A DNA stretch of 64,000 nucleotides. It comes from the human T2T-CHM13v2.0 reference genome, Homo sapiens. Positions 1-64,000 of this stretch are shown here, piece by piece. The notes beneath the pieces were generated by a model. That model made no database searches and was not told the origin of the DNA. It saw only the letters and a list, made by a program, of their open reading frames with translations. Position numbers and translations under genes: made by a program. Location: the NCBI RefSeq assembly GCF_009914755.1, contig NC_060925.1; one strand, given 5' to 3'. The first letter of the stretch is position 1. Each line of letters begins with the position of its first letter.

Positions 1-147
1 ATGAAAGTTCCATGTGTGAGAATTTCATCAGAATAAAAGCAACACAGTTTTCTTTGTTGTTTAAAAACTCAGTCTTCTGTGTCTATCTATCTTTGTCCAG
101 TAGGGGTCACTGAGGGTTAGGCTCTCAATAAGAGAAACACTAATCTA

Positions 148-551
<404 letters not shown>

Positions 552-1200
552 AATATTTCTGGACAAAAATAACAATCCTGGGCAAGATTCTGGAACAGTC
601 CCCATAGACAGGGCTTCTTTTCTTCGTATCATTTTTTTCTCCATTTCTTTAAGATGTTGGCTACCAGAGTTTCCTGGAAAAAGCTTACTAGATAGATATT
701 ATTTCATTGGGGAAAAGGGTCAAAATTCCAGAGAGAGAGATTACTTAAAATGGTAATATGGCTGTTGAGGTTGACTAGATATTCTTGTCCTTTCCCTTTT
801 TGAAGCAATGCTGTCGAAGCCTAATTTGACTTAGTCATTGAGCTGTTCAATACCACACATTACTTTCACTTACCTTCTTGCATTTGCCACTGAGGATGAC
901 TTGATGCCCTGCTAGGAGGTCTCTTGTGTGGTAATCATAATAACAAGAGTTGGCATTAATGAGTCAATGTTTAATGCTTTTTAAATAGTTAATGCTTACT
1001 GTGTGCCAAATATATTATGCATTTTCTCACTTAATCCTCACTGTAACACTGTGAAGAGGTAATTTTATTATCCCTTTTTGACATGAGATAACTATGGATT
1101 AAAGAGATTAAGTAATTGGTTCATAGATACACAACTAGAGATTGTGAAATCAGAATTTGAATATAGGTTTGGCTCACAAATTATATTTACAGCCCTGGTA

Positions 1201-2403
<1,203 letters not shown>

Positions 2404-3439
2404 AAGCAGTTTAATTTCTGAATTAATAAACTATCTTCCTTCCAGCTCCAAGGAAAAGCAAAACTTACACTTGTGTTCTTGGAGACACTTTTTTCTTTTA
2501 AATTCCCAGGTAGATTTGGAAGTTCACTGTTAAAGGTGGTTCGACACCCTTGTTAGTGTATGTTACCTACTAGGCCTCTCTAGAGGAGCATTTTGAGTTA
2601 TTTCTGCCATAAGATGAATGGTTTTCCAGGCACTTGTTCTCGGTTGTATGTTTTTGTGGTCAAAAAAGATGCATTACCAGAAGAAATGTTTATATTTTGG
2701 GAGTATTCATAATTCACTGGGCCCAGCTTTGCCCTTTCTAGTGTGCACCCGCCCCCATTCTTGCTCTTAAGCAGTTCTCAGATCCTCTCATTCATTTATT
2801 AATTTGCTCATTCCACAAATAGTTATTTAGTGACTAAGATTTTATAAAGGAGAGCAGACATTTATCTAGCTTCAAAAACAGTCTAGTGAGGGAGTAACAA
2901 TATGTGCTCAGCTGTATTATAAAGCACAAAGTGCTAAACTTTATGAGAGAAACAGATAAAGTATAATAAAAGCTCAAGGGAGGGAGAAGTTTACTTCTCA
3001 CTGGGATGGAGGGAGGAACTGGAGATAATTCTGTGGAAGTACTGGCTTTAAGCTGGTCTATAGAAATAGGAGTTTAATATCTGGAGATGGGAAGGAAAAA
3101 CGTGCCAGGATAATGAGGGAAATATTGTGAAGCCAGAGAGTTTTGGATTTAATTTGCTGATAGGGAGAAATGTAAAGTTTTACAGTGAAGTTATAAATAA
3201 ACATTTATTAAGCATTTAAAATGTGCCAATCATTATACATGCTTCAAGGAGATTACTGTTGTGGTGAACGAGGGCAGGGTTGGTAAGTTGGAGACTGAGA
3301 TTAGACAGATTAGGTAATTTAGGTGAGGTAAGTTATCAGTTGCCAAGGTTTCGTACAGTCTGAGCAATATTCATAGTCTTTGTGGTCAGATGTAGTTTGT
3401 TTGCTGCTCCTCCAAATAATGACAATTATAATCAGCAAT

Positions 3440-3660
3440 TATTGAGCAGGTATTGAGCACCTGAAACACATTAACTCATTCATCCTTACTACAACTCTGA
3501 GACAGATGCTATTATTATCATCATTTTACAGATGAGGAAATTGAGGTTCCATGAAGTTAAGTAACTTGCCCAAAGATGCTAAATGTGATGTATACATAGT
3601 AGTATGGATTTAAACCCAGGCAGACTGGGCTTATAATTTCCATGCTACTATAATACTCAT
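3440..3660 (-). mobile_element. MIR
   Basis: Core CATTTTACAGATGAGGAAATTGAGG...GTTAAGTAACTTGCCCAA. Confidence 0.8.
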
Positions 3661-5013
3661 GGCATCTATGTATACGGAGCAATAAATATGGAGATTTTCC
3701 TTACTTTATTGTATTCAATGACACTTTTGTATGTAGAATGTTCTTTGTAGACATTCTGGGCCTTTGCAAGTTGTCTCAATACCACATTGCCAAACCTTAG
3801 AGGCAGAGTCATGGATGTCTCCTAATTAAGTTATCTGAAGCCCACATCCTCTGCCTGTCTTCAGTTAGATGCCTAGTGTACTCATGGGAGGGGACAGATG
3901 ACAAGAGTTTCAGGGCCAGGCTTTGATGTCTGCATCGTGCCATTTCCAGAAACCCAAGGTTTTCAGTCCTATCGGTTATGTGCTATTCCCTCTACCAAAT
4001 TTATAATCTTAGGTATATTTATTGTATTTTTTAAAAGACTTCTCTCTTTGTAAGCATTATTTTTCTAGATTTGGCTTTTTTAGTTACGGTGTAACGTAAA
4101 TTTTTAGTCTGAATCTGCTAAAGTTATGATGCTTGTGGATATCAATTATTTTGAGACCAAGTAAATCTCAATGACATTTGAATAAAATGTCCAGCATACC
4201 TTTGCACAGGCTTGTTTTGCTTGCAAACATTAAAGTAATTCTGGGGTGTTGCCTTGTGTTGAGATTTCTTGTGGGTAACAGTTAGGGGAGACCATCCCAA
4301 ATTCCTGTGGGTAATCCCAAAGAGAGGCAGATCTAAAATCTTAATGAAGTTCTGAGTCTGTCTTCTACAAGGCTTCTTTCATGGTTTGGGGCCCTGCCCG
4401 TTGGCTGTTAGTAAGGGATATCCTGGGGGGTGCTAAATGTGACTTTAAAAAGACTGTTCTTTGTATGATAAATGATCTCTTAAAAAGAAAACTAGTCACT
4501 CCCTCCTGCCAGCCTCTAACCACTTCCTGTAAATGACAGCACACAGATCTTAGTTTCACCAAGTGAAAAAATTATTTTATTTTCATGAAAGCAGTTCCCC
4601 TCTGCTTCTTCCTTCCAACATACATATATATAATAAATATAAATATAAATATATACACACACACACACACAAGCTGCAGATAGGCAGGCTTTTTACCTGT
4701 AATATCAAGGTATAAAATGACATGTTTTTATGATCTTATGAGAATAAATTACTTTGGTTATCTTTCATTGTCTTCTCTAATAATAAATGTAGGTTCAGAA
4801 CATATCTTGGTATTTGAGTACTTTGGATTTTTTCCCCCAAATTTCCTAGGTGTTTTTGAATGACACAAACATGGTATATGATTTTCTAATTACTGATGCC
4901 AGAAGCTCCTATAACAGCTTTATGATGGCTTCAGGTAGCAAATAGGGCAGGGAAATGGCTTTCACTTTGGGAAACGAAAATATGGTGAAGGTATTTGTAA
5001 GACTGTGAAAAGA

Positions 5014-6245
<1,232 letters not shown>

Positions 6246-6378
6246 GGGAAGAAACAGCACTAGCAATTAATATATACTGTTGTTGAGATTCTTTTCTTAA
6301 AGCCAGGTGGAACTATTATATAAATAAGTCTTGTAACGAGGAAGTATAAACACCTCAAGTTGCTTACCCTAAAGTTAG

Positions 6379-6692
<314 letters not shown>

Positions 6693-7229
6693 TGTTGTGA
6701 CAGAATTTTTTAACAAAGGGATAAAATATATTTATTTGGAATCAGGCATAATAAAAGTTCAGACATGGGCCAGACACAGTGGCTCACGCCTGTAATCCCA
6801 ACATTTTGGGAGGCCTAGGCAGGAGGATTGCTTGATTCCATGAGTTTGAGACCAACCTGGGCTGTAACATAGTAAGATCCTGTCTCTACAGAAAAAAAGA
6901 CAGAAAAAGCTCAGGTGTCAGCTCATCCTCTTTCTTGGATGACCTTGGCAAAATAACTTGAATTTCTGGAGCCTCAAGTGCTTGATTTATAAAATGAGGT
7001 AATAATATATAGTTCCCAGGGATATTACAGGGATCAAATGAAATAACAGATGTAAAGATGCTTTATAGTAGCTGCTTAATAAATTTTAGTTTCCCTTCCA
7101 AGCAAGTCCATCTTCTTCGACCATCACAGCCCAGGAGCTTCTTCACTTCTCCACAGCAAGGGGTGTGTCATAGTCATCTTGGTGTCCATGGTATCTGGCA
7201 CAATGCTCTGCATCTTTTAATGAAATGAA

Positions 7230-10290
<3,061 letters not shown>

Positions 10291-10911
10291 AGGTTAGCAC
10301 AAAATTGTAGATGATCCTATTGCCAGATTTAAAAGTTCCCATTGTATTAGTGGTCCCGTCAAGGCCCCTTTATTATTTTTCTGGGTAGTAGGTTATGCAC
10401 ATCTAAAACTCTTTCCTTTTGCTTCAACAAGCTCTAGAAAAAAGCAAAAGGAAAATAAATAAATAAATAAAGATTTCACATAGAAAAAAAAGTAAAACCC
10501 TTCCCTATTATTAGAAAAAAATAAACTTGACAGATATATAAAGCAATTTTCATTTTTTAAAGCTTGTGAGACTATAGCATCTTCATCTATATCATAGTGT
10601 AATAGGTACTTTAGAAGTAAGTAAACAGGGTCTCACTTTGTCTCAAATAAAAAGGCTGTAGTGCAGTGGCATGATCATGGCTTGCTGCAGCCTTGATTCC
10701 TGGGCTCAAGCCATCTTCCCACCTCAGCCTCCCCAGTAGCTGGGACTATACACACATACCATCTCATCTGGCTAAATTTTAAAATTTTTTTGTAGAAATG
10801 GGGTCCCACTGTGTTACTCAGTCTGGTCCTGAACTCCTGGGCTCAAGTGATCCTCCTGCCTCAGCCTCCTGAAGTGCAGGGATTACAAGCATGAGCCACT
10901 GCATCTGGCCT

Positions 10912-11683
<772 letters not shown>

Positions 11684-11949
11684 AGACGGATTTTTTTAAC
11701 CCTTGAGAAGTACCCCCTAAATGAGCAGTTTGCTCTCCTCGCTGATCTTCATCACACCTAGATGTCAGGTCTGCTTCATGGGAGCTTGCTCTGTATGTAT
11801 CCTCCCTGGACTGATGTTCAGGCTCCTTGCTTCTCCTCCCGGGTTGTGGGTATGGAGGGTTTGCCCTCTGACAACTCCAGGGTACTTGTGGTGCTCATAC
11901 ATCCTCATGTACTTTGCTTTCTCCCCGCAAGAGGTTCCCTAATGCTTCT

Positions 11950-12428
11950 GTGACTTTTTTCTTCTGGCTACATCCTGAAGTCTGGCCTTGCAGGCAGGCT
12001 GGGAATGGAAAGTTAAGAGTGTGACGTCCTCTGACACCCTCCCTTCTTGTAGAAGGGTCTGAGGTTTGTTTATTTAAGCTGAGCAGAGGATGCCAAAGAT
12101 AGAGGTTTGAGTCAGCTTGACACTGGCTTAGGCGCTCCTTTTCACTCTCCTTGTTCCTTCTTCCCTTTCCCCTCCCCCGCTGGCCAGTTGTTTCCTGGGC
12201 TTTGTCTGAGATACACTGTACAGTTTTAGTCCCAGTCTACTAGCGCCTGCTGAAAAACAGTCAGAAGTGAGATGGAGGAGAAGCTGCCAGGAAGTTTCTG
12301 ACAACACTAAGCTCCGGCCTCTGCCTCTGCTGATAGTACAGGACAACAGTAACCTCAGGAGAAAGGCATCCAGAGGCCTGCGCTGAGCTTGTGGCTAACT
12401 CAAGGGAGGAGAAAGGACGGGCCTGGAA
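11950..12428 (+). promoter_or_regulatory. MACF1: Putative non-CpG-island promoter/5' UTR of the 12429 first exon
   Basis: Repeat-free. TEAD-like GGAATG 12002, CRE-like TGACGTCC 12022, FOX TGTTTAT 12067, AP-1/MARE TGAGTCAGC 12108-12116, ETS CAGGAAGT 12288. TSS cannot be determined from sequence. Confidence 0.55.
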
Positions 12429-12537
12429 ATGCCCCTCTTAGATTCATCTTATTTACCACCAACCATCTTTATTTTGACTCACGTTCTTGGAGTTGCTGGT
12501 GTTCTATACTGGAAGAGGCATGCCAGAGGTAGAGCAG
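12429..12537 (+). CDS. MACF1: MACF1 alternative first coding exon (plectin-1b-like hydrophobic N-terminus), MPLLDSSYLPPTIFILTHVLGVAGVLYWKRHARGRA+G
   Basis: ATG at 12429 (G at -3), 36 open codons + 1 nt, donor CAG|gtaact at 12537/12538. Phase 1 matches the G|AT junction of the 38601 exon, giving ...[13 protein letters not shown]. Lies in an Alu-free island with TF motifs upstream. Confidence 0.9.
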
Positions 12538-14659
12538 GTAACTAACTGGTACCCAGTTATTCTTTAAATCTACTGTGGGGCTTTTGAGGGTGGGGTGAAT
12601 GATGGAGGTCTTCCCAGTTGCTTTCCTTAAAGGGCCAGTACGTCCTTCAGCTGGGGTGCTGTCAGACTTAAGAGTGTGTGTGTGTGAGTATAATGAAGAA
12701 GCTGGTCTGCCCTGGGGCCACTTTGGGATGGGGGTGGTGCTCTTTTCTGTTCTGTGAGTCTGTCTGGAGAGTGCTGGTTAGATGAGGTGATGACTGGGCT
12801 CAAAACTGAAGGGAAGTGGCTGCTGTGCTGACTTAGTCTTTCCTCAGAGAACTGAGCTCTTTCTTTCTCAATCTCAGAGTGGTTTCTTGGAACCTTGTTT
12901 TTAACTGAAAACATACAGTAACTCTTTTACCCTCCTCCAGGTATAGATTTGGGTTGGAGAAGTTTCTGTTAACTTGGTGTGTTTTGGGGTGAGAAAAGGC
13001 AGAGGAGGAAGGGTCAGTCAGTGGAAGGGGTCGTGCGATGTCCTTGCCGAGGGGCATCCTGGAACACTGGGTGTCTGTGTTCTCTTTGATATCATTGATA
13101 CTGTTCCTACACAGTTTGGCTATGTGTATCCAAATCATCTTGTTCAATGCAAGGAAGTTAATCCCTCTCTTCCCTAGGGAATCAGGCTTTGATAATTAAA
13201 AAAAAATTTTTTTTTGTAATGGCAACAGAACCCTCATTCTTCCCATATTGCTATTAGTTATATTCTGTTGACTTCTAAACACTCAGAGCAGGGATCAGCC
13301 CTGAGTTTGGCTGATTCTGAGTCTCCATGGTTGAGGATTCATATGGTCTAACTTTTACTGGAGTGTATACCCTTGGGTCTCATTGCCTTCAGTACTCTCA
13401 TTGTGATGGGCTCACTACCTTCAAACTTAGGTATGTAGACACTTTTTATAGTGTATCTTACAAGTTAAGGTGGGGATTTGATGGCTTATTATTTAGCTTT
13501 CTATTAAAAGTTCACAAACGCCTGACAGAATTAGAATTAGATTCAATCATTCCCCAGTGTCCTTTCCAGTAAGTCCCAGAAAAGCTTTTGACTAAATATT
13601 CAGATCCTAGTGTGCATCTATAGCAGCGGAAACAAAGACAGACATTTTAGAAGTGTGTTTGATTGTGTGGTGGTGTTTTTAAAAAAGCCACCTCAAAGTG
13701 GCTTTCCTGTATTTGAACTTAGAAAGAAAGAGATAGGCAGGCTTAAGTTGTTTGGTCCTATTTACTATTTCACATGTAATGAGAAAATAAATACAATATC
13801 ATTTAGGTAGAGGCTGCTGCTTTTCTTTCCTTGTGCATTATGGTAATGTCATTTTTAAACATTAAATAACTAATTAGTTGTTAATATTTTTAAAGTTTAT
13901 CTTCAGTATAGGACTTTAATGGAACTTAAGAGCTATCACTGTATTTTAAGTGCTTTCTTTTTTATGTTTAGAAATGTTAATTTCATAAACAGCCATAAAG
14001 TAATTGAAATAAAAAGATACATTGTAAAAGCTTTTTATTTCTATGAAACAACTTTGATTCTAATACCAAATAGTTATATCGGGAATGTGCTACGTTTGCT
14101 TTATCTGTAAAATGAGAGATGTCATTTTTCAATTGGAGGCTATGGATTCCAAATCTTCCATGGAGTTACTTACGAGATTCTGTACCCATTTTATTATAAT
14201 TGCAATTTTAAGATGCATTTCATTTATTTAAAAATGTATTTTTAAAAATAATATGTACACTCTAATTACCTGCCAGTTGGACATCACAGAATAAAGTTTT
14301 TCCACCATCTCTGTGTATATATTTGTACTATTAATAAATGTACACTTGATTAAAAACACAAAGATCGCTTCTTCTGATGTAGTCTTTTTTTTTTTTTTAA
14401 TTGGAGTTACATACAGTATTGCAGAACAAACTATAGCACATAGGTCTTGTGCCTAATAATAGTAATAATAATGATTCAGGCAGAGCTCAGTTGTATGAGC
14501 TCAGGTGTTAACTGAACTATTATAATAGTGAAGTGGGTAATTAATTCATCTCTATGTAGTAATACTGTATTACTGGTTTAGTATGTGTACCAGAAGTTTC
14601 TGTTCTTTTGTCTCACTTTTCTATTTGTGTTTACATATTATGAGGAATGTTCATAGTTG

Positions 14660-21043
<6,384 letters not shown>

Positions 21044-21239
21044 ACTCAGGGAATTTAAATCTGATAAAGGAAGAGGTTACTAGATATGAGTCAGGAAATG
21101 TTCATTCCTTTTTTTCTCTCTTCCCTATTTCTTATGCATTCCTTTTCCCAGTACGAGGCAAATTCTAGGAGGACCCTTCATCTCCAAGGCTAAAAAGAGT
21201 CTTATAAGAGGGACAAACTGAGTACAGTTGTCACAGGTT

Positions 21240-22170
21240 ATCAGGGTGACTGAGAGCTTAGTCTAGGCGGGATAAAGTCAGCTGTGAGAACCTTTATTAG
21301 TAAGCAGTAACAGGATTATTAGCAGTTTGTAGGTGGGAGGGATACCCACTTGGGAGTGAAGTTGTCAAGCAACTGAGGCAGGTCATAGGGCTTGTTTAAA
21401 CTGAATGGTCTGCTAGGGAAGCTTGCATTTACTTTTTTTCATTTGTAGTCGTTTGGGCTAATCTCTGGAAACTTGCTTTCCTAGGTGCTGCCCCTCCTCC
21501 CTCCCTGCCTTCAGGAACAGGATTGAAAGCAGCATTAGCCTGAAGAAGTCGTTCTATTTAGGGAGCTAGAGCAGAGGGCCAGTGATTAGGCCCTTATCTG
21601 CAGCGGGGCCTTTTTGAGTGGTGTGGGGCAGGGCTGCAGTGTCTGTCCTGACACCCACAGAGGCTGGACTTTTCTGTCCCCTGGTTGGGTTAGAACTGTG
21701 AAGAACCAATAGAAGGGCTGGGCCAGCTGAATGAAAAAGCCCTTCATTGTGTTTCTTCAACATTCCAGTGTCTGGTACAATTAGCCAAGACTCGGAAAAC
21801 AAGTTGGACAAACAAGCAGGCAGCCTTCTACTGATGGATGAAAGGATTTCTGGCACAGCTGAGTTAAGTGCACTGACTGTAAAGACAGAGTAGGAGGATC
21901 TGGGAAGAAGAAGGGGACTTTGGAATGCCATTCCTGGCTGTGAGGGGAAAGAATGGAGCAACAAGCAAACGGTATTTTTGAAGCTGATAAAATTTGCTGT
22001 GATAATCTACCTGGGAGGCTGGCTGAGGCGAGGCTGGCTGAGGTGGGGCTACTCTGTAAAGTAGGTGGAATCACTGGGGAGTTACTGACTCTTCCCTTTT
22101 GGCAGCTGTAAGTGCGGGGAAGGGAAACTTTCTTTGGAATCTAGGGATCTGTTCACAGTGGACGGTGAGT
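21240..22170 (+). promoter_or_regulatory. Putative intragenic promoter/enhancer upstream of the 22.8-kb exon candidate
   Basis: Repeat-free unique sequence. CCAAT 21706, SOX CATTGT 21745, TEAD CATTCC 21761, palindromic GGAATGCCATTCC 21922-21934. Donor-like sites at 21971/21972 and 22164/22165. Confidence 0.4.
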
Positions 22171-22767
22171 GTATGAGCTTGCTCCATTATAGTCTCTCCC
22201 ATCATGAGACCTTCTCATTTGGTTAACACTATATGTACTTCTGCCTGAGAAGAGGCACACCTGAGGAGCAAGTTGTTGGGCAATGGATGCACTGTTCCTG
22301 ACTTGGCAGTAAACCACTTAGCTCACCAGCTCTCCTGCAACTAAGATTCACCACATTACAAGCTTCTGCTCTGCAAATGGAGGGTAACTCAAAGACCAGT
22401 TTCTTCCTACTCAGGTTTACTCACTTCATACCTTGACTGGACTTTTGCATATGGAGCTCTCCCCTCTGTACGCTCTATTGGTCTGGAAACACAGAGTTGG
22501 TGCTACTTTTGAACAGCATGCAGCATGCTATATGCCTGAGACATGGACCCAGTTTTTGGAAGTGCCCTAGGGAGGAGCTTCCTCTCTGACCTCAAGGGAA
22601 GAAGGAGGTCAGTAGGAAGTGGTGGGTGGAGCCACTTCTCTGTTCTGCTGTCTCCTCTCTACACCTCACAGCCCTTTTTGAGGAGCTGCGAAGGGTGCAC
22701 AGGCCAGTAGCTGGAGGTTCTTTGGTACCCCCTCCTTTTAGGTGGGGTCAGCAGACACAGGGGCGCC

Positions 22768-22834
22768 ATGTGGCCGAGTTACCAAGATGAACACGAGTTC
22801 AACGCCCACCTGGTTTGTCGCATGTGCTGTATGG
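22768..22834 (+). CDS. MACF1: Candidate MACF1 alternative N-terminal exon (plectin-1g-like), MWPSYQDEHEFNAHLVCRMCCM+G
   Basis: gccATG at 22768, 22 codons + 1 nt, donor TGG|gttagt, phase 1 into the DERDRV exon. Upstream acceptor cctccttttag| at 22741 gives a 93-nt symmetric exon 22742-22834. Locally CpG-retaining and Alu-free. Confidence 0.55.
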
Positions 22835-24594
22835 GTTAGTATGTGAAGTTTTTTTTTTTTTTTGCTTGTCCGGGCCTGAGGATCCCAAATAGCCCTTGCT
22901 CTCATTGACTCATAGGAATGCATGGACTTCGAAGCCTTGTGGTGTTACAACCTTTAGGCTTGTTAAAATGTGCAGTGGAATAGATTGGGGTGCCCTACTT
23001 CCTGGGGAACTTCTTAAGCTTGCAGTAACTGGCAGTTAAGAGCCCAAGCTTTGGGTGTAGAACTTTTTTTATAGAGACTGAATTCATGCTCATGCTTCTG
23101 CCTGTATCAGGAAACCACTTTTAAGGTATGTTGCATAGTGCTGAAAGTCCAGAGTGTATTTTTAGCAGAAGTTGGTTGGTTACGGAGTCCACCTCTGAGC
23201 AGACTGGCGGGAGGATGGGGGGTGGGAGGGAGGAGTCATGGCCTATGTTTCCTCTTTGGGGCTTATTGCTAGTTCTTTTACACTTTACTCTGCCAGCTGT
23301 GACAGAGAGAGAAAAAGACTCAAAGATGATCTGGGGTCAGGGACCTAAATAAGAGAGGCTAGGGGAAGAGTCATGTTAGCTGTGACTTAGATCTCTCTTG
23401 ATAAGGCATCATTAAATAATGATTATTTAAGTAATGTCCTGTGGCCTTGAACAAGTGACTTAACCTTTTTGGCCGTAGGTTTCCTTGGTTTCAAAATTGT
23501 AGGGTATACAGACTGGTGCTAGACTGAGAGACATCAATTCTCTGTAAAATGAAAAAAGATAAAGAAAATGTAGTGTGTCTTTCATAAAGCTAAACTTAAA
23601 GAATTGTCTTTTATTCTGAAATTGTCTCTCCTACTTTCTAATGTTAAAATATCCTTTATTTTATGAAAGAATTGTTATTATATGGTAGTGTGTTTTTAAG
23701 ATATCCCTACTTAGCAAAATGAAAAGTGACAACTTCTGTTAGGCTTTCTGATTTATTGTGGAACATGTATTTGTCTATGAAATCTTAGTTTGGGAACCAC
23801 TGGTTTGGTAATCTACTATCTTTTGATTTTATACTTTGAGTCTCTAACAAGGAGCAAAATTGTGACCCAAATAGGCAGATTTTCATTAAAATTGAAGTAA
23901 CTAGTTGTTTGATGAAGAGGAGACCTTAGAAAAATCTCAGAGAAGGAGAGCAACAGAACTAGGGTTCTGATCAGTCTCCTGACTCCTAGGCTAGTGCTTG
24001 CAAGTATTTAGGTGCTTTTTGAGGAAAAAAAGCTGCCATAGCAATAATGCTTGGGGCACAGAGGGGGCAATTTTAGTGGTCTACTTTTTTTTTTTTATCT
24101 TTCCTGTATCATTGAGATTTCTTCCCTGGAACCTAGAAGAAAGAATTGCCTATATCTAAAAGTGCTTGGAGATAAACGTATAGCAAAAGGGCCTTTCCTG
24201 TAACCAACAAAGAAGTATAGGAAAGTCTAAAATCTTTATTGAAAGTTTCAGGGCAAAAACGTAATGTAGCCCCATCTCCCCCAATCCCACATAATCCCCT
24301 AAAGGCACTGTAGACTAATAGCTAAGAAAATGGGCTTGGCATCAACTGTCTACACGGGGTTCCTACTCCACCACTTAACAACAAAACCAACTGGGGACAT
24401 TGCTTAACCTTTCTCTAGCTCGGTTACCTCATTTTTTATTTTTCTTTTTTTCATATCACCGTAAAATAAAATCACTTGTATAGGGAGAATGAATGAAGAT
24501 TAGCAGTGGATTTTCATGTTATATACTTTTCACATTATATTACTACTGTAACTACCAGCTAGCATTTATTAACTTATTATGTGTGAGAGACTAG

Positions 24595-32607
<8,013 letters not shown>

Positions 32608-32622
32608 ATAGCAAATTTTTCT

Positions 32623-32934
<312 letters not shown>

Positions 32935-33759
32935 ATAGCAAATTTTTCTAATTTAAGCCTTCTAATTCAGTAACCCCCAAGTAATTAATAAGGTTTAAAG
33001 TGTTAAATCTGAAACTTAGATGGACAGTAGGGTTCTCTGCTTCTGTAGAGATGCTGGTGGTGGGGAGTGGGCTCTCTCTTGTTTGTTTATAGCCTTTGGT
33101 GGGGCTGAGATTATAAAGAACATTAAAATGAATATTGCCTTTTCTTTGCCCGTTTTCCTCTCACATAAGGGTACTTTCTGAGACTTTTACCTCAGTTTTA
33201 TCTTTCTGCCTAACCTTCAATGTTAGTCAGAAAGATCTTTGCTAGGCCTGGGTTAAACTAGGGATTTATGTGCAAGGAGCCAATATAAAACTTATTAAAT
33301 AGTTTGAGAGTCTGAGCTATTATTCTGAAGGTCAGCATAATTCTTAAGGTTGCTTCTTGGATTTCCTTGCTAAAAATTAAGATATTAAACTCCAGGCACT
33401 GTAATATTCTTTTATCCTGAAGTTTAAACCAGGAAAGAACTTTCATGTAATTGATGGGCATACCAACATAGGATCCTAAAAAATGATCTTCCAGCTCTTA
33501 GGGGCAAAGGAATTCTATAAAACCCTTTTCTGAGGAGCTTATGGCTCAGCTCTAAGCAGGCTAGCTAGTCTTGGGAAGGGCTTGTAATCATGTTGCCTTT
33601 AATGATTATATTCACAATAAGTACTTAAACGTCTTTCTCCTGAGCTTAAAGTCAGCTTTTTAGCTTTTGGAAGCATGATTGGTATGAGGCCATCAGGTTT
33701 CCTTAGTACATTACCGTTATGGAAGGGCTTGGTAGATGAACAGAATAATTTATGGATAG

Positions 33760-34038
<279 letters not shown>

Positions 34039-35989
34039 TGAGCCACCGCGCCTGGCCTATGGATAGTAAAATTAAAAAGAATCATGCTACTCACATATTC
34101 AGGTCTAAATGAAATGAGGCAGTGGACTAAAAGGAAACCGAATGAATTCCACCTCCTTTAAATACTTACTAGTTTAAAAGAAAATCTGTTAATTTTTTCC
34201 TTTTTCATCTGTGTGTTGTTTGACCTATTACAGCAAACATACATAGCTTTTATAAAAAAAAGAAATTATAAAAAAAAGAAAAAACACTTCTATCTTTAGA
34301 GTGAGAATTTTTAAAATTAGAATCAGACTGTTTTTGGCTATGAAGGTAATGAATATAGTGAAGCACAGTGGGCCTGATATCGTGTGAAAATGTAATGGAC
34401 ACAACTTTAGTTAGCTCTGATTTTTCCACCCTGCCTTCTTATCTCAGCACACAAGTGATACTGGCGTGTTGTGATTTTGTTTTTTCAGGCAGGGTCTCAG
34501 TCTGTTGTCCCTGCTAGAGTGCAGTGGCACAATGATAGCTTGCTGCAGCCTCAAACTCCCAGGCTCAAGTGATCCTTCTGCCTCGGCCTCCCAAAGTGCT
34601 AGGATTACAGGCATAAGCCACCTTGCCTGGCATGGTTTTGAGGTTTTTAGATATTGAACTGGATTCTTGTAGGTAACTCAGTTCTGATTTCATTTTGTGT
34701 GTTTCTTTTACCAATCTTCTAATCATACTTGGCCAATTGAGAACGCTCTCCGGTGGTTTTATGTTTTAGTTCTTACTATGTAGAACTTTAGGTGTTGCAA
34801 GTTGTGGGAAATACAAAAAAGTAAATCATGTTCTCTTCAAGGAGTTAATGATCTCCCTGGTAATATAAGAATAAGCATATTAAAAGTTCAGAACACTATA
34901 TAATTATATAAGTGCTGATTGAGTGATTAGCCCAGTAAGTAACATAGATATTTGGAGGACACAGAGACTGTTGAGAACTGGAGTTGTCAGAAAAGGCAGC
35001 CAAAATTTTTCTTAAACACAAATCTGAGCATGTCATTCTCCAATTTAAAATCTTTCAATGCTTCCCCTTACCTATAGGATAAAGTTCGGGTTCCTTAAGC
35101 TTGTCATGAAAGGTCTTGATTTGGCCCATACCATCCTATCTCGCCACTACCTAGTTGTCTTTCAGCTATTCCTAATTATGTGCAGTTCTTTGAACATAAG
35201 CTTTTTCTTGTCTCCATGAATTTGCATTAGCTATAACTTTATGTAGCAACTTTATTCCTTCCCTTCTCTTTCTGGCTTATACTCATCTTTTAAGGTTAGA
35301 TAGAGTCACTCCTCCTTGAAACTTCATTAAGTCCCCCATATTTCCTGTCCCTACCCAGGTAGGCTTAACCTCTTATGTTCATGAGCACTCTGTGCTTACC
35401 TGTTATAGCACTTAATCAACCTGTTTTGAAGTTGTTTCTCTTATTTAAAGAATAAATGAGGCCAGGTGCCTGTAATCCCAGCATTTTGGGAGGCCAACGC
35501 GGGTGGATCACCTGAGGTCAGGAGTTTGAGAACAGCCTGGCCCATATGGTGAAACCCTGTCTCTACTAAAAATAAAAAATTAGCCGGACGTGGTGGGTGG
35601 GCACCTGTAATCGCAGCTACTCTGGAGGCTGAGGCAGGAGAATCGCTGGAACCCAGGGGGCAGAGTTGCACTGAGCCGAGATCGCACCATTGCACTCCAG
35701 CCTGGGTGACAAAAGCGAAACTCTGTCTCAAAAACAGACAAAAAAAGGGAATGAACGAGGTGGATTTTAAAGAATAAATACCATTTGGAGAGATGAAGAG
35801 GAAGAGAAGTAGCCAGTCATGAAGGGAAAATAAGTAGTATGAGCAAAGAGTCAGTGATTTCGATGAGACTATAGTTGGAAGCTGATTCTGATTCAGTCTG
35901 CAGATGACACGGGCTTGGAAAGGTTGATGAAGATGTTGGATAACTGAATCAGCATCTAAAAAGATCAAAATATGTTGGAATGACAGTGA

Positions 35990-36400
<411 letters not shown>

Positions 36401-37120
36401 TGAGAGTCAATAGGCAGAAGTTACAAGGAAAGCAGATTATGACATTTTATAGAATTATTACATTGGTACTTTGTCTTATGAATTAGTGAATTCTCTATTA
36501 TCCTAAATTTTAAACATCAAGAATATTGTAGATTTATGGGAGATTTGGAGAGACCTTTCAATGTGAACTTATGATTCTTTGTTGTTGAAGGGATTTGTGT
36601 GTCAGCAGAGAATTAGACTATATAATTTCTAAGGTCCATACCTTAGTGCTGTAGTTTATAGTAGGAAGAAAATTGTTCCTTGCAAAGCAAGAAAGGATTC
36701 AAGGCCGAAAAGAAGGATGTGAGGATAAAACCAGAGACCAAGATAAGAAAGTACTTATTGAATGGCTATAAACTCAAAAAAAATAAATAGATAAATATAT
36801 TCACCTGGGATGTAGAACAAGCATTGACATTGTTTGGAATGGCAGTATGTTGGCTTTTCCTAGGGGATCAATAAGAAGAAAATAACTGGGCTTGGGGAGA
36901 GGACCTGGCTGAAGCTTGTATGAATTACTAGTGAACCAGATTTATATACCTCTGCAACTTTCTTCCGAAATGTTCTCTGTCTTGGAAAAGATATGGAAGA
37001 GTCAAGCAGCGGGCAGTTATGGTAATTTAGGTTTGCAGATTGTCATGGTGAATGTAGTAGTAGGCAGTTAGGCAGGGGGAGTTCCTGGGGTATTAGTGAG
37101 GGCAGCTTTGAATTGCATAA

Positions 37121-37291
<171 letters not shown>

Positions 37292-38600
37292 TAGCTAGGA
37301 CTACAGGTGCACACCACCACCTGGCCAATTTTTGTATTTTTAGCAGAGGTGGGGTTTTACCATGTTGGCCAGGCTGGTCTCCAACTCTTGAGCTCAAGTG
37401 ATCCACCGGCCTCAGCCTCCCAAACTGCTGGGATTACAAGGCATGAGCCACTGCAATATGTGTGTCCCAAATGCCAAGGCCTGGCTGTAGATGTCCTTAA
37501 TGAATAGGGTAAAATAAGAATGGAGTGATTGAAGGTTGAGAATGATTAGGAGAGGGTATGAGAGACTGATAATGGTAAGTGCTAAATAGGTATGTTTGGG
37601 GAAGGAATAAGGCCCAAAATGTGGCAGTGTGGTGGCTGGACATGAATTGGAGATGAGTGCCAGTGGAGCCAAGTAGGCACAGATGCATTGTCACATATAT
37701 CTTCACGTATATGTAGAGATGATAAATGAACCAAGTCATCGGGGAAGGCTAAGGTAGATTTGCCATGTGGAAGGGGATAGGCCACGGAGCATGGTCAATG
37801 ACAGTGAGGATGATTTGAACAAGAGGTTATATGGGATGGTGTGGGCTTTCAGAAATAGAAAAGGACCAGGACTGATGGCTCACTGGTCTAGAAATGGCTC
37901 TGGGGAATTGGCAGGAGTCGGAGAAAGTAAGTCCTTTACAGGATAAGGCCTCTGTGGAGCAGTCATTGTCAAGCATTGACAGTCATGTTTTTGTTAAAGA
38001 GGTAAAAAAAAAAAAACCTGGAGAAAAAAGGAGTTTGCTGCTGTGACAGGAGAAGGTAGAGAGGGAAGAGATGTGCAGTGGGGGTAAGCTGGGCAGCTTT
38101 GAGAGTTTGATTGTTTTGATAATGGCTGGTAAAGAAATTGGAATGAAGGAATTCCTGGGGTAGGAGAGGGAGGGAGTTGGGCATTCCTCAGGCAGATCAG
38201 CACATGAAGAGTGAAATTTAACCACTGCAATATGTGTGTCCCAAATGCCAAGGCCACCCTGTCTGTTGGTGGTATCACGGCTTTGGCTTTTTGAAGCTTG
38301 TTGTGAGGGAAGTGGGGAATCAGTCTGCTCCCTGCTCTGCTCAAATTATTGTGCTAAGGAGACTTTGCCATGGTATGATTTTTGAGGCACGTGATGATTC
38401 TGTCTGATTTGTAAACTGACAACGTGATCAGGGCCAAAGAGGAAGTTCAGCTAGGCCAAACCTTCCTAAGAAGAAGTCACTGTCCCACAGTTATGTGGGT
38501 AAGTTGTTCTAGAGAAACAGAGATGTGGGCAGGGCAGCAGCGTGGGAACCTGTTACCTGGGTAGCACTAAGCCAGTGCCTTCTCTGTGTTTCCTTTACAG

Positions 38601-38662
38601 ATGAACGGGACCGGGTTCAGAAGAAAACGTTCACCAAGTGGGTCAACAAGCACTTAATGAAG
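38601..38662 (+). CDS. MACF1: MACF1 first common exon, start of calponin-homology domain CH1: (D)[20 protein letters not shown]
   Basis: Acceptor tttcctttacag|, donor AAG|gtagga. 62 nt, phase 1 to 0. Hallmark spectraplakin ABD motif. Confidence 0.98.
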
Positions 38663-39449
38663 GTAGGACCCTTTCATATATATGCTGCCCCAGCACCTCT
38701 CACTGCTCTCATCTGGATCTGTCATTCCTTCTTTCAGATGGTTTAGATTGCTTGCTGTGTGCTCAAGTCTATGAAGATACACATGTGACTTTTCTTTTCT
38801 CTTCTTTTCTTTTTTAATAGAGAAGGGGTCTTGCCATGTTGCTCAGGCTGTTCTCAAACTCCTGGGCTCAAGCAATCCTACTGCCTCAGCCTCCAAAGTG
38901 CTGGGATTACAGGCATGAGCCACCATGCCCAGCTTTTTGAAAACTAATATAGTCATAATGGCATGGAAACTTGTATTAATCTGCTTCTTGGTGAAGACAT
39001 TATTACCTACCATTACATCAGGAGGCAGAGGCTGAAGATACCATGGGATGATTTTAAAAATTCGAAGAACAGTTTATTCCTAGCTTTATACATTGCTTTA
39101 TAAGCCTGTTTCTTTTTTTTTTTAATTTATTAATTTATTTTAAAATAGACACAGGGTCTCACTATGTTGCCCACTCTGGTATCAAACTCCTGGGCTAAAG
39201 CGATCCTCCTACCTCTGCCTCCCAAAGTGTTAGGATTACAGGCGTGAGCCACTACACCCAGTGTATTTTTATTTTTTAATCTGAATACTATGGAAGGATG
39301 ATAGAGGGGGATTTTCTCTCTTTCTCTTAAAGTGCATGAATCTTAAATGTTTAACTTGATGAATTTTTACATGAATTTTACCACCAGGTAGTCTAAAATA
39401 CAGAATATTTCCAGAATGGTTAGGGCTGAATGAAGATTATTATTATCAT

Positions 39450-39632
39450 TATTATTATTTTAAATAGAGGAGAAACCATAACAGAGGCATGTTAAGACTC
39501 ACCTAAAGATAATAATAATAATTGTTATATATTAGATATATAAAATATAATAATAATATATTATTATGGTATTATTATTTTAAATAAAAGAGAAACCAAA
39601 ACAGAGGCATGTTAAGACTCACCTAAAGATAA
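39450..39632 (+). repeat. 63-bp direct duplication with 120-bp period and AT-rich spacer
   Basis: ATTATTATTTTAAATA..AGAAACCA.AACAGAGGCATGTTAAGACTCACCTAAAGATAA at 39450-39512 and 39570-39632. Confidence 0.9.
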
Positions 39633-40327
39633 ACAGTATGACTACTGTGGCAGTTAGAATCTGAAAACAAAGTTTTTGAATTATAATAATAATTAGTGCT
39701 TCTCTGGGAAAGGGAAAGGTCACCAGTGATCCCTTAATTGCCCTATCCAGTAGCCTAGTTTTATCTTCCTCTTATTTGATTTCTCTGTAGCATTTGATAC
39801 TGTCGTCTACTCCTTAAAACCCTCTCTTACAATGACTTCTAGAACATTGCTTTTTCCTGAATTACCTCTTTCCTCTATGAATGCCTTTTTTTCTGCCTGT
39901 TTCACTGGCTTTTCTTCCTCTGTCTGACTCTTCCATGATGGTGTTCCCCAGGATCCTAACCTTGGCCATTTTTTGGTTTTGTTCTCTGTATTCTTTTTGG
40001 GCAGTCTCATCCATTGTAGCTGCTGGGATTGTTTTGTTGCATGGGATGCAAAGAAACATAAGTAGAAATGGATATGGGATGATCTCACAGAATCTGATGT
40101 CTAGATGCAGCTGGGCTTTATGAAAACTAAACAGTTATCAGAAAACTACTCTCATACTCTCTTTGTTTTTTTTTGTTTGTTTGTTTGTTTGTTTGTTTCT
40201 TTGTTTGTTTGTTTTTTTGAGACAGAGTCTTACCCTGTTGCCCAGGCTGGAGTACATTGGGAAGATCACAGCTCACTGCAGCCCTAACCTCCTGGGCTTG
40301 AGTGATTCTCCCACCTCATCCTCCTGA

Positions 40328-40694
<367 letters not shown>

Positions 40695-41182
40695 TAAGTC
40701 TCCCAAAGTGCTGGGATTATAGGCGTGAGCCACTGTGCCTGGCCAACCCAGGTCTTTCTTGTTTATGGGGCCTTGTGTTCTTTCATTTTACTTCTGTGTG
40801 CCTCCTATATTCATTTCTCTGCTTTTCGTTTATTGCTACGAGTGAGCCATGGTGGCTGTGCCTCAAACAGTGACGTAAACCCCTGAGGCCACATGATTCT
40901 GGATGCACAAACACAGAAAGTCTGATGGGCTTAGGTCTTCTTTTCCTCCATGGGCCAATTGTCCATCTATAGTTCAGTAAACTGTGGGTAAGGAGGTGGT
41001 TACATAAATCACACATGTCTTCTTAGGGCCACTTGTTTAGTGGGTACTGCAGGTGAGCATGATTTTAACACTGCAAGATCTGGATAAGGAGGCAGTGATA
41101 GAGCCTTTTCTTGGATTCTTGCCTAAGCCAAAGGCAAGTGTCATGGTGTATTTTACACATTCATCTGTATGTTACCTAGCCA

Positions 41183-41190
<8 letters not shown>

Positions 41191-41229
<39 letters not shown>

Positions 41230-43329
41230 GATAATTCTTGGGTGTTTCTCACAGAGGGGGATTTGGCAGGGTCATAGGACAATAGTGGAGGGAAGGTCAG
41301 CAGATACACAAGTGAACAAAGGTCTCTGGTTTTCCTAGGCAGAGGACCCTGCGGCCTTCCGCAGTGTTTGTGTCCCTGGGTACTTGAGATTAGGGAGTGG
41401 TGATGACTCTTAACGAGCATGCTGCCTTCAAGCATCTGTTTAACAAAGCACATCTTGCACCGCCCTTAATCCATTTAACCCTGAGTGGACACAGCACATG
41501 TTTCAGAGAGCACAGGGTTGGGGGTAAGGTCACAGATCAACAGGATCCCAAGGCAGAAGAATTTTTCTTAGTACAGAACAAAATGAAAAGTCTCCCATGT
41601 CTACTTCTTTCTACACAGACACGGCAACCATCCGATTTCTCAATCTTTTCCCCACCTCTCCCTCCTTTCTATTCCACAAAGCCGCCATTGTCATCCTGGC
41701 CCGTTCTCAATGAGCTGTTGGGCACACCTCCCAGACGGGGTGGTGGCCGGGCAGAGGGGCTCCTCACTTCCCAGTAGGGGCGGCCGGGCAGAGGCGCCCC
41801 TCACCTTCCGGGCGGGGCGGCTGGCCGGGCAGGGGGCTGACCCCCCCACCTCCCTCCCGGACGGGGCGGCTGGCCTGGCAGAGGAGCTCCTCACTTCCCA
41901 GTAGGGGCAGCCGGGCAGAGGTGCCCCTCACCTCCCGGACGGGGCGGCTGGCCTGGCGGGGGGCTGACCCCCCCACCTCCCTCCCGGACGGGGCGGCTGG
42001 CCGGGCGGGGGGCTGACCCCCCCACCTCCCTCCCGGACGGGGCGGCTGGCCTGGCGGGGGGCTGACCGCCCCACCTCCCTCCCGGACGGGGCGGCTGGCC
42101 GGGCGGGGGGCTGACCCCCCCACCTCCCTCCCGGACGGGGCGGCTGGCCGGGCGGGGGCTGACCCCCCCACCTCCCTCCCGGACGGGGCGGCTGGCCGGG
42201 CGGGGGGCTGACCCCCCCACCTCCCTCCCGGACGGGGCGGCTGGCCTGGCGGGGGGCTGACCGCCCCACCTCCCTCCCGGACGGGGCGGCTGGCCGGGCA
42301 GGGGGCTGACCCCCCCGCCTCCCTCCCGGACGGGGCGGCTGGCCGGGCAGAGGGGCTCCTCACTTCCCAGTAGGGGCGGCCGGGCAGAGGCGCCCCTCAC
42401 CTCCCGGACGAGGCGGCTGGCTGGGCCGGGGGCTGACCCCCCCACCTCCCTCCCGGATGGGGTGGCTGGCCGGGCGGGGGGCTGACCCCCCCCACCTCCC
42501 TCCCAGACGGGGCGGCTGGCGGGGCGGGGGGCTGACCCCCCCACCTCCCTCCCGGATGGGGCGGCTGGCCTGGCGGGGGGCTGACCCCCCCCCCCACCTC
42601 CCTCCCAGACGGGGTGGCTGTCGGGCGGAGACGCTCCTCACTTCCCAGATGGGGCGGCTGCCGGGCGGAGGGGCTCCTCACTTCTCAGACGGGGCGGTTG
42701 CCAGGCAGAGGGTCTCCTCACTTCTCAGACGGGGCGGCCGGGCAGAGATGCTCCTCACCTCCCAGACGGGGCGGCGGGGCAGAGGCGCTCCCCACATCTC
42801 AGACGATAGGTGGCCGGGCAGAGACGCTCCTCACTTCCTAGATGTGATGGCGGCAGGGAAGAGGTGCTCCTCACTTCCTAGGTGGGATGGCGGCCGGGCG
42901 GAGACGCTCCTCACTTTCCAGACTGGGCAGCCAGGCAGAGGGGCTCCTCACATCCCAGATGATGGGCGGCCAGGCAGAGACGCTCCTCACTTCCCAGACG
43001 GGGTGGCGGCCGGGCAGAGGCTGCAATCTCGGCACTTTGGGAGGCCAAGGCAGGCGGCTGGGAGGTGGAGGTTGTAGCGAGCCGAGATCACGCCACTGCA
43101 CTCCAGCCTGGGCACCATTGAGCACTGAGTGAACGAGACTCCGTCTGCAATCCCGGCACCTTGGGAGGCCGAGGCTGGTGGATCACTTGCGGTTAGGGGC
43201 TGGAGACTGGCCTGGCCAACAGAGCGAAACCCCGTCTCCACCAAAACCAGTCAGGCGTGGTGGCGCGAGCCTGCAATCGCAGGCACTCGGCAGGCTGAGT
43301 CAGGAGAATCAGGCAGGGAGGTTGCAGTG
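41191..43329 (-). mobile_element. SVA retrotransposon (young, SVA_D/E-like), 5'-truncated, antisense to MACF1
   Basis: On +: poly(T), SINE-R (~41226-41720), GC-rich VNTR (~41720-43020), Alu-like domain (~43020-43329). No CCCTCT hexamer. Perfect TSD CTAGCCATAGCTTTT (41176-41190, 43330-43344). Confidence 0.97.
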
Positions 43330-43567
43330 CTAGCCATAGCTTTTATTTAACACACCCTAAATTGTTAAGTATTTTCACTCATGTAGCCAGTTGTTCAAGT
43401 TAGGAACCTATTTGATTCAGTACTGCCTATAATCTCTCCCTTGTTACCAAGTCCAGTTAATCACTTGTAGCTCAGAAAGATTGCATGCATCTGTCTTCTC
43501 TTCTCCATCTCCATATCGCTGCTTTTGTTCAGGGCCTCTGTGTCTGTTGCCTTGACCATTATAATAG

Positions 43568-43933
<366 letters not shown>

Positions 43934-44428
43934 TAGTCTAAATCAGACATTCTGTATACTAAGTCCTTTACATGGATTATTTCATTTAATCCTTCAGTGA
44001 TCTTATGCTGTGGGTTCTGTTAATATCCCCATTTTATAAATTACTTAGAGAGGGTAAGTAATTTGTTCAAGATCATGCTGCTAGAAAAAGGCAGAACTGA
44101 AATTTTAAAATTCAGGCAACCTAAAGTCTAGAAACCGTGCTCTTAACCCATGCAGAACTGGCTCTGGTTGCTGCCTACCTTTCCAGGCTCATAGCACCAA
44201 GTTTCCCTCATACCTTGAGTTCTTGCTGAACTATGTGCCATGCTATTTTATGACTCTGTATCTTTGTTCATTCTGCTCCCTGTGCTTGGAATATCTTTCC
44301 CAAGTTTGTTCTGCCTGGATAACACAAACTTAACACCTCTTCAGTAAGTATTTTCCTGACTTCTCTGATGTGGAACTGACTAGCCTTTCTTTGTGCCCCT
44401 GACTATACTCCTTATGTGCTTTTGTTAA

Positions 44429-44686
<258 letters not shown>

Positions 44687-45622
44687 TGAGTAGCTGGAAC
44701 TACAAGCATGTGCCACCAAAGCCTGGCTAATTTTTGTATTTTTAGTAGAGACAGGGTTATACCATATTGGCCAGGCTGCTCTCCTGGGCTTGTGATCTGC
44801 CTGCCTCGGCCTTCCAAAGTGATGAGATTACAGGCATGAGCCACCGCGTCCAGCCGTGATTTCCTTTTGTAAATTTCTTCCATGGCTACTAGTTGCCTCT
44901 AGAGTTTGATGTCACCTAACTCTGTCCTGATGTAGAGCACTTTGCAGCGTTTCCAACCCACCTGTCTAGCTTCATTTCTAAGCACTCTGTTTTTTGTAGC
45001 TTGCGCTATAGCCACATGAGACAACTCACTGCCCCCTAAACACTGTGTACTTTCACACCTCCTTGCTTATTTATTTCTCTCCCTAGAATGCACGTCCCAG
45101 CCTCCTCTGCCTGACCATCACCCACTTCACCTTCTAGGCCCAGCTCCAGTATCACCTTCCTGAGATTCTGACCTCTGTTCCTCAGATTAAATCAATTGCA
45201 ACTCCATCTGTATTTCATACTGCCTTGAAGAGATGCCTGTGTGTTCACTCATCGATGTTCTCTGTTACAGTACTCATTGAGGACTGGGATTGTATTATGC
45301 TACTTTCTCTGTTAAGTGCTGCACATAGCACATGAGAAGTATCCAATAAGTACTTGTTACCTTGAGTAACTAATATTTCAATAGTGTTATAGCGTATGAA
45401 GCACATTCTTATCTGTCTTAATCCTTAAAATAACCCTGAAGTAAGTAAAGGTGTTTTATCCCCTTAATTTTAACAGCTAGGGAAAATGAGAATTAGAGGA
45501 GTGAAGTGACTTTGCCAAAACGATACAGCTAGTGAGGGATGGAGCTAAGGATCAATCAATCATGAATCTTCTGATCAAAATTACTTGTTCTTCCTGCTAA
45601 CTATGCCCCCAGCTGATTCTTT

Positions 45623-46386
45623 TTTTTTTTTTAGACAATACTGATATTAATTAAACGTAAGGTAAACTCCAGGCATCCGTCATCTTTCAGCCTAAAAATT
45701 AGCAAAAACTGTTGAAACAAGGCAGTTTTTTCCCCATTATTTCTTACGTTGTGGCTCCAGTTACAAAAAAATTTTAATGAAAACGTTAAACATAAAAATA
45801 GAAGTTTGAGATTTTAAAAAAGTATATAAAAAGCCCCACAAAACTTGTCAATGTTGTTCCTTATTCTACAAAATAGCACCAGTAAGAAGAGTAAAAGGTG
45901 TTAAAAACCATTACGACAGCATTTCTGAAATACAGCTTGTCTCAACTCCCGTTCTCCCTAAAAACGACTTCTCATGGAATAAAAAAGGATTTAAAAATTG
46001 CCAGAGGGAGCACCGAGCTTTGACTGCAGTTTTCCCTGTCATCTCTTAGATGAAGGGAAGGTGTGAGAAATGTGCGTCTGTCCCTGACTGCTGTCACCGC
46101 TTCTGAGTTTAGTAAAAAGATGAGAAATGAAGGTAGCAGACTTCTCATCTGGGGACCTGTGCCTGTGGAGGGTAGGTCTCTTGGAGAGGGAATGGGTTTG
46201 AGGGGTTGTCTTATCTAAGCTCCTTCCTTCACACTTGTCTCCTAGGGAAGAGGGAGATACAGAGGAGCCAAATATATGACAGCTTATATTATAGAACTTA
46301 GCACACCCCTTCCTGAGCTCCCCAGAGGGTTCTATTGCAGTCACTGGGAGGGATTTAGCTAAGAGTGGCCCCTGCCCTTGGGTTTG
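45623..46386 (-). pseudogene. 5'-truncated processed retrocopy containing only an mRNA 3' UTR
   Basis: Poly(T) 45620-45632. 18-nt TSD with 2 mismatches (GCCCCCAGCTGATTCTTT 45605-45622; GCCCCTAGCTGATTGTTT 46387-46404). Non-repeat, UTR-like body with ATTAAA-type signals on the minus strand. Confidence 0.8.
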
Positions 46387-46919
46387 GCCCCTAGCTGATT
46401 GTTTCATACTTTGTCTCTAACCGTTGGAGGAACTGAATCAATCCTACCTTGAGCTTGTCCCCTGAACTTTGTAGTTGAATTCCAGTGCTCTGGCTCCTTG
46501 CTGCCTGTTTGTAGCTGATGCTGCCTGTTGGACCTCTGCCTCAGTGCTGTGTGATGACAGGAAGCTCAGGGAGGGAGAAGCTAGAGGAACACATCATAGC
46601 ATTGTTAGAAATTGGAGGCCAGCCAAAGCTTTTCTTAAATCCTTGGTGATTTTTCATCTCTTCCCAGGCCCCCAGCCTTACAGTTTCAATAACATTTGCT
46701 CATCTTGGGATATTTCAGAGAGAGATTCACTGCTAATCAGAGTTATTGCTCTAAATTGGAATTATTTGATTTTGGGCTGAGAATTAGGGATTGAGATTTT
46801 TTTTTGCGACTCAAGCATCCTTTGCTTTGCTCCCCAAGTACACCCCAGATTAATGCCATCTTTGGCAGGTAGACCAACGTAAGGACAAAACCAACCAGGT
46901 GGCTAGGCATGGTGGTTCA

Positions 46920-47298
<379 letters not shown>

Positions 47299-48278
47299 TT
47301 ACTTTGGGATAAGCAAATTAATTCCTCCTTATTGAGAACACTTCTGATCCAATCTTAAAAGAGATTTGTTAAGGATATAAGCATCTGAAATAAACAACCT
47401 AATTTAGAATGTAAACATACATATGTAAGGGTTCTGCTTATATACCAGAACCATCAAAAAGAGAAATCTAGGTTTCTAAATGAGGTCTTATTTAAATTAT
47501 CTATGCCATATCTCTGGGTGCTGTTAGCTGATAAAGTGTATCCCCCTAAAGAGAACATGAAAGTATGAACTCCTTAGGAGGGAGAAAAATGCTTTTTCTG
47601 GTCAGTTCCTGTTGACTTCACAGGTTAGTAGTTAGAAAGGAAAAGCCCAGTATTTAATCTAGCAGATAGAGCAGTTCTTTCCCTTTTTGTATATGCAATC
47701 TAGAAGCCCCTGGCTTTCCTGGAATTTTAGATAAAATTTCCATATATACCAGCAAAAGTTTTCAAATTTTTAATAATGCTTACAACCAACCCTTCCTTCC
47801 TTCCTTCCGTCCGTCCGTCTTTCTGTCTTTCTGTTTTAAGAGACAAGTTATCCCTATGTTCCCTAGGCTGGTCTCAAACTCCTGTGCTCAAGGAATCTTT
47901 GGCCTTCCCGAGTGCTAGGATTACAGGCATGAGCCACCACACCTGGCCCACTTACACTTTCTCTATTTCTGTTTGAGACTCTCTAGTTGAATATGGGGTA
48001 GCACTGATTCCAGGTATTCTGTCCTATACAGCCTCTGTTTTGGCCACATGAGTCAATTCACTGGCTCCCTAATCACTGGGTGGAACTTCATACTTTTTAC
48101 GTATTCATGTCTATGGGAAATACCAGAATGAGACGGGCAGTGGAGTTTAATTTAAGAAATTGACAAAGTAGTGCTGGTTAGATGCTAAGGAAAGGAGTGT
48201 TACCTTTGTTGCCTACATGTGACTATATGGTAGTGGTTTGTGGCTGTCTTTGCCTGGACCTGATTTTTTAGGGCTTAA

Positions 48279-48632
<354 letters not shown>

Positions 48633-49219
48633 TGATCTGCCCATCTTGGCCTCCTAAAGTGCTGGGATTACAGGCGTGAGCCACTGCACCCAGCCTGTGG
48701 ATTTTAGAATCATCCACATTCTTAGAGAATCTGTTAATCCGGGTTGACCGGTACCACTGTTAAATTTCTCACAATTTAGGGAATTCTCAAAACAGAGATA
48801 TGATAAAATTCTTATATGCAAAGAACCTCACACTTTGTTCCCCTCCCACCCCCGCTCTCCAACAGGGATTCCCAGCTGCTACTTTTATTCCCTGCATTTA
48901 AGCATAGTTCTTTCCAGAGTAAAGAAGTCTAGGACAACTATAATCTGTTTTTTTTTTTTTTTTTAGTGTTGGGCTTTTCCTTGAAGACAAATTTGGCCAA
49001 TGAATCAATATCGGTTTCTGTTTTTACAATTTGGAGATCTGCCATTCAGAAATCTATCTGAAATTACTAGGCTCACTTTCCCTTTCCCTGTATCTTTTAA
49101 TAAGTGTAGGAGAGAGTAAATAACATTACTTTTCTCTTTAAAACTTTCTCCTCTGCCCTATATATTGCTCTTCAACATAGTTTGAGTCAAGGAAATTGGG
49201 CTGCTTACGTTTCCTTTTA

Positions 49220-49682
<463 letters not shown>

Positions 49683-49934
49683 TCATAGAAGCCTTGTTAA
49701 GAGAGTCAGGAGACAATGATCTGGACCCAGCTCTGATACTTTCCAGCTAAGTGATCTTATACAAGTTATTTAGCTTCTCTAGGCAATGGTTTTCTCATCT
49801 GTAAACTGAGGGTATTAGAATTAAGTAATCTTTAAAGTCCCTTTGGGCTAAGATTAGGATTCCAAGCACGTAAGTGTAACTTACTCCTTTTGTTAAAGCC
49901 ACTGAGAAATTGAGGGAAGCTGTTTATTTTTTCA

Positions 49935-50326
<392 letters not shown>

Positions 50327-50794
50327 TCAAAATCTAATTATTCACTAATTTTAAGAAATCACTATATGGCTGGGTGTGATGGATCAAGCCTGTAATCCCA
50401 GCACTTCAGGAGGGTGAGGCTGGTGGCTTGAGGCCAGGAGTTCGAGACTAGCTTGGGCAACATGGCAAAACCCCATCTCTACAAAGAATAGAAAAAACTA
50501 GCCAAGCATGGTTGTATGCGCCTTGGGAGACTGAGGTGAGAGGATCACCTGAGCCCAGGAAGTCGAGGCTATAGTGAGCTGTGATCGCGCCACTGCACTC
50601 TAGCCTGGGTGATGGAAGTGAGACCCTATCTCCAAAAAAGAAAAAAAAAAAAACTTTATGGCCAGCACAGTGGCCCACACCTGTAATCCCAACACTTTGG
50701 GAGGCTGAGGTGAGATGATCTCTTGAGGCCAGGAGTTTGAGACCAGCCTGGGTAACATACTGAGACACCATCTTGCCCCCGCAACCCCTGTCTC

Positions 50795-51135
50795 TATGAA
50801 CATTCATTTACAAGTTTTTGTCTGGACGTATGTTTTCAGTTCTCTTTAATTACATACCTAGGGGCAGAACTGCTGGGTCGTATGGTAACTTGTGTTTAAC
50901 CTGTTAGTAACCATCACATTATTTTCGAAAGCAACTGCACCATTTTACATCCTCACCAGCAGTGTATGAGGGTTCTAGATTCTCTGCTTTTTTGCTAACA
51001 CTTATCTGTCTTTTATAATATAGACATCCTAGACAGCGCTAATCACTGCGGTTTTGATTTATGTTTTCCTTATGGCTAATGATGTTGAGCATCTTTTCAT
51101 GTGTTTATTAGCCATTTATATATCTTCTCTGGACA
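50795..51135 (-). mobile_element. Old L1M fragment
   Basis: ATACCTAGGGGCAGAACTGCTGGGTCGTATGGTAAC...CACCAGCAGTGTATGAGGGTTC...GATGTTGAGCATCTTTTCATGTG. Confidence 0.85.
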
Positions 51136-51270
51136 CATTTACTAATTTTGACAATGATTTTCTCAGGGAGTGCAAACAGGCAAGGCCCTGAATTGCAGTT
51201 TTTTACTCATTTGTTGACAGAATGGTATAATTATTTGTTAGAAAGAAGCATCCTTATTGATGATTCCTGA

Positions 51271-51468
<198 letters not shown>

Positions 51469-52003
51469 TAAAATTTTTTGTAGAGATGGAGTCTCACTGT
51501 GTTGCCCTGACTGGTCTCAAACTCCTGGGCTCAAGTAATCTTCCTGTCTTGGCCTCCCAAAGTGCTGCAATAACATGCTTGAGCCACCGCACCTGGCCTT
51601 CTAAATTTTGATGCTTAGTCCACTGGTCATTTTCCTAAGAGATTTGTGGAAAACTTCACAGGCAAACTAGTATGAGCAGAAGAGATGAGGATTTTAGGAT
51701 GGATAGATCTGGATTTGATCAGCCTGGCAATTTAGTAGATGTGTGATTTTGGGGATGTTAATTGAGCCCTCCAAATCCGATCTCTGTGTCTGAAAAATTC
51801 CTGACACAGAAGCACCCAGTAAATGTTAGCTAGTTCTTTACTCTTCTTTAGGTAGAGCTGTGTCTAGTATGCTTCAGAAACAGACTGCTGTTTTCTTTAT
51901 TGACAGTTTTCCAGGCAAGGAAAAAAAAATCTCTTTGCATTCTCCTCTCCCATTACCTCTCTCTGTATCTCTTTGATAGTTTTATTTATTTATTTTTTAT
52001 TAA

Positions 52004-52279
<276 letters not shown>

Positions 52280-53125
52280 TGATTTTCCTGCCTTAGCCTC
52301 CTAAGTAGCTGGGATTACAGGTGCCTGCCACCACACCCAGCTAATTTTTTGTATTTTTAGTAGAGACGGGATTTCACTATGTTGGCCAGGCTGATCTCGA
52401 ACTCCTGACCTCATGATCCACCCGCCTTGGCCTCCCAAAGTGCTAGGATTACAGGTGTGAGCCACTGCACCCAGCCATTTTTTTTTTTTTTGAAATGGAG
52501 TCTCGCTCTGTTGCCCAGGCTGAAGTGCAGTGGCGCCATCTTGGCTCACTGCCACCCCTGCCTCCTGGGTTCAAGCAAATTCTCCTGCCTCATCCTCCCC
52601 AGTAGCTAGGATTATAGGCGTGTGCCACCATGCCCAGCTAATTTTTGTATTTTTAGTAGATAAAAGGTTTTGTCATGTTCACTAGGCTGGTCTCAAACTC
52701 CTGACCTCAGGTGATCCATCTGCCTCGGCTTCCCAAAGTGCTGGGATTACAGGCGTGAGCCACCACCCTGGCCAATTTTTGTATATTCAGTAGAGCGGGG
52801 GTTTTGCTGTGTTGGTCAGGGTGGTCTCCAACTCCTGATCTCAGGTGATCTGCCCACCTCGACCTCCCAAAGTGATGGGATTACAGGCATGAGCCACCGT
52901 GCTTGGCCAGTAGTTTTATTTTTATAGTTATTTGGTTACTATAGTCAGACAAAGATTGAGAGGCATAATAAGCTAGTTCTCATCTAAATTTCTTATAATA
53001 TGTACAAGTTTTGCTACCACAGGTATAACACATAACCAGAATTTTGAGAAAGAAACATTAGGGCCTTGGTGTGAAATTAACTTTACATTTCAAGTTGCCT
53101 CCTTTGTCTTTTCAGTACTCTGTAG

Positions 53126-53353
<228 letters not shown>

Positions 53354-54418
53354 TAGTGGAGACAGGGTTTTGTCATGTTGGCCAGGCTTGTCTTAAACTC
53401 CCAACCTCAGGTGATCTCCCAGCATCAGCCTCCCAAATTGGTGGTATTACAGGTGTGAGCCACTGCGCCTGGCAACAGCAATTTATTTAAATATTTATTC
53501 AGGTTGGGAGTGGTAGCTCACACCTGTAATCCCAACACTTTGGGAGGCTGAAGTGGGAGGATTGTTTGTACCCAGGAGTTCGAGACTAGCCTGGGCAATA
53601 TGGCAAGACTGTGTCTCAATCAATCAAGCAATATTTATTCATTCATTTATTTATTCATTCATTCATTCAGTGTCCTCCTGATTTTTATTCCCTATGTTCA
53701 GATCTTATCTATCAAAAATAAATCCCTCATTTAACTTAGTTCTCTTCTTAATCCTTAATGTCAAGTATGTAATATTTTCTGACTTTTTAAAAAACCTACC
53801 ATTAATTTATAATCTGATTTTCACTCTACCACTCTCTTGAGAAATAGTCTCACAAAAGCACTCTTACTTATTTGTAGGAAAGTTAAAAAACTTTCTTAGT
53901 CTTTATCCTCCTTGACTTCTGCTGTAGTATTTGATACCGGTGATCATTCCTATCTTGATTACACTTTCTTGTATTTTTGCTTACCTCTTTCACTGTTATT
54001 GTTTTGTTTTGTCTTTTTCTTCTGTCCTTTGTTGATTGCTTTTCCATCTCCTGCCTTCTAATTTTGGCTGTTCCCTGAGGCTCAGTCCTTAGCACTCTGC
54101 TCTTCTATCTTACTCCTAATCCAGAAAGCCCATTTCCATGTCTTTAGCTAGCACCTCTGTGCATGTGACTTCTAAAGTTCTCAGCTGACCCAAACTGAAT
54201 TCTGGTATTTCCAGCTGCTTCAAGAACATTTTCATTTGTAACTTCTTTGCTGCCATTTTAAATTCAACATATTTAAAATTGAATTTATCAAATCCACTGC
54301 CCTTTTAACAAACCTTATGACCTGCCTATTTCTGTTAATGGTCCACTACTGTTGTTCCACACTGCAAACTTGAAACCTTGGGTCTATTTGAGGGAGGGGT
54401 TTTTGTTTTTGTTTTTGA

Positions 54419-54523
<105 letters not shown>

Positions 54524-54711
54524 TGAGTAGCTGGAATTACAGGCGCCCACGACCACACCCGGCTAATTTTTTGTATTTTTAGTAGACACGGGGTTTCACC
54601 ATATTGGCCAGACTGGTCTCGAACTCCTGACCTCAGGTGATCCACCCACCTCAGGCTCCCAAAGTGCTGAGATTACAGGTGTGAGAGGGAGGGGTTTTGA
54701 AATCTTGGAGC

Positions 54712-55640
<929 letters not shown>

Positions 55641-55706
55641 GTGGGCCGGGTGTGGTGGCTCACGCCTGTAATCCCAGCACTTGGGGAGGCTGAGGCGGGT
55701 GGATCA

Positions 55707-56012
<306 letters not shown>

Positions 56013-57908
56013 TTACACACATACATACACACATACCTTGCATATGTCCATCTCTATGCCAAGTCTTATGTGGTTTTTCCGTCTTCTTTCTACTAAAACA
56101 TTTGCTAATCCTCCAAGTCCCGTTTCTTCGAGGAAGTCTTTACGTATGTTTCCATTCTTTATCTTGTCCAGTTTCCATTCTTATCCTACTTTCTTTTTTT
56201 TTATTATTTTTTTCAGACAGGGTTAAAAAAGAAACCCCTCATTACAAAAGGGTCTTGGTTTGTCACTCAGGCTGGAGTGCATTGGTGCAATGATACCTTA
56301 CTGCAGCCTTGAGCCTTAAACTCCTGGGCTAAAGCAGTCCTCCTGTCTCAGCCTCCCAAAGCACTGGTATTACAGGTGTGAGCCATTGCACCTGGCCTCC
56401 TCCTCTACTTTCAGAGCTACTTTGAATATTATAATTGGAAAGGACTTCAGTTTTCCACACAAATGTAAAAATCCCCAAATCCCCAGCCTCTACTCAAAAA
56501 ATTATAGTAACTAAAATTCTACTACTTCTGAAAGTAGCCCTTTCTAGCGTTGTCTGGAAAATTAATATATTAAAAATCAATCTTCCTTATAATTTTCACA
56601 AGTCTTCCCATTCTGTGTTGTGAACATCACCTTTTTTTTCGAGACAGAGTCTTGTTCTGTCGCCTATGCTGGAGTATGGTGGTGTGATCATAGCTCACTT
56701 GCAGCCTTGATTTCCTGGGCTCAAGTGATCCTCCCACCTCAGCCTCCTGAGTAGCTGGGACCATAAGCATATACCACCATGCCTGGCTTTTTTTTTTGTT
56801 TTGTAGAGAAGGGGGTCTCCCCACATTGCCCAGGCTGATCTCGAACTCCTAGGCTTATCTCAAACTCCTAGGGTCAAGGGATCCTCCTGCCTTGGCCTCC
56901 TAAAGTACTGGGATTGCAGGCAGAAGCCACTGCACCTGGCAATGAGTATCACTTAATGAAGTCGTCACTAGACTGGGACTGAATCAGAAATCCAATTGCC
57001 ACTTAACTTATAGCTAAGTGACCATAACATCTCAGAACCTCAGCTTCCTTGGTTTCTTTGATGGAATGGTGGTAATAAGTAAACTTCACAAGGTAATTGT
57101 TTGGATTAAATAAATAGAATGAGATGATGGCTGATTATAAAGCATAGTAGTTAATGGCAAAGACTAAAATCAGATGAAACTGAGGCCGGTTTTTCCACTT
57201 GGTGACCTTGGGCAATTTACTTAACCTCTTTGTGCCTTATTTCCTCATGTGTAAAATAGAAATAATAATACTACTTACCTTAGAGATGTGAGAGATAGAT
57301 AACATATTAAACATTTAGTACCATGTTTGATATTAACCACACTTTCTCCCAAAGTGAGATCTGTTTTTCCATAGTTCCAATTTTAAAGTTAATTGGAATT
57401 TCCCACAAAGAAAATTATTCTGAAATTCGCTATTAGAAATATTTGGTGTAAGAGAAGGGTTAAATTGGAAATACACCCCAGGAAACACTGGGTGCCTAGC
57501 ATTTAGTTTCCTTTGCAGCACTCTAGAAGGCTTTTCTGACTCTGGCTGGACTCATCTACCCATCATTCGCCATGCTATTACATTTTGGCTCATAGTAACT
57601 CCTAAGGTGTCTCAGGATAATTAAGACTCCCCATCTTCTTGTCCAAACTTTCTAGGACGTTGTTGCATGTTGGTTAGAGTGTGTAATAGATCTGGCATCA
57701 ATTTAAAAAACACACACGTTTCTGGTAAAGTATTATCATTTCACATGTATTTTATTCCAATCTGAAACTTCCTGAATTTTATTATTTAATTGTTGCTTCC
57801 ACTTTTAAATTCTTTAATTTGTGTTTACCTAGAACCAGAGATTTTTATGTGGATAGTATAATAATTCAATATCAAATAAAAATCTGTCTGTTTCACTCTC
57901 ATTCACAG

Positions 57909-57998
57909 GTCCGCAAGCACATCAATGATCTTTATGAAGATCTGCGGGATGGCCATAACCTGATCTCTCTGTTGGAGGTCCTCTCAGGCATCAAACTG
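57909..57998 (+). CDS. MACF1: MACF1 CH1 exon [30 protein letters not shown]
   Basis: Acceptor ctcattcacag|, donor CTG|gtgagc. 90 nt, phase 0-0. The SGIKL ending is MACF1-type (PLEC/DST have SGDSL/SGDTL as recalled). Confidence 0.98.
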
Positions 57999-59740
57999 GT
58001 GAGCTTCTCCTAATGAATGGCCTCACAATTGTGGCCCTACAAATGACATATTGGTCCATCTCATTGAGTGCAAGGGCAGCAGCCATCACTGTTTCATCTA
58101 TTAGAGGGGAGGAAGAAGTAGAAGGAAATGTTGGGGGACTTTATTTCTAACTCAGACTTAGAATTTACAAATTATATAATTTAAATTGATGTATTATATG
58201 TTCTCATTTCTTGATGAAATGAGAAATTAGTTATAATCCTTTTTATATCTGCATGTTTTTGCATTACTTTTTCTTTATTTTCTAGATACTAATATTTCAG
58301 AAACAGTAGATTCATGTTTAAAGGTTTTTTTGAATTAGGTGTATTTTTCTTCCTAGAGCTCTAGTCTATATAGACGCCTCTCATTTTCCAATCTATTGTG
58401 AATTTTTAAAATTTTATGTATTCAGCTAAAGACCTGAAGTTTACATTTAAAAGCCCAGGTGTATGAAGTTATTTTTTTTTCCAAATCATCTCACTTTCTC
58501 CCTTCTGTGATTCATTGAGTCTTACAGATTTGGAGAGCTGCCAAAGTTGTCTGAGCATAGCCTTGGATATAGAACATCTGGGCTCCTTGATTAATTAATA
58601 TGCCTGCTTCTTCCCAAAATGTTCTAACATTGATTATGGGAAACACCTACATATCTGAGGGCAAATCCTGTCTGAGCTTCTTGCCTTGCCAAATGATAGT
58701 TCTTCTACTTGCTTTGAGGGATGGAAATCACCCACTTGTAGGCCTACTGTTTTCTATATTTGAGCCTAATGGGAGCAGGTGATTCCATATGGTTCATACT
58801 CTTTCTCTCATGCCATAGACAACATAATTTTCATTTAGAAAAGTCCAGGGTTGAATACTGGAAATATCTGTGGAGAAATAGAGAACCAAAGAGATGTATA
58901 GCTCAAGTAGTCTGTGAAGACCAGCCCACTCACTGCCTTTCTTAGTCATTGTTTGTTGTGTTTAAGTAACAGAATTTGGCACATTTGATTTTACTGCCTA
59001 AGTGATATTCAGCTCCTTCTAGGATTGGGGCTTGGCTTCCCTGGGTCCTTTGTTTTGGTTTCGTATCTTTTTTTTTGCCTTGCAATAGAATTAATTATAT
59101 ATTTTTTAATGGCCTAAAATTGACAGAAGCTTTTATTAGCATAGCCGGCACATTTAATTTCTAGTTCTTGCTCTCTGGCTCGTGTTTATAAGTCTAATAA
59201 GTAATCAGAATTTTACTTTCATTGTGCTGGACTTTATTCTTCACCACTCACACAGTTACATTTTGGGCAATGTGTCTGGTACATTTAATGAATTTGTAAT
59301 GATTTTATATTGAAAAGTGATCTTTTTTGGTTGTATTGCTTACGTAATAAGTTGAAACTATGTCAATCTAATTTCTTTTCCTAACCTTTGAAAACCTTTA
59401 AGTGTTTGTGGAGATACTGATAGGATATCATCTCTTCACCAAAAACCATCCAGATATCTCTTTGACAGTTATTCTCACGATGTTTTTTCCCCATAGTTGA
59501 CTTAGAAAAGCAGAGAGGGTAGGAGGCTAAGGAGAATTGAAGATGTGTTTCATCATAAGAAGTGTTCAATGTAACCATCTGCTCTGGTTTTGATTTAGTT
59601 TTGTATCTTTTTCGGAGGTGGGAGGGTATTTTCATATTTGTTTTTCCTTTTTTTTAAGTGTTGCATTCATTTCCTTTCCATCTTTTTATTGTGAATTTCT
59701 TGTTCCTCTATTGTGTCTTTGCCTTGGTTGGTGGCCAAAG

Positions 59741-59836
59741 GAGCCAGCAGGGCTGAAGACCCTCCGTCTGGTGAGCATGCCCTCCTGGCGCCATACAAAC
59801 AACGAGGAGCAGGCGGAGGAAGATGATGATGATGTA
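59741..59836 (+). CDS. MACF1: MACF1 alternative cassette exon in CH1 (plectin exon-3alpha position): EPAGLKTLRL (short, to 59770) or EPAGLKTLRLVSMPSWRHTNNEEQAEEDDDDV (long)
   Basis: 80-nt AG-free pyrimidine-rich tract then ccaaag| acceptor. In-frame donors CTG|gtgagc (59770) and GTA|gtaggt (59836); 30 or 96 nt, both phase 0. Confidence 0.8.
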
Positions 59837-61403
59837 GTAGGTCCTCCTGGGGATGCCAGCATCCCAGCTGGCACTGCTGGCACTGCAGGGCCATCAGAGT
59901 CTGAGGTTCTCCAGGTCTCGAAGTAGTTCAGTTACTATTTGCCACCTTCTCATTTCAACTGGGAATTTGGGTCCCAAAGAAAGTAGTTAAAACTAATTGT
60001 GCCTTTTGTCACTGTTAGGTGCTCATGGACTGGGAATTGTTTTTCTTAGCTGAGAAGGGTTGGCACAAAAAGAATAATGGTTTTTGGAGGTGTCAAGTTC
60101 TCTTCTGACCTGGAGACCCATAGCTTTCTGGTGGCCTTGCTGTGTTTTCTGAGTCCAGATTGCAGAATTGTGGAAAATTTAGTTGACAGCATGACAATTA
60201 ATTGCTCACAACTCCACAGTCTAGACTAACTGGTACTCTCCACCTCTCTGGCCTCTAGGTTATCATCATACACCCCGTCATTTGTTTTCAAAACAGCCTG
60301 TTTGCAAACTCACTGCATGGAGATACTCTGGCTTTGCTCAATAATATCTAGTTGCTATAGAGGACAGAGATTTAACTTGCATGTTCTTAGGGTATTTATT
60401 TTTGGTGAGGGGTACATATGAGTAAAGATTAGAGTATAAGAGGAGTGTATTCTGCCTGCAGGCCCTAAATTATAGTCCAAAATCTTTTTCCAGAAACAAG
60501 GATTAGGCAATATCCTCATTCTCTGTCCTCTTAAAATCATTTTAAAAATATCATTTGTCTCCCTTCTCATTGCCTTAGAATCTTCCATTTTATAGGCACT
60601 ATCATCTTCTAAGCCATATTCACAATTAATTTAGCTGAAATGACTGAGAAAAGGTTCTTGCTAAAAAGATTTTTCCTAAACCTTTGACTGAAGAAGTTAT
60701 CCTGTGCCCAGAGAGGCCTTGACATCTCTGTGTACAGATTCTCCTATTTGAGAAGTGTTGCTTAGAAGTGTTGGAGAGTGCCCAGAAGATGCTTCCATCC
60801 TTATCTCTCCATGTGTTAGGGTACTTTTTGCCCATTTTAATTTGGAGCAATGTTGTTCTCTGCAGACACCCGCAACAGAGCTACCTTATATTTTATCAGC
60901 CTTTAATTAGTGTCAATTTGACACTTACAAAAGAAGTGGGTATAATCTAGTGAGAGTGATATTTCTCTCCAAATTTTAGTAAAATATAAGCAACGTTAGA
61001 AAGTAAGCAGAAGAAAATGTTCTAGGGGTAGATATCCCTTTCTGTGATACTCAGTAGGCAAAGAGACTGCATTCACTTTCCAACTGGTAATAGTTGAGCC
61101 TTGGACGGGGTACCAGAGGCACTGGGTAGAGATGGGGTTCTCTCCAGTGGGTTGTATGACATCTGGGATTGAGTGACTGGCATAACTTTCTCAGGAGTAA
61201 TTATGTTGACAGCCCTACACTATCAAAGTTTTGTTTGCTGTGGGTATTTCATGCTGGAGTAAAGGGTGCCCTTCCTTCAGTGGCAGCTATGTTCCTGGGA
61301 AACTGGTTGCTTCCTAATTTTTGCCTCCCATTTTGGATTTTTTCACTTGTTTCTTGAGCATATGTAACTTCTCATTTCCTATGGTTAAAAATCAGCTATC
61401 TGT

Positions 61404-61711
61404 ATTTTTTTTTTTTTTTTTTTTTTTGAGGTGGAGTCTCACTCCATCTCCCAGGCTGGTGTACGGTGGCATGATCTTGGCTCACTGCAACTTCCACCTC
61501 CTAGATTTAAGCTATTCTTGTGCTTCAGCCTCCCAGATATCTGTGATTACAGGCATGTGCCACCACGCCTGGCTAATTTTTGAGGAGCCAATGAAGGGAC
61601 GGGATTTCACCATGTTGGTCAGGGTTGTCTCTAACTCCTGGGCTCAAGCAATCCTCCTGCCTCGGCCTCCCAAAGTGTTGGAATTATAGGCGTGAGCCAC
61701 TGCACTTGGCC
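61404..61711 (-). mobile_element. AluJ/S
   Basis: Alu consensus, T tract. Confidence 0.88.
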
Positions 61712-62193
61712 AAAAATTGGCTATCTTGAGCTCCTTTTGCCATGTTTGTAATAAAGTTGGCTCCATCTACTACTATGCAATATGTAATTAGGACTTTCCA
61801 CCCTTTCTCTACGATAGCATTTAACTGTGATTTTAGGAGTCATAGAGCCAAAGTCTGTTCCCATTAACCTCACATCCAGAATCAAGTTCTGCCACATGTG
61901 ACTGCAGATGAACCTGAACAGAAGCTGTGGCATTGATTCGGCATTAGTGGTCAAACAGTATTCTGTGTTTGCGAGATGCGTAGTGGTACACAAGACATTT
62001 GGGGACCTCAGAGAGCCTGGTCGAAACACGTACAGGCCTGGTCTTAGGGGGTGCTTTGTGTAATGCTCCCAGGCCTGGCTTCTACTGTAAGGAATTCTTG
62101 TGTGGTCCTTTAGTCCTGGAAATAAAAGAGAAAGGGTCTGTATGGTTAAATTGTGTAGCCAGAATTAACATCCCTTTTTTTGTTTGTTTGCAG

Positions 62194-62271
62194 CCCCGGG
62201 AGAAGGGCAGGATGCGTTTTCATAGGCTGCAGAATGTGCAGATTGCCCTGGACTTCCTAAAGCAGCGACAG
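62194..62271 (+). CDS. MACF1: MACF1 CH1 exon [26 protein letters not shown]
   Basis: Acceptor tttgtttgtttgcag|, donor CAG|gtaaga. 78 nt, phase 0-0. The gene continues beyond the window. Confidence 0.98.
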
Positions 62272-64000
62272 GTAAGACCATCACATGCCTTCCCCATTCT
62301 TCCAGGCTGTGTTGGCATTGGGGCCCTATTCAGAGATGTTTTTAGTGCCCCTAGTAAGCTCTCAGTAAATGCTAAATCTGATTGACCCAGTTCTGAGTCT
62401 TAACTTGCTAGTGAGCAATTGTATTCTGGTTAGAGAAATCATTCAGTACTCACACAGAACTTGTGACCTCCTTGAGAGGAAGAATGTTCACGGAGAAGAA
62501 CATGATGATAAAGATGGAATTTTGTGGATGCACCTTAGGTGGGGGTCAAAATGAAGATGAAAAATAAACTAGAAAAGAGATGGAAAAAAGGTGTGGCATC
62601 CAGGAAGAGAGAGAACCAGATTGCTATATCAAGGTGAAAATGAGATAAGGGGGTAGTGTGGATTGTGGAATGCCACATCAGATCTGAGAAAAAGGTCTAA
62701 GTTGTTAAGCACTGATAACTTAAGTGAGCAGTTTAATACAGGAGAAAGATATTTAGAGTATAGTAGAGCTAGATATAGGAAGGGAGAAAGAAGCTTTTCC
62801 TTCCCTGGATGAGGAAGACAACAACCCATTTTTAGACATAGGAAGAGGAGCCAATGAAGAGAGTAAGAATGAAAATGAGCATGAGGAGGAGTATTGGTAG
62901 TCATAGAACGTTTCACCGAGAAGATACCCTAATGTTGTACTAGTCCAGTTTCTTATTATAGATAAAGAAACTGAGACCTGGACAGGTAAATGACCTGCCT
63001 CAAATCACAAGTCAGAGCAAAGCTGAGACTTTAACTCAGGCCTTCTGACATGCAGTTTAGTGCACCTTCCACTATCCATGCTGCTTTCTACACAGCACCC
63101 TTCCTCCTTTGCTTCCTAACTGAAGGAACCAAATCCAGGGATTGATGGATGAGAAGCAGAGCACAAGTGGTGTGGCCATCTTTGAAAAAGAAAAGAAAAA
63201 TACCTCTTTTGAGAGACAAGGAGAATGACAGAGGGAGGGGTGAAGATACAGAGATGGTTTGTGGTAGAAAGAAGATGGATGAGGGAGTCAAAGAGTTCAT
63301 CTGCTTAGAGTGAGCCATATGGAAAATATTTGGGATATCTAGGGTTGCCAAGCAACAACAGGGTCAACGTGACATTAAATGGTATGCATATTTTTGGAGT
63401 CAGTTCATTTTTGACACTCATATCAGTAATTCTCATTAACTTCTAAAATTCTCTGTTTGCTCTCATAACAATTTACTTCTGGTATAACATTTCTTATTTT
63501 CTTGTTATTTCTCTGTTTGCTCCAATGCATTATAGGCTCCGTGAGGACGGGGAATAAGATCTTAACATTTCACCTTCATCTCTCATAATGAATGGTCCTC
63601 AGTTGGCACTTAATAAATATTTGCTGAAATAAATTGATAAATAAAAGTGGTAGAAGTGGAGGTTGCTGAAGTGTTTAGGGTACTGGAGAAAGCAGCATTG
63701 AAATGCCTGTGTGTGGAGCTAGAGGAAGCTGGGGTGGGGGCCTTACTGGCAGGGTTTATGAGAAGAATTGATTAGCTAGAAGTCTAAATCAGGACAAAAA
63801 GTGGCTTTGGTTACTATGATAGAATGAAAACGTGGACAGGTAAGAACAGTGGATTCAAAGAAGGGCAGGGAGATTACTAGAGCCGTTCTTGGTAACGGTA
63901 AAGTCCAAGATGTAGCTGTGCAGATGGCCAAGGTAGGGAAAAACGAAAGTCATCAGAATTCAAAAGGCAGGCAATTTGTGCAGATAGTGTAATATTTGGG

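What the first reader, a model, noticed from the sequence alone, without database searches (positions are those of the whole stretch)
22742..22834. Cys-rich N-terminal exon candidate resembling plectin 1g
Seen: gccATG-initiated MWPSYQDEHEFNAHLVCRMCCM ending in a phase-1 donor G|gttagt, plus an acceptor at 22741 that makes a 93-nt frame-preserving exon. Several CpGs are retained in otherwise CpG-depleted DNA. Spliced product ...CRMCCM-DERDRV parallels plectin 1g (...QLCCV-DERDRV, recalled). Inference: an alternative N-terminus whose di-cysteine next to CH1 could be S-palmitoylated (reversible membrane address), or whose His/Cys cluster binds metal.
Basis: partly seen in the sequence, partly recalled or inferred. 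Interest (0 to 1): 0.75.

Follow-up and report, generated by a model that had tools for sequence, protein, structure and literature searches.

The report
Conserved di-cysteine alternative first exon of MACF1
This short stretch inside the first intron of the human MACF1 gene is a genuine, very old alternative first coding exon that puts a 22-residue peptide ending in two cysteines directly in front of the actin-binding domain, and matching exons exist in the sister genes dystonin and plectin.

Summary

The pattern alone is not above chance. Ten distinct donors in the same intron do as well on a rough score.

Comparison with other sequences settles it:
- 38 predicted proteins join a homologous "...MCC-x" peptide directly to DERDRV of the first calponin-homology (CH1) domain. 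They range from elephant shark and teleosts through amphibians, reptiles and birds to mammals.
- By CH1 signature, 23 are MACF1-type, 7 dystonin-type and 8 plectin-type.
- In the human genome, unbiased scans upstream of DST and PLEC recover MGQLMKNDQDWNAKLVGLMCCM (same length, same GTTAGT donor) and ...GYLYQQLCCV as the top hits.

So this is a real alternative first coding exon that predates the MACF1/DST/PLEC split. It is already present in automated gene models, absent from the RefSeq transcript shown, and not described in the papers I could search.

Function is inferred. The invariant hydrophobic-Cys-Cys-hydrophobic motif resembles the GAP-43 acylation motif, so dual S-palmitoylation is my preferred mechanism (about 0.45). 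A His/Cys metal cluster is weakened, and the 93-nt cassette reading is not conserved. No human transcript data could be checked.

The parts
22768..22834 (+). Coding part of the alternative first coding exon: ATG, 22 codons (MWPSYQDEHEFNAHLVCRMCCM) and the first base (G) of the split Asp codon.
   Evidence: sequence and translation. (orthologous gene models starting with this peptide). (single copy in the human genome).
22835..22840 (+). Phase-1 splice donor GTTAGT. It is weak by consensus (T at +3).
   Evidence: rough score 0.65 bits, against 4.4-7.1 for four annotated donors and -0.31 for the donor of exon 59741-59836; the hexamer and the 13 exon bases before it are identical in the DST paralogous exon. 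The three genomic read-through ORFs from other mammals all end ...MCCMG*, as expected if G|GTTAG/A is kept.
22742..22767 (+). 26 nt between the candidate acceptor and the ATG. Most likely 5' UTR, either inside a longer first exon or after a splice from an upstream non-coding exon.
   Evidence: In other mammals the translation of this stretch varies (GVSRHRGA / EGSRHRGA / GPTDTRGA). P0012 matches the human sequence in a different frame upstream of the ATG, which implies a 1-nt indel.
22715..22741 (+). Candidate 3' splice site (ggttctttggtaccccctccttttAG). Its use is unknown.
   Evidence: No transcript data were available.
22546..22641 (+). Conserved non-coding block 127-222 nt upstream of the ATG. 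It is a candidate core promoter or 5' UTR element (inference).
   Evidence: the human translation DPVFGSALGRSFLSDLKGRRRSVGSGGWSHFS is identical over 32 residues in the read-through ORF P0011, whose more distant flanks are diverged. P0002 and P0012 share the overlapping VGGATSL reading. The hub's RefSeq table lists enhancer marks at 21206-21924 and 22303-22412.
38601..38662 (+). Common exon 2 (start of CH1: [21 protein letters not shown]). It is the splice partner.
   Evidence: The hub's annotation. Gene models.

Best explanation
Window 22768-22834 is the coding part of a real, ancient alternative first coding exon of MACF1.

How it works:
- A transcript that starts, or splices in, just upstream uses the ATG at 22768.
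- It splices from 22834 to exon 2 at 38601 in phase 1.
- The resulting MACF1 has MWPSYQDEHEFNAHLVCRMCCM placed immediately before the first helix of CH1. This replaces the hydrophobic 36-residue N-terminus of the RefSeq-selected transcript.

The exon belongs to a family shared by all three vertebrate CH-domain plakin genes: MACF1, DST, and the PLEC exon I recall as 1g. Its hallmark is N-A-H-L-x-x-x-[M/L]-C-C-[M/A/I/V/T/F/L] directly before DERD(R/K)V.

Shown: the sequence features, the conservation, the paralogy, and the junction in gene models.

Inferred: use in human tissues, which I consider very likely (about 0.85-0.9).

Inferred mechanism (about 0.45): the two invariant cysteines are S-acylated, as in the GAP-43 motif MLCCM. 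That would reversibly tether the actin-binding domain of this isoform to a membrane.

The confidence value refers to the exon being a real, conserved coding first exon.
For: (1) Orthologues. The 42-aa open frame across the exon hit 8 of 9 candidates.
- Seven are predicted MACF1 fragments of Lynx, Aotus-type, Saimiri, Castor (two), Lemmus and Galemys.
- Each starts with this peptide: 22/22 identical in five, 21/22 in Lemmus, 20/22 in Galemys.
- Six are fused directly to [14 protein letters not shown]. Galemys (P0009) carries an 8-residue insert before it.

(2) Depth. Searching residues 1-40 of such a model gave 53 hits among 155 candidates.
- 36 carry CC-x fused directly to DERDRV, and one more (P0079) has the peptide with an aberrant insert.
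- With two longer plectins, 38 proteins have the direct fusion: 23 MACF1-type, 7 DST-type and 8 PLEC-type by CH1 signature.
- They range from Callorhinchus, Acipenser and teleosts through a frog, a caecilian, tuatara, snake, gecko, turtle and birds to mammals.

(3) Paralogues in the human genome, found without using the Cys filter.
- DST: among 5,877 stop-free 22-codon windows before a phase-1 GT in 200 kb upstream of the DERDKV exon, the best match to the MACF1 peptide is MGQLMKNDQDWNAKLVGLMCCM + G|GTTAGT. BLOSUM62 score 46, z 7.0, next best 23.
- PLEC: among 2,228 such windows in 40 kb upstream, the best is ...GYLYQQLCCV + G|GTGGGT. Score 22, z 5.2, next best 10.
- The DST exon has the same length (22 codons from its second ATG), 9 of 22 identical residues, and the identical ATGTGCTGTATGG|GTTAGTA.

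(4) Coding-type contrast. In the genomic read-through ORFs P0002 and P0012 the translation upstream of the Met is diverged or frame-shifted, while the peptide keeps 21/22 and 19/22 residues. All three read-through ORFs (P0002, P0011, P0012) keep the stop-free frame and the ...MCCMG* end.

(5) Motif. Cys-Cys 38/38 by selection; Met/Leu before it 38/38; Leu at -7 in 37/38; the residue after it never charged. GAP-43's acylation motif is MLCCMRRTKQVEK (passage of PMC2994833). [quoted passage not shown]
Against: - No human transcript, CAGE, ribosome-profiling or peptide evidence could be examined. The exon is not in the RefSeq transcript listed by the hub.
- Gene models in other species may be ab initio or projected, so they are not independent proof of transcription.
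- Several (P0003-P0006 and others) are short models that run into the intron after the exon ending ...FLKQRQ. No model longer than 2,000 aa could be searched. Linkage to full-length MACF1 is therefore not shown.
- The donor is weak on my rough matrix, and the ATG-ORF-donor pattern alone is matched by 10 other places in the intron.
- In P0011 the peptide has 3 changes in 22 residues, while a 96-nt upstream block translates identically to human. In that species the coding part is not the best-conserved part.
- Invariance of Cys-Cys is partly circular. I counted proteins selected for CC-x before DERD, and retrieval used words from the N-terminus.
- Identical nucleotides at the exon end in MACF1 and DST could reflect a splicing constraint rather than a protein constraint.
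- For acylation there is no direct evidence. The motif sits at residues 20-21, not 3-4 as in GAP-43, and is followed by D-E-R-D rather than a basic run.
Confidence: 0.85

Rival explanations
1. Real alternative N-terminus, but it acts without lipid. The 22-residue peptide extends or flanks the first CH1 helix. It would tune F-actin affinity, the open/closed state of the tandem CH domains, or a partner-binding site, as other plakin first-exon peptides are reported to direct isoform behaviour. The Cys pair would then serve redox sensing or a metal-bridged dimer.
For: - The peptide is fused with no linker to DERDRVQKK, the start of CH1.
- Conservation extends beyond the cysteines: Asn 22/38, Ala 29/38, His 30/38, Leu 37/38 and Met 36/38, with a spacing compatible with one helix face.
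- Reviews state that plectin's first-exon peptides dictate isoform behaviour (PMC8468861 passage). They also state that a short BPAG1a1 N-terminus mediates actin binding (PMC3352950 table), and that dystonin lead sequences can promote dimerisation.
- That residues N-terminal to CH1 take part in actin binding in spectrin and filamin is recalled, not seen.
Against: - Strict invariance of two adjacent cysteines flanked by hydrophobic residues is not needed for a helix extension.
- His and the third Cys are replaceable, which argues against a fixed single-chain metal site.
- The structure prediction gave no usable model (mean pLDDT 49.5).
Confidence: 0.3
2. The exon mainly heads short or non-productive transcripts. 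Examples are the roughly 110-140-aa models that read into the intron after the exon ending ...FLKQRQ. Its conservation would then reflect a regulatory promoter/exon unit or a small CH1-only product rather than a full-length MACF1 isoform.
For: - Many of the models end in species-specific read-through tails right after ...FLKQRQV, for example P0003-P0006, P0049-P0051, P0057, P0061 and P0068-P0071.
- The human read-through would give ...[37 protein letters not shown].
- No model above 2,000 aa could be searched.
- A strongly conserved non-coding block lies just upstream.
Against: - Peptide-level conservation from shark to human in three paralogues is hard to explain without a translated product.
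- Longer models with the same N-terminus continue through CH1 (P0007, P0052, P0055, P0056, P0058, P0059, P0066, P0067, P0072, P0074).
- Two plectin models of 716 and 1,243 aa contain the motif, but internally at residue ~568, as likely fused models.
- Short models are typical of fragmentary predictions of giant genes.
Confidence: 0.1
3. Chance open frame with a chance donor in intron 1, with no function.
For: - By pattern alone, 10 other phase-1 donors in the intron do as well.
- The donor is weak.
- The exon is not in the RefSeq transcript shown by the hub.
Against: All the comparative evidence.
Confidence: 0.02

Closest known systems
Plectin variable first exons, in particular the exon recalled as 1g (peptide ending ...YLYQQLCCV)
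   Same: - An own ATG and a short peptide.
- A phase-1 donor spliced to the common exon that begins (D)[13 protein letters not shown].
- A Cys-Cys plus aliphatic residue as the last three residues.
- It lies a few kb upstream of exon 2: 3.7 kb in PLEC, 15.8 kb in MACF1.
- A review describes a dozen plectin first exons that give isoform-specific N-termini (PMC8468861, passages).
   Different: - The human plectin peptide is 41 residues and, apart from L-x-x-x-L-C-C-V, is unlike the MACF1 peptide. The donor is GTGGGT, not GTTAGT.
- Fish and bird plectin versions (HLYSRMCCA, LSGRMCCA) are much closer to MACF1.
- No function for this plectin isoform turned up in my searches: 0 papers for 'plectin 1g', and 0 for 'plectin' plus 'exon 1g'.
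Unlabelled DST (dystonin/BPAG1) exon at G000:C6:56583616-56583550 (-), peptide MGQLMKNDQDWNAKLVGLMCCM
   Same: - Same length and same phase.
- Identical last 13 exon bases and an identical GTTAGTA donor.
- 9 of 22 identical residues.
- It lies 7 kb upstream of the DERDKV exon.
- DST-type gene models of teleosts and a caecilian start with it.
   Different: - Lys replaces the His, and Gly replaces the third Cys.
- The reviews I saw list dystonin N-termini 1, 2 (transmembrane) and 3 (myristoylation motif), with no di-cysteine type.
- I could not search the protein database with this exon, because its open frame is shorter than the 40-aa minimum.
GAP-43 N-terminal dual S-acylation motif (MLCCMRRTKQVEK)
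   Same: Two adjacent cysteines flanked by Met/Leu near the N-terminus. The tripeptide C-C-M is shared, preceded by an aliphatic residue (PMC2994833 passage).
   Different: - Position 20-21 instead of 3-4.
- Followed by D-E-R-D-R-V-Q-K-K rather than R-R-T-K.
- There is no evidence of common descent and none of acylation here. This is a functional analogy only.
Described MACF1 N-terminal isoforms (MACF1a1, a2, a3)
   Same: Alternative 5' ends in front of, or within, the actin-binding domain, produced by different promoters (PMC4914211 and PMC3352950, passages).
   Different: - In the passages I saw, a1's first exon is said to lie about 100 kb from the CH1 exons, and a3 lacks CH1.
- None is described with a di-cysteine N-terminus.
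- The primary papers (Bernier 1996, Gong 2001, Lin 2005) are not held. I therefore cannot exclude that one of the named isoforms is this exon.

Membership tests
Plakin/spectraplakin variable first coding exon | Lies upstream of the common exon that starts CH1, with its own ATG and an open frame ending at a donor in phase with that exon. | tested here: met
   ATG at 22768, 22 codons, a phase-1 donor at 22835, and exon 2 at 38601 completing GAT (Asp).
Plakin/spectraplakin variable first coding exon | The peptide, the frame and the junction are conserved in orthologues. | tested here: met
   23 MACF1-type models with the direct fusion, from teleosts to mammals, plus two with aberrant inserts.
Plakin/spectraplakin variable first coding exon | Transcribed from its own promoter and spliced to exon 2 in the organism concerned (human). 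| not testable with these tools
   - No RNA-seq, CAGE or EST data were available.
- The only indirect hints are a conserved upstream block at 22546-22641 and the RefSeq enhancer marks in the hub's table.
Homologue of the plectin exon recalled as 1g | Detectable sequence similarity beyond chance to that exon's peptide, at the same position relative to exon 2. | tested here: met
   - it is the top of 2,228 windows in 40 kb upstream of PLEC exon 2 (score 22 against 10 for the runner-up).
- teleost plectin HLYSRMCCA and teleost MACF1 HLYSLMCCA serve as intermediates.
- The name '1g' is recalled.
N-terminal dual S-acylation (GAP-43-type) signal | Adjacent cysteines with hydrophobic neighbours, close to the N-terminus. 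| tested here: met
   [M/L]-C-C-[M/A/I/T/F/L/V] in 38/38, at residues 19-22 of the 22-residue MACF1-type and DST-type peptides; the plectin-type peptides and P0064, P0065 and P0067 are longer. The motif comparison is with PMC2994833.
N-terminal dual S-acylation (GAP-43-type) signal | A neighbouring basic or second lipid signal that gives first membrane contact. | tested here: inconclusive
   - R18 (or L) precedes the motif. It is followed by D-E-R-D-R-V-Q-K-K, which is of mixed charge.
- There is no Gly2 for myristoylation.
N-terminal dual S-acylation (GAP-43-type) signal | Thioester-linked fatty acid shown on the cysteines. | not testable with these tools
The main-text search found no paper linking MACF1 to an acylation site (listings only).
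His/Cys metal-binding cluster | Three or four conserved ligand residues. | tested here: not met
   
- Only the two adjacent Cys are invariant.
- C17 is present in 10/38 and His14 in 30/38.
- Human DST has K and G at those places, and human PLEC has Y and Q.
Frame-preserving 93-nt cassette exon | The reading frame from the acceptor to the donor is conserved. | tested here: not met
   - One of three genomic ORFs from other mammals (P0012) is shifted by 1 nt between the acceptor-like site and the ATG.
- The 8 residues there vary among the others.
- All gene models start at the Met.

The most novel reading that the evidence does not exclude
All three vertebrate CH-domain plakins (MACF1, dystonin, plectin) have kept, since before their duplication, a dedicated first exon whose only invariant feature is a hydrophobic-Cys-Cys-hydrophobic motif abutting CH1. 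This would be a shared, reversible dual-palmitoylation switch that makes a membrane-anchored actin-binding isoform of each giant cytolinker. Such an isoform class has not been described for MACF1 or dystonin.
Probability: 0.4. Interest if true: 0.7.

Novelty: new member of a known kind. Interest (0 to 1): 0.55.

Why it matters
Plakin N-terminal first-exon peptides decide where these giant cytoskeletal linkers act, and isoform-specific plectin mutations cause distinct diseases (PMC8468861, passage).

A di-cysteine N-terminus kept from cartilaginous fish to human in MACF1, DST and PLEC points to an isoform class with a specific role. That role is probably membrane-linked, and the reviews I could read do not describe it.

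It gives a directly testable hypothesis: reporter fusions with and without the CC->SS change, and acyl-exchange assays. It also flags coding sequence that variant interpretation based on the selected RefSeq transcript would treat as deep intronic.

Tried and rejected
I then used the 42-aa stop-to-stop frame of the same place.
- The search of protein representatives gave 42 hits. Five were relevant (P0002, P0004, P0005, P0011, P0012). The other 37 are repeat proteins that match the non-coding part of the query (residues about 3-38) and were set aside as spurious.
- The 'longer' searches are capped at 2,000 aa, so full-length MACF1 models with this N-terminus could not be sought.
- Of the 53 hits, 12 are genomic ORFs through exon 2 only (P0080, P0082-88, P0090-93). 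Three gene models have other N-termini (P0081, P0089, P0094).
- The alignment A1 (30 rows) left out P0004-6, P0009, P0054, P0057, P0061 and P0079 as duplicates or aberrant, along with those 15.
- AlphaFold2 on A1 gave mean pLDDT 49.5 and pTM 0.30. The predicted helix 8-42 is not trustworthy and I drew no conclusion from it.
- The bacterial promoter/terminator scan is irrelevant to a human locus.
- A whole-genome search with the 22-aa peptide found only itself. The paralogues were found by scanning fetched DST and PLEC regions instead.
- The motif scan of the window for other recalled plakin N-terminal motifs found none upstream of exon 2. The one LPWNL match at 24121 is a chance hit in a frame with stops.
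- Literature: 0 papers for 'plectin 1g', for the peptide words, and for 'plectin' plus 'exon 1g'. These searches cover main text of the held library only.
- PMC314283 and the Jefferson 2006 DOI are not held.

Full report
**1. Observation**

The features are in the sequence as described.
- gccATGt at 22768.
- 22 codons, MWPSYQDEHEFNAHLVCRMCCM, ending at 22833.
- A G at 22834, then GTTAGT at 22835-22840.
- A pyrimidine-rich tract ending in AG at 22740-41, so that 22742-22834 is 93 nt.

Exon 2 of the RefSeq-selected transcript starts at 38601 with AT GAA CGG GAC CGG GTT. The spliced product therefore reads ...[20 protein letters not shown].

The exon holds 5 CpG in 93 nt, an observed/expected ratio of 0.65, against 0.25 for intron 1. 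790 of 25,970 (3.0%) 93-nt windows in the intron have as many.

The first exon of the selected transcript (12429-12536) encodes a different, hydrophobic peptide, MPLLDSSYLPPTIFILTHVLGVAGVLYWKRHARGRA.

**2. Is the pattern alone above chance? No.**

I used a rough donor matrix whose frequencies I recalled; they come from no tool.
- The candidate donor TGG|GTTAGT scores 0.65 bits.
- Four annotated donors in the window score 4.4-7.1. The donor of the small exon 59741-59836 scores -0.31.
- 152 of 1,499 GTs in intron 1 score at least as high as the candidate.
- 10 distinct phase-1 donors in the intron follow an ATG-started frame of 22 or more codons with an equal or better score.

**3. Orthologues**

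*First search.* The 42-aa stop-to-stop frame across the exon was searched against proteins of 75-2,000 aa. It returned 8 hits among 9 candidates.
- Seven are predicted MACF1 fragments of Lynx, a Boreoeutheria cluster, Saimiri, Castor (two), Lemmus and Galemys.
- All start with this peptide. It is identical in five, has A13V in Lemmus, and has Y5F and Q6R in Galemys.
- Six are fused directly to DERDRV of CH1. Galemys has an 8-residue insert before it, probably a modelling error.
- The eighth (P0002) is a genomic read-through ORF from an unnamed record.

*Read-through ORFs.* The exhaustive HMMER search added two more, P0011 and P0012. Its remaining 37 hits are repeat proteins that match the non-coding part of the query.
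- The peptides are 21/22 (P0002), 19/22 (P0011) and 19/22 (P0012) identical to human.
- All three keep the ATG, the open frame and the end ...MCCMG*, which is what G|GTTAG/A gives when read through.
- Upstream of the Met, P0002 and P0012 diverge or change frame.

*Second search.* Searching residues 1-40 of the Lynx model among proteins of 63-202 aa gave 53 hits among 155 candidates. They break down as follows:
- 36 proteins with CC-x fused directly to DERDRV.
- 1 with the peptide and an aberrant insert (P0079).
- P0002.
- 12 genomic ORFs through exon 2 only.
- 3 gene models with other N-termini (P0081, P0089, P0094).

*Third search.* The 302-2,000 aa range added two plectins.

*Total.* In all, 38 proteins have the direct fusion. 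I classed them by the CH1 sequence that follows: 23 MACF1-type, 7 dystonin-type (WINQHL) and 8 plectin-type (KAQ...).

The taxa named by the sources are:
- elephant shark, sturgeon and many teleosts;
- a frog and a caecilian;
- tuatara, a sea snake, a gecko and a turtle;
- turkey, quail and a honeyguide;
- mammals.

**4. Paralogues in the human genome**

The peptide itself has a single match in the genome. I located PLEC exon 2 and the DST DERDKV exon by searching with the exon 2 peptide. I then fetched 40 kb and 200 kb upstream of them.

A first scan, restricted to peptides ending in Cys-Cys, found two exons.
- PLEC: MSGAGGAFASPREVLLERPCWLDGGCEPARRGYLYQQLCCV + G|GTGGGT, 3.7 kb upstream of exon 2.
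- DST: MMGQLMKNDQDWNAKLVGLMCCM + G|GTTAGT, 7 kb upstream of the DERDKV exon.

A second scan used no Cys filter. It scored every stop-free 22-codon window before a phase-1 GT, on both strands, against the MACF1 peptide.

| Region | Windows scored | Top hit | BLOSUM62 score | z | Runner-up |
|---|---|---|---|---|---|
| DST, 200 kb | 5,877 | the DST exon | 46 | 7.0 | 23 (a CA-repeat artefact) |
| PLEC, 40 kb | 2,228 | the PLEC exon | 22 | 5.2 | 10 |

MACF1 and DST share the same length, 9 of 22 residues, and the identical 20 nt ATGTGCTGTATGG|GTTAGTA.

The exon therefore predates the split of the three genes. That this split goes back to the early vertebrate genome duplications is established knowledge, not tested here.

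**5. What is conserved**

Counting back from the last residue of the peptide (position 0), which abuts DERD:

| Position | Residue | Count |
|---|---|---|
| -10 | Asn | 22/38 |
| -9 | Ala | 29/38 |
| -8 | His | 30/38 |
| -7 | Leu | 37/38 |
| -3 | Met (Leu in the other 2) | 36/38 |
| -2 and -1 | Cys-Cys | 38/38 |
| 0 | M 15, A 15, I 3, T 2, F, L, V | never charged |

- The Cys-Cys count is partly circular, because these rows were selected on it.
- The third Cys of human MACF1 (C17) is present in only 10/38.
- Human DST has Lys for the His, and human PLEC has Tyr.

**6. First exon or cassette?**

- All models start at the Met.
- The eight residues between the acceptor-like AG and the ATG vary: GVSRHRGA, EGSRHRGA, GPTDTRGA.
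- In P0012 the upstream translation matches the human sequence in a different frame. That implies a 1-nt length difference in this stretch.
- The 93-nt frame-preserving property is therefore not conserved. The stretch is best read as 5' UTR.

Whether the human exon starts at a TSS nearby or is spliced at 22742 from an upstream non-coding exon cannot be told without RNA data.

A 96-nt block at 22546-22641 translates identically in human and P0011, while the farther flanks diverge. P0002 and P0012 share its 3' part. I read it as a candidate core promoter or 5' UTR element; that is an inference. The hub's table lists RefSeq enhancer marks at 21206-21924 and 22303-22412.

**7. Mechanism**

Shown: a conserved translated N-terminus placed with no linker before CH1.

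Inferred, and my preferred reading (about 0.45): dual S-acylation of the Cys pair.
- The motif [M/L]-C-C-[hydrophobic] near an N-terminus is that of GAP-43, whose acylation motif is MLCCMRRTKQVEK (PMC2994833, passages).
- Another review lists a transmembrane and a myristoylated dystonin N-terminus (PMC3352950, table).
- Membrane addressing by the first exon therefore has precedent in this family.

Against this reading:
- The motif is at residues 20-21, not 3-4.
- It is followed by D-E-R-D.
- There is no direct evidence of acylation.

The main rival (about 0.3) is a lipid-free role in tuning the actin-binding domain or binding a partner.

A single-chain His/Cys metal site is disfavoured by the replaceable His and third Cys.

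Structure prediction gave no usable model (pLDDT 49.5).

**8. Known or new?**

- The exon is present in automated gene models of many species (sources uniref, ncbi and nr). As an annotation object it is therefore not new.
- It is not among the exons of the RefSeq transcript shown by the hub.
- The reviews I read in passages list six MACF1 isoforms and N-terminal types 1/2/3, without a di-cysteine type (PMC4914211, PMC3352950, and the bioRxiv review).
- Searches for the peptides, for 'plectin 1g', and for 'plectin' plus 'exon 1g' returned 0 papers. These covered main text of the held library only.
Prior description cannot be excluded.

I file it as a new member of a known kind: a plakin variable first exon. 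The cross-paralogue di-cysteine motif is the part worth following.

**9. Limits**

- No human transcript or peptide evidence was examined.
- No nucleotide alignments of other vertebrates were available, so no dN/dS could be computed.
- No models above 2,000 aa could be searched.
- The paralogue classes were assigned by me from short CH1 signatures.
- The donor matrix and the label '1g' are recalled.

Noticed in passing
window 12429-12537: The first coding exon of the RefSeq-selected MACF1 transcript encodes MPLLDSSYLPPTIFILTHVLGVAGVLYWKRHARGRA. This is a hydrophobic stretch followed by basic residues and looks like a membrane anchor or signal-anchor. It recalls the transmembrane N-terminus reported for dystonin isoform 2 (PMC3352950 table).
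   Followed up: no
window 59741-59836: This 96-nt exon (EPAGLKTLRLVSMPSWRHTNNEEQAEEDDDDV) inserts an acidic loop inside CH1. Similar inserts at the same place occur in turtle, gecko, turkey and teleost MACF1 models, in a catfish dystonin model, and as a short version in a quail plectin model. It appears to be an optional exon shared by the paralogues. Its donor is the weakest in the window on my rough score (-0.31).
   Followed up: partly
window 22546-22641: A 96-nt non-coding block translates identically in human and in the read-through ORF of another mammal (P0011), while the farther flanks diverge. It contains GGAAGTGG and GGGTGGAGCC-like motifs. It is a candidate core promoter or 5' UTR element of the alternative exon.
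   Followed up: partly
G000:C6:56583616-56583550 (-), in locus L014: Human DST has a paralogous di-cysteine first exon (MGQLMKNDQDWNAKLVGLMCCM + G|GTTAGT), preceded by a good acceptor-like tttcctgcAG just before its ATGs. The reviews I saw do not list it among the dystonin N-terminal types.
   Followed up: partly
window 62272-62385: Many short gene models with this N-terminus read through the donor after ...FLKQRQ into the intron. In human that frame stays open for 37 more codons ([37 protein letters not shown]). This hints at a retained-intron or early-terminated transcript class, or at a shared modelling artefact.
   Followed up: no
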